Positions 1 to 64,000 of a stretch of 64,000 nucleotides of DNA are shown here, piece by piece. Under the pieces are notes generated by a model that saw only the letters and a list, made by a program, of their open reading frames with translations, searched no databases and had not been told where the DNA came from. Every line of letters starts with the position of its first letter. The stretch's first letter is position 1. The stretch is from Dimorphilus gyrociliatus (Eukaryota; Animalia; Annelida), in NCBI GenBank assembly GCA_904063045.1, contig CAJFCJ010000006.1, positions 3,612,408 to 3,676,407 of the forward strand, read 5' to 3'. The translations under genes were made by a program, and so were the position numbers.

Positions 1-311
1 AATATATTAGGGAAAGTCTCATTAATCATTTAATATCTGCCACTAAAACGTTTCAAAGTAGATAATGTGAGTGATTCAATTAGATAGGCTACCCTTAAGG
101 AATGGAATAATTCTTCAGAAACCACTCTGATATTTACAGGGCGCCATATTTCTGAGTTGCAGGTGCTTGTTTACAGAATTTTGTCGTTTATCCTCAGAGT
201 TTTTGTATAAAATCTGTTACTAGGAATCAGAAAAACATCCGATATAGTCTAAATTTTTGATTTGAGAAATTATAGTTGGATCAATTATTTTACTTTCATT
301 TTTCATAAGAC

Positions 312-3014
312 ATGTCATCCTTCGTCAATCAGAGGATTCGAGAAGCTCAGCAAGATATATTTAAAAATTACGGGGTTCGAAAGATACAATTAGGTAGAAA
401 TGTTGTTCTGAGTCTTGACGAAGAGTCTCGTGAAGAAGATACGAATGGTAGCGACTCAGATGATCGTAACTGTTTTGGCACAAGGCATGGCAGGAAACGT
501 GACTACGATTCATCCAGTGATAATCTAGCTTCTGATTTTTCATCAAATGACTGCATGAGAAATAAGTTTAATGATATGGAAGAGGATTATGTAATAGGTT
601 CAAAACCTGGACCTAAAAGCTCCAAGCAAAGATTTAAACTAAGAAGGTTCAGTAAGGGTAGAAATGGTTCAGATGGGGAAATTTCAAATACTGAATTGAA
701 CGGAGGTATGTTAGAATGTTGTTTTGAACAATTAAATGTAAAGATTGTAATTTTTTTGCAGAAGATAAAATAGATTCAAGAATTATGTCCTGTAAGTGTG
801 CGATAACGAAACTCCCAATATCTTTAATATCAGGAACCAAATGCGAAGCTATTGATAGCATTAATGATAAAAAGGTGCACTGTACGAATGATGCCAGATC
901 GAAATACTACCGTACAGTTGCTGCCAACCGGCCATCAATTATCGTATGCTCAAAGCACGAAGAAGAGATGAAGAATCATCGCTTTTGTCCTCACTGTGGA
1001 CTATGCTGTGCCGAAGGGGCTTTTATACAATGCAATTCATCCCCAAAATCGCATTTAATGCACGAATATTGTTGCACTCGTGAATCTAACGTTGTTAAAT
1101 GTAGTCATTGTGCATCTGACGTTATATCTAAACGTTACTATAGAATTTCTCATTGGCAAACCGAAAGGAGAAAAACTACAAGGAGGTCTATTATGGATCC
1201 CATTAAAGAAAATCAACCAAAATCACCAAAGAAAACCAAATCAAATGCAGGTGTGACTGTTCTAGGAAAATTATGTGGAATAATCTTACAGTTAACGCCA
1301 AAGTCTCAAGAACGAATTGATCTTACCACATACGTTTTACCGAATTTTGAACGGAAAGTCAATTCAAAACTACTAATCGGATGTATAAACAAAAATGATT
1401 GTATAGGAGTTGCTGAGTGTTTCCTAAATGGAATAAAATTGGAAGAGCCAATAACTAGGGATAATGAAACACCCCTAATGTATGCAGTAGCTAAAGACAA
1501 ATTAGATATAGTGAATCTATTGACGACAATGGGTGCCGACATAGAAGCATCTGATTCTGTACGTATATTTTGAATTTTTTATCGAATATTTAATTGAACT
1601 TTTTTGTTTTTTATTGCCACAGTCGAACAACACTCCATTATTAAAGGCTGTACAAAAAGGAAATATTGAAATTGTAAAATTATTAATGCGGCATGGAGCT
1701 AATGTGAATAAGACAAATGATAATGGAAAGTCCGTTTTACATTTGGCAGCTAGCACAGGAAAAGTAAATCTCTTGAAACTGTTCCTAGAGAGGAAATTAG
1801 ATGTCAATGTCCAAGATTTTGATGGTTTCACACCTCTCGTTTATGCAGCAGAAGTGGGTCACTTGAGTTGCGGCGAATTTTTATTAAAAAATGGCAGTGA
1901 TCCAACAATAGAAGATCATGAAAAGTCTATGGCAATTCATTGGGCAGCTGTTGGAGGGAATATTAAATTGGTTTTATTATGCTATGAATATGGCTGTGAT
2001 ATAAATGCTGCGAACAATAACGGAGACACTGCTCTACATATTGCCGCACGTAGAGGAAACGAAAATATGGTATATGAAATATCTACGCATGCTATAGAGA
2101 GCATAACAGTCTCAAATAATGAAAACAAAACCCCCGTTTATATGGCTGCCTCATTAGGAAAGTGTAGCTATAACTATTTGAAGGCTAAGAAATTATTATA
2201 TACTGACAATCTCTTAAGAGAAAGGCTCATAACAACCGATCTGTCTAAAGGGAAAGAGACTGTCCCTATACCTGTTTTCAACGGTGTTGATCGTTCAGAC
2301 GAAATTGAACCTTTTATTTATGTAAGAGATAATATCGAACTGGATGACCTTAGCAGAAATATAAATTTCAAAGCTCTTGCGGGCTGTAAGTGTGATCCCG
2401 AACTATCGACCTGTTCTACGTTAGATTGTAGTTGCGCTCAACACTCGTTGGGCGTGCCTTATACAGAGGAAGGACGTCTACAAGAAAGAACTATTAAAGG
2501 AGTAAAAACGCCAAGATTATTTGAATGTAATGATATGTGTAAATGTTCGAGTAAATGCAGTAATAGAGTTGTTCAGAATGGAATCACTTTCCGAATTGAT
2601 CTTTTCAAAACCAAGAGGAAAGGATGGGGAGTTAGAGCAGCTCAACAAATACCTAAAAACTCTTTCATCTGTGAATATATTGGTGAAGTGATATCAGATG
2701 CAAGTGCCGACGATCGTCAGCATAATGATTCCTATATATATGAAATATGTGAGGACAGAAATGATACTCATTGCATAGATGCAGCAACCTACGCAAATAT
2801 TGCCAGATTCATAAATCATAGTTGTGAACCGAATTTATTCATTACAAGAGTTTATACGAATTGTCAGGATTTAAGCTTTCCCCGGATATGTTTTTTTACC
2901 CTGAAGGATATTTTTATAGGCGAAGAATTGTCGTATGATTATGGATCAACCTTTTGGGAAATGAAGAAATTTAAATGCGCTTGTGGAACTGAATCCTGTC
3001 GATATTCGAATTAA
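312..3014 (+). CDS. EHMT1: Histone H3K9 methyltransferase EHMT1/2 (G9a/GLP) orthologue; join(312..705,762..1558,1623..3014)
   Basis: Three ORFs join through phase-consistent GT-AG introns (706..761, 1559..1622). Domains: Cys-rich region (HRFCPHCGLCC...CSHC), ankyrin repeats (TPLMYA, TPLLKA, LHLAA, TPLVYAA, AIHWAA, TALHIAA), pre-SET Cys cluster, SET (RFINHSCEPN, EELSYDYG) and post-SET CACGTESC. Confidence 0.93.
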
Positions 3015-3499
3015 TAGATATATATTTTTATTCTTTTGTCTGCTTATTTGATAATTTATATGTAAAATTAGCAACTCTCTATAAGTTTACAACAATTGTT
3101 AATAATGCATTTATAATCCTCCGAATAAGGGAATAATAGAGTATTGCATTGGGCGATAATTATTATTTAACGACCGCGTACTCTTATAAAAAGGCAGCGT
3201 TTCGCTTACGAAAAGGGCGTAGCCAATAGTGTTGGGTTTCTGTCGATTTTATTTAATCCGAAAGCGTTTAAAAAAACGTTCTTTTGTGTTTAATTATTAA
3301 CAGGGCGGCCGTCTTAATATGGAGATCCAGTCGATTTTTCTATTGTAGCTGAGCAGACTAAGCAAATATGTACATGGAAGGCCAACAAAAGCGCACGCCG
3401 CTCTTTCAGTAGGCCGCTCTTCCGAAGTGCTTTCTCATTCAACTATCGACGTCAATAACGATAGTGCCAGAGCGTCTAGGGCGTTCAATAGCAAACGAC

Positions 3500-6400
3500 A
3501 TGGAAGACGAGAAGAAAAAGGAAAAATTTCGACGAGCTTGGATGAACCACATGAAAAATAAAATGTTTATTATTCAACGGTATTTTAAAACCATCCAGGA
3601 TAGTAAGGAATCAGAAGGTCAGTTAATTTATAATTGTTTAGCATATAATTTTTCCTTGTAAAATATGAATACGCTCATTTTCTTTAATCAAATCAGGTTC
3701 CGACATGACGCTCCAAATAACGGATCTCAACCGGCAGATGGCACGTCGACCCTCACCTGCTGGTAGCAGTAATAACTCGTTGAACGAAGGTATGACATAA
3801 TCATTTCAATTTGAGTTGAATGTATTGGACAATAATTCATTATTACCTTTAATTGATTTATTTTAAAACTGTCTATATTTAAAACAATCTTAAAGAATTA
3901 TAAAAGTTTTATAGTGGTTGTTTTTATTTTCTTAATCGAGTGTTCTTTGCACTTTTTGTAATTTGTACCTGACAATTTCTTTTTTTCATCTTTCTATTAC
4001 ATCCGGTTCTCCATTGAATTCAAAGGAAATTTAGGGCGCAAAAAGTTTGAAAAAGTGAACAGCTAGGGGCGGCTTTACTTTTTAGAAAGTCGACCAAGAC
4101 TAATAAATCACTCCATTATCTTCTAGATATTCGATTTGTGTCAAATCAGGAGTACAATCGATATTACGTAATGCTAGGCGAATTACGTAACTGAGTGGAC
4201 GGTAGGCCTGAGTAAACGGTTGAAAGACTTACTATTTGAAAGGAAACGGGGAAGGGGTTGAGAGAACATAACACGTTCGGAACACGTTCGGAAGGGGTCG
4301 TGTTTGCTTGTGACGGGGTACCAGTCTATTCAATTCTATTGGCGCCATTCGACTGACTGACCGTCGGGCTGGCAGCATGTCACAATATCTAATGGAATTA
4401 TGATGAGCAGGGCGGACTCCAGTTGCATTCCTAAGCCTGTCGTTTATTTATAAGGATATTCTTATTCTCTTTTTTCAATATGCTTGGCGAAAGTGTTAAA
4501 AGAAAAGCTCAGAACATTCGCTGATCAGAGGCGGCGAATGTGTACAGTGTAAGCAAATCGTATATAGGCTCGAATATGAAAGGAGGCCGAGATGAAAGAA
4601 GAACGTGCGCGAAGTTCATCTCTACCGCCTTGTGAGTAGTTATCCGACTCTTAAAATTGAGTTTCAATTAATAGTAGAAAAAAAGTAGCTGCACCTGGCT
4701 CTCTTTTCTCTTTATTTCTTCATTTCTTTCTCTTCGTCTTTCTCTCTGCACCCACTTCTTTTCTTTATTATTTTCTTACTGCGAGCGTTAAAAGGCGGTG
4801 AAGCATCGTGAAAAAAAAGGTGTATTACATCTGCCAGAAAAAATAGCCCCCCAGGCTATTATACCATTTTATTTCGCCTTCTATTCGTTCTTTTTTTATT
4901 CAGATCGGCGACAATCACGTCTTGAAACGAGTCGACCTTACAATTATCGGAAATCGGGTGGAGGAGAAATCAGTGAAAATCTGGCCGATATTTCCGGACC
5001 TCTAACAGAGCATGCTTTACTAGTCGCTCTGCAAAATAGCGTCTCATCAAATAGATGTTGCGTGAGTATATATAAAATTGAACCTATATATATATATACA
5101 GGTATATATGACTATATGCTATCATATTGGCTTGTATTACATATTAACCTGGTTGATAGGCCGCTTTAAAACTTATAAAAAAGTTAACGTTTCCGAATAT
5201 TGTGACCTAGAAAAAGGGTTGATAGTCCTTAATGTCGTCTTAATTAGAAGTGTTTTCGCGAACGTCGTTAACGCAGCAAGACGCTTGACACGGGACGAAA
5301 TTTCCCGCCGATTTTTCATACTAATTGTCTATTGACATGAACCTTCACATTCCAGACTAAAATCGGAACGGTGACGGTGGTCTTGAATAGGCGTCAACGC
5401 CAACCGCCCCCACGGCTTTTGGAAGTAACGCCTGTTTGCTCCCATCTGCGAAATGTCGTTGACGAAGCTGTCAATCAGTACTTCGATACGGGTCAGAGTC
5501 AGACGATCATTTTAAGCGGATTATCGGGAGCGGGAAAAACGGACGCGTGCCGCCGAATACAACGCCATTTTTTGGACATTTGTGGCGGAGGTAAAGAAAC
5601 TGATGTTTTTAAGCATTCTTCCGCCGCATTAACTGTTCTACACTCGCTTACTACTTGTTCAACCCCTCTAAATCCTCATGCAAGCCGATTGGTAAGTACG
5701 CTTTTATTATACCAAGACACGCACAGAAATAGATAAGGGTGAAGATATAACCCTAAAAGGACTTCAATTATATCGCGTGATGACCGTTTTTTTTGTTGAA
5801 CCTTTGAAGAATCGGTCTCCTTTAAGCCTATACATGCTGGCGCCTAAAAATCTAGTTCGGAACGCCAGTGAAACGCCCAAGCGTTATTTTCTTACGCGTT
5901 GGTGAATACGTTACGTACTTCAAAAGCATTCAATTTATGCAGGAGAAATTAAAAACCGGAAGAGACCGTGTTTTGTAATTTATATTGTGTAGATATCTAT
6001 AAATATATATATACTGTATATATACAATATATACATAAACAGTTAGAGGAGTAAATTTTATAGCTGTTTTTTTGTGCCAAGTCTTATTTATATAGTCGAC
6101 TTTTAGAGGATTATGTCGTAGTACTAAAAGGCGCAAGACTCAACTCTTTTATTATTCCAGGGTTACTATTTAGAAAATCAAATAACGAATGGTGCTATAC
6201 AAAAGTTGCGAGTAACTTGCTATTTCTTTGATTCGGTAAGTTATCCATACGATGTCTTACTTTTGTGATTTAATTGTGAGATATTCTAATAAAAAATATA
6301 TAATAATATTATATACGACTCTTTCTATTGTATTCAATAAAATAGGGAAAGAGGTTTGAAAAACGTTCAAAATGACAAAATTTTAAAAAGCTGTCAGAAC

Positions 6401-8862
6401 TTTAGCATATGAGGGGTGCTAAAAAGAATGTAAAACATTCTCTAATAATTTGTTTTATCGACGCTCTTTCAGTCCCGCGTTGTACGTCTACCTCCTACTG
6501 AGCGCAACTATCACGTCTTCTATCTTCTTCTATCAGCACTTTCCAACTCGGAAAAAGGTTTTTCTTTTCTATTGTAAAATTCAATTATTTATAATAAAAT
6601 AATTATTATTATTTACTGAGATACCTTATTTGTTTGCGGAATATTTACGATCTTCCTATTGACGTGTACGTTCTTTTTAACCCTTTCTATTTTATCTAGC
6701 TAAATTCCACCTGCAAGGATATTCGGCGAATAATTTGTGTTATTTAAGTGCCGGCGACGTTAGAACTTTTTCGCCTGAGGATAATGTTCAAAGGCTATCG
6801 GCTTGGACGGTACGTATAAATGAGATTCTTATCACATCATCTCGGTATGATAATGATACGCTTTCATTTACCTATGACACTCTTTTTTGTAAAGGCCGCC
6901 CTAACCGTTCTTGGCATACCCGTGGCTGATGTCCTTCGTATACTTAGCGCAGTTCTCCTGCTAGGAAACATATGCTTTAGCGATGGACCAGACTCTCGCC
7001 CTATACTTCGGGGTGAACAAGAATTACAATCTGTTGCCAGTTTACTCGGCTTATCCTCTTCTTCATTAAAAGCTGGTTTGACCACTATTATGCAACGTGT
7101 TAGGATGCAAAAAGTCTCCTCAATAGCTGACGCGGCGGCGGCGAATTCTATTAGAGACGCGCTAGCGGAAGCCCTTTTTGCCCGAACAATAACAGCGGTA
7201 GTGAGGAGGATCAATTGCGCCTCTCGCCGAACCCCTCAAACTTCAACAATTAACGCAACGACAACCAGTGACAGTAGTCAGGATTCGAGCGGTATGAGAC
7301 AGAAAATTTATATTCATAAAATTCTACTTTCAACACCTGTTTTCCCAACGGTTTTTTTATTACTTCCATACAGAACAAAGCGTTTCGCACGGTAAAATCT
7401 CACCGGTTGCCGCTACTATTAGCGTGCTAGATTTTCCGGGTTTCGAGAATTTCCGCACCAATTCAGCTGCTCAATTGTCTATGAACATCGGTGCCGAATC
7501 ACTTCAGCATTTTTATACTACTCACATTCTCGCTCAACCGCGAAGGGCTTGTCTTGACGAACAATTGCAAACGGATATCGCCTTCTACGACAATAGTCCT
7601 GTTCTACAGGTGTTAACAGCTCCTCGAACGGGCATTATAAGCCTACTCGATGCTCATAATTCCAGTCAAATGACAGCTATACGAGAATTTATTCAGGATG
7701 TTAGATCTCAACACACGGCAACGAACTTGTAAGTGTTTTAATTAAAGAAATAGTAATTATATTTTGAATGAATAGCGCCATCTATCGTTGTTTTAATATT
7801 TTTTTTTTGTATAGTGTATACGAACCTACTGAAACAAATGCCGACTTCGGAATAAGACACTTTGCCGAACCCGTTTCGTATGATGCTGAAACTTTAATTA
7901 AACAAAATTCTGACAATTTACCAAGTAGCATTGTTAATATGTTTTCAACCTCCTCATTTGGGTTTGCGGCCCATCTGTTCACCAATGAATTGAAAAATAT
8001 GAATGGAACAACTTCTTGCCGAATTTGTCCGCCACCTGATGTTCGTATTACGAGCAGAAGTTCCGGATTATGCCAAGATGCCTACGCATTTATACAATAC
8101 GTGATGGCAAGTGCTAAGAGTGGTTACCCGCATTTTATTCAATGCTTGAGAACCTCGGGGAAATCGGGCTTTTCGAGAGAACTGGTGGCAAAGCAGACTC
8201 GTGCTTTGCAGCTGCTGGAAACTCTTCATGTTATGAGTGATGGTCTTGCCCATAGAATTCGCCATTCAGCTTTCATAAATCGGTTCCGTATTTTAGCTCC
8301 TCGAGATTCAAAAATAGGAGTGCGTTCTATATTGGAATCTATAATTGATTACTCTAAGGGCACAAGATCGTGGTGTGCAGGGAAAAAGTACGTCTTACTT
8401 AGTGAAACTTGCCGCAAGCGCTTGGAGGAGGCTCGCTGTCGCAGACGAAATGCTGCGGCCACCATTATTCAAGCGTATTGGAGACGACGTCAATGCCTTA
8501 AGCGTTGGCCGCACCTGAAACGACATTTAAGGCAGAGACAGAAACCTGCGATAGTCCGTCGACGACATCATTCTTGGAGCGAAACTCCCCCTCCAGCCAT
8601 ACCCTTACAACGCCCATACACTATTGTGGATGGTAAGAAAGTTGGATTTCCCCAACAAAGAGTAATGAAGGAGACTTACAACACAAATTACGGAGTTTCG
8701 TTAAAGCAAGGGCAAGGCATTACTGTTGTTGGACAAGCAAAACAACCAGGCTACGTGCTTGTTCAAGTTCCCTCTAAGCCATCTGTACCTGTACCTTTTC
8801 ATTTGACAAACATTCGCAGATCATCTAGCGCAACTAATCTCTCTCTTCCCATTGACATTTAA
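3500..8862 (+). CDS. dachs: Dachs-type unconventional myosin (Fat/Hippo pathway); exons 3500..3617, 3697..3789, 4904..5061, 5356..5691, 6161..6235, 6473..6557, 6700..6809, 6895..7291, 7374..7728, 7815..8862
   Basis: All junctions are GT-AG and phase-consistent on manual translation. Motifs: dachs-like NLADISGPLTEHALL, P-loop GLSGAGKT, ERNYHVFY, LDFPGFENF, FGIRHFAEPVSYD, IQ motif IIQAYWRR and C-terminal PLQRPYTIVDGKKVGFPQQRVMK. The 5' end is less certain. Confidence 0.85.
4592..4631 (+). other. Candidate alternative first coding exon of dachs (MKEERARSSSLPP), inside the 1.1-kb intron
   Basis: ATG at 4592 with an in-frame stop just upstream and a strong GTGAGT donor at 4632. Phase 1 matches the acceptor at 4903/4904. 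Confidence 0.4.
7775..7787 (-). promoter_or_regulatory. CTCF-like motif (CGATAGATGGCGC on minus strand) in a dachs intron
   Basis: Contains the AGATGGCGC core of the CCACYAGRKGGCGC-type consensus, in AT-rich intron 7729..7814. Confidence 0.35.
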
Positions 8863-9023
8863 AAATTTGTATCAGGTGCTTTGTCAGTATTTTTTTTTTT
8901 TTTGATATAAATAAAAATAATAGAAAAAAATCAAAGAACGTGCCGGATATCGACATTCCAATGATAAAGGCCTAAACTTAGGCGTGGCGTTTTAAACGCA
9001 TAGACGTATATGCTGCAGTAAAC

Positions 9024-10026
9024 ATGCAGTCGGCGTTCCTAACGTTTCTTTTGCCGTTGACTTTAGCAACAGACTGTTTTTTCAATAATAAATATGAAGC
9101 TTCTTACGACTATCGCGTTGATGTAATGACTGCAAATTATAAATATGGACAAACTACATCAGGTTTGAAGTGAAGATATACAGCATATATTTATATAATT
9201 TGTATGAATATATATTTATATGATATCTAATTTAAACTATCAAATATCTATTATATGTTTTCATATCTTTCTCTTCAATTAAGTATAGAATTTATAGAAT
9301 TCATTCGACTAAATCGATTATTTAAGACGAGAAATGTATAGGTAAGCGCTAAATATTGCTGTATTTCAGTGAAACTTACAAAAGGGAAGGGTTCTAATAA
9401 AACATTAGAAATACGCGTTGTCATGCAAGCCAGAACTTCTTCGCTCAATTCAACAGAGATAATTGGAAGATGGCAACAAGTTAACAATACACAGGACCCC
9501 GATCAAATTATAACATGTCATTTTCCAAACGATACTGTCAATATGTCTATTGAATCGAATCGTGTTGTTGGAACGGTTGGTTCCTGGTTTTGGTTAGCCG
9601 ATAAACCTGCGCACACTATAAAGAGTTTTTATTTTATGTAAGCAATTACGTTATTCTGACAAAAAAAATAAAAAACATAATTAAAAAACGCCATTTTCTG
9701 CAAAAAAAAAAAACATATAAAAAAATTAAAAAGCATGAAGAACTAGGATTAAAAACTCGATATTAACTATACTATATAGAGCGAAAATTTGGACAAACGA
9801 GTCTCAAGAATGGAAGAGTTTAAGATCGAAGACTATACAAATTTATGGAAGTAAAGGAGGAACAACGGTAAACTGAGAACAGGTTTCAATATTGGAATAT
9901 AATAATATTTTATTTTTTCAATTGCAGACTGAAGATGATATGTTTCAGACGCGTTTAATTGCAATTGGAACTTTAGTTTTCACCTATATAGGAATGTACT
10001 TTGTTTTCTCTTTACTCCTACTATAA
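9024..10026 (+). CDS. Reeler-domain protein with signal peptide and C-terminal hydrophobic anchor (197 aa); join(9024..9162,9370..9637,9780..9867,9928..10026)
   Basis: Four phase-consistent exons. Signal peptide MQSAFLTFLLPLTLA; Reeler-like blocks YRVDVMTANYKYGQTTSVKLT, VVMQAR, IIGRW, WFWLAD, FYFIAKI; terminal LIAIGTLVFTYIGMYFVFSLLLL. Confidence 0.75.
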
Positions 10027-10493
10027 AAAATGAACCCATTTCTTTCAAATTTGTACTAATTTAACCGCAGATGGAGCCACAAGTGGTCATTTCTTAAGAA
10101 AATTTTTATTGTTCAGCTTTAGATGTTTTTATTTAATGATCTATTTTCTTTCTTAAGATAAGAAGTAAAAATTATGTAAATTTTTAAAATATTATGCAAA
10201 TTAACTTGTTTTTTGAATATTCAATAACATTGAAAAAAAAAAAGATATTTCTTTATTAATAGATTATTATAATTTTTCTTCCCCACAACGTAACTTGTCA
10301 AGTTGTAATATGATTGTTCTCATTCCTTGTTACTTCTTCAAGTATATAGGCCTACATTGCTTAAAAAAATAAAACACCCTTGAAAAAAAATTTGAAGATG
10401 TTTACCGAAACCTTAAAGGTTTCTTCTTTTATCAAATAGACTTATTAGCAGAAATAGGATATTTCGGTGATCTTTTTAAGTTTTAAATGGAAA

Positions 10494-11154
10494 TTCTCAC
10501 GGGAAAGGGTTTCAAGTGGAATACAAATGATTATGAAAGAAAACTGAAAAGAGAGAAAGAGATTGTATGAGGTAACTGCGAATGAGGTAGGGAGGGGGGA
10601 GGGCGGGAGAAGGGAAACTAAGAATAAAAAATGAAAGGTTTTTTTTTTGTAATTAAAATAAAGAAAAAAAAAACAACGAGAGACTTTCTCACTCTTATTG
10701 TTTTCTTTTCCGTTATATAACTGCCAAAGTTAATTTGCATAAAACAAGTTAATTTTCTCTTTCTTATGTTAAAAATAGAGAAATTTTCTCATGTCGATAA
10801 AGTTAATGAAAAATGTCTCGTGTCTAAAGAATAAAATAGAAGAGAGATAGCTGATTATTTTATTGACATAGAAATTATCGTTCTCTACCGTCTTTTAGTT
10901 AAACAGCAAGTAAACAAACTATACTTTCACTGACAATGGGCTATAATTTAAGCTTGTTAAACTGGGCATATCCGTTCAACAAAGAACCTTCTAAATAACT
11001 TTAATAACCCCCCTCTCCCTACCTTTTTTTGACTGTCATTAAAAGACTAGAAAAGTATTTATGACCCCCTATCCTAAATTTAATTAGGGATAGAAACGAA
11101 AGATAAGAGGTGAGTTTGTGGCGTTCAATCTTGAATGTGGTCGCTCTTCTCACA
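10494..11154 (-). promoter_or_regulatory. Cluster of three Su(H)/CSL sites and one N-box upstream of HES
   Basis: TTCTCACG 10494..10501, TTCTCAC 10686..10692 and TTCTCACA 11147..11154 all read GTGAGAA on the minus strand. CTCGTG (CACGAG N-box) at 10817..10822. Confidence 0.5.
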
Positions 11155-11458
11155 CGCCTTATGTAACTGCCCTTATGCGTTACATAATTAAATATAACGT
11201 ATGTAAACACCTGAAAAGAATATATGATTGGACAAAGGCGACCAGCAGCGTCTAATCGTTTTCTCTCTGTGATCTTCGCACTTTGCTCAAACACTCCCAA
11301 AATTCGTCCTTTCTAAAGATTTCAATGCCGAAAGCTATTCGTCAATTGTTTTCTCCTGAAAGGTGGCGCGTTTTCGTCCTTACATAGTTACGGATTGCCC
11401 TTCTGCTCATTTGACGCTTGTTCAAATTCAATTTACCTCCAGACTTGATCCGAGCAAC

Positions 11459-12149
11459 ATGGCAACAAAATCAGAGGTTTGTTGTATCTTCTAATAACTT
11501 TTCTTTTTTAACTATGTTCTCTTACAATAGATAAGCAAACCATTGATTGAAAGGAGAAGAAGAGCGAGAATAAATGAACATTTAGCTCATTTAAAATTAC
11601 TCATTATGCAAGATATAAGAATGCAACCTGGAAAAGTTAATAAATTGGATAAAGCCGAAATTATGGATATGACCGTTTCTTATCTAGGGAAAATAAAGAA
11701 AGATAAAACAACAGCTCATCAAAAGAATTCCTACATTGATAATAGTAAATTTGACTCTTTTCACAAGGAATTTACATAATATTAATTATTATTAATTTGC
11801 AGACGATAGCTTCTTTTCTCAAGGATTTATCGATTGTGCAGGAATAGTTCTATCCTTCTTAGGGAATGATGATCAAGTTGATATTGAAACGAGAACGAAA
11901 CTACTTAATCACCTATCAGCATCTTTGCATCATAAAATAGAAATGAATTCAAAACCCTTCCAGGCCTATCCCTATCCCGCTTTAACTCCATTCAGAGTAC
12001 GGAATGTTACCCAATCTTCATATGTTTATCCTCAACCTATTTTAAGTACAACTTCAGCACCGCAACATCAATTATCAGGACTAGGAGAATTTATGAAGCT
12101 TAATAGAGAATCCAGTGCAGAGAAGTTTGATGGTAAAGAAAATGAGTAA
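11459..12149 (+). CDS. HES: Hairy/E(spl) (HES) bHLH-Orange transcription factor lacking WRPW; join(11459..11476,11531..11744,11803..12149)
   Basis: Basic region SKPLIERRRRARIN with the HES-diagnostic proline, helix 2 KLDKAEIMDMTVSYL, Orange domain FSQGFIDCAGIVLSFL...RTKLLNHL; phase-consistent introns. Confidence 0.88.
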
Positions 12150-12305
12150 TTTTAACATATGATGAATTAAATTAGATTTGTGTACATATCTTTTTAACTG
12201 TATATCCATTGTAAATAGACTGTATAATTGATTTATTTATGTCTATATACTAAACATAAAGCAAATAAAAGAATGTAATTTAAATTGCCTCTTTATATAT
12301 TTTTA

Positions 12306-12332
12306 TCTCTCTTCTCTCTCTCTCTCTCTCTC
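12306..12332. repeat. (TC)n microsatellite
   Basis: About 13 TC units with one interruption, read directly. Confidence 0.85.
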
Positions 12333-12339
12333 TTTTAAT

Positions 12340-13020
12340 TAAATATGATAAAGCCTTAACTCTCCTCCAATATAATCAATCATCGCTATAATCCTGAAAG
12401 AATCTGCGCATTTTTCCTATGTAATCAATATATGTTTTCCTTAACTAAACCTCTGGAGATGGATAATGAGGATAGTTCGTCGGAAAGTGGCAATATTCTG
12501 ATTTAAAGTAATCTTCTGCTAGAATAATAATAACTCTCTTCCAATCTCTTTTCGATTTAGTTCTCAAAAAGATTCGTATTTGTCATTATTAATCAATGAA
12601 TCTTGGTACAGATAGCAACAGAGTATAAAGTCATACTATTCGCTTTTGAAAAGAGTATTGACCCTGAGTAGGAGATAAAAAGGCGTTAAAAATCCTTCAA
12701 TTGATAAGATGTATACGCCGTTGTTAATTAGCATAATCTCGTATCGCAATCTATATGGTCACCATTATGCAAAATCCGTAAATATTTGAAAAGAAACTTT
12801 AGCATGATGATTCATGTAAATTTCATAGTAATTTATTATTCGCTTGCAGGCATCCAGATTTTCTAAGAATTTTATAGGGAACAATCATTTTAGCCGTTTT
12901 CCTCTCTTATGAACCAAATCAACAAAATAAATTTTCATCAATCGGATTTAGATGGGATTATTCTTATTTTACAATAATTTCAATACATAAAAAGCGTATT
13001 TTTTCAATCTTTACGTTAAT
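12340..13020 (-). pseudogene. Decayed Toll-like receptor (LRR-CT, TM, TIR) pseudogene
   Basis: Minus-strand translation through many stops gives, in TLR order: LKLL*NKNNPI (12983..12951), TM-like SFFSNIYGFCIMVTI*IAI (12798..12742), FNAFLS (12690..12673), KRVIIILAEDYFKSEYCHF (12540..12484), LRKTYIDY (12444..12421) and YWRRVKAL (12372..12349). Confidence 0.7.
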
Positions 13021-13362
13021 AATCAATCATGCTCTTTGTCAACTTCTCCTTCTTCGTCTTTATTTCTTTTATATTCTGAGTCAATTATCTCATCATTCTC
13101 ACTTTTAATTTTTTCAACAATAGCACCTTTCGTTCTTTCTTTCTTTCTCTTCCTATTCACTTTCCATTTATGCTTGCTAAATTAATGTTTATTTTTTAAG
13201 TGCTAATTATTCACTTTTACTTGTTGAAATTGTTATGTATTTCTATTTATTTATATTTTTGAATAAATTACGCATATATTTAAATAAATTATTAAATTAA
13301 CTAGTCGTAGCGATGACAGTAAATAAAAATAGCTAATATTCTCTTATTTGCTAGATGAATTT

Positions 13363-15702
13363 ATGGCTATAAATCGTTGTTTATACATATACTTGTTATA
13401 TGCAAATTTAGCATATTGTCCTAATTGTAGTACACTAAGATATAATGGAAATAAGTTATATAGAAAGAAATTTAATGAAATGACGGAAGAAGCTAATAAA
13501 AATTTCAAAAATGGAATACCTGTTGATTTCTCAATTGATCATTTCTCAAGTTATCAATCTTTTAAAGGAAAAAGTCTTAATTCAATTCTGTGGGAAGAAT
13601 GGAATAGATGCAAGAGAGAAGGGAGTGTAATTACTAGTTCAAAATTCTCATTTAATTATAGTTCTTGTTTTTGGAATGCCGTATCTGGAATTTGGAATAA
13701 ACACAATCGCATAACAGAGTCAAACGATAGGAATAATTGGTGGCCTTTGACCTTTGAAGAGACGAATGTTATAGTAAATATCTTTGAGTGTAATAGAACA
13801 AAAGGTTCTTGTATCTTTAGTCGATTGGTTAAGGCAATTCTTTCTTCATTTTTCTCTTTTTTCCAATAGATTTCACTAAAATTCCTTTTTGTCCTAATGT
13901 TTGCGATGTTAACGAACCATGCGAAAAGATAGAACATTCTGATGGAATTTGCCATTCTTTAGGGTAAAACTTATAAACAATATCCATTTAACTTGTTATT
14001 CTTTATCAGTTTTATTAAAGATTTCCCTATAATTAGGACAAAAATTAATGAATTTCGGTGTCAATGCCAAGAGAATTACGAATGGAACGGAACGTTGCTA
14101 AAATGTTCTAGAATAGAAATTTGCCAACGTTCCGGTTACTGTAACAAAATCGGAACTTTTAAGTGTGAGATGTTATATGGGGGAAAATTCCGTTGCATTT
14201 GTAAGAATACTTTTAGTGGTGAACGGTGTAATCGATTGAGGAGACCGTGTACGGATCGTTTACCATTTAGGGTAGATAATAAAACGGGTGACGATCTCTG
14301 CGGAACGAAGAAAGAGAAAGGAATTTGCATCAATATTGGGACAATTTATACTTGTCGATGCGAAAGAGCCTATGAGCGTGATGATAGAGAAGCCGCTTTG
14401 AACTGTTTGAAGCGTTCTGATACCTGTAACAGTAAATTATGTCCAAAGGGGCGGCATTGCGTAACTGTTTACGGTAACCCAATTTGTAAGTGTCCCGCCC
14501 ACTTAAGAGGTGAAAGTTGTACCATATGGTTACCGAACTGGGGAATTTGGGAAGAGTGGAGTCATTGTAAAGGTTCCTGCGGTTTCAATGCTGTTAGATT
14601 CAGAGTCCGTAAGTGTCAAACAGGTCAAGATTGCGAAGGAAATAGTGAGTAAATGGGAAAACTGTGCAATTAGCTAATTAAGCTAATTCCTTTCACTTTT
14701 CACTTTAGATAAGGAGCTTGAAGAGTGTGAAAACTTCGGTAAACCGTGTCCTTCATTACCCTATTGGCTTGCTTGGTCATATTATACGGAATGTACTGTA
14801 ACTTGCGGTGGAGGTCACAAATATCGAACTAGATATTGCTATAGCGATACCCTAAGAAAGTTGGTCAATTCATCTAGTTGCGCAATGAGTGTTTCCAGCC
14901 AGAAAATGTTGTCATATAACCGTGAAACACAAGCTTGTTCTTTAAACAAATGCCCAGTTAATAGCCCCAATAGAAAATGGACAGAATGGCTTGGTTGGAG
15001 CAAGTGCGATAGCCTGTGTGAACCGGCTAGAAAATATAACTTTAGAACTTGTCAAGGAGGTGTTGGAAAATGTCAAGGTCTACCATACAAATTTGCCAAC
15101 TGCGGTGATAAATGCTCTGGTATAAAAATATGAAGGATCAAATATGCGACACAAGTAATAAAAAACAAAACATTTTAAAGGCATTAATTTACTAAAAAGC
15201 ATTTTCTTCCTTCATGGGTGTGACGTATGGAAAGTGGTCTTTGTTTACGAAATGTAGTCCTACAAAGAGATTTTGTTTCTCAATTCGTGAATGTAAACCG
15301 AATAGCAGCTCAAAGACTAAATGTAGAAAGCAAAATACTTATAAAAGAACTAAATGTAAAAGGAATGTATGTCAAGGAACCAACAGATTACACATATTTC
15401 GTAAATTATTTAATTCTACCCAATTTCAACTACTTAAAAGAGAATTAACCTTTTGGAAAGAATTCAATGATAGAAAGATCAACAGGAAACGTTCAGTTTC
15501 ATCATTTCTTCCATTTTTTACCATACTCTTACTAGTATCTATAGCATTTACAGTAATTATATTTATAATCTTAAAAACTGGTAGAATATATTATAAAAGA
15601 AAGCAAACTGACGAGATAAATAGACAAACTACGGAAAGTATACAAGAAACTTTTTCAGAAGTGCTTAAAAAGTTTCGAAATAAGACAAGTAAATATAAAT
15701 AA
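13363..15702 (+). CDS. Type-I membrane protein: signal peptide, uncharacterised Trp/Cys-rich N-domain, about 5 EGF-like repeats, 3-4 TSP1 repeats, TM, short tail; exons 13363..13810, 13870..13963, 14037..14644, 14709..15119, 15200..15702
   Basis: EGF patterns (CRCICKNTFSGERC, CVTVYGNPICKCPAHLRGESC), TSP1 patterns (WEEWSHCKGSCG, WSYYTECTVTCGGG, WLGWSKCDSLC) and TM FLPFFTILLLVSIAFTVIIFIIL. The donor at 13811 is the least certain junction. Confidence 0.85.
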
Positions 15703-15770
15703 CTTGTTTTTATTAAAAAAAAAATGTTTTGAAAAGCAAGAAAAGAGAAAAATATTACTAATATTCAGTA

Positions 15771-15783
15771 CGCCATCTAATGG
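15771..15783 (-). promoter_or_regulatory. CTCF-like motif (CCATTAGATGGCG on minus strand) between convergent genes
   Basis: 12/14 match to CCACTAGATGGCGC in very AT-rich intergenic DNA. Confidence 0.4.
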
Positions 15784-16899
15784 AGAAAATGCATAATTAA
15801 TTAAAGAACAATTGCTTTGGCAAACAAATCATGTTGTAGTTGTAATTGATGCATAAACTTGTAACAGTTGTTTATTTATTTATAGTAAAAAAAATGAGGA
15901 AATAAAATAGCTACGTAGTTTTTATTTCTCTCTCCGTCTCTCTGTCTCTCTAGCCTTTTGTAACTCTAATACAATCAATCTTTCTATATTGAGTTTAAGT
16001 AGGAAAAGTTTGTCAGCATGTAATAGGGAAAAATGGTTCTATTCTTAAAAACATTTTCCTGCTATATCTTTGAGTGAAAAGAGTATTTACTGAAAAGAAA
16101 ATAGAAAAAACCTGGTCTAGATCATTGTGCTAGTACTAAATTAAAGCATCTTTATTTATTTACGCTTTAGTTTTTATAATAGGAAAAAGAATTTTAAGAT
16201 AGCTATTTAACTTATTAAAAAGCTTTTGAAGTACCTACAAATCAGTGATTCATTTTCCAACATTGCTAGAAAATAAATACTACTATTGTATAAAACTATG
16301 TTACAAGGCTACACAAGGATCGTTCGATAGCTTGTTTACTTTATACGCTGTATATTCGCTGATAAGGTTAACATATTGCATGTGACGCAATAAGTCATAT
16401 GATTTAAATTGTCATACGATTCATATTGTCTTACGATCATCTCTTTCTTTATCTTTATGTTTTAACTTGACACTGTTGAAAAGTATAAAGATTGCAAGAT
16501 ATTTAAGAATTAGCCCTAATAAATGAATATGTTTTCTAAATAAATAAAGCAAACTGAAGGGGCGGATGCTAAAGATTTCCGTTTCCATGTTTTTCTTCTT
16601 TCTTACAGATAATCGATAAAATAGTTTTAAATAGATGAAAGAAAGCCGAACTTGTAATATATAAATATAAATATACGGCATATATCTTTTATAAAAAGAA
16701 GAGTTTTGCTATTCATTTATTAAAAAGATTATTTAATTTATAATTCATTATCACTGCAAACTTTGTTAAAGTGTAAATAAAGTATTTCTACGAAAACAAA
16801 ATGAAAATAATCCCAAAAAATAAGAAATTTACATCTTGAGCATTAGGTAAAAAGGATCAGTTAATTTTTTTTTTCTATATTTTATTCTTTTCTTTTTAT

Positions 16900-19800
16900 C
16901 TACTTCTTAATCTCATTTTTTACCGTATTTTTGTTCTCCTCATTCTCACTTTCCTGATCGAGGTCAATTATGTTGTTATCGCTTTTATTTTCCTCTTCGG
17001 CCTTCTTATCGGTTGATGTATTATTTTCAGTATCGTTACTTGTTAGGTGTTCGGCAACGGCTTCGATTACTTTAGAGGTTTCTTTATCGTTATTTTCAAT
17101 GGGCTTTTCATCAGTTTTTTTATTATCATAATTGTCGGTAACAATTGCCGATGAATCCTTATGTTTGTCGTCACCAGTGGCAATAGCGTTACCGGCGTCT
17201 TTCTCTTTATTATTTTCTTGTTTCTTTTCTTCACCTGTAGCTTTTTCCACATCAGTGTTTTTACTCTCCGTTTTTACTTCCTTCTTCTCTTCCTCTATTT
17301 TTGATTTGTCTGATTCATCAATGGCTTTATTTGCAGGTTGTTCAACTCTTTTCTCCGCAAGTGCCTCAAATCCATCGTTCTTAATTGTTTCGACACTTGC
17401 CTCAACGGAGAACTCTTCATCATCATCTTCTTCGCTAACAGTTTCACTACTAACATCAAGACTCAGAGGACCAACTGTATCTAGCATTGCAGCAAATTTG
17501 CTGCTATCTAATTTCGAAGAGAAACTTTCCAATTCAGATGATTGACTTGTCTGACTTGTTAGTGCAGTATGAAAAGTATCAGAAGCTGAATCGTTCTTAA
17601 TAATACTCCTCTGATCTTTAAATTCCTTTGGGGCAGGAGTACTAGTTGAATTTGGAACAATGCTATTTCTTTCATCCAAAACTATAACATCAGAATCTGA
17701 TGAGGAAGTGGAGTGACGCTTGCGATGTTGTAAAGAGGAAAACTCATCTTGAAGACATAATTCATTTATTGGGCTGGCTTCGAGAGGTTTTGCTGATGTA
17801 GGATACTTATTAGTCAGGTGAACATCGGCCAAATCCAAATCAATTGGTTTATTGGGTATAGCTCCATTTTCGTCCATATTTCTAACGTCGACCGATTGCG
17901 CTGGTTTTTTCGGCAGTAATTTATTCCACTTTTCTTCAAACGCATCTTTATTAACATCATTAACCTTAGTGTAATAAGATAACAATTGTAGAAGCATAAT
18001 TCGCAATTCCCTTAAAGATGGTCTAGAATTTGGGTCGATAGAACAGCATAATCCCACCAATTCAAACATTTTATCAATATAACGAATAGGCAGATCGGGT
18101 TTAGAAAGAAGAAGTTCCTTATCCTTAAGTACATGCTTAATAAGGAAATCATCTTCCAATCCAGCATAAGGAAGACTACCAAATGTCATAATCTCCCATA
18201 AAACAATGCCATAAGACCAAACATTGGCCGTCTCTGTTGGACTATTCAATTTTATAAATTTATTTTCAACTTTAACTGTTTCTGGAGCAATCCATCTTAT
18301 AGGTATATTATCACCATTCGAGTCAGTATAATATTCATCATTATAAATATTCTCATTAATAAAATAATCTCCAACTTTGCAAGTTAGATCCGATGATAAT
18401 AGACAATTCCGAATAGCAATATCTCTGAAATAATACAAATATATACAGATAATTTGAATTTAATTTATGTATAAGCATTCAATAGCTATTGTTACCTGTG
18501 TATAAATTTTGCTTCGTGAAGCGCTTTCAAACCAGCCGCAATATCACAGGCAAAACGTAATAAAAGACCTTTTTCGCTAATAGATTCAAATGCAACTTTG
18601 TGACCGACTAAATATTGCTTGAGATCTCCCTATTTATAATAAATTTGAAAATAAGATGAATAAATTAATTAATTAATAAAGATACCCACAAAAGTACAAT
18701 ATTCCAAAACTAATAGAAAAGGAGTTGTCTCAACACATTGTCCGTGTAATTTAATAACATTTTCGTGTTGAACCTCTCTATATGCTGAAGCTTCTAGTAA
18801 AAAATTCAACTGATCGTGCGGATCAGCCTCCTCGTTCAATTTAAGAACGACAACTTTCGATTTTCTATAACCAGGTAGTAAATCTTTACCATCACCTTGT
18901 AAAACGTTACCAAACCAACCATTACCAATTTCTTTAATATAATTTAACTTTTCTCGCGGCAATTGATTCCGACCTAGAGAAATTTTGTTGAAAATGATTG
19001 TTTTTTTTTCCCAGAGACAAGAGAGAAGAAAGAGAAGAGAACAGAGAGAGAGAGATGGAGGAGGAGAGGCGGGGGGGAAAAAAGAGAAAATTTAGAACAA
19101 TAATAAAATATTTTAAATAGTTTATACCATAAAAAATGTTTAGAATAATAAAATTTAAAATAAAGGGAAGGAAACGCACACCATATAATTTATTTACTAA
19201 TTAACATACATGCATTCTACTATTATTATTATTATTAATATTATTATATATTACTATTTTTACTATATTTACACTTTTAATACAATAATTAGATCTTTTT
19301 GTTTGTTTACATTATTTACCTCTCAATAGTTTTTCTGAAGTATTATAAAGAAGAAATAAAATAAACCAATCTATACATATTTATATATATATATTAGTAT
19401 ATTAGTATAAATAAATAAGGGAGGGGGAATATGTTATTAGGAAGGTAAAAATAATAAAAATGTTAAGAATTGTTATCCTAAGCTAAATATTAAATATCTT
19501 AAATTTAACATTACTGTAATATATTACTTTTAAATATATCTTACACTGCAACTGTCCCAACATAGGGTCAACATATAATCCTAATGTAGTTTTTGAACTG
19601 TGTCGAACTTTAATGCACCCGACGTTAAAGAGGGAAAATGTTTTCGATTGTCTTTTTTTTTTTTGTTTTTTTGTTCAATATTCAATAACAACTCTATACT
19701 CACTTATTATACTTTGTAATTTTATCTTCTCTTGCATAGAATTCCTTTCTTGTCTTGCGTCGGGTTCATTTAAGAGTGCAATCTTAGGTCTATTATTTTA

Positions 19801-20365
19801 ATTAAAATTTTCTTAAGTACTTGTTTGAAAATTTAGAGCAATTTTTTATTAATTCTATATACCTTAGCGACATACTGTTGCTAATCGATGGTTTCTTAAT
19901 CGATGCGAGATCCGGTAAAGGCTCAATAATTGGCGGCCCAGTCATTTGAGAATCAGGTGTGCTTTCAATAGGGGGAAAGATTACTAAATCATTGCCTGGA
20001 CGAGGAATTGTTTCGTCGGGTAAATCCTACAAAAATCATTTAATAAACGATGTAAAAATATATCGATTGCTTCTATTTTAAAGGTTACTTGAAAGCCTGA
20101 ATTTCCCTTTTTGCATATTTCAGCGCAACCAATTAATACAGTGATAATCAATACTAGAACTGCCAATGAAACAAATAATCCAGCGGTTTCAGGTAATAGT
20201 AAAGTTGCAGTTTCTCCTGGTCAATAAAAAGAAAAGTTATCCAGCTTAATGAAGTTCAACTAATTGAATGTTATAATCTTTACCTTTATCAACAATAGAA
20301 CCCCCTAAACAAATATCTGCACTAAACAGTAGTGCATAAATAACAAAAAAACTATACGCTCTCAT
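16900..20365 (-). CDS. LMTK: Lemur tyrosine kinase / AATK-family transmembrane kinase; exons 20365..20284, 20216..20089, 20026..19863, [19789..19704 and/or 19607/19597..19545], 18973..18690, 18629..18496, 18424..16900
   Basis: Signal peptide and TM; LNYIKEIGNGWFGNV, QLNFLLEASAYREVQHENVIKLHGQCVETTPFLLVLEY, HRDIAIRN, PIRWIAPE, ANVWSYGIVLWEIMTFGSLPY; long acidic tail. Confidence 0.85.
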
Positions 20366-20909
20366 GTTTTTAACTCTTATCAAACAAGAAAGCAAACTAA
20401 TTAGATTCGGCGGTTTGTATTCTCATACCTTTATGAGTCAACAACACCCACTTTTTGATAAGATAATTGAATATAAGTTCTATTTAGGAAGTGTTAAATT
20501 TCCCTCTTTAATGAACTATGAACATATTTGATTCAATAGTATAACAATTTCAATCATGCAGTTAATAAGTGTAGCTAATAATCCAAATAGTTTAACAAAA
20601 ACTTGAGTTTTTTTTGATGAAAAAGGAAACGGAAATTTGAAATTATCCAAATAAAAATTCATGATTTTAGATTTTTATTATTTTTAAAGATTTAATAAAA
20701 ATATTGGTTAAAATTGTTTACAAATTTTTACTAAATAAAATACGAAAATAACCTAGAAGCGAGAATAACGAGATCACAACAACACCAGCGCCACACAAAC
20801 TCAGTCAAGTTAAACAAAATTGGCGTCGTAAAAGCGGCCATCGATGCCCATTAATACGAATTCACACAAATGCGAAAATAATCAATCGTTTTGGGACCAA
20901 GGAGACGAT

Positions 20910-23140
20910 ATGACAACTCAAAGTAAGTAAATTTTAATTCTCGTTTTTCCCACTTCCTAGTCCTATTATTACCTCTATCAGTAAGGACTTGAAAAAACTT
21001 ACGTTCAAACTATTGATTGAACGATTTCCAAAAGATATCTAAGTAACAATTATACACTTCTTTGTCTTTGTCATCTTTCTTACTAAGGTAGTTCCGAAGT
21101 GACTAACTAAAACTATTACCGATGACTAAGCGGAAGCGTATTAGCTGTCATAGATTTTTAAAAAATTACTCTCAACAATGCTTTTTTTTTGTGAACATAT
21201 GTCAAGTAAAAATATATCAGTCAGGCTTTTTTTATGTAACATTTGTTAATATTTTATAAAAAAAAAAACAAATAAACAACAGTGCAACTACCAGAAGATG
21301 ACGAGGAAAAAATTCAACTAGTACGGCGTAGAAAAGAAGAACTTTTACGTGATATCGAGGTAAAAAATCTTATCTCTTATTTGGAAAAGAGAAAATAATT
21401 TGGACTGGTTTTGAAGAGAGTGAATAGAAGTCGTCCGAATGTTTTCTTTAACAGCTTGTCTTTATTGACGTTAATTTAACGCTAATTCCTCAATTCCCCG
21501 TAGCAAATTAAAGACGATATCAACGGAATAATTGATCAGTTAAGGATAATACAGCACGCGGAAACTGACGGGTTAGCATTTTACTATAGTCTATTTACAT
21601 TGATTTATTTACATTTCGTATTTATGCCTATAGGAACGTGCAGGATACGGAACAACAAAACGTAAATGCTTTAAGGAGTAGATTTAATACAGATGCGAAA
21701 AAAGTAATACGATACATATTTCTTATCGAAGGATATCATCATTTTTATTGTTTTGTAAACAAAAAATAGGGTATTGAAGCGCTTATTGAGCAGAAAGTTA
21801 TTAGCGATACTCCTGAATCGATAGCTCATTATCTCTTACATACTGGTGGATTAAGCAAAACGCAGATAGGTAAATATCTTGGTGAAGCTGAAGAAAAGAA
21901 TCAACAAGTTCTCAAGTGTTTTGTCGAAGAACAAGATTTTCAGGGAATGAATATTTTACAAGCGCTCCGCCAATTTTTATGGAGTTTTCGAATTCCAGGA
22001 GAATCGCAGATTATTGAAAGAATAATGGAACTATTCGCCGCACATTACAACAATAGTAATATCAGCGAGTTAACTAACGACGCAGTCTTTATGCTGTGCT
22101 ATAGTTTTATGATGCTCAACACAACTTTTCATAATCCTAATGTTAAGAACAAAATGTCTTTTCTCGATTATAAAAAATCTGTATGTGATTTAATGGAAAA
22201 AGAGCCCAGCTTAGGTTCTATCATGGAACAGCTACCTCATTATTATGAAACGTTGAAGAAGGAACCTTTCCATCTTAATTCCGACGAAACGGATGACACG
22301 AACATGACATTTTTTGAACCCGATAAAGAAGGCTGGATCTTCAAACAAGGTTAGTAAATTTTCATTATTTTATAACAGTTTGTAATAGCGACTGGATAGG
22401 GATATACAATTTAATAATGCTTCATTTTCCTATCTAACTATATATAAGGCAGATACCGCAATATAACTCGTAAATAAATATTTATTAAGATAATTAACAT
22501 TAATTTACATCCATTCGCTATTATTCTCTTGTCTTAAAAACAAAAACAAAAAAAAACGCTTGATAGAGAGCTCTTGTTCTTTTTCCGTTTACGAATTTTG
22601 TGGCAAACAGGAAGTGGTCGAAGTAAGTATAAGAAAAAACTTGTAAACTATCGAAAAGCTTGGTTCCCCTCCCGAAGTAATTGTTGTAATTTTCGTGGTT
22701 TTTTTTAAAAAAAAAAAGAGAAGGACTTTTTTATTAAATTTTTTTTACTTTTTAACTATTCTCGGGTCACTTTTCTCCTAATCCACCAGTTTTCCTCTCG
22801 TTCAGAACGTATTGGTTTTAACTAATTTCGTCACAATTTATTAAGTAAAACTTTATAAAATACTATATATATATATATATATATATTTAGTTAGTTAGTT
22901 ATCATTCAAAGGCTAAGTAATATATAAAAGTGATAATTAGTTATATTAATATATATGTATACACTGTAAATATAAATATATATATACTGTATATATATAT
23001 ATATATCTTACATATATAAAATATGGGAATGGCATAAAGATAAGATAGAATTTTTTTCATTCCATGCATGCTTTATTAAAAACACATACCACACGTACAC
23101 AAAATGTATTGATATAAGTTTGAATAGAATTAATATACAG

Positions 23141-23171
<31 letters not shown>

Positions 23172-23889
23172 GGTAATTAGATAATTAACTAAATAGAATT
23201 AATAATAAGTATAAATTATTTTAAAACAGTTTTTTCATTCTTAAATTAAAGGAAAGGGAAAAATTTCTAAGAGACTAATAAAAGAAATAACAATATTATA
23301 TTTACGATGATATTTTTATAATGAATAATAAGAAAACAAATAATAACAAACGGGAATAAGAAAACTTCTTGCATGCCTCTTTTTTTTTACAGAGATATAA
23401 CTTCGCTTTTTTTTGACCTCTCTCGCTTTAGTTGTATTGTAATTTTTTGTTATCTTCAATTGTTAGTAAATGTTTTCTTTTTTTTTTTTTTTTTAATTAC
23501 TTCTTCTAGGAGGAAATATTAAAACTTGGAAAAGGAGATGGTTCGTTCTGGCAAACCAGTGCTTATATTACTTTCAATTTGCCGCTGATAAGGAGCCAAA
23601 GGGTATAATTCCATTGGAGTCAGATCTTCGTGTTCGAGAGACGGATCCAGCAAATACTACGAAGCATAGACCAGCTTGTTTTGAAATTTATAGCGAAAGT
23701 AACTCAGTCATTAAAGCATGTAAAACGGGCGGAGATGGTAAAGTAAGGGAAGGAAAACATGAAATATATAGAATGTGTGCTCCTAATGATAAGGAGAGGA
23801 AGGAATGGATAGAATGTATAAATAACGCGATTCGAAGGGATCGAACACACTTGCCGGGGGGTCCAGAAATAGGTGATAAGACAGCTTAG
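20910..23889 (+). CDS. CYTH: Cytohesin (ARNO/GRP1/Steppke) Arf-GEF: coiled coil, Sec7, PH
   Basis: Coiled coil VRRRKEELLRDIE, Sec7 motifs GLSKTQIGKYLGE, FRIPGESQIIERIME and MLNTTFHNPNVK, PH EGWIFKQ|GGNIKTWKRRWF. The 1160-nt intron 22350..23509 splits the PH beta1-beta2 loop. Confidence 0.93.
22449..22469 (+). other. Candidate 21-nt in-frame microexon in the cytohesin PH loop (adds GRYRNIT)
   Basis: CTAAC branch-like motif and AG at 22447-22448, GTAAAT donor at 22470, phase 1 to 1, no stop. Confidence 0.4.
22611..22622 (+). other. Candidate 12-nt in-frame microexon in the cytohesin PH loop (gaagtggtcgaa)
   Basis: Pyrimidine tract plus CAG at 22608-22610, consensus GTAAGT donor at 22623, phase 1 to 1, no stop. 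Confidence 0.55.
22864..23163. repeat. (TA)n microsatellites in the long cytohesin intron (22864..22886, 23141..23163 and shorter runs)
   Basis: Read directly. Confidence 0.8.
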
Positions 23890-24269
23890 ATAAGAATAGA
23901 ACTTGACAGAAAATTGACTCAGGTGCTTCATCTCTGTTTTTTATGTATACATTCACAAGCGCACCGAATGCTGGACTATTTGTATTTGATATTTACCGAC
24001 TGGGATAAATATGCTTTATTCCATCATAATCCGCCTAGATAATCAAATTTGAAAGTTAATCAACTTTGAACTGTTGAACAATTTTTTTTCTGTTAAAATA
24101 CAATTGTAATTATTTATAATAAAAAAAAAAGAGAGGAAACACTAAATTCTCTACATAAACATAGTCGACACAATCGTACACATACATACATACTTACATA
24201 TCTATATATAAACAATACAACCATATTCTGTTGTTTAAACTATCTTATTAATAGAATTTTTCAACTTGT

Positions 24270-25047
24270 TGACTTTTGAGGCGTATTGTATTGAACACTT
24301 TTTTATTTTTTTGAATAAAGGAAATTTAATTTTCTTGAACAAATAATATAAAGGATAGTTCAAACTTATATAAAATTTATACTTAAACAAAATACCCCTC
24401 TTTATATAAAGAATTGCCGCCCCCTCCCCTCTTCTCCACACTGATTTACAGACAATACTTTCTATTAATTTCTTTCAACCACATTGACTCATGGTGTAGG
24501 TACTTTTTTTAAGTTTACTGTTTATTGCACTCACTGTATGTATTGCTATTGAACGAATATTGACTTGTTTTAAATGGCCTAAATATTGGATATAATTAAG
24601 CATTATACGTGCTGTATATTATACATATAAAAAGCATTAATTGATTATTAAAACGGACATTGACCGACTTTTTTTTTTCTAGACAATGTCTTTTATGACT
24701 TTTGTCGGAGCTACTTTCACTTTGTTTAAGACAATTTAGTATTGTTTAATAAAATGCTAAAAGGATGAAATACTATTTTATATTGTATTATATTACCGAG
24801 ACACTTTTTAGGTGGTAATTTAAAATCTCCCGCCTTTCAAAATTACTACCAGTTGTCGTACATAAAGCATATAAACACAATTGAGTGTTTTGCTGCATTT
24901 TGCTTTTTTTCTATTTTTTTTTAAATATTTTTAATTTCCTGTGAATAGATTACGCTAAGCGTGTAGTCTATTCCTAAGGATTTATGAATAAGAACTATAA
25001 GAGACAAGAGTTGGTGGAATATTGTGGGGTAAATTGCGTTTAGTCTT
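24270..25047 (+). pseudogene. Probable decayed class A (rhodopsin-like) GPCR relic
   Basis: One frame with stops: GNLIFL (24320), LHTDL (24434), LFIALTVCIAIERILTCFKWPKYW (ER at 24551..24556), IIRAV. A shifted frame later gives a hydrophobic segment and VVYS*GFMNKNYKRQ (24964..25007). N1.50-to-R3.50 spacing is 77 codons. Confidence 0.45.
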
Positions 25048-25055
25048 GTAATGCA

Positions 25056-26357
25056 ATGACTCTTAATCTAGCCAAAGAGATATTTGGAACCAAAGTCACT
25101 TGCGATAAACTAGCGAGGGATGACTGCCCTGTTGAAAACCTAATATCCAATAACCCTTCAATATCTAGGAGGGGATACGCTGCCGAGAGGTTTATATCAC
25201 CACCCGTAACGATAACCTTTACCTTTCAATGGCCAATACTCATCCATTCGATAGTAGCGAAATGTTCAGTAGACTCTCAACAAACAAAAATAATCCAGAC
25301 TTCAACCTGTTCTTCAGATGAACAATTCATATTTGCAGGAAGTGGAAAAGTGGAGAGCGATTGTGACACTTTTCAATTTATAAATAACTCATACTCAGGT
25401 GATGAGCCTAGAAGGAGTTTTGCAATCTCAAGGACTATTGTTTCGAAATTAACCAACAGACACTTTTTTGGCAACCGTGGAATTAGATCTTTAAGACTTA
25501 AATTGATTGGTGGACATAGCGTGTTGGGGTTTATTGAAATTTGGGGTCGACCAACGAATAGGAAAGATATAGAATCCGCATTATCAATAGCCAATTCTAA
25601 AACTGATTTTGTCCGTGATATTCCAATTCGCCATTTCAATAGTCAATCTCCTCAAAAAGTTCAAAACGATAAGAAAAATGTATGCGACGTGAAAGAGACA
25701 AGGGATAGAAGAAGATTAAAGAGGAAATTAAATGAATTATCTAATGATAGTATTCCATTGGATTTTTTGGACGATTTAACAAACGAATTAATGCTATTAC
25801 CTTTTATTCTTCCGTCTGGAAAAATTATTGACAAAATGACAATTGAAAAGCATAATGAAGAGGAAACAAAATGGAATAGAATGCCGAATGATCCATTCAC
25901 CGGTATTCCATACAACGATAAAAGTAAACCAGTATATCATACGTCACTTAAGGCCAGAATTGATGAATTTTTAATTCGAAATGAAAATGTTGGATCGAAG
26001 AGAACAGTTGGTGGAAAAGAACAATCCTGCTCAAAGTTGATTAAAATTGATAAAGACCCGAAAGACGAAACTGTAAAAGAGACGACCATCAATTCTTTTA
26101 CGCCTATATTACAATCCTCATCAAATTCTCTTAGTGACGTTCTCGCAGACGTCTTAAGTAAAATTCCGGATAGGACAAACACTAAGCAAAGAGAGGTGAA
26201 AGTATGTTGTCAGTGTAAAAATAAGGAAGATCTTTATAAAATAGTCAGCTGTTCTCACGTGATCTGTCGAAACTGTATATCTAGGGATAAAAAGTTATGC
26301 CCAAATTGTCAGGCGGAGTATGACAATGCGAAAATTGTTAAGGTTCATAGTATCTGA
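25056..26357 (+). CDS. UBOX5: RING finger protein 37 / U-box domain protein 5; single exon
   Basis: N-terminal DGY-like AERFISPPVTITFTF, U-box IPLDFLDDLTNELMLLPFILPSGKIIDKMTIEKH...PNDPFTG, C-terminal RING CCQC...CSHVICRNC...CPNC. Confidence 0.85.
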   Translation: MTLNLAKEIFGTKVTCDKLARDDCPVENLISNNPSISRRGYAAERFISPPVTITFTFQWPILIHSIVAKCSVDSQQTKIIQTSTCSSDEQFIFAGSGKVESDCDTFQFINNSYSGDEPRRSFAISRTIVSKLTNRHFFGNRGIRSLRLKLIGGHSVLGFIEIWGRPTNRKDIESALSIANSKTDFVRDIPIRHFNSQSPQKVQNDKKNVCDVKETRDRRRLKRKLNELSNDSIPLDFLDDLTNELMLLPFILPSGKIIDKMTIEKHNEEETKWNRMPNDPFTGIPYNDKSKPVYHTSLKARIDEFLIRNENVGSKRTVGGKEQSCSKLIKIDKDPKDETVKETTINSFTPILQSSSNSLSDVLADVLSKIPDRTNTKQREVKVCCQCKNKEDLYKIVSCSHVICRNCISRDKKLCPNCQAEYDNAKIVKVHSI

Positions 26358-26453
26358 ATAGAGACCATTGACCTTGTAGATTTCTCTTTTTTTTTTAAAT
26401 CTCAATTTGGCCTAGCTGTACAATAAACAGATTAAAGTGCAAAAGCGTGTAGC

Positions 26454-28210
26454 ATGCATGAAAATACTCCTCTTTTACATAAAACGACGTCGGTGAAGTT
26501 TAAGAGATCGATAACATTAGTACATGCTATCGGTATTATTATTGGAACAGTTATCGGATCTGGTATCTTCGTTGCACCGTCAGGAGTATTCCAGTTCTCA
26601 GGTTCTCTTGTAACTTCCCTATCGATTTGGTTATTTACTGGTTTGTACTGTCTTGGTCAGGCTCTTTGCTATGCAGAGTTAGGCACAGTTCTGCCCAAGT
26701 CCGGTGGGGCTTATATTTACATAATAAACATCTTGGGTGAGATTCCGGCGTTTTTGTGTGCTTGGATTCATATTTTTGTCAATGCCACAAGTTCTTTAGC
26801 GGTACTTTTACGAATCTTTGCCACGTACATTCTTCAACCTTTCAACATTACGTGTAATGAAAGTTTGATTACGGCTACAACAGTTGCTTGTTTAGTGACG
26901 GTTGCCTTCTTGAATGCGAGAAGCGTCTCTTTAGCCGCAAAATTGCAGGCGTTTTTTGCTTTTACTAAAATTCTTTCCATTATTCTGGTGGTTAGTTTCG
27001 GCTGTTATCATCTAGCAATTGGTGGATATAAGAATTTTACCCCATTATTCCATTCGAGTGATTTAGTTATTGGAAATCTTTCAAGAGCCGTCCTGAAGAG
27101 TTATTTCGCCTATAAGGGCTGGTTGGTTTTCCCTCTTTTAAATGGACTTTTTCTCTTCCATTTAACAATGAATGACGCAAATGTTTTCTCTATGCATTTT
27201 TCTTTAGGGAACACATTGCCGCCCTTCCGGAGGAGATGGTTAACCCTGAAAGAGATTTACCAATTACCATGATAGCCTCAGTTTCGACAATAACCCTACT
27301 CTATTTAATTATGAACGTGGCTTACGCGGGAGTCTTAACTCCCGACGAAATTTTACGTTCCGAAACAGTAGCTCAGGTAATAAATCATTGCCAAATAACC
27401 AAAAATTATTATTGAAAGCACTTAAATATATGTTTTGACCTTAGAGTTTCTCCCAGAAAATTCTTCCCTCAGAGTACTCTTGGATTGTACCTGTAGTAGT
27501 TGCTTTAGCGTCTTTGGGCTCGGCTAACGGCGCTTTTATCGGAGATGCTAGGTTAATTTATTTTCTTCTCAAAAACAAATGGGGAACAAATTATTTGTCT
27601 TTTAGGTTTGTTTTTGCTACTGGAAGATCGGGACAATACCCAGAAATATTAGGATATATTCATTATAGATATAAAACTCCTATTATGGCTATAATATTAA
27701 TTGTTTGTCATTTTTTATTTCATTTAATTTATATCTCATTAATATGACTTTTTTGTCATGTCTTTTTTTTGCTTGTTTCTATTATAGACATTAATTACTG
27801 GACTATACTCGTTTATACCTGCCTTAGGAGAACTTTTGGAATATGCATCGATGGCTAGTCAATTTAAAATTCTACTGGTTTTAATAGCTTTATTATATTT
27901 GAGATGGAAACGCCCGGATATTCATAGGCCTATTAAAGTTCCAATTTTTATTGTTATCCTCACGCTAATTGCCCTTTTAGTTATTATAATACCGGCGTTT
28001 GTAACGAATCCTACAACTTTAGGAGCGTGTTTACTATTATTCCTACTGGGAATACCACTATATTTTCTCGGAGAGGTCGCGAAGAAGTCAAATTGGATAG
28101 AATATTTAATGAATTGGATCACAATCAAATTACAATTACTTTTACTTGTCCTACCTTTGAAAAAGGATAATAAGAGAAAAGATATTATGGCTGCATCATT
28201 TGGAAAGTAG
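26454..28210 (+). CDS. SLC7: SLC7 (LAT/b0,+AT-type) amino-acid transporter light chain, 5 exons
   Basis: IGIIIGTVIGSGIFVAP, YAELGTVLPKSGGAYIY, FAYKGW, EEMVNPERDLP, LRWKRPDIHRPIKVP; short GT-AG introns such as 27122..27207. Confidence 0.9.
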
Positions 28211-28379
28211 GCAAAAAGTTGACATGTTTATTTAGGCAATTATGTGAAAATTGGAAAATAATGTTAAGTAAAAACATTGTTTGTTATTAGCTAATTAATT
28301 GTTTTATTATATTGTTGTATTTTTTCTCGAGTAATAACAAATTAGGGAATAATATTACAAATTTTCGCTTATGAAATTG

Positions 28380-31300
28380 TTATCTTCCCTTGTGGATTAC
28401 GGGAGGTGTTAGTGAACTACTTTTCGATAATGAAAACGTTTGCCCCGTAGATGTAGTACAAATTCCAGTCGATCCTTCATCCGATTCTGATCTGGCAAAT
28501 GGGGATTTTAAAACTGATCTCAATACATTTTTCATTTGTAGTTTCTGACATACAACTCTTAATCTTAATTTCGCCATATCGAACGCTATAATCCAATAAT
28601 TTTTAATTGTTTGCGATTGGATTTCTGGTAATTCTATTTCTTTGTCGTTTTGGGATTTAAGTTGCTTCTTTGAAGATAGGTAATATTCAAGCGGTAGGCC
28701 TACTATTACTAGAATAAGCGTAGATATAAATAGAAAGATAAAGATTGACTTTTCATCTGTAAATTTGGATTTGCCTAATTCCTGTAGTCTATTGGGACAA
28801 TGTTTATATTTTGCCAATGGGATTTGATCAAAATGGTGATGAAACATTTCAGAAGCGAATAACATTGTTTCGTAAGATTCGTAATAGTTGAGGATATGCT
28901 TACGAGCGGCTAAATTAAATCGGACGGCTGAAGACAACGGCACGCTTAAGGGAAGGGTTTCAATCTTTTTTAATCGACATTCCGATCTGGAGATAATTTC
29001 ATTGATACGTTGAACGAAACCTTCGTAGACCACCGAAGAAGACAGGGAATTTGAGCTCTTTGGTAATAGTAAATTTGTAATATCCTCGATTACGGACGTA
29101 TAGTGCTCCAAAGATCTATTTATGACAATCCTCTTTTCAAGTTTCATATATCCACTGGTAAGACCAAAGTGCTTACGAGTTGATGGTAATTCCATATTAA
29201 TAACTTCTCCTAGGAATTTTTGAGTATTTAAAAATATATACAGAGTTTTATAATCGTATATTTGTCTTTCATTAGAAAACTGAACCAATCTTGCTATTCT
29301 AGCACTAGGATAAAGCACAAAGAGAACCATTATGAAATTTAAGCTCAAGACCAATTTCACCAAGCGTCTATTGGTTAAATTAGTTAAACTAATAGTAGAA
29401 ACCTGATCAAATACTAGACAAGCCAAATGCCAAACGATAAAGCTGCGCTCTCTTTGTTTCTTGTCCTCGAAAGCTCCGTATATAATTAATAGAATATATC
29501 CAATGAATTGAAGAACCAGTAAATATATAATAATACGATAGTCAACAACATTAAAAAAGCTTGAAAACCCTACAGGGATATTTTCATGAGCCGTCAAACC
29601 AACCAATTTGGTCTTCCAGATTGTATTTCCAAATTTAACATATTTTTTATAAGATTGCGTTGAAAAAAAAGTGGCTAGCCCTATATCGACCTCATTCTCA
29701 GCCAACAATCGAATAACGCCCTGCGGTTCATTGGGAAAAGTTTTCCTAATCTTAACTAAGTCCATTATCCTTAATCTAAGTCGAAATGAGTACATTTATT
29801 TGCATAATATTTTCCAAGGTTAATTTACGTACGTATAGGAAAATTTTAAAGTGTTTCGTATATGTTCTAGCATCTCCCAAACTAAACCTCTAATCGGGGG
29901 AACGCTCGTCGAATTCGAATGATAGATTATCTCCCAATTGGTTGCTTTCTCATACTTTTTATCAACAAATTGCATTTCAGGAACGAACTAAATATTAGGC
30001 AAGATATAATAATTTAATTATAAATAATAGGGAGTTTGTCCTTTCTTAAACGACTTACTGGCCACGCCGTAAATGTTAGATGAACGCCATCTAGCGTATT
30101 AGAGAAAGATTTTGGCTTGGTATTGGTTGAACCTTATTGATTGTTTACTACTTATTAAAAAAATGTACGCAGAATAATACTTATTATTTAAGTACTACCA
30201 AAAAAAGTTACTATGTTCTCTAAATAAGGATTCCAGTCAATTTTAAAGCTTCCTTCCGGTTCATCTAAATTAATTTCTATGGTGGCTAATGATATCTAAA
30301 GAGAACAGAGAGAAAGAAAGAAAGCGAATTACATTTGACTTCAACTTGAAAATGATACTAATTCTTTTATTCTATACATAAGGAGATATACCTGACAGAC
30401 AGGCATCCCTTTGCAAGAACCCTTTTGTAAGTTGAAAATTTCAAAGTGAGAACTCCTAAACTCCTTTTATATGTATATAAAAAATGAAAGAAAGGAAGAA
30501 GAGAAACACATAAAGAAACCTAACCTCTCGAACATATTCAATCATTTTAATCCCATATGGATTAGAGTATATTCCATTATTACAAATCGATTTTGGTACT
30601 TTGTACTTGCTATCATTCGATTTTAAAGAATCCTCTTTATCCAAAAAATTCTCTAAACCTGAAAATGTTCTTTTCAATACCGAAGATCGCCAACCATTTT
30701 CCGAATATCGTATTCCCATTAAACCGATAAGATCGATTAAAAATAAGGAATAACTTATATCATAATTCTCGGTAAAGAATTTATCACTGACATCTAAATC
30801 CATTATCCATCCCCATCCGTTGTAAAGCATATCCTTTTTCTGGGCCAGATTTAATATTCTCCTCGTATCGTAGAGATTAGTAGCCGTAAGGAGACCTATT
30901 CTCAAACCTCTAGCCTTTAGGAATATTGTTGTTTATTACAAAACTAACTATAAAGTAGTTATATTTGTATAATATTTAAATTTCCTATTTAAATATATTT
31001 CACCTTCATCGTTTCTAAATCATTTTCTCTATTAGATGAATTAGTTAGTATTAATGGTAATTCTTTTATATTAATCAACTTTTGGAGCATATATCGAAAA
31101 GAGCGTAAATTTTCAAAATCTATGGAAATAATAGAAAAAATGGTTTGTTTTTTCTCTTCAAGCTATCTTAGCTTACAATAATGTTTATCCAAAGATGTAA
31201 ATATAGCAATTCTATCCCAACCAAATCTTTTCATGATTTCTACGACAAATCGAAAAGATAACGTTGCTGTTATCTTATGCTATTCGAAGAAGAGACTTTC

Positions 31301-31859
31301 CATTTAAAGAACATTCCATTCTTAATATTATTGACATTATTTTTCTATTTCTTACCGAGAAAATACTTTGATGACTAAAAGATTCTATATTACTTTTTCT
31401 AACCAATAAGGGAACAAATATGATTGACATGTCGATTTTAGCTAGGAAGCTTATCGTTGATAGTTTTATCGAATTATCAAGAACAATTAAAACGTTCGTT
31501 CTATTCTTTAATAAATTGCAAATAAAAGCTATAAATTATATAAAAAGAATATTTATATTTTCAATTATTAAATCAAATATGATATTTTTATTAAAAACCT
31601 CCAGAATTAATATGGTTGGAACCATATTCCCAATTAATAGAAAAGTTCGAATTTTTCGAAGGTCGCCATTTTTTTTTTATTGGAGGCTCAGACTGAAAAA
31701 TAGCTTTGAAAAAATTCTCTCAAAATAAGAACAAAGTATAAAAGATAACAATTTAATATATTAAAATATTGTTATATGTTTACCAATTCTTAATAATTTA
31801 TAAGGTAAGACAAGATCAAAAATTGATAAAGTTGCTACTAAATTGATAAAAAGAAGCAT
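28380..31859 (-). CDS. Divergent ionotropic glutamate receptor / IR-like channel with N-terminal ATD, multi-exon
   Basis: Signal peptide MLLFINLVATLSIFDLVLP (ATG 31859); ATD-like ICNLLKN, MKRFGWDRIAIF, KKDMLYNGWGWIM; S1 RGLVWEMLEHIRNTLKFSYT and GVIRLLAENEVDIG; M1, P-loop, M3 LYPSARIARL, S2, M4 ending PLEY. Some internal small exons are approximate. Confidence 0.8.
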
Positions 31860-31997
31860 ATTTCCAAATAAATCTTTTTATTTAGTTCAAGTGGATCTCT
31901 TAAACAGTTGCTTTTCTATTTTACGGAACGTTCTGAATTATACGAAATTTTTAATTTGATAGATATAAATCTTCAGTTATTATCTTATAAGATTTTC

Positions 31998-33397
31998 TCA
32001 TCTAAGATTAGAAATATTCCAAAACATCATAAAGCAAAACAAGAGTTCGGATATTCTGTTAAAGTCTAAAAATATTTAAACTAAGTATTTAGTATAATTA
32101 AAAATGAATAGCGCTCACCTCCTTTTGATGTATTTGGAGGAGTGGTTCGAGTAGTTGGATTTGTACTAGGAGTAGTTGGATTTGTACTAGGAGTACTAGG
32201 ACACATATAAGATGATCTATCTAGTACGGTTTTAGTTACTACTTCTACAATTCTACCGAGATGTTTAATCTTCGCATCAGTCACTTGCTCGAAATTGTCG
32301 CATGGCTGTGCGTAACATTCTCTCATTACACCTCTGTTCCTACCTAATTTTATCAGAAATTGAGATGTATGAACAGAAATTACCATAATAATTTACTATT
32401 TTACTTTACCCGAGTCAGTTATCATAACTGCAGTCATGTTGACGGGTCCGTCGTAAAGATAAAATTGCCTAAGATCAGCTTGGAAGAATTGACCTAGAAT
32501 TGGTCCTATAATTGGTCCCGTAAGAGGTGGTTTTAGAGGCCCCCCCGGAAGGTCTAAAGTTAATCGAAGAAATTTAAATGTATCATTCACAGAGGACATA
32601 CTCTCATTCCAATTCTTTTGTAGAGTTTCGTGCAGGTCAAAATCCGGCTGTGTTCTACCAATAACTAAAGCAAAATTTCCTCTTCCTTTGTTTTCTACAA
32701 ACCATTCATGTTCCTTTGGCCATAGCCATTTAAATACATCAGGGTGGACAGGAATGTTTTGAGAGTTTTCAGTATCATTCCAATTCATCATAGTTTCTAG
32801 AACGATAGCACCCTGAAATTTTGGTTTATTCGGTTGACCGTTTCCCAGCATTTTTGGGACTAAAAAGTTATTGATAAAATGTTTAATTCCAAGTTGACTA
32901 TATTCCTCAAAATCATTAGCAACTAGTAAAATTGTATGACTATGTTGACAAGGAGCTGAAAGGAGCAGACGTAAAATTTCTAATAAAGCTGAAGTCCCTG
33001 AACCATTGTTGTCTACTCCACCAGCATACTCATATGTATCATATTGAGCAGTAACAGCAATTATTTTATCATTTGACGTACCATAGTGTCTTCCTTTAAA
33101 TATTAAATAATAGTTTATACCTTGCGCCGTTTCGTTTAGAGCATTAAGCAACGTAGTTTGAAAGGGATCAATAACGTAATCAACTTCTTTAGATTGATTG
33201 GCAATTGAAAAATGACCTTCTATGAATGATCTAACATTATCCTTTTGCCACATATGCTTTAAGTCTATGTGATTTCTTGGTGCATCAAAATATCTCTGAA
33301 GATTATTTCTCAACGTCTCTAAATTTGAATGTAAAAAGTCAAATTGGCTCCAACCAGATACATTTGCTATCATAAAAAGTAAAATGAAGTACTTCAT
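31998..33397 (-). CDS. Peptidase M28-family homologue, predicted catalytically dead, with mucin stalk and GPI-like tail; join(33397..32410,32343..32119,32065..31998)
   Basis: Signal peptide MKYFILLFMIANVSG; M28 blocks TAQYDT, GGVDNNGSGTSALLE, DFEE, GAIVLETM, ECYAQPCD; PT-rich stalk; terminal ELLFCFMMFW. Confidence 0.85.
32149..32195. repeat. 21-nt tandem repeat (2+ copies) encoding the PSTNPTT stalk
   Basis: gagtagttggatttgtactag at 32149..32169 and 32170..32190, plus a partial third copy. Confidence 0.9.
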
Positions 33398-33440
33398 AGT
33401 GTAAAGCTAACCTTATGGTCTAAACAGAAAATATCTGGAT

Positions 33441-33449
33441 TTTTATATA
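33441..33449 (-). promoter_or_regulatory. TATA box (TATATAAAA) upstream of the M28 gene
   Basis: About 44 nt upstream of ATG 33397, and downstream of the AK2 AATAAA at 33518..33513. Confidence 0.4.
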
Positions 33450-33595
33450 AGTAACTTTTTTGCCTTATCAGCATTTTGATACAAGATTTCTGATCAGTAA
33501 ATTGATTATCTGTTTATTTCAGTGTTTTTCTGTTCTTTTTATTATGAATTATCCATAGTATACAAGATACAGAAACAATCACAAAACAATTAATC

Positions 33596-34651
<1,056 letters not shown>

Positions 34652-35135
34652 TGTTCAAGAGTCTTGTCGAAAATCCTTTAGAGCGACGTGTTACAAATAC
34701 TATCCTTGATTTGCCTGAAGGTCAAGACAGGTTCGCAGAAAATTTAGTGGCTCTAACGAGCAAGAGTTGTATAGGTTTACGTATTTTCCATCGAAAAAAC
34801 TCTACTGCTATTTATCAACATTTTTTTATAAACTTAATTGTTTTTTTTTTGGCCTTTTTCTTTCTTTTATTTTTTGTAACTTTTCAACTTGACATCTATC
34901 ATTCAGTTTATAGGCCGTTTGTTAATGAAAAGCAGAATTTTAGTTTGCGATTACCTTAGGTATATTTTTCTTGTTTTTATATGTAATTTGCAAAGATTTT
35001 GGCCCTTCTAAAGGTTATGTGAACATTTTTATAAGTTTTCTTGAAATCGAATTGAACGCAAGATCGTATTGGAAATCGATTTTTATTAATACAAGTTAAT
35101 ATAAAGCAATTCGATTATCGTAACAATAATCGGCT

Positions 35136-35148
35136 GTCGCTAAGCGAC
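35136..35148. promoter_or_regulatory. RFX X-box-like perfect palindrome GTCGCT-A-AGCGAC
   Basis: Fits the X-box pattern GTHNYY-N-RRNRAC and lies 14 nt upstream of the ATG of the ciliary gene CCDC96. Confidence 0.6.
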
Positions 35149-35162
35149 ATCAGAGAAACAAC

Positions 35163-37319
35163 ATGGCTGACGATGAAGTAAAGTTTAAAAAATTTATTTT
35201 GAAATATTGTTTTAAGTTTATTCCTTTTTAACATTTTAGAAAACTGAAACTGCAAAAGACCAAATAAACGAAGAAGCTCCAGCAAATATCCAAACTGATA
35301 ACAATTCTAAGGAACCTGAAACTGGAGGTAATGCTGAGACTGAGCAGACGGAAAATGTAGAAAATAAATCTCAAACACCAGTAGAAGCAAAGGAAGCAAC
35401 CGAAACTAAAGACGAGACTTCCGCTGGTGACAAAGCAGAAGAGCAAGTAGAAGAGAAACCAGATGATAAGGCTGATGATAAATCAGAAGTTAAACCAGAG
35501 GATAAACCCGATGATAGAGCAGATGGTGAAAATGAGAGTAAAGACGATACGGAGAAAAAAACAGAAGACAATTCGGAAATTAAAAGTGAAGAAAAAGAGA
35601 AAGAAAAAGCTGATGAACCTGATGGGCATAACGAAGAAGATGGTGAAGTAGAAAAGGTAGGAAAAGAGGGAATAGATGAAAATGTAGAGGGAGAGAAAGA
35701 AGCAGAAAAAGAAGGAGATGGAGGAGATGGAGATGGAAAAGAGGGAGAAGGAGAAGTGAAAACAGCTGATGCTGATGAAGAAGAGAAAGAGGGAGATAAA
35801 ACTGTAAAGGAAGAGCAATCGGTTAAAGATGTCATAGATGGTGATAAAAATGTTGATGGTACAGAAACTGAGGAAAAAGGAGAAGAAAAGGCAGAAGCAG
35901 AAGGGGGAGAAGTAACAGAAGATAATAAAGAAAAAACAGAAAAAGAAGGAGAAGAGAACGATCAAAAAGATGAAGAAGGGGAGAAAGAGACTTCAGATAA
36001 TGTGAAAGATGGTATGTTAAATGAAAGACGGTAGTAAAATTTCATATTTATTTAATATGCATTATTTACAAATAGAATTAACTGAAACAAAGAAACCTGA
36101 GACTATTGAAGAGGAATCTAAAGAAGAGGAATTAGAGAGAGATCATGAAGTTGACCCTGACGACGAAGAGCTAAGAACTGCAACGAGACTATCAGATCCT
36201 AGGCCAAAATCAGAATCTCCTCGATCGCCGCCAAATATAGCCTCACCGACTGATTTTGAAGAATCGGATGGAGCCGAGGAACTCGAGGAATTAAATCAAC
36301 TGGAACAGGAAGAATATGAAAATAAGACTAGGGAAAATCTCTACAAAGAATATTTAGAACTCTTAGAGCAGAGGAATGAACTTACCCAAAAAAACAGTCA
36401 ATATCAAAACAAAATTTATGACTATTTTAGAAGAAAGAAAATGGATGAAGGTCTTAGAACAGAGGTAGATAAGGCTGCGGATAATGAACAAAAGTATTTA
36501 AAATATATGAAAACACTATCGGAATTTAAACAACAATACACTAACGAAGAGTTAATAACCAGTGAACATTTATCAGAACTTAAGGAAAGATGCCAGTATA
36601 AACAGAAACAAGTGTCCGATATTTACGAGGAATTTCTCCAATATAAGAAAGAAGTTGCGTTGAAATCTATATCAACTAGGTCATCCAAAAATATCTCTGA
36701 GAAGGAAATTGACGCAGCACTATTAAAAGAAATGAAAAAGGAGGAGGAAGTCTCTCAAGTTCGATTAGAAAATCACAAATTAAAGCATAAACTCCAAAAT
36801 AAGGAACAGCAGTTAAAATCTAAAGAAGAACTTGCCGAAGGTCTACACCTTATTGATTTTGAACAGCTTAAAATTGAAAATCAGACTTATAACGAGAAAA
36901 TTGAAGAAAGAAATGAAGAATTAGTAAAATTAAGGAAAAAGATTACAAGTACAGTTCAAGTTCTAACTCACCTTAAGGAGAAACTACAACATCTTCAAGC
37001 AGAGAATTCCGTCAAGGATGCCACCCTGAGAGAAGTTGAACAAAAAGCAGCAAAGAAAAGGGATTTATTATCAAGAACCAAACAAGTTAGAGACGCTTTA
37101 AGGAATGAAAATTTAAAATTGAGACAAAATTGCGGCCTACTCGGTAATGAAATTTTATTAAGAGATTTCGAAGAGAGAGTTGACGAAGGTAACGCCTTAA
37201 AAAATCGACTGGAAGAGTTGAAAATACAACATGCTCAATTAACATTACAAGCAAATGGTATTAAACAAAAGATTGAACTTGCTAAAGGAAATTTGCAGGG
37301 TGTACAAAAGTTTATGTAA
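35163..37319 (+). CDS. CCDC96: Coiled-coil domain-containing protein 96 (CFAP184); join(35163..35177,35240..36011,36076..37319)
   Basis: Long Glu/Asp-rich N-terminus; conserved KEELAEGLHLIDFEQLKIENQTYNEKIEERNEEL and GLLGNEILLRDFEE. Confidence 0.9.
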
Positions 37320-37416
37320 CTCTCTGAATTTAATTAATTCATTAAATTAATTAAGTCTTATTTATTAATTGTTTAAATTTTATTTTCTAAAAATATAATA
37401 TATGCACGATTTCTAT

Positions 37417-40400
37417 TTATAGATATGTTTCTTCTAGAATTTGTAGAGTTTTCGATTGTTGTTCTTCCCTATCCTGTCTACGAGTGATTGCCATATGCCT
37501 ATGTCTCTCTTGCCATTGTCTTAATTCGTCTCTATCCTTCAGCCTCTTCTTTTCATTCTCTTCCCATTTTTGCTTTTCGACAAGATTCGATACATTCTCT
37601 AACAGTTCGTCGATTTTACTTTCCGTTGAATCGTCATCGACGGTTGATAAAGATAGTGCTCTATTCAATGGGAAAAATGTATGCCTATCTAAACCTAAAA
37701 GCTTAAAAACATATAAATCCAATGCAGTATAGTCGTTCTGTTTTGTATCGTGCAAATGGATAAAGAAGAAGATATAGGCCCACATATTATGTTCATTTTG
37801 AACATGATGGTTAAATCCTAGACCATGATGCTCAAAATCGTACGATTTGCGAGAACAAATGAAACACGTATCCCTCATATCTCTTTCGGCTGTCCATTTC
37901 AAATCCCTTAACTCGCTAAAAGTGTCCACGATGATGCCAAATATTATATTTAGGCCTATCGTCGTTATAAATACGAAAAAGGATACTTCATAAATAGCCA
38001 GATAAGCAAAATTTACAAATGAATTATTCAGGTGATGCCTGTGTAAAACTTCACTATAGTCTCCAACAAGACCATATCTAATCATTGTAACTGTACATTG
38101 CCACAAAGAGGCGCAATAAAGGTGCTGTTGAGGTTTGAATAGATCCCGAAAGACTGCAAAACCTATTACTGCATACAAATAAAACATTATTAGACCTAAT
38201 ATTGCAACCCATATTAGGGATCTTCCGTTCTGTGTGACGGCTTGTATAACACCAATCAACAATTGATTGTTATTTACAATATTCAATAAATGAAATGCAA
38301 AAAAATATCCATGATAAAATGTTCCAGCCAATGAAAGTCCCACCAAGGCGACATAATATAAGGTTGATAGGCTTAAAAGGTGGACGTCTAATTTTGATTT
38401 ATATATCCGCTTTTTACTTATTTCAATTCCATCTTCACTTAGGTCAGTCTCTTTGGAAAGTCCAAGGAAAGAGCGAGCTGATGCCAAATTGGGGAGGCGA
38501 GGATGATTTGATAGTAGATAACTAATAAACAAAAGCACGCAGAACGCGGCGTGACATCCTCCCAAAACGTAGAGAAGATCGTAATAATTGGAAACTTTCA
38601 TCTGAGGAATGGGATCCCATAATGCCGATGGTAGGGAAGTAGCATTATTGGGTAATTCTATAAGTGAAAATTTCGCATTCCACGACACTAACATAAGGAA
38701 ATTTATTGCCAAACTGAGTAGGATAACACCATAGTTCCACGCTAACCATCTACGAGTTATAAAAGCGGCCAACCAATTGGATAATATTTTCCTTTGATAA
38801 TAAATATCTGTAACGATATCTTTAGACCAATTCATTAAATCTCTTATTTTATTACTTGGAGATGACCTATCAACACTCCATTTTAATTTTTCTTTTATCT
38901 GCTCTCTTAAAACTTGTTGACTTCTTACTCTAAAGTGGATTTTCTGCAAATCATCATCCTTTACAATTTCAATTGTCATTGTATTCCTTTTGAAATACTC
39001 AAAAGCCTTTTTTTGATTTGATTCCATTCGATCTAATGAATCATTTAGCATTTGTTTTTGTTTTGCAACTGTTAAACGATGCTGTAATGCTCCAATATCA
39101 TTTAGGCGAGCAATTACATTAAAATAGGAGAAACCTACTTCGGATATCTCATCGGCCATACTCCTTTGCCGACCTTTAATTAATTGACTAGCGTATAATT
39201 TAATACGGTATGAAAACACATGTAAACTTTCTTTTGCGCTATTCAAACTATTCCATCTATTTAAATGCAATAGTTGTCGAATCTTTGGATATTTATCTTG
39301 ACTTTTCCAATAGCAATCTGTCATTACTTTATAGAATGCTTCTTTGTCAACTGTATCCTTAACTTCGCAAGCAACTTTTAATTTTTCTCTACCGTTCTCT
39401 TCAATAAGAGAATAAATAAGGCTAGAAATTGCTTTTTTCATTGTAAGAATCTTATCTGAGCTACAATCTGTAAAGTCATCAGTTTCGCATGAACGAAGGA
39501 TAAAATTGGCGTAGTCGACAACTTTATTCGTTACAATAACTGCTCGATTAGCCTGATTTCCTGACGCAAATTCATTAAGAGTCTCAAATAGTTGTATGAC
39601 TAAGTCGATATTTGATGATGTGACGTTCGAATATACCATTGAAAGGAAAGATGCCGTCTCTGCTATAAGATTAAATGATTTAATATTATCTGGTTGATCT
39701 CTTAAGTAATCCTGTAATTCTACATATTGTCCATCGCACATTTGAGCAAGAACCTTTAAGACTAGCTCTATGAAACCTCCATCCTTTACTTCATCATCCG
39801 TGTGATTCCCTTCTGCAATAGAGTTTCTGTCCTCTTCTACTTGAATACCTACTAAGTCTTTGTTCTCCTCTTCCCCTGGAATAGACTTAGTTGAAATTTG
39901 AGTTTGCAAAGTGGCAAGACTAGCCCTCCTCTACAAAAAGAAAATGAATATATTAGATTACAAAATGAGTCGAAAAAATAATCTTACACTCTTTCTCTTT
40001 CGATTTCTCTTTAATGTTGACTCGTAGTGTTCTATCTTCTCTAGGGCATCCCTCCTAATTCTTATTGTTGAGCGTAAATCATGATAATGATGGTCATGTT
40101 GTCCTTTAACATTAGGTGTTATTCGCCTATTTTGGGCGGCAAGACTTTTCCTTTCCTTAATTGAAATCGTTGATAAATGCATACGATTGCGAACGGCAAG
40201 AAAGAAGACTTCCTCTCTTGTGGCCTTGAAATAGTCAATTAAGGATCTTTGTACTTGACGATTTGCATTAAATAATATGGAAGAGAGAAAAGCTAAAGTC
40301 TCCCTTGCCATATCGTCACTGGAATATGTAAGTAAAGGAAGAACTTCAACAATTGCCCCCATTGTACATAAGCAAGTTTGAACTTCTGCTATCTTAGCTA

Positions 40401-43400
40401 ATTCTCTTTTAGCTCTTAAGGGATGCTCTTCCCAATCATTTGGTAATTTAACAATATGGTTGTGTATAACACCCCTAAGGAGTTGTAAACATTTGATATC
40501 TAATTCTTCTTGCTCAACTTTAGACGCTTCGGTCATACGTAAATCACTACCAGATATGCCTAATTGTTTAATTATTATTGAACATTGAGCTATTTGAGAG
40601 GCAAAAGTCTTCTCGTTAGGCCTGTAGAAGCAATTAATGTGTTCCTGAAACTCTTCTCCCAAAGGTAATTTTTCATGACTTGTTAGATCTACATAAGGTT
40701 TATTTCCGTATTTCTTTATAGGCAATTTTAATTGAGCGGCAACTGTATTGGGACCACCGTAAACTAAGCTTGCATTAATGGCGAACGTCTTAAAAGTTCT
40801 ATTTAATTCAATTTCAGCTTCGTAATATTTCTCATGGCCAATATTTGAATAATTTCCCGCTTTTAAACAATCAATAGACGTTAAAGATTCAATAAATGCA
40901 TCCAAAGATTTACCAGACGATTCGGACGCAGGTAAGATGGTTGTCATACACGAAACAATCGTTTTTAAGTGTTTTGGATCCGTTACAAAGCGTTTTATCG
41001 AATTGACAAACGCCCACAGAGACGCTGCCAATTGTCGAACTATTTCAGGCTCTTCCGGATAAATATCAGCGTCCTTTGAATAAAATTTTGAAAAGAAAGT
41101 TCTTAGAAATGGCATTGCATAATCTAATAGAAAATGAAGAGCTTGAAAATGTTCATTCTCCATATTTGTTTCTATCTTCAAAGGCTTAAAATTCTCTGCA
41201 GTCTCATCATCTAATTTTGAAATGTAATCGCTTGTTATAGTACTCTGAACGATTAATGATACCATAAACGACCATAACGAAGGATCATGACTTAAATTAG
41301 CCGTTCCTGTATCAATTATTGATGATGACGTTCTCAGATAAACATTATGTGCGAAGAGTATATAATATTGCTTAGCGAATAGGCTAACTTGATCATTCTT
41401 TAATATTTCCAATAGTTCTTCCAAAGGAACGGCTGATTGGCATAAAGCTTCTATAAATTTATTTTCACCATCGGCACAAACCGCTAATAATTCAACTAAT
41501 CTTATTAAATAATCCAAATTAGGTGATTTAATCCTATTCGTTAATAAGGTCTCTCTCTGTTCCCTAGGTTTATCCAAGATGTAGGCTATTCTTGAATAAT
41601 TTCGTATAATATATTTGATAATGTATGTTTGATTCCTTTTCAAAGGAATATCGGAATCTCCTCTTACGATATCAGATAACAAGCTGAGAAATTCAGGTGC
41701 TTCGCATTGAAGGTTTGATATTATATTTACTATTCTTTCTAATTGTTTTGGTGAAATTTTAAGGCAATTTGGCCTATTATTTACAAACGCTTCCCGAAGT
41801 GTTAAAGCTATTTGATTTTCAACACCTGTAACAGTTAGTAATAGGTCTAATCTCTCGAAAACTCTTCTCTGCACAATTTCGTTATTCTTCGTAAGGGATT
41901 TGAGTAGTTCAAGAGTTTTTTGTATAACAATTCTTGCTTCTCGGTAATCATCTATTAACTTGGAATCTATACGTTGACTATTGAGTGTATCGAATATTAT
42001 TGATAAAATATCATGATTTAACAGGATATTCTGGTTGATTGAATGCCTTTCGTTAATATCGTAAGGTACTTGGCAAAGTTTTCTTAGTTTGTCTAAAATT
42101 GCCACAGTAGTTTCAACTTGTTGAGGAGATATTTTAGCTCTAGCTAGTCTCCTAAGCATAGGAAGAAAATCTATAAAGTCTCTGTGAACCCTAACTGAAT
42201 CGGCTGTCAAAAGGATTTGCGAATCTATAGCCGCTTGAAAAGCTCCAGTCCTTGATGAGAAGAATTTATTAAGTACCGACAAAGACTTTACAACCAGTTT
42301 ATCATAGTTATATTTTGATAAATCTAAGAGGACATCTATCAGTTGCCTCTTTTCAAAATATGAAGTCTTGTCAAAAGCTTCCCTAAGGGTTTTTGTCAAT
42401 TTCCTCTGAATAGAGTATTTTGATTGATCGCCAGGATCGAAAGAAGGAGAGAGGAGAGTCTGTAATTGTACGTTAGTTTTCTTAGCCGCTCGACCTCTTT
42501 CTGCCTGTTTGAAAAGGGCAACAAAATATTTCAGTCTCGTCTGAAATTGGTAATTAAGTAGAAGTTCGAGAACTTGAAGAGCTTGATATTTAACTTCTAC
42601 AATACTGGAATTTTCAATTGTCTTTTCATATCTCATCTTCTCTTTATATTCTTTTAATAATTTCTTCGCTTCCGAACTATGTGCTTCTTCTACTGGAAAA
42701 GGTATATCATTCTCACCTTCTAAAAGAGTAAGTAAAGGCGTTTGTAAATCTTTGATATCTCTTTCCGCTCCATAATATCCATATTTGACAAGTAAATCCA
42801 AAAGTTTTACTACTTGTTCAATTAATTTATTATAGCCTACATTACTAGCTACAAAGTGTTCATGATTATTCAATACCTCCATTATCCAATCCCTCAGAAC
42901 TGGGAATATTGTGACGAGATCTTTGACGACTATTTCGGTTCCTTCTCCGAATCCATCCTCTATTGGTTCTCTTATATCAATATCATCGTAGGCAAAAGAC
43001 AAATTTCTATATTCCAAAACAGCGTAATTGTTACCAACATCGACGAATAGGCCTATTATCAAATCGCAGTATTTAGCCCTTAATTCGTCTGGAAGAATAT
43101 TTAGGCGAACACATAAGAATGCTTCTTCCCAGCTAATATACTTTAATTCTCTGCTTATTATTTGAATAACGTATTCATTTCTACCGTCGCATAACTTTCT
43201 GAATAGATCTAATTGATGTTCAAGGAAAAGCTTCTGCTCTTCATCATAGAATGTGCTACCTTCCTGTTGAAGAGATATATAAATCTATATACTTGAAAAA
43301 CAACTATTATCACTTGGAAGGAATTGTTCCTCCTACCTTTACAAACTCGTGAAGTGGAGACCAAGTATAACCTAAATCGGTAGAGATGTAAATAATATTT

Positions 43401-45651
43401 GTTTGTCGTCTAATATTCTGACCCCTTTGCGTTAAATAGACGCCTCTGTTGTCGTTAACTAGCCATTTTTCGGTTATATACGACTGATTATTAGATATTG
43501 CAACACCATTACAAACGCAAAGTACGTTTAAGAGATCCAAATATCTATAATTCTATTAAAATAGCCACTAAGAGTATAGAATATAGATTGATTAGAAAAA
43601 AGAGTAAAATACCTTATATTTCCTTACGTAATGAATGAATTCATCAATCTGACGTCTACTTATTCTATCGACTATCTCGCGATTATCCTTAATGAGCTCA
43701 ACTATCATTTGAGCAATATCTAAACCAATTTCGCCTGCCTGACTAAATTTCGATTGAAAGAAATCTATATATTTTGCAAAATATAAGGAATTTTTCCTAG
43801 AATTTCCCATCATGTAGGTATGTAATACTCCATATACTGATTTCGTAACTTCCGTCATCAACTCCTGATTAATAACATCTTTGACAGGCAATTGAAGAAT
43901 TTTTACTAATAGATCTATTATGCAAAAGTTTCTCATTAATTTTTGTCTTCTTTTAATCGGTTGATTATCTATAATAAGAAAATCTTGTAATTCCCTAAGA
44001 GCTGTGCAAATCCTCCAATTTCTTTTGACATTCAATATTCCACCATCCTTCTTCGAATTTGACGGAGGATCATTTAAAAATGACGTCTCGTCGGGTTTAG
44101 GTATTCTTGCCTCTAAATCCCTTATCAGCTTAGTTAAGAAAGGTACTTGTCCCGCTACAAAATTGGCCTCTGCTAAATTAATCTCATCTACCTTTTGTAA
44201 CGTATAAGCATCGTGATACATTCTTTCGTTCGTGGCCGATATTGTTCTTAGTTCGGCGCCATCCCATCTTAAATCGTTCATAGATCCATCATCTCCATGA
44301 CCACCGAAAGCTCTTTTTTCGTATACGGAATCCCGATCTGCATGAAGCCAAGAACCACTAAGAACATGCTCCAATCGAGCATAACTTTCAAATCTCATCT
44401 CATCAGCTTCTCTCATTAATGGATGAAAACGGAAAACTGTATTTGGATGTTTCCCATCAACGCTTAAACCGACTCTATTATCCTGATCTATTTTAAGGTA
44501 AAGGCGAGTGACAAAATGGCGCAATCGAATTTGAGTTTGCCATCTAATTGAGTGACCATTGAGAACACTTGATTCAGACTCTATTTGCCAGTAAGTTATT
44601 GCTGAAGTTGACGGATAGAGCGTTTTCGCAATCATCTGATCAACTGGACGTATTCTGAGGTGAACTTGTTCAATTAACGATTCATTAAATAGACCTTCCG
44701 CCACAACGTATGCTTCAAGTTCTTTATGAAAAAGACGTACAACTGAACCTCCTTTTATTAAATCTTCGTATTCCGTTGAAAGTGAAGTTGGAGTTTCTTC
44801 TATTTTCGGCGCTCTGCTGTAACGAACAACAGTAAATCCTGTCTGATCAACAGCAAGATTCAATTCCGATCCTCTACCAACAACGTGATCTATTGTAAAT
44901 ATGGCACTTGAGTGTAAATACTGTCCATTACATTTTACACTCTCCAAAACAATTTGATCACCTATCTGAACAATTTCACCCTCAGACTTTACTTTATAGC
45001 GGGGAAGTAACCGGAAGTGAGCTTGATGCGCACTATACCCTTCGATAGATACTCTCATGTTATTTTTATCTCTCTTGCTAGTTTCAGTCGTACTAGCATG
45101 AACAAATTTTTCAGTAAATGTGTGCTTTAATTGAATAATAGTTCCGTAACGAACTCTTGCTCCTCTCTGCCTCCTCTCTTCACAAGCATTATCTTCCATT
45201 TCTGCTTTCGCTCCTTCCTGAAATGAAGATAATAAATAAATAGAAATTATGAGGAAACTCATCGATTTATTAAATAAAAAGAAAATACCTTTGCTTGGTG
45301 AAGAAGAGAACGAATATGCAAATTAGTTGGATTTGCCAAACTTTGTGACAATAACTTTCTGTATTTCTTTTGAAGTTTGTAACGATTTTGTATGCAAATT
45401 TGAAATGTAACGCAATGAGGATTTGGAATATTAGCTGGTTTAGATGCATCTTGGCGATGATATATATATAAAGCATTATGAGCAGAACTATAAAGACAAG
45501 CGAAAAATACTGTTATACCAGTACATTTAATAATCAAGACAAACCTGGTTTGACAACCGAAAACATAGCCTTCAGTTTCTTCGCAATATAAACATATATA
45601 ATCACCTATCATTAAGAAATCATTATTATAATAATCTTCTTCTTCCATCAT
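37417..45651 (-). CDS. ITPR: Non-canonical IP3-receptor-like Ca2+ release channel (suppressor, MIR, RIH, RIH-associated, 6-TM pore, C2H2 finger)
   Basis: FLMIGDYICLY N-terminus, MIR repeats (IIQLKHTFTEKFVH, IRLRHFVTRLYL), RQKLMR, RIH-associated LAQMCDGQYVELQDYLRDQ...FETLNEFASGNQANR, pore helix FFVFITTIGLNIIFGIIVDTFSELR, CFICSRKSYDFE...HVQNEHNMWAY. Exons join in phase. Confidence 0.93.
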
Positions 45652-46043
45652 TACATCAAGAGAACAATGATTGTTTCTCTTTCAAATGAAGCTTAAGAGT
45701 CAAATGAGAAAAAAAAACAAAACGTTACTCTCTTCTTTCAAATTTAATCAATAAATCAATAAGAAAACGCTTATTAAAGCCATTAAATTTGTTCAAATTT
45801 CATATATATTTATACTTTTAACTGAAAACATGAATTTTCAATAAAAAAAATCATTTTTTTAGACATTTTCACATAAATATGTTTGTCCTCTAAATTGATT
45901 TTCAACTAATTTATGAAGGATAAAAAACGTAAGTCATTGCTTTCTATTCTTTATCTATATTTATTAATTATCAATTAATAACTCGGACTAAACTACTAAA
46001 ATTTCGAATATTATTAACTCTTCTTTTGTAGAGATAATATTGA

Positions 46044-46812
46044 TCATTTCTCATTCTTCTCGGGTGATGTTTCAGTTTCTGGAGTCGACTCTTCCGTTTT
46101 GATATTTAGAGTTCTTCCATTCGTTAATTTTGGATCTACTTCACCCCTTATAACTAATATTCCATCTGATAGCATCGTTTCTAATGATGCTTCATTAACA
46201 TTCTGTATTTTATGTTATGTTAAAGTTAAAGGTTAGATTGTAATTTATAGCGATTTTTGCATACCTCCGGAATTGTGAGTTCTTTTAAATATGTTCTCTG
46301 AACGTACGAGCCATTCTCCTCAGTTTTGTTAACTTCTCCCGCAACCTTAATTCGATTTCCAACAACCTTGATATGCAGCTCTTCAGGGGCAAAGTGCTTT
46401 ACGTCCAATTTAACTTCAAAAACCTTATCGTTGTGGGTTATCGACTAGAATAGATTAAGAAAACATAATGTCTTGTTAATGTTATAAACCTAAGAAATAG
46501 AATATCAGAAATACTTTCTCTTCGTACCTCGTTGGCCACGCATTGAGAAGAGAATCTTTTATCAAACACTTCAAAATTCCTTTCAGACCTTCTTGACCAC
46601 TCTGTCAGAAATTGTTCCATTTCTCTCATATTTCTATCCATTACTTGGTAAAGATTGTTGGGCATCATATGATCAATCATTTCGCCAAAGGTTGGTCTCC
46701 GAGCTAGAGGTGTCCATCTACCTCTATAGTATCTTTGACAACTGAGATAATTCTTCCAGCTATTATGATACAGATTAGCTGTTCTCAGATGTGGTAAGAG
46801 TTTTCGAAACAT
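46044..46812 (-). CDS. Small heat-shock protein (alpha-crystallin domain) with a mitochondrial presequence-like N-terminus, 3 exons
   Basis: FEVKLDVKHFAPEELHIKVVGNRIKV, LSDGILVIRG, C-terminal L-N-I (IxI-like); stop at 46046..46044. Confidence 0.88.
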
Positions 46813-46858
46813 TTTCCTTTTCTGTAACGCTTATTATAAAACTTCTATAGAATGTCCA

Positions 46859-46945
46859 CTTATATACTAATAGTTGATGAAATCTTCTTTAATGATGACG
46901 TAAAACTTGATGAAAACGACCTTTACAAGAGCAATTATTCTAGAA
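46859..46945 (-). promoter_or_regulatory. TATA box and two-unit heat-shock element upstream of the sHSP
   Basis: TATATAAG on the minus strand at 46866..46859; TTCTAGAA at 46938..46945 (only two nGAAn units). Confidence 0.4.
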
Positions 46946-47060
46946 TAGTTTAAAAAATAGTTTGAACATAATTCATATATTTATTTATCAATCAATTAAA
47001 ATTAGTTTAAGTTTATAATATTCAAATTTTTGAAATAAAAATAAAAATTTTTCTATATAG

Positions 47061-48467
47061 ATGTCGCTGAATACAGTGACCTTGACATTCAGTAATACCT
47101 TTCTGGATATTTCTTCATCAAAGTTCAAGAGAATGTATAGAAAAGAAAAGCCCATTAATTTTCAAGGATCGGCTTCAGCGATCAACAATAATTTAAGTAT
47201 TGGCATTCAGTCTGATAAAGACCGACTACATTATGCAATTGTACACAAAAGTGTCGTTAACGTCATCACTGCTTCATTAGATGGAAAAAGTGTTTCAACA
47301 CGCCAAGTTGCTTGCAAGGAGCAAGCATCTGTAGCCTCCTGTGTTGTAATTCAAGCAAAAATAGTCAAAGTAAGTTATGACCATATGGATGAAATACTAG
47401 TTAAAAACATTACTTGATATTCTATCAGCTAAGATAGAATATTAAATGAGAATTGTTAATATAAAGGTGAAAATGATAGATATCGCAGTATGTAAACATC
47501 ATATATATATATACATTAATATATAACATTATCATAATTGATACAGGTCGCTGAACGCTTAATTTTAGTTGTAACATCCCAGAAAGGAATTCATATATAT
47601 GAGGTTGAAGGCCTCCTATTACTATATGCATTTTCCCTACCTCAACCCGAATCAACTCATACTTGTACTTTGGCCCGTGGCATTGCTGTTCTACTAGATA
47701 ATGTAGTATGCATTGGAACGTATGAAGGCCATGTTCTGATTCTTAGTGTTCCTTCAAAAGGAAATAACATTGAGTTAGTTGAAACGCTAAGGTTTCATAC
47801 CTATCCCATAGCAGCTCTGGACGGTGTTGGTGAATGTCTTGTAGTAGCCGATGAAAAAGGTGAACTTTCAGTCTGGAGTGCTGGACAACCTTTTACGAGG
47901 GTAGAGTATACATGTTTTTTTCCCCCTATATTCAACGCAGAAATCAATCTTCTATATTATTAATATAATAATTTATGATAATCAACCGGACATGTTCGAA
48001 CTAATATAGCACTAGTAATAATTGATAATACTATCCGTACATCTCTATAAATTATAAAATTGTATTTGCAGACAAACAGAGGCGTTGCAGGAACATCTAG
48101 CGATTGCGTAACCTCTTTAGCTCTATGCGCCAATAATCTTATAGCTTGCTCTACATCATCGGGAGCTATTCGACTATTGTGTGTTGAGACTTGTAATGTG
48201 CTAGCTCAAATAGATGGTCATGCCCGCTGCATAACAAGTCTAAGTTCCGCACCAAAGTCTGGTCTAATTCTAAGCACATCTGAGGATTGTATGGTTCGTG
48301 TATGGAGAGTAATGAGAAACAAAACGGACATAGAAGTCGAATTGGTATTTTCCGAACATGTGGCTGATACCATGCTCCAAGGGAGTTCATTCCTAAGTCC
48401 AAACGGTAAAGCGTTCGCCCTGACTGCCTATGATAGTAGTAAACTACTATTCTACTTTTCACAATAG
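47061..48467 (+). CDS. WDR54: WD repeat-containing protein 54; exons 47061..47369, 47547..47900, 48072..48467
   Basis: MYRKEKPINFQGSASAINNNLS resembles the WDR54 N-terminus, followed by WD repeats (HARCITSL, STSEDCMVRVW). The true start may be the ATG of MYRK. Confidence 0.82.
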
Positions 48468-48984
48468 TTAATTTCGAAATGTCAAGAATAAGATAAGTTA
48501 TATAAAAAAAGCTTAGCTAGGTCTTTTAATTCCGTCCGTAATAGACTATTCTCTGTTCAAGAGTATATCAAAAGAATTCATTATCCGTCCCTAATTTACA
48601 ATGTTTTTATCATGTTCTGCTTTTATGCAAAAATAAAAAAGACAAACTTTTACTCTGCTTGCTATTCTAAAAGGTTCAACGTTTCTATATTATTGAACAA
48701 TACTATAAAGTATTAATTGTTCATCTTTACCTTTTTTGCTCGTTATTTTTTCGTTTCTTTCAATAAATTACAATGAAAAACAAAAACTTTAATTAATTAT
48801 TTCAAATCAATAATTAATATTTTATGTAAAAGAAAAATTGATCAAAAAGGAAGAATCGTTTCCTTTTTTTTCTGAAGCTGTTTTTGCTATATGATGACAA
48901 AAAACGAATGAATAGGGCTCTTCATAAGAGAGAGAAATAAATAACAGTACCAAAACAGAAAAGAATTATATTATCTATCATATC

Positions 48985-50650
48985 CTAGAGAGTTTTATGA
49001 AAGGCAGCCGTTGTCTGATCCTTCGCCTTTCTAAGAATCTCAGCCGAGGCTTCTTCGTCAGCCGTTGTTTGATAGCCTATGCTCATACTATCACTTGAAA
49101 AAGTTACGAAAATTTCAACTGAAAAAATAATATTGAATGGAACAGTATTCTTTTCATTGGTTTTCATGCTTACATTCTGTATCTGTAGTATCGTTTTTTT
49201 CCAATGGGGTTGATTTTACGCCTAAAACGCCAGCAAATCTACCAGTGACGTCATTAACAAATCTAGAATCTTAAAGGAAAATAAATTTTATCACGCGATA
49301 AAGAAAAAAGGGAATCTTACTCATAAAACAATCATTAAAGACTTCATCAAGATCTGTAATAATACTATGAGATTTCTGTAGTTTCAGCGCCAGCGAATAA
49401 GCTAGAAGGGTTTTTGTTAGACTCTCTCCACTGCCAGTTGTCGATATGGCAATGCAATCATCATTTTTTTTATCAGCCCAACATCCAGCCCCATACATAG
49501 CCGCCTATTAGAAAAATCGATTGGTAGAGTAAAATTAAAAGGATAAACTGATTATATGCTATTTACTTGTCCAACTCTACCAGGTTGTTTAATAAGGATC
49601 CCACCGCTGGATACTCCTGCAACAACATTACCATAGCAATCAACGCAAACAGCTCCCACAGTGTCGTGAAGAATACTTTTATCTTGCTAAAAAAAAGAAA
49701 CCTCTTTGAAATATATCACTCAGAAAGAGTTATAACAATATTCAATTGTATTACATTACTATCGTTGGTTTTAAAAATATTCTCACTATCAACACGTTGT
49801 TTTTTAGAGGGTGGTAAGGAGTTTTCTTGAAACTTTTTTAATTCTTTGGTATATGCTTTTGTATATTTACAATGTTGACGAAACATGTCGTCAGAAATGA
49901 GCTCTTGAGATCCAACCACTTCCAAGTTTCTCTCTTTTGCAAATTTTTTAGCACCTTTACCGCATAACATACTGAAAGACAGAGATTTTAGGAAAATATC
50001 TTCTTTTAAATATGTCTATTGGTACTAACTTTGGAGGAATTCTTCCCATTAGATTAGATTCTACTTCTTCTTGATATACTAGAAGCTCATGAGCCAATTT
50101 AATTGGGTTTTTCACATCTAAAAAATACAAAGAAAATAGAGAAGGAGTTTAGAGATATTTATAATGCATACGAGAAACAGCTCCTATAGCTCCAAAATTA
50201 AGTGTTCTTCCACACATTATAGAGGCGTCACATTCGACGTCACCCGCAAAAGTTAGGTTCGATCCGTTTCCAGCATTTGTAATTGTATCATCCTAATAAA
50301 AAAAAAATGTTTTACATATACTTTATGTCATCCAGTGTTAATGTAAAAATACATTTCTACTCACTTCTAAGCAAGTTATTGCTAAGACAACGGCTTCTCT
50401 CGCTGACTTGCCGGATCGCAAAGCCTCAATTGCCTATATAATCAATAAAGGTTTAATCTTTATGGTAAATTTAATAAATTATACTGACGGCTCGACATGC
50501 CTTTCTTGCAAGAGCATTGTAATTTTCGCTTTTTTTTTTCGAGTGATAACCAGCACCTAACAAACAAAATATCGATTTAAAAGTTTTAATTGAAAAAAGG
50601 TTTTATTTACCGCAATGAATGGCAATAAAGCCTCTGGAAGTCTTAGACAT
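48985..50650 (-). CDS. TASP1: Threonine aspartase 1 (taspase-1), multi-exon
   Basis: FIAIHCG(AG), TNAGNGSNLTFAGDVECDASI, nucleophile motif DTVGAV, GVSSGG, PGRVGQ, STTGSGE. Confidence 0.92.
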
Positions 50651-50905
50651 CTCAAATACAAGCTATAATTAAGAAGTCAATGCTAATCTTCCAAGATATC
50701 CTCCAAAACATCTATTGTTCCTCAAATAAATCAATAATTCTCCTGGAATACTATCTACCCACAAAAAAAGAACGGTAGATGTCACTGGCAAGACGTAGCT
50801 TTCTGTCAAAGACACCGTAATACCGAACAAAATATTTTTTGTTTCGCTCAAGGCGACACCTACAGCAACTTATCATTTTTAATTTCATCTCTTTTTTAGT
50901 TTAAA

Positions 50906-52279
<1,374 letters not shown>

Positions 52280-53494
52280 AGTTTGAAACCTCTTCTATTA
52301 TACGGACATTCTGTTGTATCACTTAGATCTAGTCAATTAATAACAACAACAAACATTCCTTCAAATTAAAAAAAAAAGTTATGTTTTATTGATAGGAAAT
52401 ATTTACGAAAGTGCGTAACAACATAACTATTTATGACTTTATATGTTTGTCTTTATGGCAACTAAAGCTTTATTTGAATATTTTTCATTTTCAAAAAGAA
52501 AATTTAATGAATTAAAGAGGCCAGCACACAAATGATTATGAAGATTTGACACAACTAAAGGCGATAGAGTCGATTTCTTTGTTCGTCGATTAAAGAGTGT
52601 GTTGTTTTATCACACTTCTTCACTAATTTATCCCTTATGGTATTGTTATGTTGATTACCATTGTCACTGTAATTCTATTTTAGATTATAGATCACAAAAA
52701 GTTATACATGTTTTGTTAAAAGAAAGGTATAGTAAATCCTATCATTTGTTTATAAGTACTTAATTTTAGGCTTGTAATAGTATATGACAAAGTCTCTGAG
52801 TATTTACCTATCACCGAAAAGTTTGCCTACGCCCTTGGGAAAAGGCGATGGTAAAAATAAAACAGGGACCTGTCAGTCTTTACATTTTCATTTTTATCGT
52901 ATTGTTTTCTTTATCTATAGCTATAGTGTTCAGTATATTTTATCAAATAATCCTTTATTGTTGATCATTATAGTTGATTGTAATAACATGTCTTTTAACT
53001 ATTTTTAAATTAAAGGCATATTTGAAGTTAATCATTTAATCTTCTGCGATCAACAAGTGCGAATTATAATATATGGAAGATTGCTTTAATATAAAATAAT
53101 CAATAATTATCTTTTGCGCCTTAAACTTACCCACTTCTTTTTATTTGAACAACAAAATAATATTTATACTTTAGGAATTTAACAAAATACGAGCAACTAA
53201 TTTAACTTCTGTTCCGAAAGATAAAAGTATATAATAATAAGAATTTTGTAAGCTGCATAATTTCTCACATTACTTGGTAAGTATAGTTATTATTTTGATG
53301 AAGCTTCAATCTCAGGACATATGCTAGGCTTAAAAGACAATACCCTGGTTTTTTTTTTTCACATTTATTTGATCCAATTAAGTTTGAGTAAAATGTTCAA
53401 TGACGTGTCTAATACATATTAGGAATGTCATACAAACAACAACAATATGGCTGTCCATATATATATTCGCATTATCTATCATAGAACAACTTAA

Positions 53495-54825
53495 TTACTT
53501 AGAAGCATATTTTCTTTTTCCTTGCTCATTGATGACACAAATGTGCTGTTCAAAAGAGAATCATTACATTCAAAGTTCATTTTAAAGGTTTATTTTCTTT
53601 GACTTACAGATAAATCACGAAAGTGCTCATTGTAGTCAAGAGCATAGCCGACTATGAATTTGTCAGGGATCTCGAAACCAACATCTAAAAATGAAGGAAA
53701 ATAATAAGCTTTTATAATAATATTAATGACAATGAACAACGCTTACATTCAGGTCTATAAATACTGCTGGTGGTCCGTTTGACAAACAAGCTAGCAACTC
53801 TTACTTTCTTGGGCTTATATTTGTCTAATAGACTTAACAATTTCGTCATTGTACGTCCTGTGTCAACTATATCCTCACAAATTAACACATTCTGCAAGCA
53901 AAAAAAATCGATTCAAATCAAGCTTATAACCTGCATGACAATTAATGCTCTTATAAACTTCTTTCTAAATAAAATCACCAGTACAATGTATGATGGTATT
54001 AAAGGATGGGTTATGTTAACTTTACCTTTCCCTGCAAGTTCTCTAAATTGTCTCCACCTATAACTTGAATTTCACCCGTAGATTGATCATTATGATAACT
54101 CTTTAGACGAATAAAATCTAAAGAAATTGGCATAGAAACGGAAGATGTTCTCCCTAAAGCTTGTATCTTATCCAATAGATCCGTATAGAACTTGTATCCT
54201 CCCTAAAAAATAACAGCTTAAGATTTTCAGATTTTATATGTTGCAGACGTACTCTTTGTTACATATACTTTAAGAAGTAATATCTCTATTACATAATTGT
54301 CTTTAAATAGAGAGCATTTTTATATTTGTCTTTGTCAATGAAATGAAGGACATTGAAAATAGTCTCTGGTGAAAATGGCACAAATATACCCTTTTTCAGC
54401 CATTAAATATGATAAAATTTCTCTTTTCAACTGAAGGTAACAGGTATATGTACGTCAATACCGAACTATTACTTACTTTCAATACACAGAGAGCAACCGT
54501 AGGCTCTTTACCCAGTTCTTCGCAAATATTACGTGCCAAACGTTCGATTCTATGAAACATGTGTAAGTTTGGTTTAATTATTTTAAAGATGATACAATTA
54601 TCTCACCTATCGTCAACGCATCCCTTTGGGATCAAAATAGATTGAAGATCGTCTTCATAGTGTTTAGGTACCTACATGAATTAAAAGGCGTTAAATGTTG
54701 TTTTTATTTAAAATTAAGGAATCACAGGATTAATAAATATCGATTAAACTCACACAAAATAGATGTAAAGGATAACCCTCAAAATCATCGTCAATTTTCA
54801 CATAATTTTCCAACGAATTATCCAT
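53495..54825 (-). CDS. HPRT1: Hypoxanthine-guanine phosphoribosyltransferase, multi-exon
   Basis: [68 protein letters not shown]. Confidence 0.95.
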
Positions 54826-55134
54826 CGTAGTACGCTGATATATTTCACCTCGTGTTCCTCTTAGTTAGAACTGCATGTATCGCCTTCCGACAAACATTCT
54901 TAAAAAAGCGCCATCTGTATTTTATAATCAACCACCACTCTATTCATGCCGTTTTGACCTTATCGTTCCAACTTGTATTGTCCATATTTGTTCCGGCGTC
55001 TATTATATCAGTTGAGAAACGTATATTATAACTTGGTTAGTATTTTTAAGTAAAAATACTGAAATTGTGTCTCAAATTGTAATATCATTGAACTGGGCGA
55101 TAATACCAGATCTTTGACGTATTTTTCGATCTTC

Positions 55135-56303
55135 ATGAGGAATCTTACTTGTCTATTGAGAAAAACAATGAATAATCCATATTTGGTGAAAGAATTTAGG
55201 AGACAGTTTCTTAATCGTAATGGATATACCAGAACTTTTGGGTCCGCTCCAGGAAAGCCTGAGAAAGATGAGTTAAAAGATAACCCATTTTTTTCGAAAT
55301 ACGCCGAAAAATTATATTCATTAAAGCAGTTTGTAGTTCAACTATGACAGTTAGTTATATTAAGCTATTTAATTAATTTCCAATTGAAAGAACCGATCCT
55401 GAGGCATATGCGGCTAAACTAGAAGCTCTTAGTCAACAAAGTATCAGCACTCCTCCATCAAAGGAAGCAGTAGCTGAGCGAAGTGAAGAGAAAGGTGCAT
55501 CCGCTATAAAACAAACACCTCAGGTAATGGATAAAAATTGCTAGATCGTACATTAATATTGGTAATTCTTTACAGAGCCTTGATAAAATTATGAAAGTTA
55601 AATTACTTAGGGAGAGGAATAAAAAAGAAATAGAGGAAATTTGGTGTGAATATCATAAAAAAAACGACTGTGTCTTCGCCTGCATGTCTGCAAAAGAATA
55701 CGAAGATCAAAAAGCGAAAACCCAACGTTTTCCTTTAGTGTGTATACTCCATTTTAACTGCCGATATCTTTTTCATAAAATAAATATCTTTTTCAGTTTG
55801 TATATCCACTGCCACGAAAACAAGGAGTTGAATTTTTTCTTGCCCAATGGCAAGATAATCAATGTTTTATGACTCCTTTGTCGTTTTATCAGGTAATTTT
55901 AAGATAAAAAATTAAATTCTTGTGCAAAGTAAAGCTTTACTTACAAATTTTCTATTTTCTAAAAGCAACATCAAGAGAATGCTCCATTTGTGCTTACTCT
56001 GACGTACTACAATGAACTAAGTTCCGAAAAAGATATAGTATTAATGAATTCACAAATCGATTTTAATAACCTGGTGCGTATCTTTTGAATGAGATCGATA
56101 ATTTTAGTCGCGCTTTCTATTTCTTCCGACAGGATGTCACCGAAGCTCGTTTATTAACACTTCAAGTGAAATTATATTACTGTATAAATGATGCTAAGAA
56201 GTTAAGTTTATTGACAACCTTCAACGAAAATCCCGATAAATTCCGATACGAAGATTTAATAGAAGAACTAGAAACCCTTAATATGCCTAATGTTTCCAAA
56301 TAA
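55135..56303 (+). CDS. ATPAF1: ATP synthase mitochondrial F1 complex assembly factor 1 (ATP11)
   Basis: Basic presequence, NPFFSKYAEKL, LDKIMKVKLL...EIEEIWCEYH, PLPRKQG(V)EFF (spliced), LLTLQVKLYY, TFNENPDKFRYEDLI. Confidence 0.85.
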
Positions 56304-56469
56304 ATAAAGTTGAGCAGAATGTAACTTTTTTTCCGGAATGAGGGAACTCATAAGATTAAGCCTAAAAAAATATTTTCATTTATATATTGATTTCTTATTT
56401 AGTGAATAAAAATAACTTGAGTTAAAGATAACAGCTAACTATGTTTAAAACAGAAAGTTATCTCTGTAT

Positions 56470-56970
56470 TAAGAAATTCCAAGAGCTGCATATCTGCAAA
56501 CCTGTATTTTAATCACTTATACCAATACGTTTAGTACATCCATAATCTGCTATCTTTTGTATCAAGGGTTAAACTTTTTATGACGATTCTCTTAAAAATA
56601 ATTCACTTATGGTTGATGTGGAGAGATATACTTTTGATAAAATATCAAGTATATATAATAGATTTTGGTGATATTTTCTAACAAGAAATGAATATTTAAA
56701 ATCTCGCTTTAAAAGGTAAACAAAATTACTTATATATCATTAAAATTACATTTTATGGAATACCGTTCCCATATAATTAAACTAATTTCGTTTGGTGTGC
56801 TTGAAATATTAATTATTTGAAGAAAATTTAATGTTATAAGGTATCAATACAAATCTAAAATTCTCATCGATAATCTTTAAGAGGCGCCTGTAGCTAAATT
56901 ATTTCATCTGCCTCTATTTAAATAATGAAAGTACGGTGTTTACAAAGGTGCTATCCCTATCGATTTTCTC
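56470..56970 (-). pseudogene. Possible heavily decayed Ser/Thr protein kinase relic
   Basis: In kinase order on the minus strand, with stops and frame changes: EKIDRDSTF (56970..56944), LKIID (56880..56866), IINISSTPNEISLIIWE (56816..56766), KIADYG (56556..56539), RYAA (56495..56484), EFL (56479..56471). Confidence 0.35.
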
Positions 56971-57088
56971 AATTTCTGAAGGGCTTTTAGCCAAAATTTT
57001 AAGAAATTTTGCTTAATAATTAGAACTCATGTCTATGACTTTGTAGGACTGGTAAATTCAATTTTATGACTCTGTCGAATAATCCGTA

Positions 57089-57102
57089 GTGCCATCTAGA
57101 TG
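57089..57102 (-). promoter_or_regulatory. CTCF-like motif (CATCTAGATGGCAC on minus strand)
   Basis: 12/14 match to CCACTAGATGGCAC, intergenic between ATPAF1 and ADPGK. Confidence 0.4.
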
Positions 57103-57401
57103 AATAGTGACTTATTAAGATTCAAAGACTCATTGAAAAAATCTTATTGTAAAAGATCTGTAAAGGAGTTATTTGAGTCTGAGTAAATACGACTCGTCGA
57201 AGGGTAAAAATTAGTGAAAAATTCGTAAATACAAAGAATAAACATAATTAATATGGCTTTCTAAAAAACCATATGGCTTTTCCCACCAAAAATTATTACC
57301 TAGTTTTCTCTTATTGTTTAAAATAGAATAATTGTCGGCGAAAATAGATATTGATCCACTTTTGAAAATAGATTTGGCGCGGTTTTGTCGCAGAAAACAA
57401 T

Positions 57402-58869
57402 ATGGCGGTCATGGAAAGCGTTAAGGCTGGTCTTCTTGTAACAACACTGTCAATTTTGATTGCTTTATACTACAAGAAATCATCGGATCAAGAACTACGA
57501 AGTCATTTGGAAACCATTCTTTCGAATTTACTTCGAGCCGAAAAGAAATATCGTTTAGTTAAACCGAAACAAGTGATAGTCGGTATCGGGGCCTGTTCAG
57601 ATGCATTCGTGGAAGCTACTGAATTTCTTGATAAACTCAATATTTCTGCTCCAATTGGAAGTATGGGACATCCCGACTCCATTATGAGCCCTGATGATCT
57701 AGGAGAAATATTTGCATTTTTTTTCACCCAGGGCGCCGCATCCGAGTGAGTAATCGAAAATTTCATATTTTCATGCAGAGGTAAATCCCTTGCTTTGTAG
57801 ACGTTATGTGGCAAATAGGACATTTTGGGACATGGCTCTAGAAACCACTAAGACCATGGAAGCAAGATGGGTGTTGGGAGGAAATGCACCAGTGATTGCT
57901 AAGCGGCTTGTGGCTGAAGGACTGAAAGACGTCACACTGGGCGCTTATTTATCTAAGCCTTTGTTCGAAGATCTGTCAGAAAAGATGAACATTGTCGGTC
58001 AGGTGGTAGAGGTTGACGACGTGCACATCATACTAGAATATGAAAGGGATAGCAGATGGCAGCATTTAACTGCCCCGAGAGCAAATCGTTTTATAATTCA
58101 CGCAGATGTCCATAATTTGAAAATGAGCGCTTTAAAAGACATTGAAAATCATATACAGACCGAAAAGCCCCATGCTTTTGTTCTTGGCGGATTACAAATG
58201 CTGGATTCGACAGTTATGAACAAAGATGAAAGATCTAAATCTATAAATCGATTGAGTGCTTTATTGAGTTCTTTAAATGATGAGACACTTAGGCATTTTG
58301 AGCTGGCCTCTTTTGCAGAAAAAGACTTTTTTAGAGAAGTTATTGACAAAATAGTGCCACATGCCGATTCGCTCGGTATGAATGAGCAAGAGTTAATGAA
58401 TTTATATACTATGTTAGAAGATAACTCCGTAACATTAGTTTCTAATGCTCATCCTAGAATTGCGCTTGTTCTAGACCAAATGAGATCAATTTGGAAAGTT
58501 TTATCTCCAGGAAAACTATCCCGATTACATGTTCATACTCTCGCCTTTCAGGCCATAATGACCAAAAAAAATAAATGGTCTAATACTATGATTGCTGCAG
58601 CAAAGGCTAGCTTAACAGCATATCGTCATACATGTTCGTCAGGGGAAATCGATCTAGAAAGCGCAAGACTGCTCATGGATGAGTCGTTTGCAGTTGGAAG
58701 GAAAGAGGGATCACAGCGTATTAAATTTAATGCCGAAAAACCAGTAGCCTGCTGGGAAGAGGGCAATGCATTGATATGTGTTTCACCCGTATTAATTTGC
58801 ACCAATGTTAAACAAACAGCAGGAGGAGGTGATAATATAAGCGCAGCGGGTCTTGCCATGCAGTTGTGA
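57402..58869 (+). CDS. ADPGK: ADP-dependent glucokinase; join(57402..57745,57801..58869)
   Basis: N-terminal TM, FFTQGAASERY, WVLGGNAPVIA, APRANRFIIH, HFELASF, SLGMNEQEL, HVHTLAFQ, catalytic TAGGGDNISAAGL. Confidence 0.92.
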
Positions 58870-59488
58870 GAAGGACTTTTACACTACATCATTTCAATTT
58901 TACTCATTACTCAATAAAAATCTTTACAAACTTTTCAAGCATGTGTCAATGCATAATGAGATAAATATAGTGATAAATAGGAATCTTCAAAATTATGTCA
59001 TTAAAGAATACGTTTAAAACTACTCAAGTACGAGAATACAAAAAAAAAACTAGCTTAAAGCATTAAACAAAAATGCAACAAAGTAAATATATATGTATAT
59101 ATAAACAGTACTTGTCGTTTTATACTATAAATATATATATATACATACAAAAAAAAGACTTAAAAAAAAAAACAAATGTAGGGTAAAACTGCAGTGAACT
59201 AGAAGATTTTGAACACAGAATTCTGCAGCAATAAAATAAAGCGATTAATATATTTGTGGTGCAAGAACTTCAAGTTTCTTCGAGTACACTGGGCGAAATT
59301 CATTCTTTCAAGTAAGATTGTTGCCCATATAATATCAAGTTGCTCGAAATTGCGTCAGAAGAAAATAACCTGATGAGCGAACCTTTGTCTTGGATAAAAA
59401 AGGTCGTAAATATCGCTTAGGTTAAAAAATGTGATTTTTTGTCGGTTTTTTAGAGACAAACCAAAGTCTATTGTTTGCAAATGTCATT

Positions 59489-62014
59489 TCAATTTCTTCT
59501 TTGTCGTTTTGCTCTTGGGTAACCCCTTGCTGGAGCAGAGTGTTTGAGAGTGACTTGTGACTGGGCAGTTAATTGTAATTCAATGGCACTCGTGTTAAAT
59601 CTCGTTGCAGTGAGTAAAGACGATATGTTCTTCATCTTTGTTGACCGTAAAGTAAGTCGAGGCTCAATATTTAATTTCGTAGGGTAAGATCCCAGACTTC
59701 CATTATTATTTGTAAAAGGTTCTCCATGACCTTCATCTAAAAATTCCTTGTTTAGCAGTGCTTCACCGCAATTTCTAGCGATTTCATCGATCTTGGGTGA
59801 AGTCTCTCCAAATTCGCTGTACTGCTTTACAACTTCTTGAATATTTAAAGGTTTTTCATCATTGTTTTCTTTATCATCCTCTTTACAATTTTCATCCAAA
59901 TGAACTCTTCCTCTGGTATCACTATCGAATTTTGATAAGGAAAAGCAAACTTTATTTGCCCAAGTTATATGAAGAACAGGAGTATCGGAATCTTCTTCCC
60001 ATTGACAGACTCCATCATAAAACTATTTAAAGAAAATAAACAATATTTATATTTAAATGAGACAAATGTATGCAACATTGAAGGAAAATAAATCTAATAA
60101 TAAACGAATCTAAAGTATTTACTTGAAGTATATATGCATAACATTCAGGATCGCAAAGTAGAGAATCCCTGGAAGCGACGATACCAGTTGAAAAATATTT
60201 TACAATATCCGGAAGTAGGGAATTTGAAATTTCCAAAAAGATGTTATAAATCGATTCATCTTCTCTCGAATAATTATATCTAAGGAAAAAAAACGGCTAT
60301 CTTTAGTTTTGATACGTCTTGTATATAAATATACGAGTTTATATATAGTCCCAGACTAGCACCAGACAGGGCGCGTATGTTTATATAATATATATATGAA
60401 TATAAAAAGAATATAAAAAAATGAATAGGATTACTTTCTAATGACGTCGGCCGCTTCGCTCCAGCATTGTAAAGCTTCCTTATAAATTTTACGGCGATAA
60501 TAATGGTTGCCCAAAAAAGTGTATGGATAAACGTAGTGATTGTCATAAAATTTTCGATTGCATTCGATAGCTTTTTGATAAAGTTTGACAGGCGTGAGCG
60601 AGCTATTTGTCGATTTCAGTTCTTGTAGATCAGCCAACGTGCTTAATGCCGATGGATACCTTTTAATAGAAAGTAGGTTATTTATATAGGCCGGTTATAA
60701 AACTTTGTCCTATTAACTTACTTCTCTAAATGTCCCATATCGTATAACAGCCAAAGAAGAGCTTGTTGTAAGTTTCTTAGTTCCAAACTGTCAGTTGTTG
60801 CAGACAAGTGAACATCGATTGCGCAAATTAAAGATGCCACTTCCATCGGCCTTGTACATTTTAGTGCATAGCTATTCTGGTATCTCCAATTCCTCTCTTG
60901 AACACCTTGATCCGCTGTTTGACCTCGACGATCATCAGTACCTTTACCATGCCAAGTAACTTCTAAGCTTTTATCCAAACTTTTTCCAAAAACAATCCAT
61001 GAGTGATCTTCAGACAGGGCTAATCGAACATCGTTCCTTTTTAAAAGTTGGCATGCCGCTGAAACTCCATATGACACACCATAGGCGTCCAACTTACTGG
61101 CTGTTAAAAAAAAAGTGGCGAAGACTAAACTCAAAGTTTTTTTAATAAAACATAGAAAAAAATTGAACTTTATATAAACACTTATCAACACTAATCCCGT
61201 TAAAAGCTTTTGCTCACTCATTCTTAATCACCTGACACAGTTTTTGGTCTGAAGTCGTATAACATAACTTTACGCTCAAACTTTCATGTCATCACGTGGA
61301 GTAGTTGTTAATAGTCATGATAATTATTGCGCAAGAAGGGGTAATGTTTACAAAATACAAAACATAGTATCCGGGTGACCGTTGTTGCGCCATTGGCTAC
61401 TTGGAATATGCTAATAAGACGCGCGATTAGTAAGCGCGCCAATTTATTTACATTCGAAACGCTTGACAGCTTTTTAACCGAGCTTTATAGTATAGTAATA
61501 ATATATCATCTGTCCAACCGCAAAAGCTAAACGGTAGTAAATAAAGTAAGTCGTTGAATAGACCACAAGTAAATATTGCGATATGATTGCTTAACGCACC
61601 TGTCACGTAACTGAAGAGAGTCTGCATATGAGCCTTTTCTTTTTGATAACTGCGTAAGAGAGAGTTCCACACGACATCAGATACTTTTCGTAGGAACTCA
61701 ATCGTAGTTTCTTCGCGAGCCTTTTCAATTGGGCTGACATTTGATAAAATATGGGTTTCAAACTTCTGATAAAGTGCGTCGATAGTCGATAATTTCAATG
61801 GCGGGAACTCGATGTTACTTCGGTCAGCATCTTTCGCGCCATTTTTACAGGGACGACGATCAGTAATTGAGTGCTCAATAGCTCCAAGTACTAGAGAAAG
61901 GAGTATTAAATCAGGCTCATCCTGGTTCACGAGATGATTCTTAAACAATTCGACGACAGAAGCAATAGTTTGTAACGGGAACAGTTTCTTATCTCTTTCG
62001 CGAATCCGCGCCAT
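59489..62014 (-). CDS. MEN1: Menin, multi-exon
   Basis: LFPLQTIASVVELF, EPDLILLSLVLGAIEH, KVSDVVWNSLLRSYQKEKAHMQTLFSY, LALSEDHSW, YYDNHYVYPYTF, C-terminal LQLTAQSQV...KRQR. Confidence 0.95.
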
Positions 62015-62221
62015 GTTTTGACGAACGGTTCTATGACGTCAGCTGTTGAAAGAAAAACTACAAGTTTTGAAATACTAACATGGGGTTTTCAATAGGAGAA
62101 AAATCATTTTATCTAAAATTAGAAGGCGAATTCTGAATAACTAACCAGTAAAATATGCAGAAAAATACGAAAACAGATATCCTTTTCGACTGCTGCGGTA
62201 AAGGCTGGAAGAGAAATAAAA

Positions 62222-64000
62222 ATGGCGGACGACAGTAATGATAACACTACGGCGTCTTCATCTAACGGTGAAGTCGTAGCTACTGATGCTGCGGCTACCA
62301 ACGAAAATACACAAGTAAGTTCGGATTTTTCCAGTTTAAACTAGTAAACAAGAGCTGAGTCATCATGGAATGTTCCACGTGCGTCACCCAACAGAGGATG
62401 ACTATTTAATGATTCAGACCCGCAACATTTCTTTTAGGGGTCAACATTTAATCGCATCTTACTTTTAATTGCCGTTGTATTTTAGGTCCAACAAAATGGG
62501 CAAAATGCTGAAAATCAACAACCTAGGCCTGGCGGATGGGCGATATTTAAATCTTTGTTATTCCGAATGTTCATCATGTATATGATAGCCAGTTTTTTTA
62601 GACGCCCTCAACAACAACAAGAGCCTCAAAAAGGTCCTGATGGCAAACCTATGCCATCTTATGGACCAGCAACGAACATGTTTCCCAAAGGATTGGCTTT
62701 GGATTTGTATGCTTATTTATCGGAGTCAGAAGTTTTTGATGACTTCAAACCTGAATCATTATTCTGGTTGGAAGAGGAGCTTGAGTATGGAGATTGGACT
62801 AGTGGTTTGACGAAAGATGGAACCTATATTAAAGACGGAAAGATAAAGGCCACTCCCGTAATTAATCACACAACTTTAGATAATTTTTCATTATTTTAAT
62901 TAAATCTTTCAGACTATTCAAAACAACGGCTCCATATATTTGCATGTTTTCATCGTTAAGGCGGGTAATTCACCTGATCCCAGAGATTCTAGTTACGATA
63001 AAAAATTTACTATCAAGAAAACCAAGCGTTCGTATTTTCTAATTATCATATCTATTGGCTAATTTTATAATGGCTTACAGGATTGAATAAATTTAAGAAA
63101 AGGAAATTTGTCCAAACGGTAAATCTTCTAACTGGAAAAAGCGATGCTCATCCTGATTTAATTAGAGTAAGATATCAAATTTAAAACTCTCTAAAAGCTT
63201 TTAATCAATCGTGTATGTAGGCTCAAAATGAATCAAAATATGAAATTCTTTCCCACTGGCATCCAAATCTTACTATTAACCTAGTTGATGATCATACAGC
63301 CTGGACTAGGGGAGCCGTACCAGCTCCCTTAGATGAATGTAAGTTTCGAAATTATAAATTTTTTTTAGTTTATCACTTTACTTTTTTACAGTTATCGAAT
63401 TTCATCCGACTGTTAATCAGTACTATCCTGTTGTATATTTAAATGATTATTGGAATATGAACAATGAATATTTTCCCCTTAATGACACAATCAAGTGAGT
63501 TTTGATATAGTGTTAATATATTTTTTATCTAAATATTGAATATTTTCGCAGAGAATTGAACTTTTCATTAACATTCGCTCCAATGTCACTATTTAAATGG
63601 CAGATTTATGCTGCTCAATCGATGAGAAATAAATGGTATAGTTTCATGTCAGATATGAATGATGGGGACGATGAAGATCAAGACTCATTGAAAGTAAACA
63701 CTTCAACTATTGTAAAAATATTTACTAATTCTTTGTTTTATACAGCAAACTTTAATCGAAACTAATCCGTATCTTTTAGCTTTAACTGTTGTTGTTTCAC
63801 TAGTTCATAGTGTTTTTGAATTTTTGGCTTTTAAAAATGGTAATGTTGCAATACGTAGTGATTTAATCCAGAAGTATCAAATTTATCTTCTTTGTAGATA
63901 TTCAATTTTGGAAAAATAGGAAATCTTTAGAAGGACTCTCTGTTCGATCAGTATTTTTCAATGTGTTTCAGTCATTAATAGTCTGTTTATATGTACTTGA
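62222..64000 (+). CDS. CLPTM1: Cleft lip and palate transmembrane protein 1 (CLPTM1), 5' part, truncated by the window end
   Basis: LLFRMFIMYMIASFFR, IQNNGSIYLHV, SHWHPNLTINLVDDHT, YYPVVYLNDYW, FKWQIYAAQ, LTVVVSLVHSVFEFLAFKN, DIQFWKNRKSLEGLSVRSV. Confidence 0.92.

Follow-up and report, generated by a model that had tools for sequence, protein, structure and literature searches.

Does the long last intron of a cytohesin gene in the annelid Dimorphilus gyrociliatus contain small exons that could alter the lipid-binding loop of the encoded PH domain? The GG/GGG microexon of vertebrate cytohesins is a textbook example of a tiny exon that alters lipid specificity and cell behavior. It consists of 3 nt at this loop, and the change from diglycine to triglycine shifts the preference of the protein from PI(3,4,5)P3 to PI(4,5)P2 (PMC6314551). 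In the literature searched, this microexon was found only for vertebrates, and no paper mentioned both Dimorphilus and microexons. For the annelid locus, an earlier note had proposed two basic microexons within the last intron, which would combine into an Arg-rich "splice code" of four loop isoforms.

The identification of the gene as a cytohesin is supported by its Sec7 and Grp1-type PH domains and by its identity to DgyrCDS5111 (CAD5116195.1), with which all exons agree in sequence comparison. D. gyrociliatus has a second cytohesin (Arf-GEF) paralogue, which lies on C7. The Sec7 domain (Pfam PF01369, E=2.7e-28) ends in exon 5, upstream of intron 5, and contains the catalytic-Glu motif F-R-x-P-G-E (FRIPGESQ in the exon 5 translation). 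It is directly followed by the PH domain (Pfam PF00169, E=1.3e-16), which is encoded by the exons flanking intron 5 and is close to the PH domain of Grp1/cytohesin-3 (E=1e-35). By sequence inspection, exons 2 and 3 encode a heptad-like charged stretch, and no Grp1-like Lys/Arg cluster was found in the C-terminal region after the PH domain, where the protein ends in ..RRDRTHLPGGPEIGDKTA. The published model has 417 amino acids and represents the skip form of the loop, KQ-GG-NIKTW. For the inositide-binding pocket, we take the residue numbering to be as in the Grp1 structures. In the alignment with Grp1, the motifs K-T-W-K-R-R-W-F, Y-Y-F, and I-K-A-C-K-T and the His are kept; the Arg after GG is replaced by Asn, the Arg of KEP(R)G by Lys, and the Asn before the His by Lys. 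The resulting GGN is common to both paralogues. The exon-intron layout is as follows, in positions of the window (the whole stretch of 64 kb that was analyzed):

20844..20922, + strand: coding part of exon 1 (ATG at 20844, donor GTAAGT at 20923), matched to the N-terminus of P0120 and P0001
21283..21359, + strand: exon 2, where the putative coiled coil begins, joined to exons 1 and 3 in the spliced RNA contig L001 and in P0120
21504..21571, + strand: exon 3, from comparison with RNA contig L001 and P0120
21634..21703, + strand: exon 4, start of Sec7, from comparison with RNA contig L001 and P0120
21770..22349, + strand: exon 5, remaining Sec7 (Pfam), linker, and PH strand beta1, identical to P0120
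22350..23509, + strand: intron 5, 1160 nt, phase 1, starting with GTTAGT and ending with ..TCTAG
23510..23889, + strand: exon 6, PH domain (Pfam) from the second Gly on, stop TAG at 23887-23889, identical to P0120

A 5'UTR precedes the coding part of exon 1 from approximately position 20770. Exon 5 ends at 22349 with ..AAA CAA G (..EGWIFKQ plus the first base of Gly) and exon 6 starts at 23510 with GA GGA AAT ATT.., so that intron 5 divides the Gly-Gly in the beta1/beta2 loop of the PH domain. This Gly-Gly, where the earlier note had placed the vertebrate microexon, aligns with the GG(G) of Grp1 and other cytohesins. The other introns of the gene measure 359, 144, 63, and 66 nt, and the median intron of D. 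gyrociliatus has 66 bp (D. gyrociliatus genome paper). Intron 5 contains TA microsatellites. Its donor, GTTAGT, is weak and includes an in-frame stop (TAG), and it is kept in three species. The intron borders, both candidates, and their reading frame were found exactly as first described, and recomputation returned the predicted loop pieces GRYRNITR-G (candidate 1) and GSGRR-G (candidate 2). Five features within the intron are relevant:

22375..22403, + strand: 29-nt patch, 26 nt after the exon 5 donor, invariant in an alignment of three species and containing UAGGGA
22449..22469, + strand: candidate microexon 1, 21 nt between ATAAG and GTAAAT, frame kept, judged to be a chance pseudo-exon
22597..22700, + strand: conserved block of approximately 105 nt, single-copy, 96-98% identical to sister species A (L004/L014)
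22611..22622, + strand: candidate microexon 2, the 12 nt GAAGTGGTCGAA between AACAG and GTAAGTAT, identical in L004 and L014, donor at 22623
22611..22676, + strand: alternative 66-nt exon with the acceptor of candidate 2 and a donor GTAATT at 22677, in frame and stop-free, adding SGRSKYKKKLVNYRKAWFPSRR

Both candidates are no longer than about 27 nt, have AG/GT borders, and preserve the frame. Such segments are common by chance: intron 5 contains 23 segments of 3-51 nt that are bordered by AG and GT, free of stops, and neutral to the frame, versus 14.5 +/- 5 in Markov shuffles, and a segment with a GTRAGT donor occurs in approximately 10% of the shuffles. From its own sequence alone, neither candidate rises above this background. 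A triglycine exon of the form AG-GNG-GT is absent from intron 5, where the 3-nt segments are GAA, TAA, AAC, and TTA. A duplicate of exon 6 was rejected for lack of similarity. It is only the comparison with the sister species that lifts candidate 2 above chance and sinks candidate 1.

The region of candidate 1 is merely 58-62% identical to sister species L004, in which the donor GT is gone and the frame is disrupted by an indel of 4 nt. Its splice signals are weak (donor GTAAAT, acceptor ATATAAG). Judged from the sequence comparison, candidate 1 is a chance pseudo-exon. The proposal that the two candidates are genuine exons and together yield four loop isoforms draws on the AG/GT borders and the preserved frame of each; however, with the donor and frame of candidate 1 lost amid neutrally diverged sequence, its weak signals, and segments of this kind expected by chance, we regard it as extremely improbable. 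Thus, since candidate 1 is unsupported, the four-isoform code falls, and "Arg-rich" reduces to the two Arg of candidate 2. The part of the proposal that withstands the comparison is candidate 2, which is identical in the sister species and has flanks of 96-98% identity.

Candidate 2 sits at the 5' edge of the conserved block. Compared with L004/L014, the block differs by four substitutions and one indel column in 105 columns. Four-fold degenerate sites in the neighboring exons have diverged by 63% (L004), 44% (L001), and 30% (L012). Even if the neutral rate is set at 0.3, the conservation of the block is significant (P<=1e-10). Elsewhere in intron 5, the sequence is barely alignable, with 45-60% identity to the sister species. 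Within the 3.2 kb compared at the locus, only exon 1 (95-98% identical to L004) is as conserved as the block. The block occurs once in the 78-Mb genome, which speaks against an origin from a repeat or transposon. The sequence following the 12-nt body is better conserved than the sequence preceding it, and conservation exceeds ordinary coding constraint; the constraint therefore acts at the nucleotide level. Because the block is covered by one independent species only (L004/L014), the exon signals are inseparable from the surrounding conservation. Searches of the block against Rfam at E<=1 returned noise only and no family. Folding of either strand was no more stable than that of shuffled sequences (z +0.6 and +0.4), and the block paired no better than shuffles with either the patch near the exon 5 donor or the final part of the intron at its 3' side. 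A metagenome scan with the 20-nt core gave 0 matches, and a scan for bacterial-type promoters and terminators, which is irrelevant here, stayed at chance level.

Conservation at the nucleotide rather than the codon level would also fit an intronic transcriptional enhancer, or another conserved non-coding element acting at the DNA level, in which the exon-like signals are coincidental. In the genome paper, 944 intronic ATAC-seq peaks were reported for D. gyrociliatus, in introns significantly longer than others. Non-coding blocks of high conservation are no rarity between the two species compared: around the paralogue, 10% of 100-nt windows are at least 95% identical, and very conserved blocks without an ORF or Rfam match are frequent there. 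However, the donor of candidate 2 matches nine of the 11 positions of CAGGTAAGTAT and has the best U1 complementarity in the gene. The 8-mer GTAAGTAT occurs only twice on the + strand of the 64 kb, and from this count the chance of finding such a perfect sense-strand U1 site in a given, unrelated 105-nt block is estimated at approximately 0.2%. Furthermore, an AG precedes the U1 site at a distance divisible by three, within an open frame, and the only other block of equal conservation in the 3.2 kb at the locus is an exon. We thus consider a purely DNA-level element unlikely.

The acceptor of candidate 2 at 22609-22610 is preceded by 40 nt free of AG, and the pyrimidine tract lies far upstream with none adjacent. 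A UGC motif is absent from these 40 nt in both species compared, unlike at the eIF4G microexon of D. gyrociliatus, where UGC is found 6-8 nt ahead of the AG. Past the acceptor, 32 codons can be read in phase with exon 5 without a stop (P ~0.07 at the stop density of the intron). This open frame accommodates the 66-nt variant, which would add 22 amino acids and a charge of +9. In L004 the variant carries one substitution (Asn to Lys), and the 1-nt indel of the sister species lies downstream of 22676. Read-through from 22611 to the stop at 22706 as an alternative terminal exon is unlikely, given the frameshifting indel of the sister species near its end and a nearby ATTAAA that is not conserved. 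Inclusion of the 12-nt form is predicted to convert KQ-GG-N into KQ-GSGRRG-N by adding Ser-Gly-Arg-Arg. In the protein collection, queries with exon 5, P0001, and exon 6 retrieved no spliced ORF with an insert; the ORFs returned, all from close relatives, were genomic or read into the intron. The 44-aa ORF of the intron had no exact match.

The one RNA contig available, L001, is from a sister species; in it, introns 1-4 are removed and exon 5 reads on into intron 5 instead of being spliced. Its ORF P0001 (292 aa) ends with KQG and a stop. L002 and L003, considered as a distant orthologue with a short intron, were rejected as comparators since they are orthologues of the C7 paralogue. The reading of L001 into intron 5 is what a decoy (non-productive) exon would produce. 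In this case, the AG and the downstream GTAAGTAT would engage U2AF and U1 without the exon being joined into mature mRNA, removal of intron 5 would stall, and translation would stop at the TAG of the donor, leaving a coiled-coil and Sec7 protein that lacks the PH domain. Retention of the weak, stop-containing GTTAGT donor in three species, the invariant patch at 22375-22403 right after it, and the lack of the exon from the published model are consistent with such a scenario, as is the observation that long introns are more often retained in D. gyrociliatus (D. gyrociliatus genome paper). However, L001 is one contig from one run, it terminates after 75 nt within a TA repeat, and it may represent ordinary pre-mRNA, and exon 6 of this species is unassembled, which suggests low coverage. 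A decoy also leaves the open frame, albeit of weak significance, and the frame-preserving lengths of 12 and 66 nt unexplained. A role as decoy therefore appears quite unlikely.

At the other extreme, the microexon may be constitutive and overlooked by annotation, so that the protein would always contain GSGRRG, or else the insert of 22 residues, and the form with plain GG would be an annotation artefact. Exons of 12 nt are often missed by short-read aligners, and the donor of candidate 2 is strong. This scenario is nevertheless very unlikely considering the plain GG in the C7 paralogue and in nearly all of the approximately 100 cytohesin loops examined, the skip form of the 417-aa published model, and an acceptor without an adjacent pyrimidine tract.

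Our preferred explanation, to which the sequence evidence lends about even credence, is that candidate 2 is the exon of a conserved splicing element, most likely included in some of the messages. The last intron, which interrupts the Gly-Gly of the PH loop, has grown to 1160 nt, and the block at 22597-22700 within it, nearly invariant between species, would be a splicing element built around an exon. The parts of this element would be the far-upstream pyrimidine tract, the AG-free 40 nt, the acceptor at 22609-22610, the exon body GAAGTGGTCGAA, and the U1 site GTAAGTAT. The anatomy, the conservation, the single-copy nature of the block, and the quality of its splice signals are directly shown; we infer its splicing into mRNA, the donor and the frequency of use, and any effect on lipid binding. 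Inclusion would change the lipid-binding loop from GG to GSGRRG, and use of the weaker donor at 22677 instead would insert the 22-residue stretch with its +9 charge. By analogy with the vertebrate GG/GGG forms, and speculatively, a longer and more basic loop might loosen the stereospecific recognition of PI(3,4,5)P3 and favor binding by charge, to PI(4,5)P2 or to acidic membranes in general.

An mRNA of another animal (L015) has a loop insert, TSKLS, at the same Gly-Gly site. Tentatively, the Gly-Gly of the cytohesin PH loop might be a recurrent, independently exploited splice "dial" to which vertebrates add Gly, the annelid a basic SGRR or a polybasic-aromatic stretch of 22 residues that might substitute for the polybasic region missing at its C-terminus, and the L015 animal TSKLS, each insert retuning the membrane targeting of the Arf-GEF. 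If genuine, a conserved annelid mini-exon of different build at this loop would suggest a preferred point for membrane recruitment tuned by splicing, and the GG, GSGRRG, and +22 aa forms would be a natural set of loops for testing the effects of length and charge on phosphoinositide selectivity. If, instead, the block is a decoy that drives intron retention, the gene would illustrate how an Arf-GEF lacking its PH domain is made in a regulated way, in a species whose genome has adapted to introns of very small size.

Among known systems, decoy exons in retained introns have been described in human erythroblasts, for instance in SF3B1. The D. gyrociliatus block resembles them as a conserved exon-like unit inside an intron retained in sister-species RNA, although retention is documented here by a single contig. 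With the eMIC/SRRM-dependent neural microexons, candidate 2 shares the very small exon size, the preserved frame, the location in a structured domain, the strong donor, the pyrimidine tract displaced upstream, and the highly conserved flanks, but it differs from them in having no UGC in the 40 nt before its acceptor in both species. The closest parallel is the microexon of vertebrate cytohesin-1, -2, and -3. The vertebrate exon has 3 nt (Gly) and no sequence relation to the worm candidate, which would insert Ser-Gly-Arg-Arg through 12 nt, or possibly a longer segment of 66 nt. Steppke of Drosophila is described only as diglycine (PMC4640550), so nothing points to a common origin of the splicing event. 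However, both systems involve the same protein family and the same loop, the Gly-Gly before (R/N)-x-K-T-W between PH strands beta1 and beta2. The protein alignment and ORFs that read through the intron are consistent with an intron at the Gly-Gly in both, as genomic ORFs of mollusc, vertebrate, and worm all run from the intron into "GG..". In both, a frame-preserving mini-exon would lengthen the loop.

The cytohesin gene lies on the + strand of the window and has six exons, with both proposed microexons in its fifth intron:

20844-20922, + strand, exon 1 (coding part)
21283-21359, + strand, exon 2
21504-21571, + strand, exon 3
21634-21703, + strand, exon 4
21770-22349, + strand, exon 5, bulk of the Sec7 domain (PF01369, E=2.7e-28)
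22350-23509, + strand, intron 5, 1160 nt, phase 1, within the first Gly codon of the Gly-Gly pair (GG)
22449-22469, + strand, candidate 1, 21 nt, between ATAAG and GTAAAT
22611-22622, + strand, candidate 2, 12 nt, GAAGTGGTCGAA between AACAG and GTAAGTAT
23510-23889, + strand, exon 6, PH domain (PF00169, E=1.3e-16)

The exons translate into exactly the sequence of CAD5116195.1 (DgyrCDS5111, D. gyrociliatus, 417 aa), a published model in which exon 5 is joined straight to exon 6 to give KQ-GG-NIKTW. The nearest solved structure to the exon-6 PH domain is Grp1/cytohesin-3 (E=1e-35), and the insertion point corresponds in the alignment to the Gly-Gly of Grp1, the site of the vertebrate 3-nt microexon effect, where the earlier note had placed it. 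All coordinates of that note were correct on rereading, and its predicted loop pieces were reproduced from the sequence. Intron 5 is indeed long compared with the species median of 66 bp (genome paper); the gene's other introns measure 359, 144, 63, and 66 nt. Part of the enlarged intron consists of TA microsatellites (22864-22886, 22949-23018, and 23141-23164), and TA-type repeats are also the break points of the sister-species contigs. Frame-preserving AG/GT borders are true of both candidates, but intron 5 contains 23 such stop-free segments (size range 3-51 nt) where Markov shuffles yield 14.5 +/- 5, and a segment with a GTRAGT donor appears in about one of ten shuffles of this intron. On sequence alone, neither candidate rises above chance.

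Logan contigs of two close relatives, obtained by protein word searches, allowed a comparison. L004 and L014 span exon 5 and the first ~350 nt of intron 5, L012 and L013 its last ~780 nt and exon 6; given their similar divergence and shared run series, the four are taken as one species (species A). Species B is represented by a spliced RNA contig (L001:1-1025, Logan SRR31837514). Protein identity to these relatives is 94-97%, ordinary coding exons diverge by 13-17% at the nucleotide level, and the difference at four-fold degenerate positions amounts to 63% (exon 5, L004), 44% (L001), and 30% (exon 6, L012). Contigs L002 and L003, considered as a distant short-intron orthologue, were rejected; they are orthologues of the second D. 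gyrociliatus cytohesin gene (contig C7, 63% identical) and so were not compared for intron 5. Around candidate 1, 58-62% of positions match species A, as in unconstrained intron parts, the reading frame is disrupted by a 4-nt indel, and the donor GT is lost (CTCGTAAAT against GCCGAAATAT). Segments of this kind are expected by chance, and candidate 1 is regarded as a pseudo-exon rather than the microexon once proposed; the four-isoform scheme built on it therefore falls.

Candidate 2 lies in a block (22597-22700) that differs from species A by four substitutions and one indel column in 105 columns (P<=1e-10 if neutral sites are taken to differ at a rate of 0.3). Sliding-window identity across the block is 96-98%, whereas the remaining intron is 45-76% identical and its 3' two thirds are mostly unalignable. 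Across the AACAG acceptor, the 12-nt body, and the 55 nt that follow the donor, one C/A difference is the only change. The block has no second copy in the 78-Mb genome, and within the 3.2 kb comparable at this locus exon 1 is the only other stretch reaching at least 95%. Conservation, which the earlier note had proposed to check in other spiralians, is thus seen for candidate 2 in species A, the one comparison that covers the block. Candidate 2 very probably marks a real, selected element. Its donor agrees with CAGGTAAGTAT at 9/11 positions, the best among the gene's donors, and the + strand has just two copies of the 8-mer GTAAGTAT in 64 kb, from which its chance in an unrelated 105-nt conserved block is estimated at ~0.2%. 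A pyrimidine tract (22570-22589) ends ~20 nt upstream of the candidate-2 AG with no AG between; this region differs between species by small indels, as pyrimidine tracts typically do. Conservation by itself does not prove an exon, because unusually long introns of D. gyrociliatus hold 944 ATAC peaks (genome paper), and in the surroundings of the C7 paralogue the two species share at least 95% identity in 10% of 100-nt windows, several of which have no ORF and no Rfam match. The block might therefore be an intronic enhancer, a reading that leaves the coincidence of a rare consensus U1 site, an acceptor, multiple-of-three spacing, and an open frame to chance. Because these features coincide, a splicing element is favoured, and the element is probably splicing-related; the prospects that candidate 2 is an included microexon, constitutive and 66-nt variants counted in, are about even. 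The block matched no Rfam family, did not fold better than shuffles on either strand, and did not pair above chance with the intron's other conserved patches.

The 66-nt variant follows from a frame in phase with exon 5 that stays open for 32 codons from the candidate-2 acceptor (P ~0.07 at the intron's stop density) and from a weaker second donor (GAA/GTAATT, GT at 22677). Translated in frame, this exon would contribute SGRSKYKKKLVNYRKAWFPSRR, a stretch that has five Lys, four Arg, and four aromatic residues. The block would then consist of the exon and flanks of 14 and 24 nt; a conserved exon with conserved flanks is the usual cassette-exon picture. Species A changes the stretch once (Asn to Lys), and the block's one indel falls downstream. 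With a single difference over 66 nt, the stretch changes far less than the coding exons (13-17%), which points to constraint acting at the nucleic-acid level, as would be found in regulated exons or in regulatory elements. Use as a terminal exon ending at the 22706 stop is unlikely, because the sister-species frame shifts ahead of that stop and a nearby ATTAAA is not conserved.

Apart from the published model, no ORF of D. gyrociliatus or its close relatives in the protein collection extends across both exon 5 and exon 6. In L001, the sole RNA-derived contig, introns 1-4 are spliced out and exon 5 continues 75 nt into intron 5, where a TA repeat ends the contig. An in-frame TAG within the donor GTTAGT (window 22347-22355), a donor that is the same in all three species, terminates the L001 ORF at KQG*. 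A message retaining intron 5 would encode a PH-less coiled-coil and Sec7 protein. The block might thus be a decoy exon linked to intron retention, a reading kept alive by L001, although one contig cannot establish regulated retention. In D. gyrociliatus, splicing is more efficient for short introns, and long introns are more often retained (genome paper). A 29-nt patch 26 nt behind the exon-5 donor (22375-22403, ACAGTTTGTAATAGCGACTGGATAGGGAT) contains UAGGGA and does not vary among the window, L001, and L004/L014; its pairing with the candidate-2 block showed no excess over chance.

In the C7 paralogue (L006:1057-2067, minus strand of C7 in the D. gyrociliatus genome), the intron at the corresponding Gly-Gly point is only 60 nt long. 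It keeps the frame and has no stop codon, and its retention would extend that loop by ~20 residues; the sister species (L002) carries a stop at this point. Upstream of this gene, two stretches of 300-400 nt (L002:4262-4576 and 5328-5753) show no difference between D. gyrociliatus and the sister species (100% identity) on a background of 70-85%, with neither long ORF nor Rfam match. Both Dimorphilus paralogues carry Asn after GG (GGNI/GGNL; window 23512-23520, L006, P0041), where nearly all of ~100 cytohesin loops examined have Arg, and the C-terminal polybasic region is absent from DgyrCDS5111; both features may bear on lipid binding in Dimorphilus. Two further pocket positions carry Lys in place of Arg and Asn.

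No paper was found on non-vertebrate splicing at the cytohesin Gly-Gly site, or naming Dimorphilus together with microexons. An animal mRNA contig (L015:330-360, Logan SRR23076770) carries 15 extra nt, GTACATCCAAATTAA, at this point (KQ-GTSKLSG-RIKSW); the insert begins with GT and may arise from an alternative 5' splice site. A filarial nematode has a different, long loop. The 24-nt eIF4G microexon of D. gyrociliatus, visible as GTGTTGCCGTCTATAAAATCTTGG between CATCAG and GTGAGA (L018:247-270; C6:1579746-1579769), has UGC 6-8 nt before its AG, whereas candidate 2 lacks this motif there. In vertebrate cytohesins, the extra Gly of a 3-nt microexon turns a PI(3,4,5)P3-selective domain into a PI(4,5)P2-binding one and alters the protein's location in the cell (PMC6314551), and GG to GGG in Drosophila Steppke weakens PIP3 binding (PMC4640550). 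Four added residues with two Arg (loop GSGRRG), or 22 with a charge of +9, would be expected to perturb the pocket no less than one Gly does, and the charged inserts would add a non-specific pull toward acidic membranes. A putative lipid-switch function of candidate 2 is a reasonable analogy. Intron 5 contains no 3-nt Gly exon; the Dimorphilus candidate resembles the vertebrate microexon in place and logic and differs from it in size and sequence.
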